Shown: one piece after another, positions 1 to 64,000 of the stretch
Position numbering within the stretch: the first letter of the stretch is position 1
Layout: every line of letters begins with the position of its first letter
From: Terriglobia bacterium
GTDB lineage: Bacteria > Acidobacteriota > Terriglobia > Terriglobales > Acidobacteriaceae
DNA: 64,000 bases
Direction of reading: 5' to 3'
Assembly: GCA_041495845.1 (NCBI GenBank)
Contig: JBGQDM010000005.1
Coordinates: 472-64,471, forward strand
Notes under the pieces: model-generated
What the model saw: the letters and a program-made list of their open reading frames with translations, nothing else
The model's database searches: none
Told to the model about the DNA's origin: nothing
Program-made: the position numbers and the translations under genes

Positions 1-533
1 TTTCTGCGCAGGGTCGGCGTTTTGATCAGGCTTTAGCGGCAGAGTTGGCCGAACTGGAACGTATCGTCCTGATCTGCGGCCGCTACGAAGGCGTCGATGA
101 GCGCGTGAGTACGCATCTGGCGGATCGCGAACTTTCCGTCGGCGATTATGTGCTGAGCGGCGGCGAACTGGGCGCGGCAGTGATTGTGGATGCGGTGACG
201 CGGTTGCTGCCAGGAGCACTCGGCAACGCAGCCTCGGCGCGGCAGGAATCGTTTACTGAGGCAGCCGCGGTGGAGAGCTTGGGTCCGGATTCGACTTGCG
301 CTTCGGCGGGTTTGCTCGACTACCCGCACTACACGCGGCCCGCAGAGTTTCGTGGCTATGCTGTACCGGAAGTGCTGGTGGCCGGCAACCACGAGCAGAT
401 TCGCCGCTGGCGGCGGCAGGCGGCGCTGGCCAAGACGCAGCTGAACCGCCCCGACTTGCTGCAGCGAGTTCCGCTGAACGAGGAAGACAAAAAATTGCTG
501 GCCCGCACGCCGGGTCAAGAGACTTCGAAGTGA
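1..533 (+). CDS. trmD: tRNA (guanine37-N1)-methyltransferase TrmD, C-terminal part (5' end outside window)
   Basis: Translation [13 protein letters not shown]...[24 protein letters not shown] is the typical TrmD C-terminal region. It lies directly upstream of rplS, the conserved trmD-rplS order. Confidence 0.85.
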
Positions 534-560
534 GAGAATTTTTGTGAGAAGGATAAGAAT

Positions 561-905
561 ATGTCGAACCTGATTATCGAGAGACTTGTAGCCAAGATGC
601 AGCGGCCAGAAATGCCCGCCTTCACTTCTGGCGATACGGTGCGCGTGCACGTGAAGATCAAAGAAGGCGATAAAGAACGTCTGCAGGTTTTCGAAGGCCT
701 CTGCATTGCCCGCCGGGCCGGGCTCCAAGGCGCGTTTGTGGTGCGCAAGATGAGCTTCGGGCACGGCGTGGAACGCATCTTCCCGCTGAACTGCAAAGTC
801 ATTGACAAGGTCGAGGTAGTCCGTTCGGGCAAGGTGCGCCGCGCCAAACTGTACTATCTGCGGCAGTTACGTGGCAAAGCGGCTCGCCTGCGCGAAATCG
901 AGTAA
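561..905 (+). CDS. rplS: 50S ribosomal protein L19
   Basis: 114 aa. [32 protein letters not shown]...RRAKLYYLR is the canonical L19 sequence pattern. Confidence 0.95.
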
Positions 906-921
906 GAGTGTTATGTCTCTG

Positions 922-957
922 TGGCGGCTGCAAGTTCTTGCAGCCGCCATTTTTTTC
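922..957 (+). terminator. Rho-independent terminator after rplS
   Basis: Hairpin ggcggctgcaag-ttc-ttgcagccgcc followed by atttttttc. Confidence 0.6.
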
Positions 958-1125
958 TTACTGTCACATACGTCACTAACAATTTCCCTATAAAATAAAA
1001 CACAACTATTGAATTCTGGCTGTGTTTGCAGAATTCAAGCAGGCTCCTAACTCCTGCAGGCGGAGTCTGGACCAATCGACGTCGGTTCATGCCTGCGTCC
1101 CGCCCATCGTTTCTGCGGAGGTTGT

Positions 1126-2388
1126 ATGCCGAGTCGTCCACGTTTCCTGGGACTGCTGTTGTTGCTGGCCTTGACTACGCCCCTTTCGTTGTCCGCCCAG
1201 GAGGCAGCGAATCCCGACGCGTTTCCGATACCCGGCTTCACCAACATCAGGCATATCGTTTTTATCATCAAAGAGAACCGCAGCTTTGATCACTACTTCG
1301 GGACCTATCCGGGAGCCGATGGAGCTACTTTCGGCCGGATTTCGACGGGCGCGGTAATTCCTCTGGCGCATGCGCCAGACCGCGTCCCTTGTGACCCTGG
1401 CCATTTCTGGCAGTCGGCCCACACTGCCGTGGATGGCGGCAAGATGGATAGGTTTGACAAGATCATTCCCAACTGCCTGTTGAGTGATGGCCAGACGTTT
1501 CTTCCCTACAGCCAGATGCAGCGGCAGGACATTCCCAATTACTGGGAATATGCCAGGAACTTTGTTCTCGCCGACCGCATGTTCTCATCGCTCGAGGGTC
1601 CCAGCTTCCCCAACCATCTGTATACCGTGGCAGCGACTTCCGCAGGGGCGATCAACAATCCGGGCGGCCTGACGAAGCCGGTTAGTTGGGGCTGCGATTC
1701 AAGTGCGGGGGCAACGGTCGGAGTGATGGCGGCCGACGGCACGATCACACAGCAGTATCCATGTTTCGACATGCAGACGTTGGCGGATTTGCTCGAGAAT
1801 GCTGGCATCTCCTGGCGCTACTACGCCCCGGGCCGTGGCCAGAGCGGGTACGTGTGGTCCGCACTCGATGCCGTCCGGCATATCCGCATGTCTTCGCTCT
1901 GGCAGACTCACGTAATCTCCGACACGCAGTTTGTCACCGACGCCCGAGCCGGTAACTTGCCCGCGGTCAGTTGGATCGTCACCAAGGGCGATCAAAGCGA
2001 GCACCCCACCTCAAGTACCTGTGTGGGCGAGAATTGGACGGTGGCCCAAATCAACGCCATCATGCAGGGGCCGGACTGGGATTCCACCGCCATCTTCGTA
2101 ACTTGGGACGATTTTGGTGGGTTCTACGATCATGTGCCGCCGCCCAAAGTAGACAAGTTCGGTTTCGGCATCCGCGTGCCGCTGCTGATCATTTCGCCGT
2201 TTGCCCGTCGCGGCGTCGTCAACCATACGCAATACGAATTCGGTTCCTTTCTCGCGTTCGTGGAACGCCGCTTCCGGTTGCCTAACTTGGGCGGCCGTGA
2301 CGCAACCGCCAACACCATGCTCGACAGTTTCGATTTCTTTGGTCCCCCGCGGCGGCCTCTGGTCCTGCCGCAACGCACCTGTCCGTAA
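1126..2388 (+). CDS. Secreted phosphoesterase-family protein (phospholipase C / AcpA-like acid phosphatase family)
   Basis: Signal peptide [16 protein letters not shown]. Motifs [19 protein letters not shown] and [15 protein letters not shown] are typical of the phosphoesterase family. Confidence 0.85.
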
Positions 2389-2518
2389 AGCCGGCAGGAA
2401 ACCTGTTCTGTGCCCCTGATGATGGAAGCGCATCGGTCAGGCGTGGGCCCCTTGCGGTGGAAGTCCTGCGCAACTCTTCCACCAAGTTAGGGTTTGAAAC
2501 TTCTAGCCGCGGCTCGCA

Positions 2519-3838
2519 ATGCTTGCCTGTTACCTTGCTAGCAGGGCCGCAGATTTGCAGGAGACATCCGTGCCCACCTCTCCCCTTGCATCCCGTGTCT
2601 ATTCTTTCCTCGTCTTTTGCGGAATCATTTTCTTGACCGCGTGCGGCGGGATGGATTCCAACTCCGCCCCCTTTCAGCCCCCTCCCGGCCTCAAGCAGAT
2701 CAAGCACATCGTTTTCATCATCAAGGAGAATCGCACCTTCGACACCTACTTCGGTACCTATCCTGGCGCCGACGGTGCTACTACGGGGAAGCTCTCCAAC
2801 GGCGCCATGATTCCACTCGCCCCTACTCCCGATCGCGTCCCCTGTGACCCGGGCCACGGCTTCCAGGGAGCCACGCTCGCGATTGACGGCGGCAAGATGG
2901 ACAAGTTCGACCTGATCACTCCCAATTGCCTGCTCAGCGACGGCAAGACGCCGCTCTCCTACAGTCAACTACAGCAGGCGGATATTCCGAACTACTGGCA
3001 ATACGCCCAGAACTTCGTGCTCGCCGACCACATGTTTTCTTCGTTAACCGGGCCCAGCTTTCCCAACCACCTGTACACCGTCGCCGCTACTTCCGGAGGC
3101 GCGATCAACAATCCCGGCAACCTGACCTTGAGTCGCTGGGGCTGCGATTCCAATCCCGAAGCCCGGGTCGGTGTGATGGACAGTCACGGTAAGATCACGG
3201 GCCAATTTCCCTGCTTCGATTTCAAGACGCTGGCCGACAGCCTGCAAACCGCCGGCATCAGTTGGCGCTATTACGCGCCCGCTCAGGATGAGAGCGGTTA
3301 CATCTGGTCCGCGCTCGATGCCATCAAACACATCCGCCAGACGTCGCTGTGGAATACCAACGTGTTGTCGCACACCCAGTTTGTGGTTGACGCGCGGAGT
3401 GGCAACCTGCCCGCTGTCAGTTGGATCGTCTCCCCAGGCGACCTCAGCGAACATCCCAGGGCGAGCACCTGCGTCGGGGAAAACTGGACGGTGCAGCAGA
3501 TCAATGCCGCCATGCAGGGGCCCGACTGGGACTCGACCGCAATTTTTGTGACTTGGGATGATTTCGGCGGCTTCTACGACCACGTGCCGCCACCCTTGGT
3601 AGACCAGTTCGGCTTCGGCCCTCGGGTGCCCCTGCTGGTGATCTCACCCTTCGCACGCACCGGCGTGATCAGCCACTCGCAGTATGAGTTGTCGTCCCTG
3701 CTGGCTTTTGCGGAGAAGCGCTTTGGGCTTCTGGCGCTCGGCGAGCGCGATGCCAACGCCAATGATTTGGAAGATACATTTGACTTTACCCAAGCGCCGC
3801 GCCCGCCGCTTGTCCTCGCCCCCCGTATCTGCCCGTGA
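2519..3838 (+). CDS. Phosphoesterase-family lipoprotein, tandem paralog of the preceding gene
   Basis: Collinear with 1126-2388 ([34 protein letters not shown]). Lipobox FLTAC-GG. The true start may be the GTG near 2570. Confidence 0.85.
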
Positions 3839-3845
3839 GTGTCCT

Positions 3846-4622
3846 TTAGGCGGGGGCGATCCTCGACGGCGTTTCTTCTGCCTGTTTCGGTTCCGTGGCA
3901 GGGCGTTGCATCTCCAACTGCTGCAACAGGTGACGCAGCAAGCGCCGGTCTCCTTTGCGGATGGACCGAAACTCGACGCCCATGCCCTGGTCGTGCGAGG
4001 AAGTGCGTACGATGCCCCGCATCCCCAATTCATAGTTTGGCAAGGAAAGAATCACTTGCACTTGTGCCCCCACCGGCACGATGCTGACCGTCTTCACCAG
4101 ACAGCCCACCTCGGACAGATTGCACACCCGGCCCGACAATTTCAGGTCGGCGTAGTCGTCCCCCGGATCGTAGCGCCAGACTTCGGCTTCGCCTTCGCAC
4201 TGGTAGCGCTCAGCGCGCCGTTGCATCTTGCCGCCAACGCCGCGCACCGGAGGCGCCTCGCGCAGCATGGGATCAAAAAGTTCCGCCACTTCCCGCAGTT
4301 CCGGTTCCCAAAGCAGCTTTTCACTTTCCACGCAGCGGACCCCAACCTGGTCCTTCACCCCGGCCTCGGCTCCACCAATCCAGATGACCCGGCACAGCGT
4401 GCGGTTGCGGCCACGCTCAATCGCAATCACCTCGCCCAACCGCGGCGTGCGTAATCCGCCGAGACGCGCTCCCCGCGCCGAAATGTCATAGGTGCAGGCA
4501 ATCTCCACCCGCGGCCGCTTCTCGGCATCCCAAAACGTCACCCGCACGGGCAGCGCAACGTGAATGCGCCGGTCGTAGCGCTGGGGCGTTTTCTCGGAGG
4601 TGGGCTTGCGCCTGGGCGTCAT
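3846..4622 (-). CDS. Tandem PilZ-domain protein (putative c-di-GMP binding)
   Basis: Two segments have the PilZ pattern: RRIHVALPVRV...DISARGARL and RRAERYQCEGEAEV...NLSEVGCLV. Confidence 0.65.
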   Translation of the reverse strand: MTPRRKPTSEKTPQRYDRRIHVALPVRVTFWDAEKRPRVEIACTYDISARGARLGGLRTPRLGEVIAIERGRNRTLCRVIWIGGAEAGVKDQVGVRCVESEKLLWEPELREVAELFDPMLREAPPVRGVGGKMQRRAERYQCEGEAEVWRYDPGDDYADLKLSGRVCNLSEVGCLVKTVSIVPVGAQVQVILSLPNYELGMRGIVRTSSHDQGMGVEFRSIRKGDRRLLRHLLQQLEMQRPATEPKQAEETPSRIAPA

Positions 4623-4828
4623 GCGTGGGTCCTGATACTGCGTGTCACCACCTTCACGTTACCAGCGGCATGAGGGTCCAGCAATTTACCTCGGTACTTG
4701 TACCCACCACGCTTGTGTAGTTACTGCCGCGTGAGGCACGAAAGTGGGGGATATCCACAGGAGCCGCGAAAATAGCGGTTGCGCTGCCCACCACCCCTCG
4801 GCGATCATGCCGCCAGTCTCCTGCTCTC

Positions 4829-5578
4829 ATGACCCTGACCGCGCCCGGAACGCTTTCGCCCTCCGCCGCCAAAATGCGTTTACTCAAGCGACTGCGCTGC
4901 AGCCTGCGCTGGGAGAAGCGTGCCTGGAATGAGGGGGCACGCCTGGTCGCTGGTGTGGATGAAGCCGGACGTGGCTCGCTCTTCGGTCCGGTGGTGGCGG
5001 CGGCGGTCATTTTGAACCCTGAAGACCGCATTCGCGGCTTGCGCGATTCCAAGCTGCTCACCCCGGAAGAGCGGGAACGGCTCGCTCCGCGCATTCGCCA
5101 GCGCGCCCTCGCGTTTGCAGTCGCTGCTGTGGATGCTGCCCGCATTGACGAAATCAACATTTACCAGGCGTCGCGCGTGGCCATGGAAGATGCCGTTCGC
5201 ATTCTCCAACCCGCCGCCGACTATCTGCTGGTGGACGCCATGCGACTCTCACTCGATTGCCCGCAGCAGGCCATCATTCACGGTGACGCCATCTCTGCCT
5301 CCATCGCTGCCGCTTCCATTCTCGCCAAAGTCGAACGCGACCGCATGCTGCGCGAATTCGATCCACTCTTTCCGCAATATGGCCTCGCGTCGAACAAGGG
5401 CTACTGCACCCCCGTCCATCTCGCTGCTCTGCGCCAGTATGGTCCCAGCCCCCTCCACCGCCGCTCGTTCGCCCCGGTATGGAACGCGCAGGAAGTCCTG
5501 GCCTTTATGCTGGAGGAAGAGCTGGTGGACGCGCCGGTGCCCGCTGGACTGGAAAGCAGCGCCCTGAGCAAGGCATAG
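4829..5578 (+). CDS. rnhB: Ribonuclease HII
   Basis: AGVDEAGRGSLFGPVVAAAVIL, DSKLLTPEERE and SIAAASILAKVERD motifs. The start could instead be the ATG at 4874. Confidence 0.9.
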   Translation: MTLTAPGTLSPSAAKMRLLKRLRCSLRWEKRAWNEGARLVAGVDEAGRGSLFGPVVAAAVILNPEDRIRGLRDSKLLTPEERERLAPRIRQRALAFAVAAVDAARIDEINIYQASRVAMEDAVRILQPAADYLLVDAMRLSLDCPQQAIIHGDAISASIAAASILAKVERDRMLREFDPLFPQYGLASNKGYCTPVHLAALRQYGPSPLHRRSFAPVWNAQEVLAFMLEEELVDAPVPAGLESSALSKA

Positions 5579-5645
5579 AGCCCGCCAAACGTCTGGCTCC
5601 CTCCTGCGTCTAAGATGATGGTGATGCCCTTCGCCTGACCAGGCA

Positions 5646-6320
5646 ATGTTCTCTCCCATCTCCAATCCCGAGCCGCGCTCCCACGCTGCCGCCGCTTCCG
5701 TGCTGTTGCACGCCTTGCTGCTGGCCTGGCTCTTGTGGAAGCCGCAAGCTGTGCTTGTCTCCCCGCGCTTCGTGGTCGCAGGCGATAACGGCGCCGCCGT
5801 CACGCAGATTTACTGGTCAGGCGCTGTAGACGGGCAAGGTTCGTCACCCGCCCGGAGCAAGTCAACGTCCCACGAAACCATGCAGACGCACCTGACGCTA
5901 CCGCCGCGCAAACGCTCTGCTCCGCAGCCATCGCTGGCACCGCAGCTCCTCGCGCGGGCCGACCTGAACCCTGAAGCTACGGGCGCTGCCAGCGCTGGCC
6001 GCCGCGCCGGGTCGTCTTACGGCTCCGTGTATGAGGGCGCCTACTCCGGTTCCGAAGTGAAACCAGCTCTGCCCATCGCTGAGGAAGATCCGGCGGTCGA
6101 CCTCGACGAACTCCCCGGGCGCGTCCCCGGAACTGCCATCGTTGAGATCACGATTGACGAAGGCGGACACGTCATTGCCAAGCGCGTGGTGCAGAGCCTG
6201 GGCTCCTCGGTGGACGCCAAGATTCTAGCCGCACTCGACGCCTGGCGCTTCCACCCCGCCACCCGCGGCGGCGTCGCCATCGCTTCGAAGCAAGACGTGT
6301 ATTACCGCTTGCCGCGGTAA
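5646..6320 (+). CDS. TonB-family energy-transducer-like protein
   Basis: N-terminal TM helix (AAASVLLHALLLAWLLW), a Pro/Ala-rich linker, and a C-terminal TonB-like fold (AIVEITIDEGGHV...WRFHPATRGGVAI). Confidence 0.6.
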   Translation: MFSPISNPEPRSHAAAASVLLHALLLAWLLWKPQAVLVSPRFVVAGDNGAAVTQIYWSGAVDGQGSSPARSKSTSHETMQTHLTLPPRKRSAPQPSLAPQLLARADLNPEATGAASAGRRAGSSYGSVYEGAYSGSEVKPALPIAEEDPAVDLDELPGRVPGTAIVEITIDEGGHVIAKRVVQSLGSSVDAKILAALDAWRFHPATRGGVAIASKQDVYYRLPR

Positions 6321-6340
6321 GCGCCGAATCAGCTTGGGGT

Positions 6341-6379
6341 TTGACAAAAGTATGTATACGTACTATATTGTACGTACAC
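6341..6379 (+). promoter_or_regulatory. Near-consensus sigma70 promoter plus inverted-repeat operator of brnTA
   Basis: TTGACA (6341-6346), 17-nt spacer, TATATT (6364-6369). The inverted repeat gtatacgtac (6354-6363) / gtacgtacac (6370-6379) brackets the -10. Confidence 0.5.
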
Positions 6380-6394
6380 TTATGTAGTTCTTCT

Positions 6395-6679
6395 ATGCGC
6401 TTCGTGTGGGATGAAGAGAAGAACCGGCAGAACCGTTCGAAGCACAAAATCAGCTTCGAGACGGCAGCGCTGGTGTTCGAAGATCCCCAGGCTCTAAGCC
6501 GGCCCGACCGGGTTGTGGACGCAGAACAGCGTTGGCAGACACTGGGCTTGATCGGCGGCACCTTGATCATCAACGTGGCGCACACCTACCACGAAGAGGA
6601 CGGAGAGGAAATGATCCGCATCATTTCCGCGCGAAAAGCGACACGACGGGAGCGGCAACAATATGAACACGGCGAGTAA
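6395..6679 (+). CDS. brnT: BrnT-family (DUF497) toxin
   Basis: MRFVWDEEKNRQNRSKHKISFETAALVFEDP...RIISARKATRRERQQY is the typical BrnT pattern. The ORF-track start at 6341 is an upstream TTG inside the promoter. Confidence 0.8.
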   Translation: MRFVWDEEKNRQNRSKHKISFETAALVFEDPQALSRPDRVVDAEQRWQTLGLIGGTLIINVAHTYHEEDGEEMIRIISARKATRRERQQYEHGE

Positions 6680-6935
6680 CAAACAGAGGAAAGAAATTGC
6701 GCGGCTCGCGGTCTTGCCTGACCGCGAGATTGATCTTTCGGACCAGCCGGAAATTACGGATTGGCGGGGAAGCGTGGTCGGGAAATTTTACCGGCCCATC
6801 AAGAAGCCGGTGACCGTTCGGCTGGATGCCGATGTGCTCGCGTGGCTGAAAGCGCAGGGAAGAGGCTACCAGACTAGAATGAACCACTTGTTGCGTACCG
6901 CCATGCAACGGCAAATGCGGAGCAAGCGGGCCTAG
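6663..6935 (+). CDS. brnA: BrnA-family antitoxin
   Basis: PVTVRLDADVLAWLKAQGRGYQTRMNHLLR is the BrnA C-terminal RHH-like signature. It overlaps brnT by 17 nt. Confidence 0.8.
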   Translation: MNTASNKQRKEIARLAVLPDREIDLSDQPEITDWRGSVVGKFYRPIKKPVTVRLDADVLAWLKAQGRGYQTRMNHLLRTAMQRQMRSKRA

Positions 6936-6949
6936 CCCAGAATCCCGTC

Positions 6950-8158
6950 TCACACCTGCTTCCACAGCTCCGCCCGGGGGTCTTCCGGATTCAGCCGCGC
7001 CAACTCCCGTAGCAACTCTTTCGTGCGTTCATCCCGCGGCATTGGAACCGCAATTTGCACTTCCACGATCTCATCGCCCCGCACGCCGTCGCGTGTGGCG
7101 GAAGGCACGCCTTTCTCCCGCAGCCGTAGCTTCTGCCCCGACTGTGTACCCGGCGGAATCCTCAGCAGCGCTCGCCCATCAATCGTGGGCACTTCAATCT
7201 TCGCGCCCAACGCCGCTTCCGTGGCGGTGATTGGCACAGTGAGGTGAATGTCATCGCCCTCGCGATGAAATACGGGATGCTCACCGGTGCGGATGATCAC
7301 ATAGAGGTCACCAGGGTTGCCATGGTTCATTCCGGCATTGCCCCGGCCCGCCAGGCGAATGCGCTGACCCTCGCGCGTCCCCGCCTTGATGCGCACTTCG
7401 AGCGGCTCCGAATGCACCTGGACGCCTTCGCCGCTGCAGACGCCACACACGCTGATGTTCTTTCCCGAGCCCTGGCAGCGTGGGCACGGACTGTTGAACT
7501 TCATGCGTCCGCCCGTCTGCGTCACTTGGCCGCTGCCGCCGCACTGGGCGCACTTGCCCGGCGATTCCAGATAGCCCTGCCCGTGGCACCGCGAACAGGC
7601 ATCGCGCCGCGCCACGTCCAGCCGGATCACCGCGCCTCGAATCGCCTCCCAGAATCCGACCCGCACTTGATACTCCAGGTCGCCTCCGTCCTGCTGCGTC
7701 CCCTCCTGGGCGGCGCCGCGACCGGAGAAAATTCCCGAAAAAATGTCGCGGAAAGAAGATCCGCCGGCGCGCTGCGTCTTGCGCCCTCCACCCTCAAACA
7801 TGTCAGAAAAATCAAATCCGCCAAAATCAAAGTGCGCGCCTTCACCGCCCTGGGGTGCAGAAAATCCGCCAGGAAAACCGCCCTGCCCGCCACCGCGCGC
7901 GTAGGCTTCCGCTGTAGCCGGATCAATGTTGTCGGAGTAGAAGCCCACCTGGTCATAGACTTTGCGCTTCTTGGGGTCGCTGAGAACGTCGTTGGCCTCG
8001 GAGATGACTTTGAACTTCTCCTCCGCTGTTTTGTCACCGGGATTGACGTCAGGATGATACTTGCGGGCAAGCTTGCGGAACGCTTTGCGGATGTCCTCGG
8101 TCGAAGCGCTCTTTTTGATCCCGAGTGCGGCGTAGTAGTCTTTGTTGGCTGTTGGCAC
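6950..8158 (-). CDS. dnaJ: Molecular chaperone DnaJ
   Basis: J domain ([13 protein letters not shown]...YHPDVNPGD), G/F-rich region, and four CxxCxGxG zinc-finger repeats. Confidence 0.93.
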
Positions 8159-8176
8159 TGTTCCTCAAAGGCAAAA

Positions 8177-8244
8177 CGCCACGGATCGCACGGATGATCC
8201 GGATGAGTTTTCTTCTCGGTTCAAATCCGTGGAATCCGTGGCTG
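8177..8244. repeat. cacggat-type dispersed repeat forming an imperfect hairpin in the dnaK-dnaJ spacer
   Basis: cgccacggatcgcacggatgatccggatgag ... aatccgtggaatccgtggc. Related copies lie at 21801-21836 and 52217-52250. Confidence 0.6.
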
Positions 8245-8250
8245 GTTGCT

Positions 8251-10176
8251 TTACTTCTTGTCCTCTACATCCACATACTCGGCATCAATCACGCCTTCGT
8301 CTTTCTTCTTCGCATCGCCGCCGGAAGTCGCACCCGCGCCCGCTGCTGCTCCTGGCGCCGCGCCCGCCCCCGGTTGTGCTGCCTTGTACATCTGTTCTGC
8401 CAGCTTGTGCGAGGCTTGCGTCAACTGCTCGCGAGCTTTGTCCATGGCTGCCTTGTCGCCGCCTTCCATGGCTTTCTTGGCGTCGGCCACCGCGTTTTCC
8501 ACGTCACCGCGCTCGCTGCCGGAAATCTTGTCGCCATGCTCGCGCAGCATTTTCTCCACGCTATACAGCAGCGTGTCCAGTTGATTGCGCGCTTCAATTT
8601 CCTCGCGCTTGGTTTTGTCCTCAGTCGAGTGGGCATCGGCGTCTTTCGCCATCCGCTCCACTTCTTCCTTGGAAAGTCCCGAAGATGACGTGATCGTAAT
8701 CTTCTGGTCTTTCCCCGTGGCATTGTCCTTCGCGGTCACGTTCAGGATGCCGTTGGCATCAATATCAAACGTGACTTCGATTTGGGGCAATCCTCGCGGC
8801 GCCGGGGGCAGCCCGGTCAGATGGAACTTGCCCAAGGTGCGGTTCTGCCCCGCCATCGGCCGTTCCCCTTGCAGTACGTGCACTTCCACCGAGGTCTGAT
8901 TGTCCGCCGCCGTCGAAAACGTTTCCGACTTCTTCGTCGGGATCGTCGTATTGCGCGGAATCATCGGCGTCGAGACACCGCCCAGCGTCTCAATCGATAG
9001 CGTCAGCGGGGTCACATCCAGCAGCAGCAGGTCTTTGACTTCGCCCTTGAGCACGCCGCCTTGAATGGCCGCGCCCACCGCTACGACTTCATCCGGATTC
9101 ACACCCTTATGCGGTTCCCGGCCAAACAGTTCCTTCACCAGCGCCTGGATGCGTGGCATGCGCGTCTGCCCGCCCACCAGTACCACTTCGTTGATCTTGT
9201 CCGCGGTCACGCCGGCATCGCTCATACACTGCCTGCAAGGCGTCAGCGAACGTTGCAACAGGTCGTCCACCATGGTTTCCAGCTTGGCTCGCGTCAGCTT
9301 CTTTACCAGGTGCTTGGGACCGCTGGCGTCGGCCGTGATGAAGGGCAGATTGATCTCCGTCTCCATAGTGGTGGAGAGTTCAATCTTGGCACGCTCGGCC
9401 GCATCGCGCAGCCGCTGCAGCGCCATCTCATTGCCCTTGTCGCGCAGATCCAGGCCTTCGTCTTTGCGGAACTCGTCAATCAACCAGTCCACGATGCGCT
9501 GGTCAATGTTGTCGCCGCCGAGGTGGGTATCGCCGTTGGTGGCCTTGACCTCAACCACGCCTTCGCCGACTTCAAGAATCGAAATATCAAAGGTGCCGCC
9601 GCCAAAGTCGTAGACGGCAATCATCTCGTCCTTGCCCTTGTCCAGACCGTAGGCCAGCGCCGCCGCTGTTGGCTCGTTGATGATGCGCTTCACATCCAGC
9701 CCGGCAATCTTGCCCGCATCTTTCGTGGCCTGCCGCTGCGCGTCGTTAAAGTACGCCGGCACGGTGATGACAGCTTCCATCACCTTTTCACCGAGATAAT
9801 CCTCAGCTGCCTTCTTCAGCTTCTGCAGCACCAGCGCGGAAACTTCCGGCGGCGTGTAGGGCTTGCCCTGTGCCAACACCACCACGTTGTCGCCCTGCCG
9901 CTCCACCTTGAAGGGCACCATCTTCATCTCTTCATTGACTTCGTCGTAACGGCGCCCCATGAATCGCTTGATCGAAAAGACCGTGTTCTCCGGATTGGTA
10001 ATCGCTTGCCGCTTGGCCACCTGACCCACCAGCCGCTCCCCAGTCTTGGTAAATCCAACCACGCTGGGCGTAGTCCGGCCACCTTCCTCGTTGGCGATGA
10101 CTTTGGGTTCGCCACCTTCCATGACAGCTACGACCGAGTTCGTGGTTCCCAGGTCAATTCCGATAATTTTTGGCAT
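8251..10176 (-). CDS. dnaK: Molecular chaperone DnaK (Hsp70)
   Basis: [18 protein letters not shown]..., DLGGGTFD-like [11 protein letters not shown], and a full-length Hsp70 pattern. The start at 10176 has a GGAGA RBS. Confidence 0.97.
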
Positions 10177-10241
10177 TTTGAGTCTCCACACTGCAAACTA
10201 AGTGCTTTTATTGCATAGATTTAATGTATGGCAATAGAAAC

Positions 10242-10271
10242 ATGATAAGACTTGAGTGTATCGTTGTCAAG
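10242..10271 (-). promoter_or_regulatory. dnaK promoter (TTGACA-N17-TATCAT on minus strand) overlapped by a HAIR-like inverted repeat
   Basis: Minus-strand -35 is the reverse complement of 10265-10270 and -10 is the reverse complement of 10242-10247. CTTGAGT-N7-TGTCAAG lies at 10251-10271. Confidence 0.4.
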
Positions 10272-10309
10272 TCTTGGGAAATGAACTTTTCAGAAGAAGG
10301 GAAATTGAT

Positions 10310-10915
10310 TCAGAGTTCTTCTAGAAAATCGTTGAGCATCCTGCGAAACAGAACTGCCATGGGCTTCCAGTCGCCCTGCATCGCCTGGGCACCCGCCGCT
10401 CCGTACGCGGGGTTGGGCCTGGGACGCAAGCGGACAAAAGGCGGCAGCCCATAACGCATTGCGAGGCTGTTGGCCCAAAGACGCGCAGTGCGGCCGTTCC
10501 CGTTGGCAAAGGGATGGATTCGCACCCACTCGGCATGCACCCAAGCAAAGAGATCGATGATGGCCGCCAGTTGGTCGGCATCAGGTTCCTGGCCGGTCGG
10601 CAGCAGCGCGTCCAACTCGGCGATCAAGGCCTGGAGTTTTGCTTCAAAGCGTGCTAGCTCCGCGGCTACATTTACCGATTCCACGCCATAATTCGCGCCG
10701 ACTCGTACTTGGAGTTTCTCAAGACCTGGTTCGCCGCGAAACGCGCCCACAAATCGCGGGTCGGGCACGTCCAAGCCATTCATAACGAGGGTTTGCCAAC
10801 GCCTTGCCGCTTCTAACGTTGGAGCCTCGCGCCGCTCCGAAGCCCGAACGATTTCCTCCAGGACGCGCGCGAGGTTCTGCCGCAACTGGGGACTGTCCTC
10901 GTCCCAGTTAGGCAC
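10310..10915 (-). CDS. Fic-family protein (putative toxin)
   Basis: Fic motif HPFANGNGRTAR, which is HxFx(D/E)GNGRxxR with Asn at the D/E position. Confidence 0.85.
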   Translation of the reverse strand: MPNWDEDSPQLRQNLARVLEEIVRASERREAPTLEAARRWQTLVMNGLDVPDPRFVGAFRGEPGLEKLQVRVGANYGVESVNVAAELARFEAKLQALIAELDALLPTGQEPDADQLAAIIDLFAWVHAEWVRIHPFANGNGRTARLWANSLAMRYGLPPFVRLRPRPNPAYGAAGAQAMQGDWKPMAVLFRRMLNDFLEEL

Positions 10916-11258
10916 CTAGAAGTTCTCGAATCTTGCTTTGCACGGGCCCTGCTGGCTTGAGTTGTCCCTCGACGAACTGGCCCTCCATCGGCTCGCCCTC
11001 AAGCGGGTCCTCAAGGCTCGCTTCGGCCTCCACGAACGCGGCGATCGCTCGCTGGAATCCAGGATCCTGCTTCCGATAGGCTCGGAGGGCTGCCAAGTTC
11101 GCTTCCAGGCTGCGTTCTTTTCGGCCCCGCCGGCTGAGGTAGCCCTTGATCGCCTCGTTCAGCAGCTGATTGATGGGGCGCCCTTCGACCTTACTGAGGT
11201 TCTTTAGGGCAGCACGCTCTTCAGCGTCTATTCTCAGCGTGAAAGGGATTCTAGCCAT
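10908..11258 (-). CDS. Ribbon-helix-helix (CopG/Arc-like) protein, putative Fic partner/antitoxin
   Basis: N-terminal FTLRIDAEERAALKNLSKVEGRPINQLLNEAIKGYL has the RHH pattern. There is an 8-nt overlap with the Fic start. Confidence 0.55.
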   Translation of the reverse strand: MARIPFTLRIDAEERAALKNLSKVEGRPINQLLNEAIKGYLSRRGRKERSLEANLAALRAYRKQDPGFQRAIAAFVEAEASLEDPLEGEPMEGQFVEGQLKPAGPVQSKIRELLGA

Positions 11259-11264
11259 GCCAGT

Positions 11265-11310
11265 AGGTTATGCCAGGCTTAGGTTGATGTCAATATGCGT
11301 TTTTGACATC
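11265..11310 (-). promoter_or_regulatory. Putative promoter/operator of the RHH-Fic pair
   Basis: Minus strand TTGACA (rc of 11288-11293), N17, TAACCT (rc of 11265-11270). The 8-bp inverted repeat gatgtcaa (11286-11293) / ttgacatc (11303-11310) overlaps the -35. Confidence 0.35.
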
Positions 11311-11469
11311 ATTATGGCCAAGCTAGGCCCGTACCGCGATTCCCAGCTAGAAATCAACGTAAACTATTGATGATATTGAGTGTTATCGCTGAAATCTTGG
11401 TGCAGCGCGGCTCCATCTCGGGCCGCGACCCTTCCTCTCCTGGTGGATGCTCCAGGATAATGTCGCCTC

Positions 11470-12417
11470 TTAGAACACGCACAGCAACTCGTACATCAGG
11501 TTTGCCGCCAGCAGGGAAGTGATCTCAGCGGAGTCGTAGGGCGGCGAAACTTCGACCACATCTGCCCCCACAATCTTCTGCCCAGCCAACGCCCGCACCA
11601 AGTTCAAGATCTGAATGCTCGACAACCCACCCACCTGCGGCGTGCCGGTGCCCGGCGCAAACGCGGGATCCACCACATCAATATCGAGTGAGACATACAG
11701 CGGACGCCCGCGTAGTTTTCGCAACACCCGCTCCACCGGGCCCATCCCATCGCGATGAAACTCCTCGCTGGTGATGACGTGGAACCCATGCTCGCGGCCA
11801 AACGCAAAATCCTCGCGGCTGTAGACCTGTCCGCGCAGACCCACTTGCAACACTCCACCCGGTAGCAACAAGCCTTCCTCCACCGCGCGCCGCACCGGCG
11901 TCCCATGCGAGTGCGGGCTGCCGAAATATCCGCTCCAGGTGTCGTTGTGCGCGTCAAACTGCACCAGTCCCACCGGCCCAAACTTACCGTGAATGGCGCG
12001 CAAAATGGGCAACAGAATGGAATGATCGCCGCCCACACACAGCGTTCGCGCTCCGCTGTCGAGTACCTTCGCCAGTTGCTGCGTGATCCGCCCGAAGGTG
12101 TCTTCGAGCGACAGCGGGTTGATGGAAAGATCGCCGCAGTCCGCCACGCGCAACTTGTCAAACGGATTGACGTTCAACACCGGGTTCCACGGCCGGATCA
12201 TAGCCGACTGCTCGCGCACATGCCGCGGGCCATAGCGCGGCCCCGACCGCGTGGTGGTGCCGCCGTCATAGGGAATGCCGAGCAGGGCCACATCCAGGTT
12301 CTTGACCCGCGTCACGTGCGGCAGCCGCATGAAGGTCGCAATGCCCGAAAAGCGTGGGTAGATCAACGCATCCACCGGCTGCGGATGCGGCTTGGCGCGT
12401 TTCTTTTTCTTGATCAC
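11470..12417 (-). CDS. speB: Agmatinase / ureohydrolase family
   Basis: GGDHSILLPILRA, QFDAHNDTW and SLDIDVVDPAFAPGTGTP are arginase-family Mn-binding motifs. Confidence 0.8.
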   Translation of the reverse strand: MIKKKKRAKPHPQPVDALIYPRFSGIATFMRLPHVTRVKNLDVALLGIPYDGGTTTRSGPRYGPRHVREQSAMIRPWNPVLNVNPFDKLRVADCGDLSINPLSLEDTFGRITQQLAKVLDSGARTLCVGGDHSILLPILRAIHGKFGPVGLVQFDAHNDTWSGYFGSPHSHGTPVRRAVEEGLLLPGGVLQVGLRGQVYSREDFAFGREHGFHVITSEEFHRDGMGPVERVLRKLRGRPLYVSLDIDVVDPAFAPGTGTPQVGGLSSIQILNLVRALAGQKIVGADVVEVSPPYDSAEITSLLAANLMYELLCVF

Positions 12418-12564
12418 GGGCCGGGATTATAAACCACCCGCCAGGCTGCCTTTTCGCCCGCTCGCCCCCGGGAGACGCCCGCTCTGCATGGTAGTATCGA
12501 GGCAACCCAGGATGACACTGAACCACGTTGACATCATTTTCTATTCCCTGATGGCGAGAGTCTG

Positions 12565-13617
12565 ATGACCGCCCGCTCCCCTCAGCGCAAGCGTGTCCTC
12601 AGCGGCATGCGCCCCACCGGCAAGCTCCACCTCGGCAACTTTGTGGGTGCACTCGACAACTGGGTGCGCATGCAGGACCAGTACGATTGCTTCTTCTTCA
12701 TTGCCGACTGGCACGCGCTCACCACCGACTACGCCGATACCTCGAGCGTGAAGCAGAATTCCCTTGAGGTCGCCATGGACTGGCTCGCCGCCGGCCTTGA
12801 CCCGGAACGCTGCACCATGTTCATGCAATCGCACGTGCCCCAGCACGCCGAACTGCATCTGCTCTTTTCCATGGTCACGCCGCTGGGCTGGCTGGAACGC
12901 GTACCCTCCTACAAAGAGCAGCGCGAAAACATCAAAGACAAAGATCTCAGCACCTACGGATTTCTCGGCTATCCGTTGCTGCAGGCGGCGGACATCCTGA
13001 TCTACAAAGGGGATTTCGTGCCGGTGGGCGAAGACCAGGTGCCCCACGTGGAACTGACCCGGGAAGTGGCGCGCCGCTTCAACCTGTTTTACCCCAAACG
13101 CGGTCGCAAGACATTCGTTTTTCCTGAGCCGAAGCCGCTGCTCACTCTTGCCGCCAAGCTCCCCGGCACCGACGGCCGCAAGATGTCGAAGTCCTACGGC
13201 AATACCATCTTGCTCACCGACCCCGAGCTGGTGGTACGCCAGAAGCTGAAGACCATGGTGACCGATCCCGCCCGCGTGCGCCGCACCGATCGCGGCAACC
13301 CCGACATCTGCCCCGTCGGCGACCTGCACAAGATTTTCAGCGACCAGTCCACCCTAGCCAAAGTGAATGAAGGCTGCCGCTCCGCCGGCATCGGCTGTAT
13401 CGAATGTAAGGGCTGGGTTGCCGACGCCCTCGTCGAGGTGCTCACTCCCATGCAGCAGCGCCGCCAGAAATACGAGGACAAACCCCGGCTCGCCTGGGAT
13501 ATTCTGGAAGCAGGGTCGGCCCGCGCCCGCAAGGTCGCCGGGGCCACCATGGACGAGGCGCGGGAAGCCATGCATCTTTCGCCCGGCTTCGAGCCGCCAC
13601 GTCCGGAAAATTCGTAA
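12565..13617 (+). CDS. trpS: Tryptophan--tRNA ligase
   Basis: GMRPTGKLHLGNFVGAL (HIGH-type) and KMSKS motifs, at TrpRS size. Confidence 0.93.
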   Translation: MTARSPQRKRVLSGMRPTGKLHLGNFVGALDNWVRMQDQYDCFFFIADWHALTTDYADTSSVKQNSLEVAMDWLAAGLDPERCTMFMQSHVPQHAELHLLFSMVTPLGWLERVPSYKEQRENIKDKDLSTYGFLGYPLLQAADILIYKGDFVPVGEDQVPHVELTREVARRFNLFYPKRGRKTFVFPEPKPLLTLAAKLPGTDGRKMSKSYGNTILLTDPELVVRQKLKTMVTDPARVRRTDRGNPDICPVGDLHKIFSDQSTLAKVNEGCRSAGIGCIECKGWVADALVEVLTPMQQRRQKYEDKPRLAWDILEAGSARARKVAGATMDEAREAMHLSPGFEPPRPENS

Positions 13618-13623
13618 CCCGCT

Positions 13624-14487
13624 GTGCCGATGAACGTGCCGATGAACGTGCTGATGAGCGAACCGTTACAACCCGTTGTGGAAGCCGCGCCGCCGCAGAA
13701 ACCGAGGCCGGAGAGTGATTCTCCTTTCGCCGTTTCCGTTGGCGAGGTTTATGACGGCCCGCTCGATCTCCTGCTCGACCTCATCCGCAAGCAGGACATT
13801 GACATCTACGACATTCCCATCGCCCGCATCACGGCCCAGTACTTGGCCTACGTCGAAAAGATACGCGAGCTCGACGTCAATCTGGCCGCCGACTTCATCT
13901 ACATGGCCGCGGTGCTCATCCAGATCAAGTCGCGCCTGCTGCTGCCGCGCGACCCGCTGGCCGCTGCCGACGACCAGGAAGACCCGCGCAATGAGCTGGT
14001 CAACCGCCTGCTCGAGCACGAGAAGTTCAAGTCCGCCGCGCAAATGCTTTTGCAGAAACAGCAACTCGAAGACGCCGTCATCAGCAATCCGGTATTAAAA
14101 GAGTTTTTTCACGACGAAGGCACCGAACCGGAACTGGCAGCCGACATGATTGACCTGGTGCGCACCTTCCGCCAGGTGCTGGAGCGCGCCAAGTCACGGC
14201 CCATTCTGGAAGTGGACGAAGAGCAGGTCACCGTGGGGCAGATGGTGGATTACTTGCGCCGCCGGCTCGCTCTCGAAGATCGCCCCGTGCGCCTCAAACA
14301 ACTCCTGCGCAACGTGCCTTCGCAAAATGCGCTCGTCTGCCTGTTTCTGGCGCTGTTGGAACTCGTCCGCCTGCAGGCGATTCTGTTGCGCCAGGACCGA
14401 ACCTTTGGGGAAATTCTGATCAAGAAGCACAGCGCCTTCGACGCGGTCCTGGCCGAGCAGACTGCCGTGCGCGACGATTGGCGGTAA
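13624..14487 (+). CDS. scpA: Segregation and condensation protein A
   Basis: GPLDLLLDLIRKQDIDIYDIPIARITAQYLAYV is the typical ScpA N-terminus. scpB follows. Confidence 0.85.
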   Translation: MPMNVPMNVLMSEPLQPVVEAAPPQKPRPESDSPFAVSVGEVYDGPLDLLLDLIRKQDIDIYDIPIARITAQYLAYVEKIRELDVNLAADFIYMAAVLIQIKSRLLLPRDPLAAADDQEDPRNELVNRLLEHEKFKSAAQMLLQKQQLEDAVISNPVLKEFFHDEGTEPELAADMIDLVRTFRQVLERAKSRPILEVDEEQVTVGQMVDYLRRRLALEDRPVRLKQLLRNVPSQNALVCLFLALLELVRLQAILLRQDRTFGEILIKKHSAFDAVLAEQTAVRDDWR

Positions 14488-14534
14488 AGATTTTTCTGAA
14501 AGCTGACAGCTGAAAGCTAGAAGCAAAAAAAGCT

Positions 14535-15287
14535 ATGAGTCTTAAAGCTCAAATTGAAGCCATTATTTACGCTACGGAGACCCCCGTCACCGTGGAACAG
14601 ATCGCCCACCTGGTAAAGGATTCCGTGAACGCCGAGAACGGCGCCGCCGATGGATCTGCCGATGCGCCTGCCGACGCCACTGCCATCCGTGCTCGCGTGC
14701 GCTCCGTGCTCGACGAGCTGATCGTCGAATTTTCTTCTCCAGATCGCGGCATCGAAGTCCGCGCGGTGGCCGGCGGCTACCGCATGGCCACCAAAGCCGA
14801 GCACCACGACCTGATGCGCGGCTTTGCCAAAAGCCTCAAGCCTCCCATTCGCCTCTCGCTGCCCGCCCTCGAGACCCTGGCCGTCATCGCCTACAAACAG
14901 CCGGCCACAGTCCCCGAGATCAGCGAAATTCGCGGCGTCGATTCCGGCGGCGTCATCGCCACCCTGCTTGACCGCAAACTCATTACTACCGCTGGCCGCA
15001 AGCAGGTGATTGGCCGCCCCATCCTCTACAAAACCACCAAAGAATTTCTAATGCGCTTCGGCCTCAACGAAGTCAGCGAACTGCCCAGCATGGAGGAATT
15101 CGAGAAGCTCGTCGCGCAATCCTTTCAGGACGAAATGTTTGTCGCGGATGCAGCCACTGCCACAATGCCCGGCAACTCCGCCGCAGCTGCGGAAGAAGCT
15201 GCGGAAGATGCTGCGGAAGAAGAAGATGCCATTCCCGAAGAACTCGCAGAAGAATCCGCGCCAGCTCCTGACGCTGTGAAGTCCTGA
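14535..15287 (+). CDS. scpB: Segregation and condensation protein B
   Basis: IEAIIYATETPVTVEQIA..., LSLPALETLAVIAYKQP.T..EI..IRGV and GRPILYKTT.EFL patterns. Confidence 0.85.
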   Translation: MSLKAQIEAIIYATETPVTVEQIAHLVKDSVNAENGAADGSADAPADATAIRARVRSVLDELIVEFSSPDRGIEVRAVAGGYRMATKAEHHDLMRGFAKSLKPPIRLSLPALETLAVIAYKQPATVPEISEIRGVDSGGVIATLLDRKLITTAGRKQVIGRPILYKTTKEFLMRFGLNEVSELPSMEEFEKLVAQSFQDEMFVADAATATMPGNSAAAAEEAAEDAAEEEDAIPEELAEESAPAPDAVKS

Positions 15288-16027
15288 TGCCCGCCGAGCG
15301 CCTGCAAAAAATTCTCTCGGCAGCCGGCATCGCCTCCCGCCGCAAAGCCGAACAGCTCATTGCCGCCGGCATGGTCCAGGTCAATGGACAGACCGTAACT
15401 GCGCTCGGCACCAAGGCCGACCCGGCTACCGATCACATCCGCGTGCAGGGCAAGCTGCTGCGTTCCGCCGAACGCTACGTCTATTTCCTGCTCAACAAAC
15501 CGCGCGGCTATGTCACCACGGTCAGCGACCCCGAAGGCCGGCCCACCGTGATGCAACTCCTGCCCGGCGTCCGCGAGCGCGTCTATCCCGTTGGCCGCCT
15601 CGACTATGCCAGCGAAGGCTTGCTGCTCATGACCAACGACGGCGCACTGGCCAACGCGCTGACCCGCGCTGCCTCCCACGTGCAGAAGACCTACGTCGCC
15701 AAAGTCAGCGGCCAGCCCGATGAAGCAGCGCTCGCCAAGCTCCGTGCCGGCATCGCTCTGCCCGATCGCAAGCAGCGCCCCACGCGCACTGCGCCCGCTG
15801 GCATTCGCGTGGTCAAGGTTGCGGCCAATCCCTGGTATGAAGTGACGCTGATCGAAGGTCGCAACCGCCAGGTGCGCCGCATGTTCGAAGCCGCCGGTCA
15901 TCGCGTGGAAAAACTGCGCCGCGTCCGCTACGGCCCGCTCACTCTCGACGTCCCCCCCGGCGAATTTCGCAAGCTGCGCCGCGAAGAAGTCGCACAACTC
16001 AAAGCCGCCGCGTCGGCCAAGCCCTGA
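15287..16027 (+). CDS. rluB: RsuA/RluB-family pseudouridine synthase with S4 domain
   Basis: RLQKILSAAGIASRRKAEQLI (S4 domain). VGRLDYASEGLLLMTNDG contains the catalytic Asp motif. Confidence 0.85.
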   Translation: MPAERLQKILSAAGIASRRKAEQLIAAGMVQVNGQTVTALGTKADPATDHIRVQGKLLRSAERYVYFLLNKPRGYVTTVSDPEGRPTVMQLLPGVRERVYPVGRLDYASEGLLLMTNDGALANALTRAASHVQKTYVAKVSGQPDEAALAKLRAGIALPDRKQRPTRTAPAGIRVVKVAANPWYEVTLIEGRNRQVRRMFEAAGHRVEKLRRVRYGPLTLDVPPGEFRKLRREEVAQLKAAASAKP

Positions 16028-16080
16028 TTGCCCTCGCGTGACACCATTCCGCCCTCGTGCCATGATGGAAGTGTTCCGCA

Positions 16081-17193
16081 ATGAGTGATCTCGAACAATT
16101 GGTACCGGCGCATGTCCGTGCTCTCGCCGAATATCCGCCGGGCAAGCCGCTCAAACAGGCCGAGCGGGAGAGCGGCCTACCCTGCATCAAGCTTGCGTCC
16201 AATGAGAATCCCTTTGGCCCGTCTCCGCTCGCCCGCGCGGCCATGCAGGAAGCGCTTCTCGAAGCCAATTTCTATCCCGATGACTACGCCGGCGAACTAC
16301 GCTTCATGCTCGCCGAGCGCCACCGCATTCACGCCGATCAAATTCTCGTCACCGCCGGCTCGACTTCATTCCTCACCATCCTCGCTCACACCGTGCTCTC
16401 GCCCGGCTTGAACGCCGTCACCAGCGCGCTTTCGTTTATTCAATACCCGATCGTCACCCGGGCCGCGGGCGGCACCCTCATTGAAACGCCGCTGCGCAAC
16501 CACGGCTTTGATCTCGAGGCCATCCTCGCGGCCATCAATCCGCAAACGCGCGTCGTCTACCTGGCCAACCCCAACAATCCCACCGGCACGCTCTTCGACG
16601 CGGCCACGCTCGACCGCTTTCTCGATCGCGTTCCGTCACACGTGCTGGTGGTGATTGATGAAGCCTATTACGAATTCGCGCAATATTTCGCTAGCCACCG
16701 CGGGGTCAACTATTCCCATTCGCTCGACTACATCCGTCAGGGCCGTCGCGCCGTAGTGCTGCGCACTTTCTCCAAAGCGCAGGGGCTTGCCGGCATGCGC
16801 ATTGGCTACGGCATGGGCCCGGCAGAGTTGATCTCTTATTTCGCGCGTCTGCGCACCACGTTCTCCGTCTCCGCCGCCGCCCAGGCCGGTGCCGCCGCTG
16901 CTCTGCGCGACGAGGCCCACGTCCTGCGCGCCGTCGAGAACAACGCCCGCGAAGCCCCCAAGCTCGAAGCTGCTCTCGCCGCTCTCGGCTGCCGGATTGT
17001 GCCCACCTGGGGGAATTTTGTCTTCTGCGAACTTGGCGAAGACGCCTCCGCCATGGCCCGCCGTCTGCAAGACCGCGGCGTAATTATCCGCTCGCTAAAA
17101 CCCTGGGGCGCACCCACCGCCATCCGCGTCACCATCGGCACGCCAGAACAAAACGAGAAGTTTCTGGCCGCCTTCCGCCAGGAGAGAAAGTAA
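16081..17193 (+). CDS. hisC: Histidinol-phosphate aminotransferase
   Basis: KLASNENPFGPSP, NPNNPTG and FSKAQGLAGMRIGY (PLP lysine) motifs. Confidence 0.85.
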   Translation: MSDLEQLVPAHVRALAEYPPGKPLKQAERESGLPCIKLASNENPFGPSPLARAAMQEALLEANFYPDDYAGELRFMLAERHRIHADQILVTAGSTSFLTILAHTVLSPGLNAVTSALSFIQYPIVTRAAGGTLIETPLRNHGFDLEAILAAINPQTRVVYLANPNNPTGTLFDAATLDRFLDRVPSHVLVVIDEAYYEFAQYFASHRGVNYSHSLDYIRQGRRAVVLRTFSKAQGLAGMRIGYGMGPAELISYFARLRTTFSVSAAAQAGAAAALRDEAHVLRAVENNAREAPKLEAALAALGCRIVPTWGNFVFCELGEDASAMARRLQDRGVIIRSLKPWGAPTAIRVTIGTPEQNEKFLAAFRQERK

Positions 17194-17204
17194 GAACAAT
17201 TGCG

Positions 17205-17420
17205 GAAGTTAGATTGCAGATTGCGGAAGTGACACCGCAAAAGCAGCGCATCTTGTCATTCTGAGCGAAGCGAAGAATCCCTGTCGTCTCGCTTGTTGTG
17301 TGGTTGTAAGGATGCTTCGCTACGCCCAGCCTCACACCGTGTTCTGGCCTCACTTCTGCAATCTGCAATCTGACTTCTGCAATCCTTCAATTCGACAATC
17401 CGACAATTCGACAATGGGGG
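17205..17420. repeat. Composite intergenic repeat: low-complexity inverted arms around a gtcattctgagcgaagcgaagaatcc core
   Basis: gattgcagattgcggaagtga (about 17210-17232) matches the reverse complement of tcacttctgcaatctgcaatc (about 17350-17370) with 1 mismatch. The core at 17255-17280 belongs to the gtcatcctgagcg family. Confidence 0.6.
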
Positions 17421-17424
17421 TACT

Positions 17425-18243
17425 TCACTTCTGGCACTTCGGACAGTAATGGCTGCTTCTCCCCCCGATCACCACCCGTTGAATCGCCGTCTTGCACCGA
17501 CGGCACGGCTGCCCTTCGCGCCCATAAACCCAGTGCCGAATCTGGAAGAAACCTTCCTCGCCGTCCGCCCCCACGTAATCGGAGACTGACGACCCGCCCA
17601 TCTCGATGGCGTCGCGCAACACCCGCTGCAACGCCCGATACAGCAGTCGCAACTCCGCCCGCGTCAATGACGCTGCCCGCCGCCGTGGCCGCACCCGCGC
17701 CCGCGCCAGCGACTCATCCGCATAAATGTTGCCCACGCCCCGCAACAGTTTCTGGTTCAGCAGCGCACTCTTGATCGGTGTTTTCCGCCCACGAAAGAAC
17801 CCGGCAAACGTTTCCAGATCGACCTCCAGCGGCTCTGCTCCGCCCGGATCGAACCCCGCTTCTGTCCGCACGCTCAGCTTGCCGAACATTCGTGCATCGA
17901 CAAAACGCACCTCGCGCCCGGAAGCCAGCTTCACCACGGCATGCGTGTGTTTCGCCGTTTCCGTTTGCGCGTCGCAGACCAGCATCCGCCCCGTCATCCC
18001 CAGATGGACGATCCACTGCGCCCGCCCGCCGCCTCCGCCCGTCGGCTCCAGATCAAACACAATATGTTTTCCCATGCGCCGCACCTGCGCAATCCGGCGA
18101 CGCTCGAGTGTTTTCGCCATCAGTTCCGGCGGCGATTTCATCGGCTGTGGGCGCGACCCCAGCCATACCGACTCGATGACGTCTCCCGTAACTCGCTGCG
18201 CCAGCCCGCGCGCCACCGTTTCCACTTCAGGAAGCTCCGGCAT
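17425..18243 (-). CDS. mutM: Formamidopyrimidine-DNA glycosylase
   Basis: MPELPEVETV N-terminus and a C-terminal zinc finger (CRRCKT...HYCPKCQ). Confidence 0.92.
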   Translation of the reverse strand: MPELPEVETVARGLAQRVTGDVIESVWLGSRPQPMKSPPELMAKTLERRRIAQVRRMGKHIVFDLEPTGGGGGRAQWIVHLGMTGRMLVCDAQTETAKHTHAVVKLASGREVRFVDARMFGKLSVRTEAGFDPGGAEPLEVDLETFAGFFRGRKTPIKSALLNQKLLRGVGNIYADESLARARVRPRRRAASLTRAELRLLYRALQRVLRDAIEMGGSSVSDYVGADGEEGFFQIRHWVYGREGQPCRRCKTAIQRVVIGGRSSHYCPKCQK

Positions 18244-18490
18244 GGAACCTAGTCTACAGTCGCCTTCCCCGTGCCTGCGACTGGAGGTCTGCGGGCCGGT
18301 AGCGTCCTAAGAATGCGCTGAGATGGCGGCGGCCTCGGAGACCACGTGTGGGGAATAAACGAGCTTGTGGGATAGTTACGAAAGGCGTAGTATTCTGCTG
18401 GCTGAAAGCACCCAATGGCAGTCGGTGTACCTTCGACATCTGTTCGCGGGCGGACTTTAGGATCACTCTGATTCTACAGGAGTGTCTCTG

Positions 18491-19453
18491 ATGCCGCCCA
18501 CAGATGTTTGCGAGCCCTTGGAAATCGGCGATGCATTTCCTTCCCCCACTTTAAGGCCGATGTTGCTGGAGATGCCCGGTATGGCACCAAAAGAACCGCA
18601 GATTGTTCTCACGGGAATGTGGGGTTTCATATCGAGGAGTTTGGGAATTCCGGCTTGGGGACAAATCCTCTGCCTTGCAACCCTCGCTCTTGCCGGCGGG
18701 GCATTGCACATTGAAATGACCCTCGCCTCAATTAACACTAAACTTGACTTGATGCCCGCAATGCTTGGCAGGCAGCTCATTTCTGATGCATCCAGGTATG
18801 CGGGAAGAGACGAAACAGCCGCACTCAAGGCTACGGACAATGCAATTGCGCTTATCAGGCTCGCATCCAATAGTCGCTTAAAGGTTCCCACCGATTACTT
18901 TTCTGAGACGAGTTCTGCAATTGGCTCACTTGCTGCCGCAAGTAGTGGAACAGGTCAACTTTGGGATACCGCGATTTCAGCCCGTCTAGTCTTGGCAGAA
19001 TATCGTTCCAAGATTGCTCCCATACCTACAGATTTTGGCAAAACAGCAGCTACGCATGAGCCTTTGCGAGTCTCCGAAAGCGGTACGGTGGATAGCCGGA
19101 CATGGCCAGCGGCGACACTCGTGTCCGAGATGCCGCCTGGAACAGATTTCCTGATTACAATTGACCCAATCGAGAAGCGCCTACTTTCCGATAATCGCTT
19201 TATTGACACGATCGCATTCAAGAACGGAGAACAAACTTTAGATGGGTTCCATTGGCGTAACGTGGTATTTGTCAACACGCACATCAAGTATTATGGGGGC
19301 GAAGTAGAACTTGCAAATGTGCGCTTCGTTCAATGCACCTTTCAAATTGTCAGAGACTCCCACGGCAGTCAGATGGCGAATTATGTAGCGGTGCTGCCAA
19401 GCGAGCCTGTAGTCGTCGGAACCAGACAGACCAAACCCGCTGCGGGACTCTAA
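18491..19453 (+). CDS. Hypothetical membrane-anchored protein (lower-GC orphan)
   Basis: Long ORF with one predicted TM helix (ILCLATLALAGGALHI) and no recognisable motif. About 50% GC by eye, against more than 60% in the neighbours. Confidence 0.4.
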   Translation: MPPTDVCEPLEIGDAFPSPTLRPMLLEMPGMAPKEPQIVLTGMWGFISRSLGIPAWGQILCLATLALAGGALHIEMTLASINTKLDLMPAMLGRQLISDASRYAGRDETAALKATDNAIALIRLASNSRLKVPTDYFSETSSAIGSLAAASSGTGQLWDTAISARLVLAEYRSKIAPIPTDFGKTAATHEPLRVSESGTVDSRTWPAATLVSEMPPGTDFLITIDPIEKRLLSDNRFIDTIAFKNGEQTLDGFHWRNVVFVNTHIKYYGGEVELANVRFVQCTFQIVRDSHGSQMANYVAVLPSEPVVVGTRQTKPAAGL

Positions 19454-19663
19454 AAGCTTACCCCTCAACGCACTATTAGGACACCACCCCGCGGGCCGGG
19501 GCATTGCCCCTCCACAGCCCTCCACGTTATGATGTCTTGTACGCACTACGTTCCCGCAAAACTCCAAGTCTTTCGCCTGTGTTTCGGCTGGCGGGTGAAA
19601 AGTGTGTGCATGTCTGTCCCAGCGGTCCCCGACCGCTATGATTCCTGATCCGGAGTTGCAATT

Positions 19664-20989
19664 TTGAACAGAGGCAGAACTGCGGTCATCATCGGCGCGC
19701 AGTGGGGCGACGAAGGCAAGGGCAAGATTGTGGATGTGCTCTCCGAGCGCTTCACCGTCGTCGCGCGCTATGCCGGCGGCCACAACGCCGGCCACACTGT
19801 CATCATCAACGGCAAGAAATTCATCTTGCAGCTTGTCCCCTGCGGTGTGCTCCGCCCGGGATGCCGCAGCGTCATCGGCAACGGCGTGGTGCTTGATCCG
19901 CTCGCCTTCCTCAAGGAAGTCGGCGGTCTCCGTGGGATGGGCGTCGCCGTGGACGGTCATCTCTTCGTCAGCAACCGGGCCCAGGTCATCCTGCCTTACC
20001 ATCGCATGATGGAACTCGGTTCGGAAAACGCTCCTGGCCGGGTCAAAATCGGCACCACCTCGCGCGGCATCGGCCCTGCTTACGAAGACAAGATGGGCCG
20101 TCGCGGGTTGCGTGTCGCCGATCTGCTCGACCTCAAACTGCTCCGCACCCACATTGAAAACGCCTGCGCCGAGAAAAACATGATTGCGCACGCGCTCTTC
20201 AACTCCGAGCCGCTCGATTCCGACAAGATGTACAAGGAATACGCGGCCGCCGCCGAGCAACTCGCGCCTTTTGTCTGCGACACGGCCGCGCTGCTCAACC
20301 GCGCCATTGCCGAAGGACATGCCGTAGTGTTCGAAGGTGCGCAGGGTTCGATGCTCGACATTGATCATGGCACCTATCCCTTTGTCACTTCTTCCAGTGC
20401 CACCTCCGGCGGCGCCGTCACCGGCACGGGTGTTCCGCCGAATGCCATTGACACCGTTATCGGTGTGACTAAGGCCTATTGCACCCGCGTCGGCGGCGGC
20501 CCCTTCCCCAGCGAAGCGCTCGACTCCATGGGCGAAGTCTTGCGCGCCCGCGGCAACGAATTCGGCGCCGTCACCGGCCGCCCCCGTCGCTGCGGTTGGA
20601 TGGACTTGCCTCTCCTGCGCTACGCTGGCATGATCAACGGCATCAACTGGCTGGTGGTTACCAAACTTGACGTGCTCGATGAACTGGCGGAGATTCCTGT
20701 CTGTGTGGGCTACAAACTGGACGGCAAACCCACCACCGAAATCCCGCCGCAGGTCAGCGGGTTGGAGCGCCTCGAATGTGTCTACACCAAGATGCCGGGC
20801 TGGCGCACTCCCACGCAGGACATTACGACGATGGAGAAGCTGCCCAAGGCGGCCCGCGAGTATCTGGCCTTCCTGGAACGCGAGACCGGGGCCCGCATCG
20901 GCATGGTCTCTACCGGCCCGGGTCGCGATCAGACGATGTACACTGACGCTTTCCAGGCGGCACTGAAGAGCATGGAGAGCGCCGCGTAG
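19664..20989 (+). CDS. purA: Adenylosuccinate synthetase
   Basis: IIGAQWGDEGKGKIVD P-loop and GTTSRGIGPAYEDK motif. The apparent start is TTG. Confidence 0.95.
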   Translation: MNRGRTAVIIGAQWGDEGKGKIVDVLSERFTVVARYAGGHNAGHTVIINGKKFILQLVPCGVLRPGCRSVIGNGVVLDPLAFLKEVGGLRGMGVAVDGHLFVSNRAQVILPYHRMMELGSENAPGRVKIGTTSRGIGPAYEDKMGRRGLRVADLLDLKLLRTHIENACAEKNMIAHALFNSEPLDSDKMYKEYAAAAEQLAPFVCDTAALLNRAIAEGHAVVFEGAQGSMLDIDHGTYPFVTSSSATSGGAVTGTGVPPNAIDTVIGVTKAYCTRVGGGPFPSEALDSMGEVLRARGNEFGAVTGRPRRCGWMDLPLLRYAGMINGINWLVVTKLDVLDELAEIPVCVGYKLDGKPTTEIPPQVSGLERLECVYTKMPGWRTPTQDITTMEKLPKAAREYLAFLERETGARIGMVSTGPGRDQTMYTDAFQAALKSMESAA

Positions 20990-21267
20990 CGTTAGGAGAC
21001 TATTGGGATCGGGCGCGGCTTTAGTCGCGCCAGCTTGGCGCGGTGAACATCTTGGGCTTCAGTGGGTGCGAGAGAACTGCTCCTTCGTCGGATGTGGTGG
21101 GCCGAGAACTGCGGATATCAGCCCCGGAGGGGCGTTTGCCAATAGCCCGGCGCTTTCAGCGCCGGGGAAAAGTGGGAACACCGAGCCAGTCCCGGAGGGA
21201 CGACTGAAATTCTCACGCACTCTTCAGCCCTACGAGTTCTAATTTTTTTGAGGATTGGAGATCAGCA

Positions 21268-21555
21268 ATGGTGGTGTTGTCGGTAGTCTGGATGGCGAAG
21301 GCGGGCCATGAAGCCGAAGTGGCCGGAATCTTCAGCAAGCTGCAGGAAGAATCACGCAAGGAACCTGGTTGCACAATGTATGTCGTGCACCGCCACCGCA
21401 CCGAGCCGCGGCGCTTTTTTCTGTACGAACAGTACCAGGACGACGCCGCTCTCGAAGCTCACCGCACCGCCCCACACTTCATGGAATACGCCAGGAAGGC
21501 CCTGCCCAAAATCGCCGAGCGCATCGAGGGCCAGCTCTACGACCTGCTGCCGTAG
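21268..21555 (+). CDS. Antibiotic-biosynthesis-monooxygenase (ABM) domain protein
   Basis: 95 aa. The pattern EP.C..Y......P..F.L.E.Y.D..A...H....HF is typical of ABM/YgiN-like proteins. Confidence 0.7.
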   Translation: MVVLSVVWMAKAGHEAEVAGIFSKLQEESRKEPGCTMYVVHRHRTEPRRFFLYEQYQDDAALEAHRTAPHFMEYARKALPKIAERIEGQLYDLLP

Positions 21556-21556
21556 C

Positions 21557-21745
21557 CTACTTCTTGTCCACCATCAACACGCCGCCGGACGCATAGCTTT
21601 CCTTCGAGACCTCGTGGAAGGCCACGACAATCGCCTCCCGCCGCGCGCCTGCTTCTTCCGCCATGGCGTCCGTGATCCGCTGCGCCAGTTTGCGCTTCTG
21701 TTCGACGGTGCGTCCCGTCAACATCGTGACTTGAACCAAAGGCAT
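21557..21745 (-). CDS. 4-oxalocrotonate tautomerase family protein
   Basis: MPLVQVTMLTGRTVEQKRKLAQRITDAM has the catalytic Pro1 pattern, 62 aa. The start was moved to the ATG at 21745. Confidence 0.8.
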   Translation of the reverse strand: MPLVQVTMLTGRTVEQKRKLAQRITDAMAEEAGARREAIVVAFHEVSKESYASGGVLMVDKK

Positions 21746-21800
21746 GGAACACCATCCCCTCTCTTCAACCGGCAGAAAAAGCACGGAACTCCCGCACCAG

Positions 21801-21836
21801 GAAGATCCGTGCTCATCCGTGAAATCCGTGGCGAGG
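21801..21836. repeat. cacggat-type dispersed repeat copy
   Basis: The reverse complement reads cgccacggatttcacggatgagcacggatcttc, matching 8177-8207 and 52217-52250. Confidence 0.6.
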
Positions 21837-21840
21837 CTTG

Positions 21841-22266
21841 CTATTTCGCCAGTTCGTACCCGGCAAAAAAGAAGCTCAGCTCAAAGCGCGCCGTGTCTTC
21901 CGCATCCGACCCGTGGATGGCGTTGTGCTCGATGTTGGTGGCCCACTTCTTGCGGATCGTGCCCTCTTCCGCATTCGCCGGATTGGTGGCCCCCATCAGC
22001 TTGCGCAAATCGGCAATGGCATTTTCTTTTTCCAACGCCAGCACCACAATCGGCCCGCTCGACATGAAGTTCGTCAGCGAATTGTAAAACGGCCGCGCCG
22101 CGTGCACCGCATAAAACTGCTCTGCCTGGTGCTTGGAAATTTCCAGCATCTTGATGCTGAGAATGTGGAAGCCCTGTTTTTCAAACTGTTCGATGATGTC
22201 GCCGACCGCGTTCTTCTTCACCGCGTCCGGCTTGACGATGGTAAGAGTGCGTTGCAGTGTTTTCAT
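21841..22266 (-). CDS. ndk: Nucleoside diphosphate kinase
   Basis: [10 protein letters not shown]...NAIHGSD includes the active-site His motif. 141 aa. Confidence 0.95.
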
Positions 22267-22339
22267 AAGTGATGGTTTTGTCCTTGAATCTCGCGGTGTT
22301 CTCCGCGTTCTTTGCGCCCTCTGCGGTTCAGTTCCTCGG

Positions 22340-23218
22340 CTACGCTTTCACGCCCAGCACCGACGCCAGCGTCTCGCCCATCATGGCTGGCGACTCCGCC
22401 ACTCGGATACCCGCAGCTTCCAGCGCTTTGATTTTTTCCGCCGCCGTTCCCTTACCGCCGGAAATGATCGCGCCCGCGTGTCCCATGCGCCGGCCCGGCG
22501 GCGCAGTCTGCCCGGCGATGAACCCCACCACCGGTTTTTTCATATTGCGCTTCACGAAATCCGCCGCCGTTTCTTCCGCGTCGCCGCCAATTTCGCCAAT
22601 CATGATTACAGCCTCAGTCTGTGGGTCGCGATTGAACAGGTCCAGCGCATCCACAAAGGTTGTGCCGATGATGGGGTCGCCGCCGATGCCAATGGCCGTG
22701 GACTGTCCAATCCCGCGCAGCGTGAGCTGATGCACCGCCTCATACGTCAGCGTGCCCGAACGCGATACGATCCCCACGGAACCTTCCTTGTGAATCCGCG
22801 CCGGCATGATTCCCACCTTGCATTTTCCGGGTGAAATGATTCCCGGACAATTCGGCCCAATCAGCCGCGAACGCCGCGACTGCAGAAACTCCCACGCCTT
22901 CACCATGTCCAGTGCGGGAATACCTTCCGTGATGCAGACGATCAAGTCGATCTCGGCATCGGCCGCTTCCATGATGGCGTCCGCAGCCCCGCCCGGCGGC
23001 ACAAAAATCACCGAGGTGTTCGCCCCTGTCTTCTCCACCGCTTCCAATACCGTGTTGAAGATCGGCCAACCTTCATGCGTGGTTCCGCCCTTGCCGGGCG
23101 TGACACCGCCCACAACTTTGGTTCCGTACTCCGCGCAGGCCTTGGCGTGAAACGTCCCTTCACGCCCGGTCAGGCCCTGCACTACCAGCTTCGTTGCTTT
23201 GTTAACCAGGATTGCCAT
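22340..23218 (-). CDS. sucD: Succinate--CoA ligase subunit alpha
   Basis: [21 protein letters not shown]..., SRSGTLTYE and GHAGAII (phosphohistidine) motifs. Confidence 0.95.
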
Positions 23219-23244
23219 GAGTGCCTTCTCCAAAAAATGTCGCG

Positions 23245-24420
23245 CTACGCCCGCCCGGCTGCCGCTACCACTTTCTCTGCCGCGTCCTTCATTGTTTCCG
23301 CCAGGATGAAATTCAATCCTGACTCCGCCAGGATTTTCTTGCCCTCTTCCACGTTCGTGCCTTCCAGCCGCAGCACCACGGGAAGCTGGATGTTGGTCTT
23401 GCGCGCGGCTTCCACCACGCCCGTGGCCAGCGTGTCCACCCGCAGGATGCCGCCAAAAATATTAATGAGTACGGCCTTCACACTTTTATCGCTGAGCAGA
23501 ATCTCAAACGCGTGCGCCACTTGTTCGGCATTGGCTCCGCCACCCACATCCAGAAAGTTTGCCGGCATGCCGCCCGCGTACTTGATGATGTCCATGGTCG
23601 CCATCGCCAACCCGGCGCCATTCACCATGCAACCTACGTTGCCATCCAGCTTGATGTAGTTCAGGCTGTACTTCGACGCTTCGACTTCGAGTGGGTCTTC
23701 TTCCGTGAGGTCGCGCAGGTCTTTCAACTCGGGATGCTTGAAGAGCGCGTTGTCGTCAAAATTGATCTTCGCGTCCAAGGCAAACAAGCGCCCGTCTTTC
23801 GTAGTAATGAACGGATTGATCTCCAGGAGGGAAGCATCCGTCTCCAGAAATGCTCGATAGAGCCCCCCGAGAAATTTCACCGCTTCGCTGAGTTGCTCCG
23901 GCTTCAGGCCCAGCGCAAACGCCAACTTGCGCGCCTGGAACGCAATCATGCCCATGCCGGGATCCATGTGTTCTTTCAAAATGGCATCGGGATTTTCCGC
24001 TGCCACCTGCTCAATGTCCATGCCGCCCGCCGCCGACGCCATGAAGACTGCTTTCCCTTCGGCACGATCCACCAGAATGCCGAGGTAGAGCTCGCGATCA
24101 ATTGGCAGCGTCTCTTCGATCAGCAATCGCCGCACGATGCGCCCTTCCGGCCCGGTCTGGTGGGTCACCAGCGTCATGCCCAGCATTTTTTCGGCGAACT
24201 GTCCCGCTTCTTCGACCGACTTGGCAATTTTCACGCCGCCGCCCTTACCGCGACCGCCGGCATGAATCTGGGCCTTCACCACTACGCCGTTCGCGCCGGA
24301 AGAAAAAAGATTCTGGGCGATGCGCACAGCTTCCTCGTGAGTGGTCGCCATCTCGCCGCGGGGAACCGGCACGCCGTACTTTTTGAGGATTGCCTTCGCC
24401 TGGTACTCGTGAATTTTCAT
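23245..24420 (-). CDS. sucC: Succinate--CoA ligase subunit beta
   Basis: [21 protein letters not shown]-terminus and the ATP-grasp pattern. It lies upstream of sucD. Confidence 0.95.
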
Positions 24421-24657
24421 GATGATCCCTGCGTATGAGGTCGCTTACAGCGTTGGTTCCGGGCAGCAAACCATTGATTCTACAGGACGAAGAAGTGTTT
24501 CGCCAAGAATTAAGCGAAGCCATCCGCGGCGCGCGCTCGTGGGCGTTTTTTCCTGTCTCCGGCCGATTTGATTAACCTGTAACCGATCTTTTACTGGTTA
24601 ATCATATCCTCAGATAACATTGTCGCAGCCGTTTGTGTCCGCGAAAGCAGGGGGAAC

Positions 24658-25074
24658 ATGGCGTCACCCACCGACATTCGACCGCCGTTTACAGCCGAGA
24701 CTGCGAAGGCCAAAGTGCAAGCTGCGGAGAATGCCTGGAATACCCGCGACCCGGAGCGGGTCGCTTTGGCTTACACCGAAGACTCGCAGTGGAGAAACCG
24801 CAGCGAATTTCTGCAGGGGCGCGCGGCCATCAAAGAGTTCTTGCGCCGCAAATGGGCGAAGGAACTCGATTACCGGTTGAAGAAGGAGTTGTGGACATTT
24901 ACCGGGAACCGCATCTCCGTGCGTTTTGAATATGAGTGGCATGACGAGGCGGGGCAGTGGTATCGGAGCCACGGCAACGAACAGTGGGAATTCGCGTCCG
25001 ACGGGCTGATGCAGCGGCGCGATGCCAGCATCAACGATTATCCGATCAACGAAAGCGAAAGACGCATCCTCTGA
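24658..25074 (+). CDS. DUF1348 / NTF2-like (SnoaL-like) family protein
   Basis: PPFT.ETA..KV..AE.AWN.RDPE.V...YT.DS.WRNR.EF and GNE.WEF pattern. Confidence 0.7.
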
Positions 25075-25105
25075 ATGTTCGGGGCTGCTGCAAGTTGAAA
25101 GAGAA

Positions 25106-25747
25106 ATGATTATCAAGGAACTTTGGCGGTATCCGGTGAAGTCGCTGGCGGGCGAGATGCTGCAGCAGGCGCGCCTGTCTGAGTTTGGCGTGGAAGGCGA
25201 CCGCCGAGTGGTGGTGGTGAGGCCGTCGGGAAGGGTGATGACGGCGCGAAGCCATCCTCGACTTCTGTCCTTGAAGGGGAGCACCGGCCCGGATGGCGAG
25301 CCGCAGATCAACGGGAAGCCATGGTCGGATGCGGAAGCGCTGGCGCTGGTGCGCGAGGCGGCGGGTGAAGCGGTGGAGTTGGTAAAAGTGCAGGGCACGG
25401 AGAGTTTCGACGTGTTGCCACTTTCGGTGGCGACGGATGGCGCGGTGGCGTATCTCGGAGTCGACCGGCGTCGCTTCCGGCCGAACATTTTTCTGGGTGG
25501 AGTCGAGGGTCTGGCCGAACGCGCGTGGCAAGGTCGCGCGTTGCATATTGGCAACGTCGTGGTGCGTCTGGTGCAGTTGCGCAGCCGCTGCGTTATGACC
25601 ACGTGGGACCCGGACACGCAAGTGCAGGATCCAAGCGTGCTGCGGCGAATTGTTGAGGAACTGGATGGAAGGCTCTCACTGGATTCAGCGGTGGAGCGGG
25701 GCGGAGTGATTCGGGTTGGGGATGAGGTGGAGTTGGTGCCGAGGTAA
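25106..25747 (+). CDS. MOSC domain-containing protein
   Basis: IKELWRYPVKSLAGE...GVEGDRR and RFRPNI pattern. The start was moved to the ATG at 25106. Confidence 0.8.
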   Translation: MIIKELWRYPVKSLAGEMLQQARLSEFGVEGDRRVVVVRPSGRVMTARSHPRLLSLKGSTGPDGEPQINGKPWSDAEALALVREAAGEAVELVKVQGTESFDVLPLSVATDGAVAYLGVDRRRFRPNIFLGGVEGLAERAWQGRALHIGNVVVRLVQLRSRCVMTTWDPDTQVQDPSVLRRIVEELDGRLSLDSAVERGGVIRVGDEVELVPR

Positions 25748-25872
25748 GAGCCTGCGGTTCAGAGTACAGAGCCGTCAAGGTTAGGGCCAAAGCTTGAAAC
25801 GCAGAGGGCGCAGAGAAAATCCAAAAGCCTTGCGGGTGAGGTGATGGTGACCCTTGCCCGCGCCACACAGGC

Positions 25873-26522
25873 TTACTTGTTGTGCTCACGGCGGAGGAAG
25901 TTGGTGACCTTGGCGCGATTGCCGCACTCCTTCATGGCACACCAACGACGATCGCGGCGGCGGGAAACATCGTAGAAATAAAGTTTGCATTTAGGATTGC
26001 CACACTTGCGCACTGGGGCAGTCGGGCCTTCCACAATCAACTCAGCGGCGGAACGGGCGATCGCAATCAGGGTTTTCATGGGGCCATCTTCGCGCATGGC
26101 GAACTCGAGAGAATAACGTCCGGGGCGGGCAGCCTGAAGATAGGGATAACCTTCGGTCCGGCGAAGGATGTGATTGACGTATTCCGTCTGTTCGGGCTGC
26201 ACCGAGCGGCGGTGGGCCAGGGCGTCGAGGGCAATGCGAATGGCGCCCGGAGAAAGTCGGCAGCGCGCAGGACGTCAGCGCACTCGCGCCCCCGGAGGAA
26301 GCCCAGCGCCTTGGCGGTCATTGGCTCAAGCGCACCGATGGCCACCAGAAGATCAAGAAAAGCCGCCCAATCGTGGATGGGATCGGGTATGCCGACAGGC
26401 GCAACCCCGGAATTGGCAAAATCAATGCACAGGCGATTGCCGATCAGGCAGTAGAGCGAAGAGGGAGCGCGCCCAAGCATGGGGTTGAACACGAGTGTGG
26501 CGCGTGTCTCGCCCCTTGGCAA
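25873..26522 (-). pseudogene. CGNR zinc-finger / ABATE-domain regulator gene interrupted by a frameshift
   Basis: The N-terminal ABATE-like part (CIDFANS...) is in one frame (26522 down to about 26250). The C-terminal part (PGAIRIALDAL...CGNPKCKLYFYDVSRRRDRRWCAMKECGNRAKV) is in another (about 26245-25873). Confidence 0.6.
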
Positions 26523-26572
26523 GGGGCGGCATTGCCAGCGGCGGCCAGCGTGCGTTAGCTTGAAGCTTCCCG

Positions 26573-27631
26573 ATGATCACGGAAGTTCTTCATCGTCTGG
26601 TGGTGCACCGGCAATCGCTGGAGCGGGCGGAGGCCTGTGCCGTGATGGCGGAGGTACTGCGCGGAGCGGCGACGGACGCGCAGATTGCGGCGCTGCTGGT
26701 GGCGTTGCAGATGAAGGGCGAAACGGTCGAGGAGATTGTTGGATTCGCGGAAGCGATTCGCCAGGCGGCAACGCCGTTGCCGGTGGCGGAGAATTCCGTT
26801 TTGTACGCCAGCACCACCGGGCGCGACGCGCTGGTGGACACGTGCGGCACGGGGGGCGACGCCAGCGGGACGTTCAACATCTCGACGGCATCGGCACTGG
26901 TGGCGGCGGGCGCGGGCGTGCGCGTGGCCAAGCACGGCAATCGCAGCGTGACCTCGAAGTGCGGCTCGGCGGATGTGATGGAATCGCTGGGAGTGAAAAT
27001 TGACCTATCGCCGGCGCGGCTGGCGGCATGTCTGGAGGAAGTTGGAATTGCATTTCTGTATGCTCCGGCGCTGCACTCGGCCATGAAGTACGCGCAGCCG
27101 GTGCGGCAAGAGTTGCGCCTGCGAACCGTTTTCAATCTACTGGGGCCGTTGACCAACCCGGCGCACGCTTCGGCGCAAGTGGTGGGCGTGTATTCGGCGG
27201 AACTGGTGGAAAAGCTGGCGGAAGCGCTGAGCATGCTGGGCCTGAGGCGGGCGCTGGTGGTGCACGGCAACGACGGACTGGATGAGATCACGATTTCAAC
27301 GGAGACGCGGGTGGCGGAAGTGCGCGACGGACGGGTGTGGAGTTATGAAGTGACGCCGGAAGAATTTGGACTGCGGCGCGCACCGCTGGAGGAAATCGCG
27401 GGTGGCGACGCGGCGGAAAATGCGGCACTGATTCGCGGCGTGCTCGGCGGCGAGAAGTCGGCGCGGCGGGATGTGGTGCTGCTGAATGCCGCGGCGGCGC
27501 TGGTGGCGGCGGGGCGGGCGGACGCTATGGCTGCGGCCATGCCGCTGGCGGCGAGTTCGATCGATTCCGGGGCGGCGCGGCGGAAGCTGGAAGCGCTGGT
27601 GGCGTTTGGGGCACGCGAAGACGGCGGCTGA
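26573..27631 (+). CDS. trpD: Anthranilate phosphoribosyltransferase
   Basis: [22 protein letters not shown] and [16 protein letters not shown] motifs. Confidence 0.93.
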
Positions 27632-27642
27632 GCTGCTGACAA

Positions 27643-27820
27643 GTGCAGGGGTCCTTCGCTACTGCTCAGGATGACAGAGTTGGGAGGAGCAACGGCAAAA
27701 GCTTGAAACGCAGAGGACGCGGAGGAAGCCGCAGAGATCACAGAGAAAGGCCTTGTTGCACTTCCGACGATGCACGCGGGAGCAGGCACAGAGGTCCTTC
27801 GCTCGCGCTCAGGATGACAG
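27643..27820. repeat. Composite intergenic repeat cluster (two gtgcagaggtccttcgc..gctcaggatgacag cores flanking an aaagcttgaaacgcagagg unit)
   Basis: Cores at 27643-27677 and 27786-27820, with the middle unit at 27698-27750. Related copies occur elsewhere in the window. Confidence 0.65.
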
Positions 27821-27846
27821 GGCAGTTTTTCCGGTGAAGCAGTGGT

Positions 27847-28323
27847 TCACTTCGCCAGCTTCTTCAATCTTTCAATCTGCTGCAGGTGATTGGGGCCGTG
27901 CGCCGCCATTTTTTCAATCATCTCGGCGACGGTGACGTGGCGATTGAGTTCGGGGTGGAAGGCGCTCTTGTTCAAGTCGGCGGGCTGGATGCGGCGCAGG
28001 ACGCGGAGGTTGTGGTGGCGGAAGAGGCCGTAGGCGGCGACGAGTTCGGGAGCGCTGGATTCGATGTAGCCGAGTTCGCGCGCCCAGTCGTCCTGGTCCA
28101 TGGGCGCAATGACGGGACTCTTGTCGGCGAGCATCTGGCGCACGCGATAGCCCTGCACGATCTCGATGTCGGCGAGGTGGCCAAGAATCTCGAGGATGCA
28201 CCACTTATCTGGCGAGGGCTTGTAGCGCAGGACCTGGTCGGAGAGACCAATTACGGCTGCGGCGATTTCCTTCGGGCTCTTTTCGCCGGCCACCAGAGCG
28301 GATTTCAGTTGAGCAGGAGTCAT
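27847..28323 (-). CDS. DinB-family protein
   Basis: WCILEILGHLADIE and HGPNHLQQIERL are metal-binding His patterns of the DinB_2 type. Confidence 0.7.
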   Translation of the reverse strand: MTPAQLKSALVAGEKSPKEIAAAVIGLSDQVLRYKPSPDKWCILEILGHLADIEIVQGYRVRQMLADKSPVIAPMDQDDWARELGYIESSAPELVAAYGLFRHHNLRVLRRIQPADLNKSAFHPELNRHVTVAEMIEKMAAHGPNHLQQIERLKKLAK

Positions 28324-28353
28324 CGGCGGACCAGATTACGAAATTACAAAATC

Positions 28354-29793
28354 CTATCTCACTTCTACCTTCTCGATCCATTGCGCCACCTGGACGTTCC
28401 AGCCGAGTTCCTTGCGCATGAGGTCGCGCAACTGGGTGGCGGCGTCGGGTTCGCCGTGGACGAGGTAGGTGACGGCGGGTTTCTGCTTGAAAGTGCCAAG
28501 CCATTCGAGGAGTTCGGGGGGATCGGCGTGGTCGCTGAACTGCTCGATGGCGGCGACCTGGGCGCGGATGGGAACGGACTGACCGAAGATTTTCACTTCT
28601 GGCGCGCCGCTCTTGATGATGGCGCCGCGCGTGCCGGGGGCCTGGAAGCCGATGAAGATAATCTGGTTTTTCGGATCGGGCAATCGCTGGGCGAGATGGT
28701 GGAGCACGCGGCCGCCGGTGGCCATGCCGCTGGAAGAAATGATGATCACCGGGAAACGCGAATCGTTGATCTTCTTGGAGTCGATGGCGGTCAGGGCAAA
28801 ACTGAAACCCGCCCAGGTGAGGGGTGAGCCGTAGCGCGCCACCAGGGCCTTGTTCTCGTCGCTGTACTCTTCGGTGTGCTTCAGAAAAATCTCCACGGCT
28901 TTGATGGCCATGGGGCTGTCGCAAAAGACCGGCACACGGGGGATTTGGCCAGACTCCATCAGTTCCTTGATCATGAAGAGAAACTTCTGGGTGCGCTCGA
29001 CGGCGAACGCAGGCACGACTACGCTGCCGCCGCGCTCGACCGTCTGGGTGATGACGCGGGCAAGTTGCGGGCGGGGATCGTCATGCGGATGGCGGCGATT
29101 GCCATACGTGGATTCCATGATGAGCACGTCGGCAGTTTCGCCTTCGGTGGGGCCGGCGTGCACGACTTTGCCGGGCGCGATTTCGTGGTCGCGGACACGT
29201 CCGATGTCGCCGGTGAAGAGCAGGCGGCGCGACTGGCCGTTGATCTTGAGCGTTACTTCCGCCATGGCCGAGCCCAGAATGTGCGCTGCGGGCACGAAAC
29301 GGAACGACAGTTCCGGTGTGAGCTCGATGGTCCCTCCCATGGCGACGGGGCGAAAACGCTCAAGACACTGCTGCGCTTCTGCGAGCGTGTAAAGCGGGAG
29401 CGCGGGATCGTGCTTGGAAGTGCGGTTCTTGTTGTGGAAGGCAGCGTCTTCTTCCTGCAGGTGACCGGAATCGGGCAGCAGGACGCCGCAGAGATCCACT
29501 GTGGCCGGAGTAGCGTAGATGGGGCCGCAAAAGCCTTCTTTGACGAGACGCGGAATCCAACCGGAGTGGTCGAGGTGGGCGTGGGTAAGAATGACGGCGT
29601 CAATCTCACGCGCGGGCACGGGAGTGTCGCGCCAGTTGCGCTCGCGCCATTCTTTTGGTCCCTGAAACAAGCCGCAGTCAATGAGCGCCTGGAAACCGGC
29701 GCGTCCGCTGCCGTCGGAAGTGGTGTTGATCAAGTGCTTGGAACCGGTGACGGTGCCGGCGGCGCCGAGAAACTGGATGTAAGGCAAAAGCAC
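28354..29793 (-). CDS. MBL-fold metallo-hydrolase with beta-CASP / RNA-metabolising domain
   Basis: THAHLDHSGWIP (HxHxDH), ESTYG, and C-terminal FSDHAD and YLVHGE patterns. Confidence 0.85.
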   Translation of the reverse strand: MLLPYIQFLGAAGTVTGSKHLINTTSDGSGRAGFQALIDCGLFQGPKEWRERNWRDTPVPAREIDAVILTHAHLDHSGWIPRLVKEGFCGPIYATPATVDLCGVLLPDSGHLQEEDAAFHNKNRTSKHDPALPLYTLAEAQQCLERFRPVAMGGTIELTPELSFRFVPAAHILGSAMAEVTLKINGQSRRLLFTGDIGRVRDHEIAPGKVVHAGPTEGETADVLIMESTYGNRRHPHDDPRPQLARVITQTVERGGSVVVPAFAVERTQKFLFMIKELMESGQIPRVPVFCDSPMAIKAVEIFLKHTEEYSDENKALVARYGSPLTWAGFSFALTAIDSKKINDSRFPVIIISSSGMATGGRVLHHLAQRLPDPKNQIIFIGFQAPGTRGAIIKSGAPEVKIFGQSVPIRAQVAAIEQFSDHADPPELLEWLGTFKQKPAVTYLVHGEPDAATQLRDLMRKELGWNVQVAQWIEKVEVR

Positions 29794-29943
29794 CTCCCGA
29801 GGAATAAGAAAAGCTATCGCAGAGGTGAGGGGATTGTCGAATTAACTGATTGCACTCCGCTGCCACCAGCAAGTTGCATAGGCCCTTCGCTCCGCGCAGG
29901 GTGACATCCTGGTGGAAAGCAAAAACAGAATGACAAGCACAAC

Positions 29944-31638
29944 TCAATGGCTTTTGCTGTCATTGGCAGGCGGGTGGTAGGTGTTGTTCGCCGTGTCGGT
30001 CTCAGGGACGCTGCCGTCGTTGACGACGAACTCAAGCGGTGCGGCTGGTGTGGTAAAGCGGATAACAGCGGTGGAGCCAGCGGGCACGAACAGTCGTTCA
30101 GTAAAGTCGTTGTTGGCGGTGCGGGCGGTGACGGGGACTTCCGCAGCAGCACCGCCGATGTTGGCAACCGTGACCGCGCTGAGAAAACTCTGGTCCACGG
30201 CGCGGGTATTGACGGAGTCGATGTGAAACTCGGGCAGGCCGTCGTCGGAGTAAACCCAGGCGCCGAAGAACCATTTGAGATCGCGGGCTGATTGCCGGCG
30301 CACGAGTTGTTCGATGTAAAACTGGTCGTGGTCGTCGGCGGAGTGGTAGGCGTGGAGGGCCTTTTTCAGCGCATCCGCGCCGATCAGGTCGCGCAGCATC
30401 CACCAGACGAGCGCGGCTTTACTGCGGTACAGAGTTTCGTCGCCGGTGAGGAAGAGGGAGTCGCCGGCACTCTTCGTGCCCTTCCCGGACTCGGCTTGCA
30501 AGAATGCGGCGCGGTGCAAGCCGAGATAATCGAGTGCGGCTTGGCGGCCCTGTTGTTGCTCGCGCATTAGGGCCTGCGCGAAATGCGCCAGACCTTCGGA
30601 AATCCACGGACGCGGAGAGGTGAAAGCAGCATGGGTGAGTTGATGGGCGAGCACCAGCTGGATGAGATCGGAGTCGCGCGCATGGAGCGGCGTGAGCAGC
30701 AGGTTGCCAGCTTCGAAGGGCGCGGCGTCGCGGTCGGGGAGTTCGACCAGTGTGATCTGGGTGTGTGGCGCGCCGAACCAATCCTGAATTAGCGGGGTGA
30801 TGCCGGCAGTCTGCTGGTAAGCGGAGATCTCCGAGGCGAGGGCGGACAGAGAAAATATCTGCACTGACGGCGAATCGATTTTCGTGAACGGGCCAAGGAA
30901 GAAGCTGGGTGTGGCGGAGCGCAAGGAAGGGTAACGGCAGACTATCGCGGCGTCGGGCGTAATTTGCGCGCGCGTGTTGTCGTCACCGCAGAGAATCACA
31001 AGTGCGGGGGTGGGACCATCGCGGACAACAGAGAAACGGAATTCCGCGTCGGCGGCGACGTGCGTTGCTTTCCAGCGCCCGATGGCGGCGAACATCGCGT
31101 TGCCGTCGGCCAGGTCCTGTGACTCCAGCGCCACCGGATACCAGACGACATAGCCGAGGCCGCGCACGCCGGAGAAGGTCGCGCTGATCTGGTCCCAATC
31201 GCTGTGGCTGGCGGTTGCAGGCGGAGTGCCGAGGCGAGTCAGGCGCGTGGCGTCGGGCAAGATCACGCCTTCGTAAGCGATCTCCAGTTCGACTGATTCG
31301 CCCGGCGGCAGTTCGCGCGGCAGTGTGACCAGCGCTTCCGAGAGCATGCCGGTGTGGTCAATGTCAGAAGTATAGGTCTGGGACACGAACTGCAGTGGCT
31401 TGGACTGGCTGCGCAGCGAACGCCAGTTCAGGCTGGATGAAATCTGCAGCGTCACTACGCGCTGGGGTGCGGCGGTGATGTTGGTCAGGCGCAGTGTGCC
31501 GCGAGCGGCGAGGCGGTGCTGGCCGGGATCAAGGCGCAAGTCGAGATCATAATGATCGAAACGAAAAGCGTTGCGATCAAGGGCCGCCGCGGGCGCGAGC
31601 AGGCTGCAGACAACGAAGAGCGCACGCCAGGGTTTCAT
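29944..31638 (-). CDS. Secreted M1-peptidase-like protein with altered zinc motif (HQLTH)
   Basis: Signal peptide. LAHQLTHAAF-x8-WISEGLAHF is collinear with M1 HExxH-x18-E, but the catalytic Glu codon reads caa (Gln). Confidence 0.6.
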   Translation of the reverse strand: MKPWRALFVVCSLLAPAAALDRNAFRFDHYDLDLRLDPGQHRLAARGTLRLTNITAAPQRVVTLQISSSLNWRSLRSQSKPLQFVSQTYTSDIDHTGMLSEALVTLPRELPPGESVELEIAYEGVILPDATRLTRLGTPPATASHSDWDQISATFSGVRGLGYVVWYPVALESQDLADGNAMFAAIGRWKATHVAADAEFRFSVVRDGPTPALVILCGDDNTRAQITPDAAIVCRYPSLRSATPSFFLGPFTKIDSPSVQIFSLSALASEISAYQQTAGITPLIQDWFGAPHTQITLVELPDRDAAPFEAGNLLLTPLHARDSDLIQLVLAHQLTHAAFTSPRPWISEGLAHFAQALMREQQQGRQAALDYLGLHRAAFLQAESGKGTKSAGDSLFLTGDETLYRSKAALVWWMLRDLIGADALKKALHAYHSADDHDQFYIEQLVRRQSARDLKWFFGAWVYSDDGLPEFHIDSVNTRAVDQSFLSAVTVANIGGAAAEVPVTARTANNDFTERLFVPAGSTAVIRFTTPAAPLEFVVNDGSVPETDTANNTYHPPANDSKSH

Positions 31639-32381
31639 TTCTTCTTGGATGCAGCCACGCGACGTTGGCGCACGACTTCATAAAGAACAATGGCGGCGGC
31701 GACCGACACATTGAGCGAGGGTACGTTTCCCAGCATGGGGATGGAAACGAGGAAGTCGCAGCGGCGGCGCACCAGTTCGTGCAGGCCTGTGCCTTCGGCG
31801 CCAAGGACGATGGCGCAATCCACGTTGTAGTCCACCGCGTCGTAGGTCTGCGGGCCGCGTTCGTCGAGGCCGACTACCCAGACGTTTTGCGATTTCAGTT
31901 CTTCCAGCGTGCGCGCGATGTTGGTGACTTTGGCGACCGGGAGATGTTCGCTGGCGCCGGCGGAAGCTTTGGCGACGGTGGAAGTCACACCCACGGCGCG
32001 ACGCTCGGGAATGACCACGCCATCGGCGCCGGCAGCGTCGGCGGTGCGCAGGATGGCGCCGAGATTGTGCGGGTCTTCGACTCCGTCAAGCACGACGACC
32101 AGGGCTTTTTCGCCGCGACGCACCGCTGCGAGATCTTCGAGGTCGCAATATTGCTTGGCCGAGGTCACCGCCACAACCCCTTGATGGCCGGAAGTGCGGG
32201 CCATGCGTTCAAGCTCGCTGCGCGAGAGAAAGCGTACAGCGATGCCGGCGCGACGGCACTCGTCAATCAGCTTTTGTAAGCGATCGTCGTGGCGTTCGCG
32301 AGCCACGCCAACAAATTGAAAGGAGCGGCCGCGGGCCTTTAATGCTTCCGCCACCGCGTGGATGCCGTAAATCGCTTGCAT
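31635..32381 (-). CDS. rlmB: TrmH/SpoU-family 23S rRNA 2'-O-methyltransferase (RlmB-like)
   Basis: IYGIHAVAEAL..., LDGVEDPHNLGAILRTA and IPMLGNVPSLNVSVAAAIVLYE motifs. The start was moved to the ATG at 32381, and the stop overlaps the next gene by 4 nt. Confidence 0.85.
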   Translation of the reverse strand: MQAIYGIHAVAEALKARGRSFQFVGVARERHDDRLQKLIDECRRAGIAVRFLSRSELERMARTSGHQGVVAVTSAKQYCDLEDLAAVRRGEKALVVVLDGVEDPHNLGAILRTADAAGADGVVIPERRAVGVTSTVAKASAGASEHLPVAKVTNIARTLEELKSQNVWVVGLDERGPQTYDAVDYNVDCAIVLGAEGTGLHELVRRRCDFLVSIPMLGNVPSLNVSVAAAIVLYEVVRQRRVAASKKK

Positions 32382-32769
32382 GGGTTTAGTGTACCTGCGA
32401 AGCGGACGAGTCTGGCGGGAAGGGAAGAGAACGGGCCCGGAACGCAAAGAGTTTCCCCTCTGGGTTAGGAGATTACGCTGGCTGTCTCGCGTCGCGTTAG
32501 CGTGGAATGACCCAACCGGCGGCGCCGTGTCAAGGAGAAGCGATGAATGAACCCAGCCTTGAGAATTGTCAAAAGACTCTGGTTCAAGGGGGGAGTGGGT
32601 CGATGACATGATTTTTGCCATGCTGGCGAGCGATTGGAAGGCAAGGAGGGCGGAGGGTGGGTAAGGTGCGAGGCGGGGGAGGGCATGGCCCAAGGGTGCG
32701 GCACGGGAAGGACCCGCCTAAAGGTCTGGCACGCTGCGCCGATGAGAGAGGGTGAGGTGAGGTACCCCC

Positions 32770-32970
32770 ATGAACATTGACGCCATCCAGTCAGCCTATT
32801 CCAGCCCAGCGGTCAAGAACACTGAAGCCGCTGATAACGCGCAACATAAACTCAACGTTCAAAGCCAGCCTGCGGCTGCGCCACGCGACCGAGTCACGAT
32901 CAGCGCGGCGGCGCAGTCGAAACAGTCCTCGCCGGCCGGGGACAAGGACCACGACGGCGACAGCAAATAA
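32770..32970 (+). CDS. Small hypothetical protein (66 aa, low complexity)
   Basis: ATG preceded by gaggtgagg. No recognisable domain. Confidence 0.3.
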   Translation: MNIDAIQSAYSSPAVKNTEAADNAQHKLNVQSQPAAAPRDRVTISAAAQSKQSSPAGDKDHDGDSK

Positions 32971-33442
32971 CTGGAGACAAGGAACCAGCGCATCACCAGG
33001 AACCAGGCGGGTAAGTACGCTCTCGCACATTTCCGCCCGGCGACGAACAAACCTGCAATCTCGGGAACGCTGCTGTGGCTAGCTTACGGCTCGCCTTAAT
33101 GGGCGGGTAAGTGTGGGCGTGACCGCGTGGCACTCCTGAGCAAGTCAGGCGAATCGCTCGACGCGCGACCAGTTGCCATCTCGCGATTCGTCAATGGTGC
33201 AACTAAGAGAATCGGGCGGGCGGCCTTCGCTCAGATCGAGGGCTGGCGGCCCGTATTGCTGTACCCATTGCCTGCATCCCGTCACCGCCTGCCGACGTTT
33301 CATCCCAAATACTTGCATCTGGTTACTTGCCGCCGTGATGGCGATCACAGCGGCGTGAGATGTAGCCCGTCACAATGTGCGAAAGCTACGGCCCCAAAGG
33401 GCTGGCGCTAGGATCGGACCTCATTTTGTTGAGGAGATAGGC

Positions 33443-36400
33443 ATGAGTTGCCGGCTACTGGGTTGTTTCGTAACTCCCGCGCTCCGTCCGCCGGCGGGTG
33501 TATTTTGCGCGCTGTTATTGTTCGTGCCTATACTGTTGGGGCAGGCGCGTGTCCCCGAACTGCCTTATGTTCCGGGCAGGCTGCTGGTGCGTTTCAAACC
33601 TGCAACCAAGGCGCAGGCGATTTCGGCAGCCCACGCCAAGGTACGCGGCAAGGTTTCCAAACGCTTTGGCCAGCTTCCCGGCCTGGAAGTCGTCGACCTC
33701 GCACCGGACATGCCACTGACCCGTGCTCTGGCGGCCTACCGCTCGGACCCCGGCGTCCTCTATGCCGAGCCGGACTATATCCTGCACGTGCAAGCCATCC
33801 CAAACGATCCCGACTTTTCTCAGCTCTGGGGTATGAGCAACATCAATGCACCAGCAGCCTGGAGCAAGTCGACGGGTAGCTCCAATGTGGTGGTCGCGGT
33901 CATCGATACGGGCGTTGACTACACCCACGAAGACCTGGCCGCGAACGTGTGGAACAATCCCGGCGACTGCAACTCCAATGGCATTGACGACGACAACTCG
34001 GGCTATGTGGACGATTGCTACGGTATCGATGTGGTCAACCGCGACTCCGACCCCATGGACGACAACAGCCACGGCACCCACGTTTCGGGCACCATTGGCG
34101 CTGTCGGCAACAATTCCATCGGCGTCGTGGGCGTGAACTGGGACGTGAAGATCCTGGCCTGCAAGTTTCTCGGTGCCGACGGCTCCGGTCCGAGCTCAGG
34201 CGCGATCGAGTGCCTCGACTACATCGCGCACTTGAAATCCATGGGAGTTCCCATCGTGGCCAGCAACAACAGTTGGGGTGGGCCCGGCATCAGCGCCATC
34301 GCCCCCAGCGCCAGTTTGAAAGATGCCATTCGCCTCAACCTGGAGCGCGAGATCCTGTTCGTGGTGGCCGCCGGTAACGGCGGTTGGGACAAGATTGGTG
34401 ACGACAATGATCGTGCCATGGGGAACGCAGCGAATACCGACCTCCCGAACATCATCTCGGTTGCAGCCATCAACAGCAGTAATAGTCTGACGGCTTTCTC
34501 CAATTTTGGCCGCCACACAGTCCACATCGGAGCTCCAGGCGACAACATCCGCAGCACGGTGCCTAAGGCGCTCGCGCCCGCGGGGTACGCCAACTTCCGC
34601 GGGACCTCGATGGCGACACCTCACGTCACGGGAGTCGCCGCTCTGCTCAAGGCTTGGAACCCGGCGCTGACGTGGTGGGAAATCCGCAATCTGATCTTGA
34701 CGGGCGGCACGCCCACTGCGGGTCTTGCCAAGACGATTGCGAAGTCCCGGCTCAGCGCCTCCGGTGCCATGGATTGCACCGACGCTGTCCTGCTGGCCCG
34801 CTTCCGCCCGGAAATGGACGTGGTCGGGGCGGCGGTGGGTAACGCCATTCCCGTCTCTGCCTACCACCTGAAATGTGCCGCGCCCAACGGTGACGTCGTT
34901 GCAACCGTAAGCACGGGTGAGACCCTTACGCTCAAAGACGATGGCATTGCGCCCGATGTCATTGCCGGCGATGGGCTCTACGCCGCGAACTATGTTCCCC
35001 GGGCTGTCGGGCAGTACGTGATCACTTTGCCCAATGCCGAAGTTCTTACCATCAACGTTCTTCAACCCTATTTGTTCGAGAAGGTCTCCGAGCCCTACCG
35101 CTATATTGCGGGCACGAACCTGGATCTGGACGCAGCCGAGTGTGCCGCGGTCACGCCCCCGTTCCCGCTCCGCTTTGGCGGGATTGCCTACGATAGCGTT
35201 TACATCTCTCCCCACGGCAGCGTCAGCTTTGGACAACCGTGGTGTGACCCGAACGCCTGGCCCACACCGATGCCGTGGCCAGTGAACTGGGTTGCGCCGT
35301 TCATGGCGAGCCTGGCCCCGTTCAAGGGTTCGCCGAAGAACGCCTGGTACGAGATCAGCGGCACCGCGCCCAATCGGGAGATGGTTGTCGAGTGGCGCGA
35401 CCTCCCGATGTTCCCGATGCAGCAGGCGCCAACCATCCAGGAAACGGAGACCGTGGCATTCCAGCTCGTGTTCTTTGAGGGTCAGGACGACATCGTATTT
35501 GCCTACCAGGACACCGTCTTCGGCGGTGTCAGTGCGTGGTATGACCATGGACGCGATGCCGCGGTGGGTATTCAGGTGGCGGGTACGGTCGGTACGCAGT
35601 ACAACGAATGGGGCCAGGACGCCGTCTTCGACGGCGACGCGATCCGATGGACGCCCACAAGTGGGCCGGTGATCAGTTACGTTGACCCCTCCCTCCGCGC
35701 CCCGGCGTGGCCATCGCAAACCATCAATGTGGTCGGTAACACTTTCCGTTCTGATTCCTTTGTGCGCATCGCCAAGGCCGGTGTCGTTACTCCTCTAGCG
35801 ACCACCTTCCGGTCAGAAACCAAGCTAGAAGCCTCGCTGCCGAGGGAGGTCGTCTCCGTTCCCGGCTCGTACTACATCACGGTAAGCAATCCTGCCCCCA
35901 GTGGCGAGCTCGTCTCGAACCCCCGCCTGTTTATGAGCATGTACCCGCCTCCGGTGATCGACCGCGTCGAACCGGCAAGCCGCGCAGCCGGCAGCGGCCA
36001 GTTCACCCTCCACGTGTTCGGCTCAGGGTATGTCGGTGACCTAGCCACGATTTGGTGGAACGGGTGGGCCCGCCCAACCACGGTCGTATCTGCCAATGAA
36101 CTCTCGGTCAGTATCAACGAGTGGGACGTGCAGCAGCCCGGCACCGTCAAGCTGACCCTGGGCCAGGAAGCCTGGGCCGCCGACGAGGAGTTGTATTCGA
36201 TCAGCGGCTACGCTTTGAAGGCTGCCCAACCAGCAGCACAAACCGTCAAGGCTGGTGGTGTCGCGAACTACAACCTTACTATCGAACCGACCGGCAATTA
36301 CGACGCGCCCATCACGTTCCAGTGCCGGGGAAATCCTGCAACTACGGCTTGCGCGTTCACTCCCGCGACGGTGACGCCAGGGAGCACCGCCGCGCCGGTA

Positions 36401-36730
36401 CAGTTGAAGGTAACCACAACGGGCGTCACCAGCGCATCCCTGGGCGGGATACAGCCAGGATTATCTGTCTGGCTCGGCGCGTTCCTCTTGTTTCCGACCG
36501 TTGGTCTTTTGTTCGGCGGCCGCAGCTCGCGGCGGCGCGCTGCCGTGTTGCTCGTACTCGTACTCGGTTGTGTCGCGACCTTGCCGTCTTGTGGTGGGAG
36601 TGGGAGTGGCGGCGGCAGCCCTGCGCCGAAGCCGGGTACCACACCTGGAACTTATGCCATCATGATCATCGGTACCTCCGGGACGTACAGTTCGAGCACT
36701 ACGGTGAGCGTTACGATCACGCAACCGTGA
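33443..36730 (+). CDS. Large secreted S8 (subtilisin-family) serine peptidase with Ig-like C-terminal domains
   Basis: Signal peptide, inhibitor-I9-like propeptide, and the catalytic triad motifs VAVIDTGVDYTHEDL, HGTHVSGTIGA and GTSMATPHVTG. The start at 33443 has a GAGGAG RBS. Confidence 0.9.
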   Translation: MSCRLLGCFVTPALRPPAGVFCALLLFVPILLGQARVPELPYVPGRLLVRFKPATKAQAISAAHAKVRGKVSKRFGQLPGLEVVDLAPDMPLTRALAAYRSDPGVLYAEPDYILHVQAIPNDPDFSQLWGMSNINAPAAWSKSTGSSNVVVAVIDTGVDYTHEDLAANVWNNPGDCNSNGIDDDNSGYVDDCYGIDVVNRDSDPMDDNSHGTHVSGTIGAVGNNSIGVVGVNWDVKILACKFLGADGSGPSSGAIECLDYIAHLKSMGVPIVASNNSWGGPGISAIAPSASLKDAIRLNLEREILFVVAAGNGGWDKIGDDNDRAMGNAANTDLPNIISVAAINSSNSLTAFSNFGRHTVHIGAPGDNIRSTVPKALAPAGYANFRGTSMATPHVTGVAALLKAWNPALTWWEIRNLILTGGTPTAGLAKTIAKSRLSASGAMDCTDAVLLARFRPEMDVVGAAVGNAIPVSAYHLKCAAPNGDVVATVSTGETLTLKDDGIAPDVIAGDGLYAANYVPRAVGQYVITLPNAEVLTINVLQPYLFEKVSEPYRYIAGTNLDLDAAECAAVTPPFPLRFGGIAYDSVYISPHGSVSFGQPWCDPNAWPTPMPWPVNWVAPFMASLAPFKGSPKNAWYEISGTAPNREMVVEWRDLPMFPMQQAPTIQETETVAFQLVFFEGQDDIVFAYQDTVFGGVSAWYDHGRDAAVGIQVAGTVGTQYNEWGQDAVFDGDAIRWTPTSGPVISYVDPSLRAPAWPSQTINVVGNTFRSDSFVRIAKAGVVTPLATTFRSETKLEASLPREVVSVPGSYYITVSNPAPSGELVSNPRLFMSMYPPPVIDRVEPASRAAGSGQFTLHVFGSGYVGDLATIWWNGWARPTTVVSANELSVSINEWDVQQPGTVKLTLGQEAWAADEELYSISGYALKAAQPAAQTVKAGGVANYNLTIEPTGNYDAPITFQCRGNPATTACAFTPATVTPGSTAAPVQLKVTTTGVTSASLGGIQPGLSVWLGAFLLFPTVGLLFGGRSSRRRAAVLLVLVLGCVATLPSCGGSGSGGGSPAPKPGTTPGTYAIMIIGTSGTYSSSTTVSVTITQP

Positions 36731-36759
36731 ACGCCCTACCGTGCCTGCGTGGGCCGCCA

Positions 36760-37545
36760 TCATCGGTGACGCGAGTTGTTGCCCACCACCAGTAACGTGC
36801 TTCCGAACGGCGCGGGAAGCGGCGTGAACAGTTTTTGCTCCGCGCGGGAGACAAAATAGAGGGTACGGTTCAGCCAGGCCGGCGGGATTCTGGGATTCGA
36901 CGGCTGGGCCCGCGTAATCTTTTCGACGGCCCGCACCAGCATCTTCACGGCAAAAGGCCACTGATACCAATAGCGCATCACTTCAACCCGCATCCCGGCC
37001 TGATCGGAGATGCGCCGGAAACTGCGCTTGGTATAGCGGGCAAGGTGATGGTTCAGGTCGTCGTGCGTCGTCCAGATGAGATTGAACGCCGGAACGGTGA
37101 TGGCGATTTTCCCTGCCGGCGCCAGCAGGGTCAATGCATGTTGCAAGGCGGCGACCGGCTCCGCCAGGTGCTCGAGGACATCCAGCATGGTGATCAGTCC
37201 ATAGCTTTTCCCCGGCTGGAACTGCGCATCAAAGGGAGCGACACGAATTCGCTTACGATGCGGGCCGTTGGGATCGAGCAGGTCAGCGGAGAACTCGATG
37301 CCTTCCACTTCGCCGAATTGGCTGAGTTGATCGAAGAAGAGTCCGTCGCCGCAGCCGACGTCGAGAATGCTGCCAAACCCTCCGTCTGGCAGGATGTTTC
37401 GCAGAACGTCGAGGATCGCGGCTTCTCGGGAACGCCACCACCAGTGCTTCTCGTAGAGTTGGCGATAGACCTGGCCGTAGAGGGGGTCCACGCGTTTACC
37501 TGGGCACGGCCGCTGAAGAGCGCGGGTCGCGCGCATGCTCGTCAT
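36760..37545 (-). CDS. Class I SAM-dependent methyltransferase
   Basis: ILDVGCGDGLF is SAM-binding motif I. The start is ambiguous (37545 or 37536) and overlaps the upstream GT2 gene. Confidence 0.75.
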   Translation of the reverse strand: MTSMRATRALQRPCPGKRVDPLYGQVYRQLYEKHWWWRSREAAILDVLRNILPDGGFGSILDVGCGDGLFFDQLSQFGEVEGIEFSADLLDPNGPHRKRIRVAPFDAQFQPGKSYGLITMLDVLEHLAEPVAALQHALTLLAPAGKIAITVPAFNLIWTTHDDLNHHLARYTKRSFRRISDQAGMRVEVMRYWYQWPFAVKMLVRAVEKITRAQPSNPRIPPAWLNRTLYFVSRAEQKLFTPLPAPFGSTLLVVGNNSRHR

Positions 37546-38494
37546 GCTCTTCAGGGACCAGCGGCGAACGGATGATGCGTCCGACGATGTAGTTGGGGCG
37601 CGCTTTCACTTCTTCGTAAATCCGCCCAACGTATTCGCCGATCACTCCGAGGAAAAGAAGGATGAAACCGGAAAGCAGCGTCACCAGCACGGTGAGAGCG
37701 GTAAAGCCTTTGGGTGACTGGTTGAGAAAAAACTTGGCGTAGACCGAATAGAGCGAAAACAGCAGGGCGAACAGAATGCCGAGCGCACCCAAGACGGTCG
37801 CAGCCCGGAGAGGAACGATGGAAAAAGCGAAGATCCCGTCCGAGGCCAGCTTGAGCAGGCGCATCGGTCTGTACTTGGTGCGGCCGGAGTGGCGTTCGGC
37901 GCGCTCCACGGGGATCCCAATCTGCGGGTAGCCGACCCAGGTGCGCAGGCCGCGAAGGTAGCGCTGGTGCTCGGGCAGGCTGCGGACCTGATCCAGCACG
38001 CGCCGCGACATCAGGCCGAAGTCCCCAGAGTCCAGCGGGAGCCGGATGTCGGAGAGGGATGCGATCAAGCGGTAGAACAGGTAGTAGCAGGCGCGCAACC
38101 AGAGCGGTTCCTTGCGCCGGATGCGTTGCGCGTACACGACGTCATAGCCTTCCTGGAATTTCGCCAGAAATTGCGGAATGGTCTCGGGCGTATCTTGCAG
38201 ATCGCCGTCCATGATGACAACAGCATCGCCGGAGACATGGTCGAGGGCGGCGGAAATGGCGGCTTGATGTCCAAAATTGCGCGAGAGAGAAAGCGCGGTG
38301 ATGCGCGAGTCGGCTTGCGTCGCTGCTTCGAGCAGGGCCAGCGTCCGGTCGGTGGAGCCGTCGTCCACGAAGACGATCTCGTGCGGCCCGCCGGGGATGG
38401 AGTCGAGCACCGCTCCGGTCCGGCGCAGCAGTTCCGGCAGCACCGACTCCTCGTTGTGCACTGGGATTGCCAGCGAAAGCCGCAAGCCTGTCAC
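37496..38494 (-). CDS. GT2-family glycosyltransferase (polyprenyl-phosphate sugar synthase, ArnC/DPM1-like) with C-terminal TM helices
   Basis: LSLAIPVHNEE, VFVDDGSTDRT and IMDGDLQD motifs. The GTG start overlaps the upstream stop (GTGA) at 38491-38494. Confidence 0.85.
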   Translation of the reverse strand: MTGLRLSLAIPVHNEESVLPELLRRTGAVLDSIPGGPHEIVFVDDGSTDRTLALLEAATQADSRITALSLSRNFGHQAAISAALDHVSGDAVVIMDGDLQDTPETIPQFLAKFQEGYDVVYAQRIRRKEPLWLRACYYLFYRLIASLSDIRLPLDSGDFGLMSRRVLDQVRSLPEHQRYLRGLRTWVGYPQIGIPVERAERHSGRTKYRPMRLLKLASDGIFAFSIVPLRAATVLGALGILFALLFSLYSVYAKFFLNQSPKGFTALTVLVTLLSGFILLFLGVIGEYVGRIYEEVKARPNYIVGRIIRSPLVPEEHDEHARDPRSSAAVPR

Positions 38495-39102
38495 CTCGGG
38501 GCACGTCCTTTGCAATAGATCATATTCCACAACGGCACGCCGAAGGCAGAGAGAGGATAGGGTTGAAAAACAACGATCTCGAAATGGCGTTGGAATAGCT
38601 CGCGCCACCGTTCCAGCGGGCGGGCGAACCGGCCGCGGTCCCAACGGGCGAGCTGACGCGCAATTCCCCGTTTCTCAGGCTCCACCAGCTCCAGGAGATG
38701 AACGTGACCCTGGGGCGTGAGCAGCCTGTTGAGGTGCGCAAGAATTCGCTCGGTGCCGGCGTCATCAATGTGATGGAGGATGCTGTTGACGAGGATGAAA
38801 TCGAATCGCGCGCCCGGCTCGACCTCGTAGGTGGTGACATCGGCAACGACGAAGTCGCCCTGGTGCTGGCGACGGGCGTTGGCGATGTAATCGGGGTTGA
38901 AGTCGAGCCCCAGGTAGTACGCATGTTGGAAATGCGGCGCATTGGTGCCGGGGCCACAGCCGACATCGAGGACGCGTCGAACCTCGCGAAGATCGTTGTG
39001 AGCGAGCACGGGAGCAAACTTCCGGTCCGCGAAGGGGGCCTGCCAGAGCCGATACACGATCGGACTTTCAAGAATCGTGTCCTTGAGGCTCATGGCTTCC
39101 AC
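38491..39102 (-). CDS. Class I SAM-dependent methyltransferase
   Basis: VLDVGCGPGTN is motif I. There is a 13-nt overlap with the upstream gene. Confidence 0.75.
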   Translation of the reverse strand: MEAMSLKDTILESPIVYRLWQAPFADRKFAPVLAHNDLREVRRVLDVGCGPGTNAPHFQHAYYLGLDFNPDYIANARRQHQGDFVVADVTTYEVEPGARFDFILVNSILHHIDDAGTERILAHLNRLLTPQGHVHLLELVEPEKRGIARQLARWDRGRFARPLERWRELFQRHFEIVVFQPYPLSAFGVPLWNMIYCKGRAPR

Positions 39103-41030
39103 CTTACCTCAAGGGTGCCAACGGTTTCGCTTTCCGGATACAGGTTCCGGATTTCGGCAACGAATTCGGGATCGAGCGAGGGAGAAAACCCTGGCGTTCC
39201 CAGCTGCTTTTTGTCGGTTTGTTCGGGGGTTTTGATCACCACAAGCTTGATCTGATGCACGGCAAGAAATTCGTGGATCCTGGACCTGGGATCGCCTGGC
39301 TCTTCCAGAAAGTCGAACAAAGCGCGCGACGGACTCTTCGATCCGGAGAGGAAGTAGAGTTCGGGCGCATCGGGTGCGGCAAAGATGTATTCACCCTGGC
39401 GATGCTGCTGAATCAGCGAAATCACCCTTTCGTACATTTGACCTTGCGCGGGCTTGACCCGGATTCCGGCGGCACGTGGCAGATGCAATTCGTAGGTCTG
39501 CTGTTCGCCGGTGTTCATCACGCCCATCGCGTTCACGTAGGACGGGGTGACTCGCAACACAAAGAACGCAAGGTAGGTGAGGGCCACGGCGATGCTCAGA
39601 AAGCGGGAGTAGTCAGCATTGGCGGCGATCAGGGCGAACCAGGCGAGTAGGAGGAGCGGGAGAACGTAAACCAGGTAGATCGGCGCGGCGTAGGGATATT
39701 GGATGAGGTTGCACAAAACGGTGGTGGCAACCAGCGCGAAGGCCTGCGCGCTGATTCGGCGGGAGAACGCTGCGACCACGGCGGTTGCCGGGACCAACAA
39801 CACCAGCGCATCCCACAGGAAATGGTAAGTGCCCTTCTGAAACCCGGCGACGACCACGGACGTTGCCAGCAAAACGGCGATAAGAATTTTCGCGTTGCGG
39901 CGGAGCGGCTGGCGCAGATCGCAGGCGGCGACCAGTGTGTAGGTCAGCACTCCGGTGGCGAGCAGCCTCACCCACTTCAAATTGCTTGGTTCGAGCGAAG
40001 CATAGGTCAATCGCTTCGCAGAGAACACAAAGACGCCCTGGAACCAGCTGAGCAGCGAGCCGGTGGCAGCGTAAGGAACCAGGAACAGGACCACGGGTGC
40101 GGCAAAGCCGCCGAGGAGAGCGAGCGCATCGCCAAAGAGACGACGGAAGCGCCGGCTCGGGGCAGTGTAAGTGGCAGCGAATTCCCGCCAGACCAGTAAT
40201 GACACCAAGGCCACACCGGGGATCACGAAGTGGATCCAGTAGCGGGGGGCATGGTTCCAGTGGATGAGTCGCACGAGAAGAAAGACGAAAACAGCGGACG
40301 CGGTGATTGCCACCAAGTTGAAAACGTTCGGGGCAGACCGCTGGTCGGAGCGGCGGTCGAGTTCCTGTTCGCGATAGAGCAGAAACAGCAGTGCGGCGGC
40401 GAGAAAGTAGAGCCCGGCGATCTTGGCGAGGAAAGAGAGCCCGCTGCACCCGCCGGCCACCACCAGCCAGCGACGACTGCCCGACTCCGTGATGCGAGAT
40501 TCGGTGCAGCGAGACTCGGTGAAGCGAAAAAGAGCGAGTACGCCGAATGTAGCAAAGAAGAGGTTGTACCAGGACGGGACCGCCTCGGAGTAATTGGGCA
40601 AACTCATCGCGATGGCGAGCAGCGTGGCCAACGCCGCGGCGCGCTCCGAAGCGAAGCGGCGGGCGAGGTTGAAGACGGCTGGGATCCAGGCAAGAAACAA
40701 CAGGAACACCGGGTAGCGAATCGCGACCAGATTTACGCCGAACACTCGCATGGTGGCGGCGTTCAGCAGGGTCAGGCCACCGCTGTAGAGATCAATGAAA
40801 TCGCGGTGCGGCAGTTCTCCGCGCAGCACGCGCTCGGCGGCCAGCGCGTAGGCGCCAGCATCATGCGGAATCCAACCTCGCTTCAGATAAACGCCACCGT
40901 AGAGTGCTCCCACCGCCAGCAAGGCGCAAACAATCAGCCAGCTCTGCGTCGAATACGGGCGCGGTAGGGACTTCGTGATCTCGGTGCCGGAGCCGATCAC
41001 GCCGGTGTTTGCGGAAGCGGAAGTCGCCAT
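39090..41030 (-). CDS. GT-C fold membrane glycosyltransferase (ArnT/PMT-like)
   Basis: 646 aa with more than 10 predicted TM helices. The first periplasmic loop (HDAGAYALAAERVLRGELPHRDFIDLYSGG) resembles the ArnT/PMT_2 family. Confidence 0.7.
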   Translation of the reverse strand: MATSASANTGVIGSGTEITKSLPRPYSTQSWLIVCALLAVGALYGGVYLKRGWIPHDAGAYALAAERVLRGELPHRDFIDLYSGGLTLLNAATMRVFGVNLVAIRYPVFLLFLAWIPAVFNLARRFASERAAALATLLAIAMSLPNYSEAVPSWYNLFFATFGVLALFRFTESRCTESRITESGSRRWLVVAGGCSGLSFLAKIAGLYFLAAALLFLLYREQELDRRSDQRSAPNVFNLVAITASAVFVFLLVRLIHWNHAPRYWIHFVIPGVALVSLLVWREFAATYTAPSRRFRRLFGDALALLGGFAAPVVLFLVPYAATGSLLSWFQGVFVFSAKRLTYASLEPSNLKWVRLLATGVLTYTLVAACDLRQPLRRNAKILIAVLLATSVVVAGFQKGTYHFLWDALVLLVPATAVVAAFSRRISAQAFALVATTVLCNLIQYPYAAPIYLVYVLPLLLLAWFALIAANADYSRFLSIAVALTYLAFFVLRVTPSYVNAMGVMNTGEQQTYELHLPRAAGIRVKPAQGQMYERVISLIQQHRQGEYIFAAPDAPELYFLSGSKSPSRALFDFLEEPGDPRSRIHEFLAVHQIKLVVIKTPEQTDKKQLGTPGFSPSLDPEFVAEIRNLYPESETVGTLEVRWKP

Positions 41031-41590
41031 GGATTGTCCGCAAAGCTAGCCGGAGGGATGGAAGTTGTCAACGGAGCGCTCGAGCAGCGGAAGCGCGGTG
41101 GTGGCCTTTCTGTCCCCGCCTCGCGCATTGGCTGAATTCGGTGGTGCGAACATTCTGCCTCCCACCCTTGCAAAAAACGCAAGGATGGGGCACCCCCAGG
41201 GTTGCTGGTGCACGCGAAATTCAAGATCAAGGGTGGGCCACCCGCCAAGGCGCAGACAATCAGCCAGCTCTGCGTCGAATACGGGCGCGGTAGGGACCGG
41301 GTGATCTCGGTGCCGTAGCCGATCGCGCCAGTGGTTGCGGAAGCGGAAGTCGCCATGGATTGTCCGCAAAGCTAGCGGTAGGGCGGGAAGTTGTCAACGG
41401 AGCAGGCTGGCAGCGGCGGGCTTCCCGCCGGCGCCTCGCGCCTTCGCTGCATTCGCGGTGCGAAGATTCTGCCTCCCGCCCTTTGCAAAGTGCGCAAAGA
41501 ACGAGGCACCCACGGGTTTGGTGGTGCAAACGAAATTCAAAATCTAAGGGCGGTCCACCCCGCCAAGAGTCAAGGGCGGTCCACCCGCCC
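40921..41590. repeat. Tandem, diverged ~326-bp duplication of the 5' end plus upstream region of the GT-C gene
   Basis: Unit A is 40921-41246 and unit B is 41247-41572, followed by a partial extra gggcggtccacccgcc. The first ~120 bp match best, and both units keep an ATG plus about 37 codons (MATSASA.TG.IG.GTEIT.SLPRPYSTQSWLIVCAL). Confidence 0.8.
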
Positions 41591-41608
41591 GTCTCGTTGA
41601 GTCCGGCT

Positions 41609-42085
41609 TCAGCGCAGCGCGGCACAGAGAGCGGTAATGTCGCCGGTGTTGAACTGATGCTTACCCTTCACCAGCGTTATTTCGCCGTTATACATGAGCA
41701 TGTACCCCGCATCGATGTTGACCACGCCTTTCCCGGGAACATTGAAGTGGAACATCAGGCCGGCATGTTTCCATAGGCCGGGCGTGTCTTGAACATTTTC
41801 AAAAAAGTTGTAGCCCTCGGTCCGACCGGTAAGGCTCTTGCCATTCGACAAGTTTGTGACCGTATCCAGAAACTCGCCGTGAATGTGGTACCGGTTTAGG
41901 GAGCCATCGGGATTCAGGTAGGACGTGATGGTGACGTTGCCGGTCCAGTTATCTGAGAAATCAAAATCGCCACAACTCATTGTGTAGACGCCACTCCAGA
42001 ATTGGGTTTCCTTATCGGGCGGGGACGCTAGCGCGACTATCTGCAGGGCGAGGATGATCACAGCAGCCACGAGTACGCGTTTCAT
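41609..42085 (-). CDS. Secreted hypothetical protein
   Basis: Clear signal peptide MKRVLVAAVIILALQIVALA. No recognisable domain. Lower GC than the surroundings. Confidence 0.5.
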   Translation of the reverse strand: MKRVLVAAVIILALQIVALASPPDKETQFWSGVYTMSCGDFDFSDNWTGNVTITSYLNPDGSLNRYHIHGEFLDTVTNLSNGKSLTGRTEGYNFFENVQDTPGLWKHAGLMFHFNVPGKGVVNIDAGYMLMYNGEITLVKGKHQFNTGDITALCAALR

Positions 42086-42172
42086 AAAGCCTCTCTTTTT
42101 GAACCAGGTGTCTCGCCTCGGGGGGTGTGCGTCTCAACAGGCGGGAACTGCTCTTCGGAGAGGCGAGACGTG

Positions 42173-42496
42173 TTAATTCGATACGAAGGAGCGCGTCCTG
42201 TCAGTGAAATGGGTCACCTCTTGATGTGCGGTGACCGCCAAGAGCCACAGCGCAAAGCCTGGCCAGACCTTAACTGATGCAAAATCGCGATTGCACTCAT
42301 TGACCCGGTTGTGAGTGTAGTCGCCTTTTTTCACCAGCAATCCGGTGCGCTGCTCCATGGCCTCGCAGAGAAGTGCTATCAGGCTTAAGATGCTGTCCAT
42401 GGCCAAGAAAACAGGAATGAGCAATTCGTCACTCTGGATCATCACGATTCTATTGTTGGCGCTTGCCGCATGGACGTACTTTAGGTAGACCAGCAC
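42173..42496 (-). CDS. Hypothetical protein (weak call)
   Basis: Only an ORF in a lower-GC segment, with no motif. Confidence 0.2.
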   Translation of the reverse strand: MLVYLKYVHAASANNRIVMIQSDELLIPVFLAMDSILSLIALLCEAMEQRTGLLVKKGDYTHNRVNECNRDFASVKVWPGFALWLLAVTAHQEVTHFTDRTRSFVSN

Positions 42497-42603
42497 TCGC
42501 TCCCCTTGATCCGCCCGCGGGTTCTCCGCATTCCACGCACGCCCGCGCTGTTAGCTAAGTGGTAACGATGTAGCAGTTTGCACTTCTGTATGGCTATCCC
42601 CCC

Positions 42604-42617
42604 TCAGCTTCATTGAC
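42604..42617. repeat. Left target-site duplication of the casposon (tcagcttcattgac)
   Basis: Identical 14-mer at 55224-55237, each abutting the outer end of a TIR. Confidence 0.85.
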
Positions 42618-42760
42618 GGGTTGTTGTATGGCGACGGCAAAAGTGCTACACGTTACCAGTTGGTAATCGTTGGTGGGAGCCGGGGTGCGCGCGCGGGCGG
42701 AGTGAGAGCGCGCTGGCGAGTGGGGCGGGGCTCGGGCGGGTGAGAGCGGGCGCTGCGTGG
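42618..42760. repeat. Left terminal inverted repeat
   Basis: The reverse complement equals 55081-55223 at 140/143 positions (hand alignment). All mismatches are at the inner end. Confidence 0.9.
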
Positions 42761-42772
42761 TTTAATGCTGAG

Positions 42773-45700
42773 CTATGCGCCGGGCATCATTAGCGCAGGG
42801 TCCGTAACCTCGATTGTGTCCGCGCCAGCGCCTTTAGCAGAAAACACCGGAGTAAACGTGACCTCTTCTCCAACCTGCAACATCAGTTTGCCCAACCTAG
42901 ACGCCGGGCAGAAAAAACGAGGGTAATCCTTGTTCTCGATGAAGCAATATCCCGGCCTTACCGCTGCCACTCTCCCTTTGAGTCGGAGCGGCTTCACCCT
43001 ATCGGAACCTCTAGGACGAAAATACACCTTATTTGACTCGACATTAGAAAAGTTGCGTCTAGCACACTCCGCGAACACTTCCTGCGCATCACTGAACTGG
43101 CTGTTCATAAAAAGCATCCCGCCGAGCACTGCAATGTAACGTGGATCACGAAAACCGTAAAGGCTTCCGATCCGAATGGTGCTGATTGCCGTACTGTACG
43201 ATTCGCCCGTTCCTAGTAACGCAAGCGCATAAACAATGCAAGCACGGTACTCATCGGGTTCGGAAATCACTGCAGGCTTGATGACTTCTATTGTCTTTTG
43301 GGGCTCGTTCCTCTGCAAGTAGACGCGCCCCAGAACGTAGCGCGCTATGTTTCCCTCTTTGTCAGCCCGAACCGCCCGCTCTAATTCATAAATGCGCTCC
43401 GGATCGTTTCCCAAAAACTCTTGCACTTGTGCAGAAACAAGAAGTAAAGACTCGCGACTGTTGATTGACCGCAACCCTTCACTAATAATCTGTTCACATT
43501 TCGACAGGTACTCTGCCGAATCACCCTTCTCGCGCTTTGCCCAGTCCAAATACAGCGTCGCCAGGCCCGAATAGGCAAACTCGTCCTTGCTGGACATCGA
43601 CAAGCACTGCCGGAAGGACCTTTCCGCTTGAAGCAGTCTCTTTCGGCCTATTTCAACGCTAGCCGTTGTACGTGCAAGCTGCGCCAGGATCAATCCTTTT
43701 GTGTGGTGAAGAACCCGAACATCCTTACTGATTTCAATGGCGCTGTCGATCTGGCCAAGCGCCAATTCCGGCCTTCCTTCGTGCAGCAACATGCGGGCGT
43801 AATGCTGCTTGACATAGGGGCTTTGCGGGTCCTTCTTGCAGGCAGCTTCGAAAAATCTGGTTTTGCCGTCAAAACTGCTCAGGCTTGCGACGACGTTGTC
43901 AGATCGCACAAATTGTTCAAATGCGCTTTGATCTGCTCCATAGTTGAGGTTTAGCGCTTCGATTGATCGTTGAAGAAGGTTCTCTTTTTCAGCTGAATCG
44001 CCGCAACGCTCCCAAACGATTGCCGCAATAGCCCTGTGCCGCGCTCTCCCGCCGTACCGCCCGAGTGTCGAATCAATCAGATCATAGATAACAACCCCTT
44101 CGGTCTGGTTCTTTGTCTCTTCATACATTGTTGCTAGATCGCTACCCAGCAAGCTGGCCAATAAAACGTCGCGGACATACGCGCCGTGTGTGTAAAACCC
44201 GCACACGGCCAAATATAAGCGTCTGGACAGGTCGTTACCGATACCCTTAAATTCATCGATCAGAATTGCATCGAAATTATTGTCTTCCGTTGCTTCGCGA
44301 AGTGTGACCAGCAATTCTTTGCCGTGTTTGCTCTCTATTACTGCAAACTGCATGTCAGGAGTCAGGTTCGCCAGCTTGTTAAGTTCTCCGTTTTGCTTCA
44401 ACGTCTCCAACAGCCGCATTATCTCGGCATCGCTCAGGCTCTCAAGCTCGTACTCCTTAGGGAAATAACGGCCACGTGACTGCCTCCATTCGTTCTTCCT
44501 TTCTCCCATCACTAAGAACGCAGGGCTTTTCAGTCTTCTTAATCGGTCAAAAACCCTGTGGAGGTCGCGCGAATGGTCAGCCGCGTTGTCAACAAAGAAA
44601 AACTTTTTATCTTGCCCAAAAAGAGAAGCTGCGAACTCCAAGTCTCCGTCAATCACCGACGCTCCGGCCTTGTGGTAAAAAATGTGGCCCGCACGATCTG
44701 AAACCAATTGAGTCGCCAGCATGGTCAGCAGTGTTGTTGTTCCATAACCTGCCGGTCCGATAATGATGGCTGAGCCGCTAGAACTGCTGGTGCTTGTATA
44801 AAAATCTAAAAGCTGGTCATAGACTTCTTCCTGAATGTCGCGCTCAAATGGGATTTTCTTAGCAGCCAGCGTCCAGTTTGGCCGATCTCCCCTGAAAAAG
44901 GGTTTCGTGTTGGGCTGTTCACTGAAGTCCGCAGCGTTCACGTATCTCCAGTGAGCGAGCAGCCTCAGGACGGCAGTAGGATTGCGCTCGTATTCATCAG
45001 CGAGAGGGGCCGGAATCTTGTGCTTTGTTTTTCCGAGTAAGTCTATAGTATAAGCTGACTTATCCAGCACAACGGACGCAGTACCGACGAAATCCGCGAA
45101 GCTAGCATCTATCGTTTCCACGCCCTTGCGAGTCAGGATTTCGGCATTTAGAGCTTGTGTACGACGGGCGACCCTGTACGAGGGAAGGAGTGGTGATGGG
45201 TAAAATTCCTGGCGCATTTCCTCCAAGACTAGCTTCCAGTTGGGGTCACGGTTCGAGTAGCCAACGTACAAGATTGTTGAGGTTGCAAACTCCTTCTTTA
45301 GCAGTTCGAACAGCATTCGGCGTGGGTCCCGAAAGGTCACGTAGTCACTCTGGGTGACTACGATGAATGGTTTGCCGATTCCTGAGAAGCGCCCATGCAG
45401 GTGGTAAACGGGAACATCGAAGCGGGGGTCGATTGGGAATAGTTCAGGGGTGATTCCGAAGGGAACGGGCTTCAACGGAGGACTTGGGTTCAAGTTGTAA
45501 GCAGTTTCAATAACGTTATCGTAGTTTGTTGTGAAAATCGCCTTCCATCGAATTCTCGTTAGCCATTGAAAAAGTTCGTCGGGCTGGAGGTCGCCAACCT
45601 GCGATTTGATAAAGATCTCAAGCTCAGATCTACCTATCCGGAGTTCAACAATTTCAGCCACTTCCGCCAGATCATATTCGCCGCCGGTGTCAATATTGAA

Positions 45701-45883
45701 CTGTGCAGCCATGCGACGGGCCAATTCCTGCCCATCAGGTGCAGGTTTGCCTTCCTTGTCCAGAATGTGCTCCCCGAGACCTGCGCCCACGAACAATACA
45801 CAGTTCCCGGACTCCAGGGCGGTTCTCAATCCGAGCGGAACGATAACGCTTTCGCTGGCAGAGACGGAGGGTGGTGTTGCCAT
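42773..45883 (-). CDS. SIR2-like domain / STAND-type NTPase / TPR / C-terminal cold-shock-like domain protein (Avs5-like putative anti-phage defence)
   Basis: N-terminal SIR2_2 pattern (CVLFVGAGLG, IFTTNYDNVIE, VYHLHGRF). P-loop-like IIIGPAGYGTTTLL. Long helical/TPR-like C-terminal half. The last ~70 aa (KGRVAAVRPGYCFIENKDYPRFFCPAS...GEEVTF) are CSD-like. Confidence 0.78.
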   Translation of the reverse strand: MATPPSVSASESVIVPLGLRTALESGNCVLFVGAGLGEHILDKEGKPAPDGQELARRMAAQFNIDTGGEYDLAEVAEIVELRIGRSELEIFIKSQVGDLQPDELFQWLTRIRWKAIFTTNYDNVIETAYNLNPSPPLKPVPFGITPELFPIDPRFDVPVYHLHGRFSGIGKPFIVVTQSDYVTFRDPRRMLFELLKKEFATSTILYVGYSNRDPNWKLVLEEMRQEFYPSPLLPSYRVARRTQALNAEILTRKGVETIDASFADFVGTASVVLDKSAYTIDLLGKTKHKIPAPLADEYERNPTAVLRLLAHWRYVNAADFSEQPNTKPFFRGDRPNWTLAAKKIPFERDIQEEVYDQLLDFYTSTSSSSGSAIIIGPAGYGTTTLLTMLATQLVSDRAGHIFYHKAGASVIDGDLEFAASLFGQDKKFFFVDNAADHSRDLHRVFDRLRRLKSPAFLVMGERKNEWRQSRGRYFPKEYELESLSDAEIMRLLETLKQNGELNKLANLTPDMQFAVIESKHGKELLVTLREATEDNNFDAILIDEFKGIGNDLSRRLYLAVCGFYTHGAYVRDVLLASLLGSDLATMYEETKNQTEGVVIYDLIDSTLGRYGGRARHRAIAAIVWERCGDSAEKENLLQRSIEALNLNYGADQSAFEQFVRSDNVVASLSSFDGKTRFFEAACKKDPQSPYVKQHYARMLLHEGRPELALGQIDSAIEISKDVRVLHHTKGLILAQLARTTASVEIGRKRLLQAERSFRQCLSMSSKDEFAYSGLATLYLDWAKREKGDSAEYLSKCEQIISEGLRSINSRESLLLVSAQVQEFLGNDPERIYELERAVRADKEGNIARYVLGRVYLQRNEPQKTIEVIKPAVISEPDEYRACIVYALALLGTGESYSTAISTIRIGSLYGFRDPRYIAVLGGMLFMNSQFSDAQEVFAECARRNFSNVESNKVYFRPRGSDRVKPLRLKGRVAAVRPGYCFIENKDYPRFFCPASRLGKLMLQVGEEVTFTPVFSAKGAGADTIEVTDPALMMPGA

Positions 45884-45943
45884 CTATTCGCCTCAAACGG
45901 AGGATGATAGCAGAATACGCCTGGCGCGTGAGGAAGGGTCAAG

Positions 45944-47470
45944 TTAGGCTTCTTGGGGCCACAGGCTAACGAGCTGTGCCAGTGCGTGCCAGTGCCTGGG
46001 ATGCGGACGCCGCCTGCCTGCGCGGATGTCGGTCGCATAGGGGAGCGAGATGCCCAGCGTTGATGCAATTGCGGACACGGGGAAGTCTCGGAGGGCGGGC
46101 TGAATCTTTTCCTGGTATCCGCTCTCGGTCAGCCAATTTGGATGTTCTGAGGGCTGCCAGGCCTTCAGTGCGGCGGCATGACGGAGGCGGCTGGCTGAGC
46201 GTAGGGCTTCTGCCTCCGGAGTATGCGTGGCTACTCGCCCGAGCCGCGCAATCTCGATCATTCTCTTGCTGGCCTCAGCCCCGGCACACGAAGCGCAATG
46301 GATCTTTCCTTCCTTGAGTGCGACGCCGCAAGTGCGACAAATCTTCTCGGGTGCTGGAGCTGGTTTCGTGACAGGCGCGTACGCTTCGCCTCTTGCTTCG
46401 CTTCGGTGGCGCTGCGTCAAGCGCGTAGCGGGAACGCTCTTGCGCGCGGCTTTGGAAGTGGAACTCCAGAGCGCGCGAGCAACCCACTCAGCTAGTGGTG
46501 CAACGGCACGACCCCAAGTAGGCGCAGTTTCGGATAGTCGGGTGGCGAATGACCCGATGAGGCGGCAGTTGCCATCTCGCCGCTCGAAGAACCATTCCCG
46601 CTTGAGCGGTTGGCGGGTGATCCAGTCCAGCAGGAATGCGTCTACCTGAGGTCGGACCGGCTCCATGAGATCGCAAGCGAGGCTGTCGCGGTTCGGGGTG
46701 TCAACATGCAACATTCCAAGACCGGGATCGAGTCCAAGAGCCGCCGCCGCAAGGCGAGCTTCGGATTCCAACAGCCCGTAGAGGAAGTTCAACATGGCCC
46801 CGGACGGGTTCGCTGCCAGTCGCGGCGATCCCGAGAGGGGAGACTGACGGGTTCCGAAGGTTCGCCAGTGGCCAGGTACACGCGGCATGTCGTTCTTCGG
46901 AAAACTAATTGGGAGATCGCGCCACGCGGACCAGTAGACGGCACCGGCCTGGGCTTCGACCAAGCGAACTGCCGGAATGGTTTCCGCATTCGCCAGTTGA
47001 CTGCGAAGATTGGAGATCTCATCGGCGCTTTCAGAATCGAGCAGCTTTTCGCGGACGACTTTTTCCTGCCCAAGAAGTTTTTGGGAGATCAACTCCCGCG
47101 CGATGCGTTGGGCATCGCCGGAGTGAATCGCCAACGCTTGCGCGCGTCGCAGGCGGGCATCGGAAGGGCGAACGGGCCCCGTGGTGGCCAGCACCGAGCC
47201 GTCGCGTTCCAGCATTACGAAAGCTGCGTCCTGGTCGGCAAGCCAGCGCAGCGCTTCAAGTGTGATGAAGCCGTCGCTCCCAATCATGACCAGCCTCTTT
47301 AGGCCGTGATTCACGCGGGGCAAGCGAATTGTCCGGCGCTCGTCCGCGATTCCATCGTGCAAAAGTAAATGCCCGGCATGAACCTGGACGCGGATGCCGT
47401 AGCCATTCAAGACCAGCACGCCAGATTTGCGGATGGCGGAGGACTGAGGTAGGTTTTGCGAAGCCGTCAT
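45944..47470 (-). CDS. cas1: Stand-alone Cas1-family integrase (casposase) with C-terminal zinc ribbon and HTH
   Basis: Cas1 signature: VEAQAGAVYWSAW (Glu), NPSGAMLNFLYGLLESEARLAAAALGLDPGLGMLHVD (His), SLACDLMEPVRPQVD (Asp/Glu). C-terminal CRTC...CASC and an HTH-like LGISLPYATDIRAG. The start at 47470 has a GGAGAG RBS. Confidence 0.85.
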   Translation of the reverse strand: MTASQNLPQSSAIRKSGVLVLNGYGIRVQVHAGHLLLHDGIADERRTIRLPRVNHGLKRLVMIGSDGFITLEALRWLADQDAAFVMLERDGSVLATTGPVRPSDARLRRAQALAIHSGDAQRIARELISQKLLGQEKVVREKLLDSESADEISNLRSQLANAETIPAVRLVEAQAGAVYWSAWRDLPISFPKNDMPRVPGHWRTFGTRQSPLSGSPRLAANPSGAMLNFLYGLLESEARLAAAALGLDPGLGMLHVDTPNRDSLACDLMEPVRPQVDAFLLDWITRQPLKREWFFERRDGNCRLIGSFATRLSETAPTWGRAVAPLAEWVARALWSSTSKAARKSVPATRLTQRHRSEARGEAYAPVTKPAPAPEKICRTCGVALKEGKIHCASCAGAEASKRMIEIARLGRVATHTPEAEALRSASRLRHAAALKAWQPSEHPNWLTESGYQEKIQPALRDFPVSAIASTLGISLPYATDIRAGRRRPHPRHWHALAQLVSLWPQEA

Positions 47471-47555
47471 GGAGGTTTCTCTCCTTCGGCGGTCAGGGCT
47501 GTTCGTCTGCTCCAACAGGCGGGCAGCCCGTATAAACTGTTGATAAGTATACTAC

Positions 47556-47567
47556 TTAGGTACCTAA
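47556..47567. promoter_or_regulatory. Perfect 12-bp palindrome ttaggtacctaa in the divergent cas1 / HTH-polB control region
   Basis: Self-complementary 12-mer inside the 312-bp divergent intergenic region 47471-47782. Confidence 0.3.
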
Positions 47568-47782
47568 AGTACACCCATTAACACATGCCTTTCCGGAACT
47601 TGCGTCCAATCACGTCGAGGTTTATCCTTGTGTTCTGCGGTACAGGTCCTTGGCCATTAAAGAGAACCTTTGGGGTAAGAACTACCGCCTCTAGGTCTTG
47701 GACTAAAGAATTGGGCATCACTGGATAGGACAGAGCCCAGCCATCGGACACCGCCCGTGGCACTTCACGTTGAGGTGCTGCG

Positions 47783-48010
47783 GTGTCTTCAAGATCCACG
47801 ATCCCAATCCTCACAGAACACAAGATTCTTCTGAGTCGCCAGGAGGCCGCGCAGCTACTCGGCATCAGCTGGCGCATGTTGGACGAGCTCGTGAAGCGGG
47901 GCGAGATTCGCATCCGCCGCGTGGGCGGTCCCATTCGCGGTCGTGTTCTGTTTTCCAGACTTGAGCTACAGCGATTTGCGGAAGGAACTGAAACTTCGAA
48001 CAGGGGGTAA
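47783..48010 (+). CDS. Excisionase/MerR-type helix-turn-helix DNA-binding protein
   Basis: LLSRQEAAQLLGISWRMLDELVKRGEIRIRRVG is the HTH_17-like pattern. GTG start. Confidence 0.6.
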   Translation: MSSRSTIPILTEHKILLSRQEAAQLLGISWRMLDELVKRGEIRIRRVGGPIRGRVLFSRLELQRFAEGTETSNRG

Positions 48011-48016
48011 CTTCTC

Positions 48017-48562
48017 GTGGCGCGCAAACAGCGCGAGCGCCAGAAGGCCCCCAGCAAGGTTTCTTCTAGCGCCCGCAATACCAAAACTCGGCTCATTTTA
48101 CCATCCCGACTCTCCGAGCGCAGCTTCGCTGCCCGTGATCGTGCCATGCACGTCCTGGGGGATATGCGGCATGGCGCTTCGCTTTCGCGTGCTGCCCGCG
48201 ATCATGGAGTAAGCGTACGAACAATCAGACGCTACGTCGGCGGGGCGCTCTTACAAGAGCGTGCGGGCGGGAGAATCCGCGCGACCAAAAGCGACCGCTT
48301 TGTCCGCTACCTGCAACTCCCAGGCCGGCTCGGACCCATCGAACAAAGGGTTCGCGGATCAAGACAGGCTAGTGAAGCCGCGAGATACAAGGCAGCGCTC
48401 AACAGGCGCCTTCGCGGTGACCGTGGCGCGCTCGCGCCTTGGCACGGAAAGAAGATCGCGGGCATTGAACTCATAACAGACGCGGCCACTCTGAAGAGCC
48501 TCGCCGAGAGAGATCTCCTTCCTTACTCTCTCTACCGATCCCTTTCTGGCGGTGGGGCATGA
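48017..48562 (+). CDS. Hypothetical protein with HTH segment
   Basis: ASLSRAARDHGVSVRTIRRYV is an HTH-like segment. The gene is in an operon with the flanking genes, with a 4-nt overlap downstream. Confidence 0.5.
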   Translation: MARKQRERQKAPSKVSSSARNTKTRLILPSRLSERSFAARDRAMHVLGDMRHGASLSRAARDHGVSVRTIRRYVGGALLQERAGGRIRATKSDRFVRYLQLPGRLGPIEQRVRGSRQASEAARYKAALNRRLRGDRGALAPWHGKKIAGIELITDAATLKSLAERDLLPYSLYRSLSGGGA

Positions 48563-48855
48563 TCGCACTCAGCGGAGTGTCGCGTCGTTCCCGTGGGTGC
48601 TGTGTTTTCTGCGGATCGCGAAAACAACTCCAAGAGCACCATCTCGGCGGTCGCAACCACGCCCGTCACTTCACAATCACCCTCTGCCGTGAACATCACG
48701 AAGCAGTCACGCTCGCTATCACCAGAGCGGGGGTAAACATGCGCTATACCAGCGACAAAATGGAACGCTCAAGGCGCGCGCGCCAAGCCGCATACGTGTT
48801 TCTTTGGTTCCTGGATGACATCGTTTTCACACCAACCTGCGAGGAGACAGCATGA
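48559..48855 (+). CDS. HNH-like endonuclease-fold protein
   Basis: CVFCGSRKQLQEHHLGGRNHARHFTITLCREHHEAV matches the pattern CxxC...HH...N...CxxHH. Confidence 0.55.
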   Translation: MIALSGVSRRSRGCCVFCGSRKQLQEHHLGGRNHARHFTITLCREHHEAVTLAITRAGVNMRYTSDKMERSRRARQAAYVFLWFLDDIVFTPTCEETA

Positions 48856-49052
48856 TGAACAACGGGCGAGTCGAGCACGTTTTAACGCAGCGACTGGAAG
48901 ACGGCTACGTGCGAACGCTGTGCGGGAGAATCATTTTCAGGCCAAACCCTATAGAGACATACCGTGAACCAACATATTTCAGGTACAACCATCCAAATTG
49001 CCAAGACTGCTTGCGGAAGCACTTCGCCAAGACTGGAAGAAAACATGACTGA
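48852..49052 (+). CDS. Small hypothetical protein (66 aa, Cys/His-containing)
   Basis: Translationally coupled on both sides (ATGA at 48852-48855, ATGACTGA at 49045-49052). No known motif. Confidence 0.4.
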   Translation: MMNNGRVEHVLTQRLEDGYVRTLCGRIIFRPNPIETYREPTYFRYNHPNCQDCLRKHFAKTGRKHD

Positions 49053-51963
49053 CAAAACACACGATATCTTCGTGCGGGCCTTGGCGGTCACCGCGAAACA
49101 GACAACGAAGAACACTGGAAGGCCAGCTTCCGAAGACAAGCCAAAGTGGGCGGAACATGCCCTTGTGTTTGATACAGAGACACGCATCACTGCCGATCAA
49201 TCTCTTACTTTCGGCGTGTACCGGTTGTGCTCGTTGGCGAACGGAATTTACAAGTTCACCGAAGAGGGTATTTTCTATGCTGACGATCTGCCATCGAAAG
49301 AGCGGAAGGTGCTACATGCCTACGCGCAAACGGCGGTTTCAGATGCAGCATCCTTCCCGCCGCGATTCCCGCTGTATTCCCGTTCTGAGTTTATGAAACG
49401 CGTCTTCTGGCCACAGATCAAACACAAGAGTGCGCTCATCGTGGGATTCAATCTCCCTTTCGATCTGGCGCGACTCGCGCTGGACTGGAGCAGAGGCAAC
49501 AAGGGCGAATGGTCGCTCACGATGTCACGATATCCAAACGGTACCGAGAACCTAAATTACCCTCGTATTCTCATCACGCCGATTGACAGCAAGAAAGCCT
49601 TCATCCGGCTGGCAACGCCGTGGAAGCCAACGGACTGGAAGAATAACGGCCGCGGTAATTTCCTGGACCTGCGCACGCTCGGCTGGGCGCTCTTCAACAA
49701 AGCGTTTTCGCTCAAGACCCTCTGCGATGAACTCAAGACAGCACAAGAAAAGCTAAACCATGATCCGACGGGTAAGGTCACTCCCGAGGAAATCGAATAC
49801 GCCCGCCAGGACGTTCGCTGCACCGTGGACGCGCTCAACGCGCTGAAGCGGGAGTTTGATAAACACCCCATCGACCTGAAACCCTCCGATACGTACTCCC
49901 CAGCATCCGTAGCCAAAGCCTACCTGGACGAGATGGGAATCATCAGGCCAGCTGAGAAGTTCAATGTTTCTGATGAAATGCTCGGAATTACCATGCAGAG
50001 CTATTACGGAGGTCGCTCCGAAACTCGCATCCGCTGCTGTGAGGTGCCCGTCGTGCCCGTAGATTTCACCAGCGAATATCCGAGCTGTTGCGCGCTCTTA
50101 GGTCTATTCGACGTTCTCACAGCTGCGAGTGTGAGCTTTGATGACGATACCGAGAAGGTACGGGGATTTCTAAAACGCGTCACTCTCAAACGCTGTCTTG
50201 ATCCGGAATTGTGGGGGCACCTCAGGTTCTTCGCCTTGGTGCAACCTGAGAACGACATCCTGCCCGTGCGCACGATGTACAACGAAGTCACGCGAAATAT
50301 CGGGAACAACTACCTCACATCCGACACGCCGATATGGTTTGCCGGCCCCGACCTGATTGCATCCATGCTCCGCACAGGCAAAATCCCGCACATCATCCGC
50401 GCGATCCGCATGGTACCGCATGGCAAGCAGGCCGGAATGCGAAGTGTAAACCTCCGTGGCATGGTTGAAATTGATCCGTACAAGGACGATCTATTTTGTA
50501 AAGCAATCGAACAACGGAAACTGCACAAATCCGACGGATCGCTCCATTACTGGCTGAAGATCTTCGCGAACTCCATATACGGGTTTTTCGTTGAACTGAA
50601 CCCGGAAATTCAGGGCAAGCCCGCACCGCTCACAGTCTATTCGGGGGAGAAGACATTTCGGGACCACTCGGATGTCGTCGAGAATCCCGGTCGCTGGTTC
50701 TTTCCCCCGTTAGCCTCACTCATCACCTCCGGCGGCCGTCTGCTGCTCGCCATAGCAGAGTCGAATGTGGAAGAGAAGAAAGGCGCATATCTGTTCTGCG
50801 ATACGGATTCTCTCGCAATCGTAGCTTCCCAGACGGGAGGGGATCTCCGCATTCCAGGCAGTAAGGGTGTCAGGGTTCTTTCGTGGGCCGAAGTGCAGTC
50901 CATCGTTGACAAGTTCGCTGCCCTGAATCCATACGACCGGAAGCTCGTGAAAGGCTCAATCCTAAATCTTGTGAATGCAAACTACGTTGACTCAGACCCG
51001 CAAAACCCGCAGCGGCAGTTGTACGGGTACAGCATTGCAGCGAAGCGCTATGCCCTTTACGAGAGGATAGGCAAGAACGACATCAAGATCGTCGATCCGA
51101 AAGCGCATGGCATTGGGTTCTTGTATCCACCGAAAGACTCGCCGAAAGACTGGAAAGAAGATGTTCCGCAATGGATTTACGAAATGTGGGACTACGTGCT
51201 GCGTGGCGCTCTCAAGCTAAAACGCAAATCCCCGTCTTGGCTGGATATTCCACAAATGATGCGCCTGACGATCACTACGTACAACGTTTTGAAAATGCTC
51301 GGACAATGGGAAGACGCTCGCCCGTACAACTTCCTGTTCTTGCCGATGGTCGACCCAACCTTTGGTTACGCGTTTTACCGACGGGCAAACGACAAAATTC
51401 TGCTGGTCGCCCCATTTTCGTCTAAGCAGGAGCGCTGGTTTGCAACGGAGTGTGTGAATATTCACAACGGCAAGAAGTACCGAATGGTGGACTGCACCAA
51501 AGAAAAGAAGCCGCCGTACAACGTGGTCTTTCCTTCGCAATTCGCCCGCCTGGTAATCGAATACCAGGAGCATCCCGAGGCGAAGAGCCTTGCGCCTGAT
51601 GGCACGCCGTGCAAGGCGCAGACGCGTGGGCTTCTACGGCGGGCGCACATAACAGCCGGTGAGTTTCGCTATGTGGGCAAAGAAACAGATCGCAAATGGG
51701 AAGAAGGCGACGACGTCAGTGTGTTGGAATTCAGCACTACCGAATACGGCAGGGCGAAAAGCGTAGTCGCTGACCCTTCGATACGCGATGAAATTCGGAC
51801 GATCGGCGTCCGCAAGACGATGGAATTGACGAAAATGAGTCAGCACACGATAGAAAAGCTGGTTCGTGGCGAAGCCGTGAAGCGCAAAACTCGCGAGCAC
51901 GTACTGAAAGCACTTCAAGCATGCAAAGTGCTCATGGAGTTTGCGAACCAAAACCGCAGATAG
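49045..51963 (+). CDS. polB: Family-B DNA polymerase with 3'-5' exonuclease domain
   Basis: Exo I LVFDTET, Exo II GFNLPFDLARL, Exo III YARQDVRCT, YxGG (SYYGGRSE), motif A DFTSEYPS, motif B KIFANSIYGF, motif C LFCDTDSLA, KxY (AAKRYALY). The start was moved to the ATG at 49045. Confidence 0.9.
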   Translation: MTDKTHDIFVRALAVTAKQTTKNTGRPASEDKPKWAEHALVFDTETRITADQSLTFGVYRLCSLANGIYKFTEEGIFYADDLPSKERKVLHAYAQTAVSDAASFPPRFPLYSRSEFMKRVFWPQIKHKSALIVGFNLPFDLARLALDWSRGNKGEWSLTMSRYPNGTENLNYPRILITPIDSKKAFIRLATPWKPTDWKNNGRGNFLDLRTLGWALFNKAFSLKTLCDELKTAQEKLNHDPTGKVTPEEIEYARQDVRCTVDALNALKREFDKHPIDLKPSDTYSPASVAKAYLDEMGIIRPAEKFNVSDEMLGITMQSYYGGRSETRIRCCEVPVVPVDFTSEYPSCCALLGLFDVLTAASVSFDDDTEKVRGFLKRVTLKRCLDPELWGHLRFFALVQPENDILPVRTMYNEVTRNIGNNYLTSDTPIWFAGPDLIASMLRTGKIPHIIRAIRMVPHGKQAGMRSVNLRGMVEIDPYKDDLFCKAIEQRKLHKSDGSLHYWLKIFANSIYGFFVELNPEIQGKPAPLTVYSGEKTFRDHSDVVENPGRWFFPPLASLITSGGRLLLAIAESNVEEKKGAYLFCDTDSLAIVASQTGGDLRIPGSKGVRVLSWAEVQSIVDKFAALNPYDRKLVKGSILNLVNANYVDSDPQNPQRQLYGYSIAAKRYALYERIGKNDIKIVDPKAHGIGFLYPPKDSPKDWKEDVPQWIYEMWDYVLRGALKLKRKSPSWLDIPQMMRLTITTYNVLKMLGQWEDARPYNFLFLPMVDPTFGYAFYRRANDKILLVAPFSSKQERWFATECVNIHNGKKYRMVDCTKEKKPPYNVVFPSQFARLVIEYQEHPEAKSLAPDGTPCKAQTRGLLRRAHITAGEFRYVGKETDRKWEEGDDVSVLEFSTTEYGRAKSVVADPSIRDEIRTIGVRKTMELTKMSQHTIEKLVRGEAVKRKTREHVLKALQACKVLMEFANQNRR

Positions 51964-52174
51964 TCTGTAGTTATATCTCGCAGGACTATTCTTTCGCGGG
52001 AAATGAATAACAATGGAAAGGCTCTCCCGCTTTATTAGTTAGCTTGGTAAATTTATCACCTTTTATAGAGAAACCAACGCCCGTTGCTACATTCAGCTGG
52101 ATCGAAAGAAGTCTATATTCACGCTGTCCCTGTGCCCCTGATCCGAGGAGCATGGTCGAGCCGGGAATGTCTTC

Positions 52175-52204
52175 CGCGCTGGCGGGGGCGGGGCTCGGGC
52201 GGGG
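52175..52204. repeat. Internal partial copy of the inner TIR segment (same orientation as left TIR)
   Basis: cgcgctggcg-ggggcggggctcgggcggg matches 42709-42740 at 29 nt, apart from a 3-nt indel. Confidence 0.6.
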
Positions 52205-52216
52205 AAGGTTCTAAGT

Positions 52217-52250
52217 CGCCACGGATTGTACGGATGAACACGGATTGAAG
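52217..52250. repeat. cacggat-type dispersed repeat copy inside the casposon
   Basis: cgccacggattgtacggatgaacacggattgaag matches the chromosomal copies at 8177-8207 and 21801-21836. Confidence 0.6.
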
Positions 52251-52253
52251 AAA

Positions 52254-52285
52254 GGCCACCAGGAATGGTGGCCGTTTCCTTTTTG
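52254..52285 (+). terminator. Rho-independent terminator downstream of the polB operon
   Basis: ggccacca-ggaa-tggtggcc followed by gtttcctttttg. Confidence 0.5.
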
Positions 52286-52371
52286 TAGATTGCAGAGGTC
52301 GGGGTTGACTGAATCGGCGAGGGCGGTGAGCGGCTGTGATCCACTCCGCTGCCGCCCCGCCGATGGCTGGT

Positions 52372-52854
52372 TTAGTGGAGAGTGCAGCTCCCCTGATTGA
52401 GGGAGTCGAAGACCCCGGCCAGGCCGGTCATCAAGTTGCGATTGTCGGTGGCGATGGCGTCGTCAATCGTGGTGTTGGTCTTATTGGTGAACGGGGCCAA
52501 AGCGTTGCAGGCCGCAGGACTTGAGTTCCCGGCATTGGCCAGTCGCACGATGGCCTGGCGGAGCAGGATGACCTCAGCGCCGGCAAAGGTGCTGCCGTCA
52601 CCACAGACGGTGGTGGGCGAAAGCAGCAGTTGCAAGAAGGTCAGCGCGCCCACGCAGGCGTCAACGTTCGGAAAGACCGAACTCACCAAGGTGTCCTTAT
52701 TGAAAACATTGTTGGCGCAGGGACCGCTGTTGAGGAACTGGGAGTGGTTTTTGTAAAAACCAACGGTGCAGTGCTGGTTCACATTGGCAGACGCGGGCAG
52801 CGCGACGCCAAGGATGAAGAGGAAGCAAAGCGTCAGCAAGATCCGGTTTTTCAT
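52372..52854 (-). CDS. Secreted cysteine-rich hypothetical protein (casposon cargo)
   Basis: Signal peptide MKNRILLTLCFLFILGVALPASA. Seven Cys in the mature part. No known domain. Confidence 0.55.
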   Translation of the reverse strand: MKNRILLTLCFLFILGVALPASANVNQHCTVGFYKNHSQFLNSGPCANNVFNKDTLVSSVFPNVDACVGALTFLQLLLSPTTVCGDGSTFAGAEVILLRQAIVRLANAGNSSPAACNALAPFTNKTNTTIDDAIATDNRNLMTGLAGVFDSLNQGSCTLH

Positions 52855-53389
52855 TTTTTAGAAGCTCCTGGAAGAGTATTTTCGATTTACAAAATGTCGA
52901 AGGACGCTGGGGCGCGGTTGCATCTACGGCGAGGGCCTACATTGGCGGGGATTATGCAACGGATGGGAAGGGCTGTCAACGTGCAGATTGTTGCACAGGG
53001 AAAGCTGGGCGGGGGGGTCGCGCCCAATGGCGTTGCTTTTGCAGGGGGTTGCGGGGAGGGAGACGCTCATCCCTGAATTCCCGCAGGAGCTGCTTTAGGG
53101 ACTCAATTGTTGTCTTGGAGTCTGAATCCATGCGAGTAATTCTGCCACACTGATGCGGGCCGTGCGCCGAAAACAGCTCGCCAGCAATACTTCCAGACTT
53201 TCGCGGAGGACGCTCTACCCCCAGATGCCACTAGCCGACGCGCTGAAATCGAGGGTGAGAGCACACAGCGAATGCAGCCAGGTTGGATTCTCTTCAACGC
53301 ATTGCGACCTGAGTACCTAGCTCCCTCGGCCCCGTGAGTAGACCACGGGCGTGACGGAAAAACCCTATGCCTTGCGTCGACCATTGTTG

Positions 53390-54994
53390 CTACGGTGGCA
53401 CTTGCTTGAAACGCAGCCGCCCGATGCGAGAGCCCCAGAAACCCCCGTCGATAACCTTTTCGTTCACAAACCAAGCGTTGCCTTGCGGATCAACGGCGAC
53501 AGAGGAATAGTCGCCCCACCGTTGGCCAAAGGCACCGTCAAAACTATTAGTGATGCACGTCGAACTGGTAAAAACGGGGATGCCATTCCCGAGGCTCCCA
53601 ACTGGAGCAGACGCGCGTTTTCCCGCAAATCGGACATCCGCATTGCGATTGAGGCTTGTATCGATCGAAGTCCATGTCACGTAAATGTTGTTATCCGCAT
53701 CCGCTGCAATTGAGGCATTGAAATCATTACTTGTACTCGCGCGGGCGAAAAATATCCCGCTATCGACGAGTGTGTGCGTGCTGGTGTCGATCTTGTAAAA
53801 CTTGGGAGTAGCCAGGCCGCTGACATTGATGGTATGGGTTTGATAAAGGAACCTTCCCACTTGGGTGCTAGCATTCGTAAACCGAGCGTCAAATGTTTCG
53901 ACCAAGTTCCTGGGGGCATCGCCGCAGGGGGAGGGTTGTGGCGCATTGGGCGGAATCGTATACGGAGCCACTGGAACCTCGAAGGGCCCTGTCACGTCAG
54001 CAGCGGATGGACGACTGGAGTCTGTCAGCGCGTATAGATAGAGGACGTTATTCTCTGGAGTCGCGGCAATCAAATATGTGTTCGGGTTTTGGTCTGACAC
54101 GATAGGTGGCGCCAGAGTGGCCTGGAGTCCGGAAAAACGCGCGATCGAAAACTCCATCCCGTTATAGAGCCTCGCCTTAGCGATCGTGAACAGCTCCGCA
54201 CCAGCGAAATTCGCGGACAAAGGGTTGCCCGTGATGATGATGGAGTCCTGATCCATACCGAGTTGCGGGAAATCCAAAAACGCATTGTTGTCCAAGGCGC
54301 TGACTTCGATGTTGTAGATCCAATATGGGCCAGTCGCATCGCCTGTTTTTGAAACCGCCACGAACATGGGTTGTACAAAATCCGGCGGGAAAGCATAACT
54401 GATCGATATAACAACCCAGCGATCCCAGATCGGATCGTGCAGGACACGCGAGTCGGCGGTAAACGAGGTGTTTCCGTAAAAAGCTGCTAGCCCACTCTCG
54501 AAAAGCAATGCGCCCGACGCCTTGTCGTATATGTCAATAGCATGGTTCGTGACCTCGACGTATTGAGTGTTCCCCGCAGCTCCATGGGTGTCCGGTGGAT
54601 GAGCCGCCGCATAATGTTGATCTGTCCCGTCAAAATTGAGAGAGGCATCAAGGACAACGCCGCCACCAGTTGCCAGCGGAACCGCACTGGGTAGGGAACG
54701 AGGGGTTCGTTTCATTGAACGAGCGGCGGCCTTCAGCGCTCGGTATTTCTCCAAAGGAATCGTCAGGTGGTTGTGCAGCTCGATCTCCGGTCCGGGCTTT
54801 GCATAGGTTTGCGCGTCTTTACGCATCTGGTTCTGATCGCGCGACACTGCCGCCGCGACACTCATCGTTACTCTACGCACCTTCCGATCATTGACCTGGC
54901 CGGCCGCGAAGACGTTCGCTCGAATGCAAGTCAAAAGCAGAACAATAGCAATCGCAGCCCAACTCGGGGCGATCCGGGGAACCAGTCTTGACAT
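53390..54994 (-). CDS. Secreted hypothetical protein, possibly beta-propeller-like (casposon cargo)
   Basis: Signal/TM segment APSWAAIAIVLLLTCIRANVFA. Long ORF, with the start placed at the ATG at 54994. No recognised catalytic motif. Confidence 0.55.
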   Translation of the reverse strand: MSRLVPRIAPSWAAIAIVLLLTCIRANVFAAGQVNDRKVRRVTMSVAAAVSRDQNQMRKDAQTYAKPGPEIELHNHLTIPLEKYRALKAAARSMKRTPRSLPSAVPLATGGGVVLDASLNFDGTDQHYAAAHPPDTHGAAGNTQYVEVTNHAIDIYDKASGALLFESGLAAFYGNTSFTADSRVLHDPIWDRWVVISISYAFPPDFVQPMFVAVSKTGDATGPYWIYNIEVSALDNNAFLDFPQLGMDQDSIIITGNPLSANFAGAELFTIAKARLYNGMEFSIARFSGLQATLAPPIVSDQNPNTYLIAATPENNVLYLYALTDSSRPSAADVTGPFEVPVAPYTIPPNAPQPSPCGDAPRNLVETFDARFTNASTQVGRFLYQTHTINVSGLATPKFYKIDTSTHTLVDSGIFFARASTSNDFNASIAADADNNIYVTWTSIDTSLNRNADVRFAGKRASAPVGSLGNGIPVFTSSTCITNSFDGAFGQRWGDYSSVAVDPQGNAWFVNEKVIDGGFWGSRIGRLRFKQVPP

Positions 54995-55080
54995 ATGCTT
55001 CACCTCATACTGGCCGGACATGCGGAGGGAAACCGTGGAGATTCTGCACCCTCGCCTGGTCACTGTCAAGTCCTCGGGGA

Positions 55081-55223
55081 CCGCGCAGCGCCCGCTCTTA
55101 CTCGCCCGAGCCCCGCCCCACTCGCCAGCGCGCTCTCACTCCGCCCGCGCGCGCACCCCGGCTCCCACCAACGATTACCAACTGGTAACGTGTAGCACTT
55201 TTGCCGTCGCCATACAACAACCC
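55081..55223. repeat. Right terminal inverted repeat
   Basis: Reverse complement of 42618-42760 (140/143). Confidence 0.9.
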
Positions 55224-55237
55224 TCAGCTTCATTGAC
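55224..55237. repeat. Right target-site duplication (tcagcttcattgac)
   Basis: Identical to 42604-42617. Confidence 0.85.
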
Positions 55238-55262
55238 CATTGAAATTGCGGCTCACTATACT
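55233..55262 (+). promoter_or_regulatory. Putative sigma70 promoter of the LytTR regulator (TTGACC-N18-TATACT)
   Basis: -35 at 55233-55238, of which five of six bases lie in the TSD. -10 at 55257-55262. The ATG at 55273 implies a very short leader. Confidence 0.45.
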
Positions 55263-55272
55263 CAGAACTGCC

Positions 55273-56055
55273 ATGCCGATCTCTGCCGTCATTGTGGATG
55301 ACGAACAACTTGCGCGCGACGAACTGGCTTACCTGCTTAAAGGGATTGACGACCTGAGCGTGGTGGCGCAGGGGAAGAACGGGTTGGAGGCGATCCAACT
55401 CATCAAAGAGCACAATCCTGATCTCGTGTTTCTGGATGTGCAGATGCCCGGGCTGGATGGGTTTGGCGTGCTCAAGAAATTGCTGGACAAGAAAATTCAC
55501 CTGCCGCGGGTGGTATTTGCCACGGCGTTTGATCAGTACGCGGTGAAGGCGTTTGAAGTGAACGCGGTGGACTACCTGCTGAAACCGTTTGATAAGAAGC
55601 GGGTGGGCCAGGCGGTGCAGAGAGCGCGCGAGCAGATGGCGGCGGGCGGGTCGTCGCACGAGCGACTGGACACGCTGGTGCGCATGCTGGAGACGCAGAA
55701 GCAGCCGGGAGCGGCGAAGTTGCTGCTGAAAGCGGGCGGGCGCATGCTGCTGGTGGACCAGAAAGATGTCTGCTTTGCCTCGATTGAAGATGGCGTGATT
55801 TCCGTGGTGATGGCGGGACCGGCCGGCCTGGAAGGACATTCCAATTGCCGCACGCTGGAAGAGTTGCAGGAGACGCTGGACGGGAGCCTGTTCTGGCGGG
55901 CGCATCGGTCGTTCCTGGTGAACATTAATCGGATCAAAGAAGTGGTGCCGTGGTTTAAGAGTTCGTACCAGTTGCGGATGGATGATAAGAAGCAGTCGGA
56001 AATTCCCGTGAGCCGGGCGCAGACGAAACGGTTGCGGGAGTTGTTTGGGTTGTGA
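55273..56055 (+). CDS. LytR/AlgR-family response regulator (receiver + LytTR DNA-binding domain)
   Basis: AVIVDDEQLARDEL, DLVFLDVQMPGLDG, and RAHRSFLVNINRIKEV in the LytTR domain. No adjacent histidine kinase. Confidence 0.88.
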   Translation: MPISAVIVDDEQLARDELAYLLKGIDDLSVVAQGKNGLEAIQLIKEHNPDLVFLDVQMPGLDGFGVLKKLLDKKIHLPRVVFATAFDQYAVKAFEVNAVDYLLKPFDKKRVGQAVQRAREQMAAGGSSHERLDTLVRMLETQKQPGAAKLLLKAGGRMLLVDQKDVCFASIEDGVISVVMAGPAGLEGHSNCRTLEELQETLDGSLFWRAHRSFLVNINRIKEVVPWFKSSYQLRMDDKKQSEIPVSRAQTKRLRELFGL

Positions 56056-56240
56056 GCAGCTATCAGCTCTTAAGCTCTTAGCTTCTAGCTCTTGGGCTTC
56101 TAGCCAAAGCGACCGGTTGTGTGCTGCAGGCAAGGTGCAGAGGTCCTTCCCTTCGCTCAGGATGACAGTTTCAGGTAATGAGCTGAAAAGCCCAAAGCCG
56201 GCAACCGAAAGCCGAAAGCTGACGACTGAGAGCTGAGAGC
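56056..56240. repeat. Composite intergenic repeat: agct-rich low-complexity arms around a gtgcagaggtccttc..gctcaggatgacag core
   Basis: Arms at 56056-56110 and 56181-56240 are roughly inverted. The core is at 56135-56168. A similar agct-rich unit lies at 14496-14525. Confidence 0.55.
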
Positions 56241-56246
56241 TTTTTT

Positions 56247-56489
56247 ATGGCCCGTGGCTGGGAAAGCAAGTCGGTGGAGGAGCAGCAGTCGCAGGCTGCG
56301 GAGGCTCGGGGTCCGGGCAAAGTGCGGCTGACGGCGGCGGAACAGGTGCGGCAGCGCGAGAAGGACAGTCTGCTGCTCTCCCGTAAGCAGGTGGTTCAGC
56401 AGATGGAGAAGGCGCAAAACGCGAGCCACCGGCGGATGTTGGAGCAGGCGCTGGCGGACCTGGATGCGCGTTTGGCCGGTTTTTCCTGA
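56247..56489 (+). CDS. Small conserved-looking hypothetical protein (80 aa, coiled-coil-like)
   Basis: ORF MARGWESKSVEEQQ... with charged helical character. No assignable function. Confidence 0.45.
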   Translation: MARGWESKSVEEQQSQAAEARGPGKVRLTAAEQVRQREKDSLLLSRKQVVQQMEKAQNASHRRMLEQALADLDARLAGFS

Positions 56490-56533
56490 GTCGCGGCCGC
56501 GGTAGCGGCATCCCGTATAATGAGAGCGATCCC

Positions 56534-56779
56534 ATGAAAGCCTATGTATATGTCTCGCTGAAGAAAACGGTGCTGGATCCGCAGGGCAAGACCATCCACG
56601 GGGCGCTGGCCAAGATGGGATTCAAAGGGCCCTCCGCAGTGCGCCAGGGGAAATATTTTGAGATTGCGCTCAACGGCGGGCTGAGCAAGGACGAAGCGCG
56701 CGCGGAAGTGGACCGGATCGCGCGTGAAGTGCTGACCAATCCGGTGATTGAAGAGTACAAGGTTGCGCTGGAAGATTAG
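56534..56779 (+). CDS. purS: Phosphoribosylformylglycinamidine synthase subunit PurS
   Basis: 81 aa. V.LK..VLDPQG..I...L...GF..V..VR.GK.FE is the typical PurS pattern. Confidence 0.9.
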   Translation: MKAYVYVSLKKTVLDPQGKTIHGALAKMGFKGPSAVRQGKYFEIALNGGLSKDEARAEVDRIAREVLTNPVIEEYKVALED

Positions 56780-56900
56780 CGGTCCGAGTTGTCTCCCTCC
56801 AAACGGACGCCGCCCGGCAGAGGTCTCCAGGAACCCAATGTTCCGGGAACCGAAGTTGCGCTAGCATTCATCTCAGGCTCGAGTACAGAGGAGTTTCCGC

Positions 56901-58778
56901 ATGTGCGGCATTGTTGGCTATGTGGGCAAGAAGCAGGTCGTGCCGTTGATCATCGAGGGACTGCGGCGGCTGGAATATCGCGGCTATGATTCGGCGGGCA
57001 TTGCTGTGGCGGGCAACGGGACCAGCCTGGAGTTGCGCCGCGCGGAAGGCAAGCTGCGCAACCTGGAAGAGGTGTTGCGGCTGAAGCCGCTGGACGGGAC
57101 GTACGGCATTGGCCATACGCGCTGGGCCACCCACGGGCGGCCCACGGAAGAGAATGCGCATCCGCACCGGGATTGCACCGGACGGCTGGTGGTGGTGCAT
57201 AACGGCATCATCGAAAACTATCTGCTGCTGAAAAAGAAGCTGGTGAGCGAAGGCCACCGGTTTGTCACCGAGACGGACACCGAAGTGATTGCCCACCTGG
57301 TGGAGAAACACTTGCGCGCAGTGGAGAGCAACGGCGCCGCGGTTTCTTTGGAAGAAGCGGTGCGCCGGACCTGCCGCGAGCTGACCGGCGTATTTGCTTT
57401 GGGCGTGCTCTCCGCGGATGCGCCGGACAAACTCGTGGCCGCGCGACTGGGGCCGCCCGCCGTCATCGGTCTGGGGAAGGACGAATACTTTGTGGCGTCT
57501 GACGTGCCCGCCATCCTGCATCACACCCGCGACATGTTTTTTTTGAGTGATGGTGATGTGGCGACGATCACGCTGCAGGGCGTGCAGCTGACCGACTTCA
57601 ACGGTAAACCGGTGACCCGGCAAGTGCAGCACGTGACCTGGGACCCGATCATGGCGGAAAAGGGCGGGTTCAAGCATTTCATGCTCAAGGAAATTTACGA
57701 GCAGCCGCGCGCCGTGCGCGATACGACACTGGGGCGCGTGTCGCTCGATTCCGGCAAGGTGTTTCTGGACGAGATGGAAATTACCGAAGCGGAATTCCGG
57801 GCGCTGAAGAAGGTCAACATCGCGGCTTGCGGAACGAGTTGGCATGCCGGGCTGGCCGGCAAGTTCATGATCGAGCGGCTGGCGCGGTTGCAGGTGGAAG
57901 TGGATTATGCCAGCGAGTGGCGGTACCGCGATCCGATTATCCCGGCGGATACGCTGACCGTACTGATTTCGCAGTCGGGCGAAACGGCCGACACCATCGC
58001 GGCCCAGCGAGAGGCCAAAGCGAAAGGCTCCAAGACGCTGGCCATCTGCAACGTGGTGGGCTCGATGATCACGCGCGAGGCCGCAGGCACGGTCTATACA
58101 CACGCGGGGCCGGAGATTGGCGTGGCTTCGACCAAGGCGTTTACCGCGCAGCTGACTGCGCTCTATTTGCTGGCGCTGTATCTTGCGGAAACGCGGGGAA
58201 CACTTTCGGCAGAGAAGGCGCGGGAACTGATTGGCGAACTGACGCGCATTCCGGGCAAGCTTGAGCAATTGCTGACGCGCGATCAGGATTGCGAAGACCT
58301 GGCCAAGGAGTACGTGCGGGCGCAGGACTTTTTGTTTCTCGGGCGGGGCGTGCATTATCCCATTGCGCTGGAAGGGGCGCTCAAGCTGAAAGAAATTTCC
58401 TACATTCACGCGGAAGGCTATCCCGCGGGCGAAATGAAGCACGGGCCCAATGCACTGATCGATGAAAATCTGCCAGTGGTGATTGTGGCCACCTGCGACC
58501 GCGGCGATGCCAATTCGGTGACGCGCTACGAAAAGACGATGTCGAACCTGAAGGAAGTGAAAGCGCGTTCGGGCATCGTGATTGCGATTGCCACCGACGG
58601 CGACGAGGAAATCCGGGAGAGTGCGGACCACGTGCTCTACGTGCCGGCGGCGCCGGACGATCTCTCGGCGATTCTGGAGATTGTGCCGCTGCAGTTGCTG
58701 GCGTATCACATTGCGGTGCGGCGTGGCTGCGACGTGGACCAGCCGAGAAATCTGGCGAAGTCGGTCACCGTGGAATAG
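56901..58778 (+). CDS. glmS: Glutamine--fructose-6-phosphate aminotransferase
   Basis: [10 protein letters not shown]-terminal nucleophile, two SIS domains, and the C-terminal [13 protein letters not shown]. Confidence 0.97.
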
Positions 58779-58834
58779 GGAACGGCGTCGTGGCGGCGTG
58801 AGCCCTGGTGGCTGCTTGTCTCATCCAATCTTTA

Positions 58835-59548
58835 ATGGCGCTCAAAACCTTTTCGATCCGGCTGAGGAGTTCGGCACCCCTTTCGGAAGTTACTCGACAC
58901 TTTGAGTTCGAAGTCCCGGGCACGGACCGCTTTGGTTTTGTCCCCGGGCAATGGCTGTCGCTGCAGGCGCAGAACCATGAGGACATGATCACGCGGGCAT
59001 ACTCGCTGGCTTCGGGGCCGGCGGGCAACCGGTTTGCGTTGTGCCTGAATCGCGTGCAGGAAGGGTTCATGTCGAACTATCTGAGCGATCTGGCGGAGGG
59101 TGCGGAAGTCACGGCGGGCGGGCCGTTTGGCAACTTCATTCTGCCAGCGGCGATTCGCGACACAATTTTCATTGCCACGGGCACTGGTATTGCACCGTTC
59201 CGTTCCATGCTGCAGTGGCTGTTTGCGGACGCGGCGCGCCACGCGGGACGGCAGTTCTGGCTGGTCTTTGGGAATCGCACGGAAAAAGATATTTATTACC
59301 ACGCCGAGTTTAAGCAGCTGGCAGCGGGCCATCCAAACTTTACCTACATGCCAACACTGAGCCGCGCCGACGAGCATTGGAAGGGCCTGCGCGGCTACGT
59401 GCAGGAACATGTGCGAGCACTGGCCGAGGGACATGCAGACCGGGGCGCGTACATCTGCGGCCTGGAAAAAATGGTGAGCGCGAACCGCGCGCTGTTGCAG
59501 GGTCTGGGCTGGGACAAGAAGGCCATCCGGCACGAAAAATTCGATTGA
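58835..59548 (+). CDS. Ferredoxin-NADP reductase-type FAD/NAD(P)-binding oxidoreductase
   Basis: RAYSLAS (RxYS FAD motif) and FIATGTGIAPFRSML (NAD(P) motif). The start is ambiguous (58808 or 58835). Confidence 0.8.
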   Translation: MALKTFSIRLRSSAPLSEVTRHFEFEVPGTDRFGFVPGQWLSLQAQNHEDMITRAYSLASGPAGNRFALCLNRVQEGFMSNYLSDLAEGAEVTAGGPFGNFILPAAIRDTIFIATGTGIAPFRSMLQWLFADAARHAGRQFWLVFGNRTEKDIYYHAEFKQLAAGHPNFTYMPTLSRADEHWKGLRGYVQEHVRALAEGHADRGAYICGLEKMVSANRALLQGLGWDKKAIRHEKFD

Positions 59549-59684
59549 AGCGGTGTTCGGCGCACGTGTGACCGATCCGCGATTGTCCGCATTATCCATC
59601 CGCATCATCCACGAATCTGCAAGCAGAGTGTAGAATCGCTGCGCTGCGGAGGCTGGCATTTCCGTCACCTTCGCGGTCGCTTTC

Positions 59685-61013
59685 ATGGTCCAACTCGCAC
59701 AAAAACTTCGACTGACCGACTACTTCGCCCTGGGGTGGGGAACCATGGTTGGCGTGGGCTGGCTCGTGCTGATGGACGACTGGCTGACGCGCGGTGGCCC
59801 GCTGGGTGGGATGCTGGGTTTTGCGCTGGGGATTCCGCTGCTGCTGCCAATTGCTTATGTCTACGGCAAGCTGGTGGCGCGAATGCCGGATGCAGCGGGC
59901 GAAGTGGCATACACTGCGGCAGTGTTTCCGCGCTGGTTCAGCTTTGCCACGGGCTGGATGATGGTGCTGGCGTATTTCATCGTGTGTCCGTGGGAAGCGG
60001 TGGCCATCGGGCGGATCGCAGCGTACATCTTTCCGGCGCTCGACCAGATGGAGTTGTATCGCGTCGGCGGCAAGCCGATCTTTCTGCCGCATTTGGTGAT
60101 CGGGCTGGCGCTGACGGTGCTGCTGACGGTGATGAATTACCGCGGCGTCCGGCTGAGCGCGAGCTTCCAGAACTGGGCAAGCTTTGCCGTGCTGGCGTTG
60201 TCGGCGGTGTTTGCGGGCGGAGGAATTCTGCGCGGCTCGGTGCAGAATGCTCTGCCGCTGTTCAGTCACAGTGGGTTTATCTCGGTTTTGCTGGTGTTAC
60301 AGGTTGTGCCGTACTTCATGACGGGATTTGAATCGGTGGCCAAGTGTTCTGAGGAAGCGACGCTGGAGTTTCGCGGCAGGAACTTTTTCACTGCGATGGC
60401 GCTGGCCGTGGTGGTGGCGGCGGTGTTCTATGTAGTGGTGATCGGGGCGGTGGCGGTGGCCGCGCCGTGGAAGGAAATCGTGGGCGAACGCTTCATGACG
60501 GCGGTGGCGCTGGAGCGGGCGCTGGGTGCGGGCTGGATCGTGCGCGTGATCCTGGCGGCGGCGTTGCTCTCGTTGTGTAAATGCTTCAACGGAAATTTTG
60601 TTGCTTCCAGTCGGCTGGTGTTTGCGCTCGGCCGACGCGGACTGGTGGATTCGCGACTGGCCTGGGTGCATCCAGAGAATCGGACGCCTGCGACCGCTGT
60701 GGTGTGGGTAGGCATCGCTACGGCGGTGGCCATGCTGCTGGGGCAGGCGATTCTGGTTCCGATCTCGGAAGTGGGGTCGGCGGCAGCAGCGCTGGGCTGG
60801 ACAGCGGCATGCGCGGCGTATTTTTGCATGAAGCCCGGCAGTAGGCAGCGCGCGATTGCGGTAGTGGGAATGACGGTCGGGCTGTTGATGATTGCCATGA
60901 AGGTTGCACCGCTGGTGCCTGGACACTTCGATCAATGGGAGTGGATTGCCTTGGGCTTGTGGTGCGGGCTGGGTTGGTTGTTACACGTAACGGGGAAGCG
61001 GGAAACGGCTTGA
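59685..61013 (+). CDS. APC-superfamily amino acid/polyamine permease
   Basis: About 12 predicted TM helices. The N-terminal G.G.MVG.GW pattern is typical of APC transporters. Confidence 0.75.
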   Translation: MVQLAQKLRLTDYFALGWGTMVGVGWLVLMDDWLTRGGPLGGMLGFALGIPLLLPIAYVYGKLVARMPDAAGEVAYTAAVFPRWFSFATGWMMVLAYFIVCPWEAVAIGRIAAYIFPALDQMELYRVGGKPIFLPHLVIGLALTVLLTVMNYRGVRLSASFQNWASFAVLALSAVFAGGGILRGSVQNALPLFSHSGFISVLLVLQVVPYFMTGFESVAKCSEEATLEFRGRNFFTAMALAVVVAAVFYVVVIGAVAVAAPWKEIVGERFMTAVALERALGAGWIVRVILAAALLSLCKCFNGNFVASSRLVFALGRRGLVDSRLAWVHPENRTPATAVVWVGIATAVAMLLGQAILVPISEVGSAAAALGWTAACAAYFCMKPGSRQRAIAVVGMTVGLLMIAMKVAPLVPGHFDQWEWIALGLWCGLGWLLHVTGKRETA

Positions 61014-61030
61014 TGAGGAAAGGGAGAAAC

Positions 61031-62728
61031 ATGCTGGCAGAAAAGATGGTGCGGCTGAGGTTGATGATTCTGGTGTGCGCGCTGCTGATCACGGCGGCGG
61101 GCTTTGCGCAGCGGGCCTACGATACGGTGATCACGAACGGTCACATCGTGGATGGCACCGGCTCGCCGTGGTATAGCGGCGATGTGGGCATCCGCGAGGG
61201 GCGAGTGGCAGCGATTGGGAACCTGTCCGCAGCGGCGCAGAAGAAAACCATCGACGCCCACGGCATGGTAGTGGCGCCGGGGTTCATTGACATGCTGGGC
61301 CAGTCGGAAACAACCATTTTGGTGGAGCCGCGGCTGCCGTCGAAAATCTATCAGGGCATTACGACTGAGATCACCGGTGAAGGCGGTTCGATTGCGCCGG
61401 TGAACGACGCCATCATTGCGGCGGATCGCAGCGAAAATGACCGCCTCAAGATCACCGTAGACTGGCGGACTCTGGCGCAGTATTTTGCGCGCCTGGAAAA
61501 GCAGGGCATGGGTATCAACCTGGCCACCTTTGTTGGTGCGACCCAGGTGCGCCGGGTGGTGCTGGGCGATGCCGATGTGCAGCCGACGGCCGCACAACTG
61601 GAGCAGATGAAAGAGCTGGTGCGGCAGGCGATGCGCGAGGGAGCGGTGGGAGTTTCGACATCGCTGGAGTATCCACCGGCACCATATGCCAAGACGGAAG
61701 AGTTGATTGCACTGGCGGCGGAGGCGGGGAAATTTGGCGGCATCTATGCCTCCCACATGCGCAGCGAGAGCGATCACGTGATGGAGGCGATTGACGAAGC
61801 GGTGCGCATCGGGCGCGAAGGCAAGTTGCCGGTGGAGATCTGGCACTTAAAAGTCGCGGGCAAGGAAAATTGGGGTCGCATGGGCGAAGTGGTGGCGCGC
61901 ATTGAAGCGGCGCGTCACGAGGGTGTGGACGTTGCGGCGGACACGTACGCGTATCTGGCCTGGTTCAATGGCACCTCCGCGTTCATTCCGCCGTGGGCGC
62001 ATGATGGCGGGCGCGCCAAGCTGGTGGAACGACTGAAAGATCCGGCGATGCGGGCGCGCATCCGGCAGGACATCTTGCATCCGCCGAAAGACTGGGGCGA
62101 CGATCCGTGGCTGGAAATTTCCGGACCGGAAGCGGTGCTGATCGGCGTGGTCAGCAATCCGAAACTGCTGCCGCTGCAGGGTAAGACGCTGGCGGAGATT
62201 GCCAAGCTCTGGAACAAAGATCCCATGGACGCGTTGTTCGATCTACTGATCGAGGACGAAGGGTTGACGGAGAACGCAGTGTTTGGGATGTCGGAACCAG
62301 ACGTGACGCTGGCGTTGCAGCAGCCGTGGGTCTCCATCAACAACGATTCTTCGGGGACGTCGCCGGAAGGTATTTTGGGGCGCGACCATCCGCATCCGCG
62401 GGCCTACGGAACGTTTCCGCGAATCTTGCGGAAGTATGTTCGCGAAGAGAAGAAGCTGACGCTGGAAGATGCGGTGCGGAAGTTTTCCGCATTGGCAGCG
62501 CAGCGGGTACGGTTGACCGATCGCGGAGTGCTAAAAGCGGGAATGTGGGCAGACGTGGTGGTGTTTGATCCGGCGACGGTGCGCGATCTGGCTACGTTCG
62601 ACAATCCCAACCAGCTTTCGCAAGGCATGGAATATGTGCTGGTGAATGGCGTACCGGTGATTGAGGGTGGGAAGATGACAGGCGCGCTGCCGGGGAAAGT
62701 GTTGCGCGGGCCGGGGTTCCAGCCGTAG
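61031..62728 (+). CDS. Secreted D-aminoacylase / N-acyl-D-amino-acid deacylase family amidohydrolase
   Basis: Signal peptide, and the DGTGSPWY.GDVGI..GR, PGFIDMLGQSE, HMRSE and DTYAY patterns. The start at 61031 has a GGGAG RBS. Confidence 0.85.
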   Translation: MLAEKMVRLRLMILVCALLITAAGFAQRAYDTVITNGHIVDGTGSPWYSGDVGIREGRVAAIGNLSAAAQKKTIDAHGMVVAPGFIDMLGQSETTILVEPRLPSKIYQGITTEITGEGGSIAPVNDAIIAADRSENDRLKITVDWRTLAQYFARLEKQGMGINLATFVGATQVRRVVLGDADVQPTAAQLEQMKELVRQAMREGAVGVSTSLEYPPAPYAKTEELIALAAEAGKFGGIYASHMRSESDHVMEAIDEAVRIGREGKLPVEIWHLKVAGKENWGRMGEVVARIEAARHEGVDVAADTYAYLAWFNGTSAFIPPWAHDGGRAKLVERLKDPAMRARIRQDILHPPKDWGDDPWLEISGPEAVLIGVVSNPKLLPLQGKTLAEIAKLWNKDPMDALFDLLIEDEGLTENAVFGMSEPDVTLALQQPWVSINNDSSGTSPEGILGRDHPHPRAYGTFPRILRKYVREEKKLTLEDAVRKFSALAAQRVRLTDRGVLKAGMWADVVVFDPATVRDLATFDNPNQLSQGMEYVLVNGVPVIEGGKMTGALPGKVLRGPGFQP

Positions 62729-62769
62729 TCGTTGTGGGCGAAGCGAGCGAACCTGCGCTGCAGACAAAA

Positions 62770-62803
62770 GTGCAGAGGTCCCTCGCTGCGCTCAGGATGA
62801 CAC
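62770..62803. repeat. gtgcagaggtcc..gctcaggatgaca dispersed repeat copy
   Basis: gtgcagaggtccctcgctgcgctcaggatgacac matches the copies at 27643, 27786 and 56135. Confidence 0.6.
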
Positions 62804-62854
62804 AGCGGAATTCACGATGACGGAGCGACTGACAGGAACTTGCGCGGCAGCACC

Positions 62855-64000
62855 CTAACGTTGCAGCTTGGCTTGGGCTGGGGCGGCGGGTTCGATGAGT
62901 GGCGCGGTCAGAGGACCGCTGACGGTGAAGGCGGGTGCGCCGCCACGGTCGAGCTTCAAATCAAGTTTGCGCGCGAAGGATGCGGTGCCGGTGACGGTGT
63001 AGGTGGCGACAGGACATTCCAGGCGGGAGCGGGAAAGCTCAAAGCGCGCGCCCGAAACGAGCAGCGTGCCGCGAAAGCGCCGGAAACGCAGCGGCGTATC
63101 TGGTTTCAGGCGCCAGCCCGCCATGCTGCCATCCTGCCAATCGAAGGTCAGATTGCCGCGAGCGGACTTTTGCAGCTCCACTGCGGAAAAACCGGACAGC
63201 TCTAGTTTGTATTCCAGGCCGGCAGTGCCGGTGGCCCAGGGCTCGCGCATCCAGTCGCCGAGTTGGACTAGGTGTGTGCGTTCGACCGAACCAGAGCCGG
63301 AGTAGAGCGGCGGATTCTGGGTGAAGTCCGCCGACCATTGACCGCGATGATGGCCGCCGAGCAACTCCGCACGAAGGTCGTGCAGCGCGAGCTTGCCGTG
63401 TTCGAGTTCGAAGTGGGCGCTGACATTGGTTGCCGGGAAATTTCGCAAGCTGAAACGGCTGGCGTGTATGGTCCCCTGCGCGTCGAGCTGCAGGAGGGCG
63501 GGTGCGGCAGCGGCGCTGCGATTGAGCAACTGGTACCACGCACGCCGAGGCAGTCTCGGATTCAGAAGGTGACTCAGAACATCGGTGGAGATCTCATCAA
63601 AATGAAGGTCAGCCTCTACCCGGCACGGGGCGGGGCAAGTGCGGGGGCGGCGAAGATTGCCAGTAAAGCGCAGATCGCCGAGGGTGGCAGCAACGTTTTC
63701 CAGGGCGATGGTTTGCGGCGTCAAGAGGGCGCGGGCGCTGCTGGCTTCGAGGGGCGCGTTCACGCCGGGAAACTCGGCGCGCAAGGAGTGAAGTTGAATC
63801 CAGCCATCGGCGCGAGGGGGCGTGAATCCTGACCAGAGGCCGGCGGCGCGCAGGTCGAACTCAGCATCTCCTTTCACCGCAGCTTGCGTCGTCGCAAATC
63901 CAGCAGCGCGGCCCAGGCGCAACAATTGCTCGAGCGGTGCGGCTCCGGTGAGTTGCAGACCGTAGCCTGCGCGGGAAAGCCAGACGTGGACCTGGGTCTT
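62855..64000 (-). CDS. Large AsmA-family-like envelope protein, C-terminal part (5' end beyond window)
   Basis: The frame stays open to the window edge. The repetitive beta-rich sequence resembles AsmA/DUF3971-type C-termini, so the family assignment is tentative. Confidence 0.4.
   Translation of the reverse strand, partial: KTQVHVWLSRAGYGLQLTGAAPLEQLLRLGRAAGFATTQAAVKGDAEFDLRAAGLWSGFTPPRADGWIQLHSLRAEFPGVNAPLEASSARALLTPQTIALENVAATLGDLRFTGNLRRPRTCPAPCRVEADLHFDEISTDVLSHLLNPRLPRRAWYQLLNRSAAAAPALLQLDAQGTIHASRFSLRNFPATNVSAHFELEHGKLALHDLRAELLGGHHRGQWSADFTQNPPLYSGSGSVERTHLVQLGDWMREPWATGTAGLEYKLELSGFSAVELQKSARGNLTFDWQDGSMAGWRLKPDTPLRFRRFRGTLLVSGARFELSRSRLECPVATYTVTGTASFARKLDLKLDRGGAPAFTVSGPLTAPLIEPAAPAQAKLQR

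Follow-up and report, generated by a model that had tools for sequence, protein, structure and literature searches.

A casposon from a soil acidobacterium encodes an apparently intact family-B DNA polymerase of predicted mosaic architecture

The casposon and its genes

The stretch of DNA analysed here (the window, 64,000 nt) holds a 12.6-kb Cas1-driven transposon, a complete casposon in a soil acidobacterium, the ends of which are cleanly delimited by TIRs and a TSD. Its features are as follows:

42604..42617, no strand: left copy of the TSD, 14 bp, TCAGCTTCATTGAC
42618..42761, plus strand: left TIR, 144 nt, beginning GGGTTGTTGTATGGCGACGGCAAAAGTGCT
45944..47515, minus strand: Cas1 casposase, 523 aa (PF01867, E 2e-39), bearing a CxxC..CxxC motif as well as a tail at the C-terminus
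47783..48010, plus strand: Xis/MerR-like HTH gene, 75 aa, first in the polB operon, recurring in 6 loci
48017..48562, plus strand: conserved HTH protein, 181 aa (HTH_23), in 73-76 loci including that of A. boonei
48559..48855, plus strand: HNH endonuclease, 98 aa (PHROG HNH matches), in 53-59 loci including that of A. boonei
48852..49052, plus strand: Cys/His-rich protein, 66 aa, from the ORF list, overlapping the polB start and found in only 2-3 loci
49045..51963, plus strand: polB, 972-aa family-B DNA polymerase (P0001), open frame to the stop, full-length casposon PolB homology
55080..55223, minus strand: right TIR, 144 nt, with 98% complementarity to its left counterpart
55224..55237, no strand: right copy of the TSD, 14 bp, TCAGCTTCATTGAC

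Cas1 and PolB both lie inside the TIRs and the TSD lies outside them, with a length close to the 14-15 bp or so expected of a casposon. The first-pass annotation had spoken of a polymerase encoded by the element, and with 144-nt TIRs at 98%, a 14-bp TSD and a PF01867 Cas1 that element is a bona fide casposon. The same anatomy of Cas1, PolB, TIRs and TSD is shared by 27 related elements, and the boundary search also recovers the published 9,084-bp AciBoo-C1. The terminal GGG of the TIR is kept in all 27; the termini of PRD1, for comparison, are GGGG. Such G-run termini may exist merely because Cas1 requires them. The casposon is present as a single copy in this genome, some relatives' genomes carry multiple copies, and the best 80 relatives are all from Acidobacteriota (80/80). 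Whereas the target of AciBoo-C1 is tRNA-Pro, that of the acidobacterial casposon is a TTGAC-containing intergenic site.

Cas1 is divergent from the adjoining HTH-HNH-PolB operon, in which the HNH and polB genes both overlap their neighbours; the HNH start overlaps the stop of the 181-aa HTH gene (ATGA). Roughly 70 of 80 loci share this synteny, as do A. boonei and Nitrosomonas, and Cas1 is linked to PolB in 71/86 loci. A 189-aa minus-strand ORF that overlaps the 75-aa HTH gene shows no conservation across loci. Neither primase nor helicase domains were detected among the genes of the casposon, and no terminal protein was recognised among them, the conserved small genes resembling those for HTH DNA-binding and HNH nuclease proteins.

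By BLASTP, Cas1 is most similar to that of NitAL212 (1e-47, 33% identity), followed by HenMar (5e-33), with family 2 at about 1e-23 and family 1 last at 7e-14. In sequence similarity, then, the order is family 3, family 2, family 1, and by this BLASTP ranking of Cas1 the element would be nearest family 3; in the PolB tree the acidobacterial branch is separate from Nitrosomonas. The CxxC..CxxC motif is C-terminal in the acidobacterial Cas1, whereas the zinc-binding domain of the NitAL212-C1-type, family 3 Nitrosomonas Cas1 is N-terminal (PMC4046053).

The polB gene and its product

A complete family-B DNA polymerase of 972 aa, carrying eight named motifs in canonical order, had been proposed at this position. 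Both points hold: the frame at 49045-51963 on the plus strand is open, its exonuclease and polymerase sites are intact, and the motifs run as described, from FDTET at residue 42 through KRY at residue 667. The longest ORF in this frame begins with a GTG at 48964; however, 49045 is the likely start, because the alignments of homologs begin at residue 4-6 of the product of the ATG at 49045, and because this ATG overlaps the stop of the 66-aa gene (ATGACTGA). The motifs are:

49168..49182, plus strand: Exo I, FDTET 42 (D43, E45), 42 residues from the N-terminus
49450..49464, plus strand: Exo II, NLPFD 136 (N136, D140), from the motif scan and the 40-sequence alignment
49798..49812, plus strand: Exo III, YARQD 252 (Y252, D256), aligning with phi29 Exo III
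50002..50013, plus strand: YxGG motif, YYGG 320-323, separating the exonuclease domain from the polymerase domain and aligning with phi29 Y226-G229
50062..50085, plus strand: motif A, DFTSEYPS 340 (D340), from the motif scan, the 40-sequence alignment and hhalign
50557..50583, plus strand: motif B, KIFANSIYG 505 (K505), from the motif scan, the 40-sequence alignment and hhalign
50797..50811, plus strand: motif C, CDTDS 585-589 (D586, D588), from the motif scan and the 40-sequence alignment
51043..51051, plus strand: KxY, KRY 667-669, invariant in the family, the same tripeptide occurring in Pol II and RB69

In an alignment of 40 sequences at 31-65% identity, the residues D43/E45, N136/D140, Y252/D256, D340/S343/Y345/P346, K505/N509/Y512/G513, D586-T587-D588 and K667-R668-Y669 are invariant or conserved in at least 90% of members, so that the motif set is not a product of chance. 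The same residues stay conserved once the archaeal prototype joins the alignment. The family comprises 4,850 clusters at 50% identity, with every catalytic residue conserved and a consensus of FCDTDSMAIV around motif C. Since no Asp is substituted and the profile comparisons confirm the motif alignment, the grounds on which the first-pass annotation would have given up the assignment are absent. The AF2 model (pLDDT 88.4, pTM 0.89) supports a PolB fold, with a Foldseek probability of 1.00 to many PolBs. Sequence and model point to a complete, proofreading family-B polymerase with intact catalytic sites as the product of the casposon gene.

Lineage by descent

PolB aligns with AciBoo-C1 PolB of A. 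boonei over about 950 aa (BLASTP, 30% identity, E 9e-107) and over the full length with a NitAL212-type Nitrosomonas PolB (29% identity, E 4e-108), taken from a locus with a Cas1 that shares 94% identity with the one of NitAL212-C1. The phylogeny that had been suggested as a check places all casposon PolBs, this one included, in a single clade (SH-aLRT 97) outside the pPolBs; within it the Nitrosomonas sequence groups with archaeal ones, and those from Acidobacteriota fall into clades of their own. Kazlauskas et al. (2020; PMC7544198) name AciBoo-C1 PolB as a member of their 'PolB_CDTDS' cluster, and it also belongs to arCOG04926 (PMC4104785); by sequence descent our PolB is part of this family 2/3 casposon lineage. 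The acidobacterial branch is undescribed; the lineage itself is already known. The question that the first-pass annotation left open, between RNA/DNA- and protein-primed types, can thus be answered in part, by descent. Its premise that the type of priming sets the casposon family is too simple, since pPolB-like looks are found in the family 2/3 polymerase as well.

A family 1 casposon, with a His1-like pPolB, a compact Cas1 and a thaumarchaeal host, was also considered and rejected: PolB groups with family 2/3 and not with His1, and Cas1, with 523 aa and C-terminal extras, is least similar to family 1. With the PolB of AciBoo-C1 (family 2, Aciduliprofundum boonei T469) the acidobacterial enzyme shares its motif set, the Exo-first layout, the insertions that follow motif A and motif B, and a long extension at the C-terminus whose tail is basic, as well as HTH and HNH partners and a divergent Cas1. 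In contrast, AciBoo-C1 has an archaeal host, its PolB is 899 aa long rather than 972, with MDTDS at motif C, and it lies on a separate branch of the tree. The NitAL212-C1-type element (Nitrosomonas, family 3) is alike in its bacterial host, its 14-bp TSD and its TIRs opening with a G run, but Exo I of its PolB lies at residue 72 and not 43.

Architecture of PolB

Beyond the catalytic motifs, four further regions of PolB can be delimited:

50107..50472, plus strand: alpha/beta insertion at the TPR1 position, about aa 355-476, from DSSP of the model and collinear hhalign with phi29, PRD1 and His1
50596..50688, plus strand: long beta-hairpin at the TPR2 position, aa 518-548, from phmmer and hhalign to phi29 TPR2
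51112..51759, plus strand: thumb, followed by a C-terminal extension particular to the lineage, about aa 690-905, modelled as mixed alpha/beta
51760..51960, plus strand: C-terminal HTH tail, about aa 906-972, with model helices 911-920, 922-929 and 933-940

The search for TPR1/TPR2 insertions, also proposed earlier, thus finds one at each position, of roughly 120 aa and 30 aa, respectively, as judged from their placement and from the phi29 alignment. Motifs A and B are 165 aa apart, versus 74 in Pol II, and against E. coli Pol II the hairpin (E518-533/E536-548 by DSSP of the model) stands out as a clean insertion of 29 aa that follows motif B. Exo I is found at residue 33-72 in casposon PolBs, 9-35 in pPolBs and 114-156 in rPolBs, and the spacing from motif B to motif C is 79-82, 73-94 and 52-61, respectively. 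With the family profile, hhalign gives phi29, PRD1, His1 and Bam35 at 83-93% probability over 229-347 collinear columns, as against 70% over 67 columns for Pol II and 3% for RB69; a lineage-wide profile likewise favours the pPolBs. PF03175 is matched by 25/40 family members (E<=0.01), although PolB itself, at 22.2 bits, falls below the 25.8 cut-off, while PF00136/PF03104 match none of the 40. A search of the whole genome with PF00136 also gave no match, whereas control genomes did. The leading Foldseek matches are phi29 (E 1e-14, TMt 0.52-0.55) and the His1, tectivirus and GA-1 polymerases (E 2e-17 to 1e-15), with the rPolBs at TMt 0.3-0.4. A clamp-binding motif is absent from PolB, the same search detecting the motif in the Pol II control.

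The protein-primed PolBs (phi29 gp2, PRD1 P1, Bam35, His1; PF03175) resemble PolB, then, in the missing N-terminal domain, the YxGG motif and the insertions at both TPR positions; they are its best-covered structural neighbours, and serve TIR replicons with reiterated terminal bases. They differ in that the casposon PolB lies outside their clade, has KRY with a long spacer from motif C, carries about 300 extra C-terminal residues and belongs to an element integrated by Cas1. The KRY tripeptide and the long spacer are rPolB-like and match Pol II and RB69. Casposon PolBs have 276-305 residues after KxY, as against 77-200 for the reference polymerases. With the family profile, the HTH tail matches LacI-HTH weakly, and HTH_3 is matched by 3/40 members. 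Krupovic, in 2014, reportedly noted that the C-terminal HTH of casposon PolB resembles the HTH at the Cas1 C-terminus; the Cas1 tail here scores z 5.9, 3.3 and 2.6 against the PolB tails of some relatives but 0.5 against its own. We propose that PolB is a mosaic, with a compact, phi29-like front half that lacks the rPolB N-terminal domain, an rPolB-like KxY region and a C-terminal extension of about 300 aa ended by the HTH. Judged on sequence and model together, this reading, jointly with the catalytic integrity of the enzyme, has a probability of roughly three in four.

The alternative of an ordinary RNA/DNA-primed PolB, related to PolB3 and extending DnaG primers on a single-stranded casposon that has been excised or looped out, appears unlikely. 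The pPolB-like features would then be convergent, or ancestral remnants without effect on priming. Published trees do put family 2/3 casposon PolBs next to archaeal PolB3 and Thermoproteales PolBs, and label them 'typical RNA-primed' (PMC4046053, PMC4104785); the catalytic motifs, KRY and its spacing are shared with E. coli Pol II, RB69 gp43, archaeal PolB3 and Pol alpha. Moreover, no terminal protein was found among the casposon genes, the Nitrosomonas PolB has the rPolB model PF00136 as its sole Pfam match, a weak one, and the best PDB sequence match of the family profile is the Pol alpha palm, around motif C. In Foldseek with the model of the A. boonei prototype, which matches none of the Pfam PolB models, Pol alpha (1.2e-13, top) and phi29 (3e-13) tie. 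However, RNA/DNA-primed PolBs have an N-terminal domain of 110-155 aa before Exo I, which the casposon PolB lacks, and they have clamp-binding tails and no insertion at the TPR2 position, both of which are reversed here. The TPR1-position insertion, the Pfam counts (0/40 versus 25/40) and the lead of the pPolBs in hhalign probability and aligned length also argue against it, and the lineage has already been taken out of 'PolBmain' (Kazlauskas et al., 2020; PMC7544198). Membership of PolBmain was rejected for this PolB on the position of Exo I (43 versus 114-156), the 0/40 matches to PF00136/PF03104 and the absent clamp motif.

A rather improbable alternative is an enzyme of the pipolin type, a piPolB, which depends on no primer and synthesises DNA primers for itself de novo. 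The piPolBs are divergent PolBs with TPR1 and TPR2 but no terminal protein or primase, encoded by integrated, self-replicating bacterial elements with defence genes as cargo (Redrejo-Rodriguez et al., 2017, PMC5695915; PMC11551731), and the casposon also lacks a detected primase and a recognisable terminal protein. Yet motif C is DTD and not TTD, KRY stands in place of KTRG with its upstream KH, the casposon PolB lineage is a clade of its own, and pipolins use tyrosine recombinases and direct repeats where the casposon uses Cas1, TIRs and a TSD. With TTD and KH-X8-KTRG both absent, and DTD and KRY invariant in the family, membership of the piPolBs was rejected.

Replication, priming and significance

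In phi29, TPR2 provides strand displacement and processivity. By analogy, the predicted TPR2-type hairpin would confer both on the mosaic PolB, which would copy the entire casposon as a clamp- and helicase-independent, strand-displacing replicase, tethered by its HTH tail to the conserved TIRs. More doubtful still than the piPolB reading is a role confined to repair of the two 14-nt gaps of Cas1 integration, or to translesion synthesis or repair, in a cut-and-paste casposon replicated by the host. The A. boonei casposase is reportedly established to leave staggered gaps upon Cas1 integration, which require fill-in; the casposon is single-copy here and carries no replication accessory genes. 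Gap filling, however, needs far less than a 972-aa proofreading enzyme with a predicted processivity and strand-displacement hairpin and a DNA-tethering tail. Furthermore, polB is strictly conserved and linked to Cas1 in thousands of elements from archaea to bacteria, and relatives with multi-copy genomes exist.

Casposons are considered ancestors of the CRISPR adaptation machinery. Our literature search found no biochemical characterisation of any casposon polymerase, so that the replication step of 'self-synthesising' transposition is still a drawing. The acidobacterial PolB is a well-defined bacterial, mesophilic representative, with known TIRs and TSD, a confident model and a huge alignment, and from its phi29-like features one would expect strand displacement without a clamp. 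If this holds, the decade-old 'RNA-primed' label would be corrected and the mode of casposon copying revealed, and PolB might be a new enzyme for long-read or isothermal amplification with a built-in DNA-binding tail. If PolB is instead an ordinary primer extender, the present work is no more than a sound annotation of a mobile element that is common in soil.

As a leading guess, initiation would take place at or beside the conserved GGG(G) termini, without an RNA primer from the host primase. For the primer itself, two options have about the same probability, each below even odds: a protein, with sliding-back on the G run by analogy with PRD1, or a DNA 3'-OH supplied by Cas1 or by the HNH nuclease, which is co-translated; RNA priming is unlikely, and de novo initiation is quite improbable. 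The occurrence of TPR1 and TPR2 without a terminal protein has a precedent in the piPolBs (PMC5695915). A bolder, speculative reading is that the entire family 2/3 casposon PolB lineage, the acidobacterial branch with its thousands of members included, is not 'typical RNA-primed' but forms a fourth PolB assemblage, with pPolB architecture and protein-primed at GGG(G) by sliding-back without host primase; in that event, no reservoir of self-replicating casposons larger than soil Acidobacteriota would be known. The primer in that case would be the 181-aa HTH protein, through a hydroxyl at position 154, or the C-terminal extension of PolB. By the place of its gene the 181-aa protein corresponds to a terminal protein, and it is only a candidate lead; its position 154 is T in 71/73 sequences and S, T or Y in 73/73, that is, an invariant hydroxyl.

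The polB gene and its casposon

The 972-aa family-B DNA polymerase (PolB) is shown here to be an intact polymerase of the proofreading kind, and its gene to be the hallmark gene of a casposon. Translation of 49045-51963 (+) yields 972 residues up to a stop codon. Although the open frame extends back to a GTG at 48964, 49045 is the likely start, because homolog alignments begin at residue 4-6 of the product of the ATG at 49045 and because this ATG overlaps the stop codon of the 66-aa gene before it. Each of the eight exonuclease and polymerase motifs named in the first-pass annotation lies at the place assigned to it, and when 40 diverse relatives (31-65% identity) are aligned, every catalytic residue is either invariant or shows at least 90% conservation; the motif observation is thus confirmed, far beyond chance.

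Table. Conserved motifs of PolB (motif, sequence, residue)
Exo I, FDTET, 42
Exo II, NLPFD, 136
Exo III, YARQD, 252
YxGG motif, YYGG, 320
Motif A, DFTSEYPS, 340
Motif B, KIFANSIYG, 505
Motif C, CDTDS, 585
KxY motif, KRY, 667

The casposon is 12,606 bp long, with a G+C content of 52-56% inside and about 61% outside. Its features, and one flanking observation, are as follows.

40920-41572, left of the element: 326-bp tandem duplication whose copies have diverged (90% over 171 nt), at the start of a glycosyltransferase gene
42604-42617 and 55224-55237: 14-bp direct repeat TCAGCTTCATTGAC bordering the pair of terminal inverted repeats (TIRs)
42618-42761 and 55080-55223: TIRs, 144 nt, 98% complementary
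42773-45883: cargo gene for a 1,036-aa SIR2-STAND-TPR protein
47783-48010 (+): 75-aa Xis/MerR-like HTH protein
48017-48562: 181-aa HTH protein
49045-51963 (+): polB
52185-52207: 23-nt internal repeat of inner TIR sequence, pairing with 55097-55119 (91% complementary)

Cas1 (523 aa; PF01867, E 2e-39) is divergent from a small-gene operon that ends in polB and in which the stops and starts of genes overlap, in the order 75-aa Xis/MerR-like HTH protein, 181-aa HTH protein, 98-aa HNH nuclease, 66-aa Cys/His protein and PolB. The 75-aa protein resembles an Xis/MerR-type HTH, and its ORF recurs in six loci. It overlaps a 189-aa minus-strand ORF upstream of cas1 (47578-48147), R/S-rich, which is probably spurious since it is conserved in none of 82 related loci, and which was dropped. 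Domain searches detected no primase, helicase or clamp domain among the genes of the element. The internal TIR copy, about 220 bp downstream of polB, may mark where the conserved core gives way to the right-hand cargo.

Assignment to the family 2/3 casposon lineage

Family 1 casposons carry His1-like protein-primed PolBs (pPolBs), whereas the PolBs of families 2 and 3 have been described as 'typical RNA-primed' enzymes (rPolBs), related to archaeal PolB3 and with a C-terminal HTH (PMC4046053, PMC4104785). The archaeal prototype AciBoo-C1 (family 2) was reached through the A. boonei Cas1 in the alignment supplement of Krupovic 2014, an exact protein-database match and its genomic locus, and the Nitrosomonas locus through a database Cas1 94% identical to that of the family 3 casposon NitAL212-C1. 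The two loci have a common layout, each with a large unannotated ORF, to which PolB aligns over its full length (A. boonei, 30% identity over about 950 aa, E 9e-107; Nitrosomonas, 29% identity, E 4e-108). In a maximum-likelihood tree that included three further casposon PolBs and six reference polymerases, one clade unites all casposon PolBs (SH-aLRT 97), the acidobacterial proteins standing on their own branches, apart from the archaeal-plus-Nitrosomonas group. The similarity of the window's Cas1 declines from family 3 (NitAL212, 33%, E 1e-47; HenMar, E 5e-33) to family 2 (about 1e-23) and family 1 (7e-14). Together, the PolB alignments, the clade and the Cas1 ranking place PolB in the known family 2/3 lineage and make the element probably a family-3-type casposon. 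The Cas1 ranking and the PolB tree also reject membership of family 1, and absence of the TTD and KTRG signatures rejects membership of the primer-independent PolBs of pipolins (piPolBs). Both the casposon type and the PolB lineage have already been published.

Two other loci were noted. A gammaproteobacterial Cas1 (locus L098, 10001-10984), 51% identical to the NitAL212 casposase, has kinase/PP2C/VWA and DUF4365 genes as neighbours and no PolB beside it, and may represent a casposase that has decayed or been domesticated; the locus was left out of the PolB set. In Nitrosomonas CP011451 (locus L099, 206-3990), LRR-Roc-COR and TIR-domain genes adjoin the casposon PolB; with the SIR2-STAND-TPR gene of the window, they suggest that defence-type genes recur with casposons.

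A pPolB-type front half in a mosaic polymerase

Our results depart from the 'typical RNA-primed' label. By Pfam, PolB gives only a sub-threshold match to the pPolB-type model PF03175, and an NCBIfam search returned nothing useful; its sole sequence match in the PDB is phi29 polymerase (E 0.007). Across the family, the pPolB model matches 25 of 40 members (best E 6e-12) and neither of the rPolB models, PF00136 and PF03104, matches any of the 40. A six-frame search of the whole genome with PF00136 also gave no match, whereas control genomes were positive. With hhalign, the family profile aligns to the phi29, PRD1, His1 and Bam35 polymerases at 83-93% probability over 229-347 collinear columns, as compared with 70% over 67 columns for E. 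coli Pol II and 3% for RB69, and the pattern is unchanged when the profile is widened to the whole lineage, with the archaeal prototype at its head. The first-pass annotation had left the priming type open and proposed a search for insertions of the pPolB subdomains TPR1 and TPR2; insertions are seen at both positions. The alignment with the four pPolBs extends from Exo III to motif C and takes in, in order, motif A, the TPR1 region, motif B and the TPR2 region. Alignment with Pol II reveals a clean 29-residue insertion (residues 519-547), which forms a long beta-hairpin in the model of the protein, at residues 518-548, and is aligned to the phi29 TPR2 by both phmmer and hhalign. The position of Exo I and the motif spacings (see the table below) indicate that casposon PolBs lack the rPolB N-terminal domain.

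Table. Motif position and spacing (casposon PolBs; pPolBs; rPolBs)
Exo I position (residue): 33-72; 9-35; 114-156
Motif A to B (aa): 165-182; 120-137; 74-149
Motif B to C (aa): 79-82; 73-94; 52-61

The AlphaFold model is confident (pLDDT 88.4, pTM 0.89). In the PDB the closest structures are those of phi29 polymerase, four entries with E about 1e-14 and a target-normalised TM (TMt) of 0.52-0.55; Pol II, Pol alpha and archaeal PolBs rank behind (E about 3e-12 or weaker, TMt 0.3-0.4). Among viral proteins, the His1, tectivirus and GA-1 polymerases come first (E 2e-17 to 1e-15).

The architecture is nevertheless a mosaic, not simply that of a pPolB. The KxY tripeptide KRY is common to casposon PolB, Pol II and RB69, and the long spacer between motif C and KxY is rPolB-like. 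The palm of Pol alpha is the best PDB sequence match of the family profile, the A. boonei PolB matches no Pfam PolB model, and the Nitrosomonas protein matches PF00136 only, weakly and over motif B. The A. boonei model (pLDDT 86.6) has the same layout as that of the window's PolB, but its Foldseek E-values are a tie between Pol alpha (1.2e-13) and phi29 (3e-13), so that for the archaeal prototype E-values alone do not separate the two; coverage and architecture do, although target coverage is the one Foldseek measure that still leans to phi29 (TMt 0.56, against 0.38 for Pol alpha). A three-group tree does not discriminate between pPolB and rPolB proximity and was not used for that question. 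In the tree the lineage forms a separate clade, and the mosaic picture agrees with Kazlauskas et al. 2020 (PMC7544198), who place the PolB_CDTDS cluster between the two major PolB groups. Beyond KxY, PolB continues for about 300 residues, further than any reference polymerase does, and closes with a three-helix HTH-like tail at about residues 906-972. The resemblance previously reported between the tails of PolB and Cas1 reaches significance in some relatives but not in the window's copy; BLAST of the two C-terminal tails from its element gave no match. Some family members (P0193, P0221 and P0251) end in CxxC...CxxC zinc-ribbon-like tails in place of the HTH tail, and the DNA-binding module therefore appears exchangeable.

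The explicit demonstration of a pPolB-type front half in a family 2/3 PolB seems to be new to the literature searched, in which we found no report on the biochemistry of any casposon PolB.

Replication and priming

We propose that PolB would act as a strand-displacing replicase independent of clamp and helicase, with the TPR2-type hairpin providing both properties and the HTH tail tethering the enzyme to the TIRs. No clamp-binding motif is conserved in casposon PolBs by a search that detected the control QLGLF of Pol II. Synthesis may be primed by a protein, a reading to which we give a probability of roughly one in three. The front half of PolB is pPolB-like, the template is linear and bounded by TIRs, and the terminal G run, of the kind that sliding-back initiation needs, is invariant and resembles that of PRD1 (GGGGATACG). 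However, no terminal protein is recognisable in the element, and TPR1 and TPR2 do not imply one, as piPolBs show; de novo priming itself appears improbable. The 181-aa HTH protein is a positional candidate only; all 73 homologs, archaeal as well as bacterial and including those of the A. boonei and Nitrosomonas casposons, keep a hydroxyl residue at position 154 (motif L-x-T-D). We hold it to be about as probable that the co-translated HNH nuclease or Cas1 makes a DNA 3'-OH at the element boundary, from which strand-displacement copying would follow. Use of a host RNA primer seems unlikely.

Distribution and related elements

By word-indexed search the relatives of about 970 aa number at least 1,894, nearly all of them annotated as hypothetical, and exhaustive phmmer returned 4,850 clusters (50% identity) at E<=1e-3 and 1,256 at E<=1e-30. 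No relative was found in phage and plasmid collections. The best 80 genomic loci are all from Acidobacteriota, mostly Terriglobia, with one Binatia MAG, and include one cultured strain, Tunturiibacter gelidiferens; the Tunturiibacter homolog is 48% identical. Judged by titles and abstracts, none of the papers found to mention both casposons and Acidobacteria deals with such elements, and this very large acidobacterial radiation seems undescribed in the literature searched. In the fetched loci PolB is linked to Cas1 (71 loci), the 181-aa HTH protein (73-76) and HNH (53-59), and the cargo genes are unique to the window's copy.

TIRs and target-site duplications (TSDs) were located in 27 related elements by a procedure that also returns AciBoo-C1 at its published length of exactly 9,084 bp. 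The TSD measures 14 bp in 22 of these elements, GGG stands at both ends in every one, and the terminal consensus is GGG(G)TAGTGTATAGCGACGGCAAAAGTGCT. Nearly all TSDs of the 27 (loci L007-L084; in the window, 42604-42617 and 55224-55237) have TTGAC directly next to the TIR or GTCAA at the opposite end, which suggests that a -35-like hexamer is strongly preferred as target.

The source genome has one PolB copy. Copies are present in 8 of 61 related genomes, some with several full and fragmentary copies, as expected for a mobile element. In one genome (G006, contig C1), ten PolB matches fall into two clusters, at 2.41-2.45 Mb and at 2.82-2.83 Mb; several are fragments of 170-600 aa, and the clusters look like pile-ups of intact and decaying casposons.
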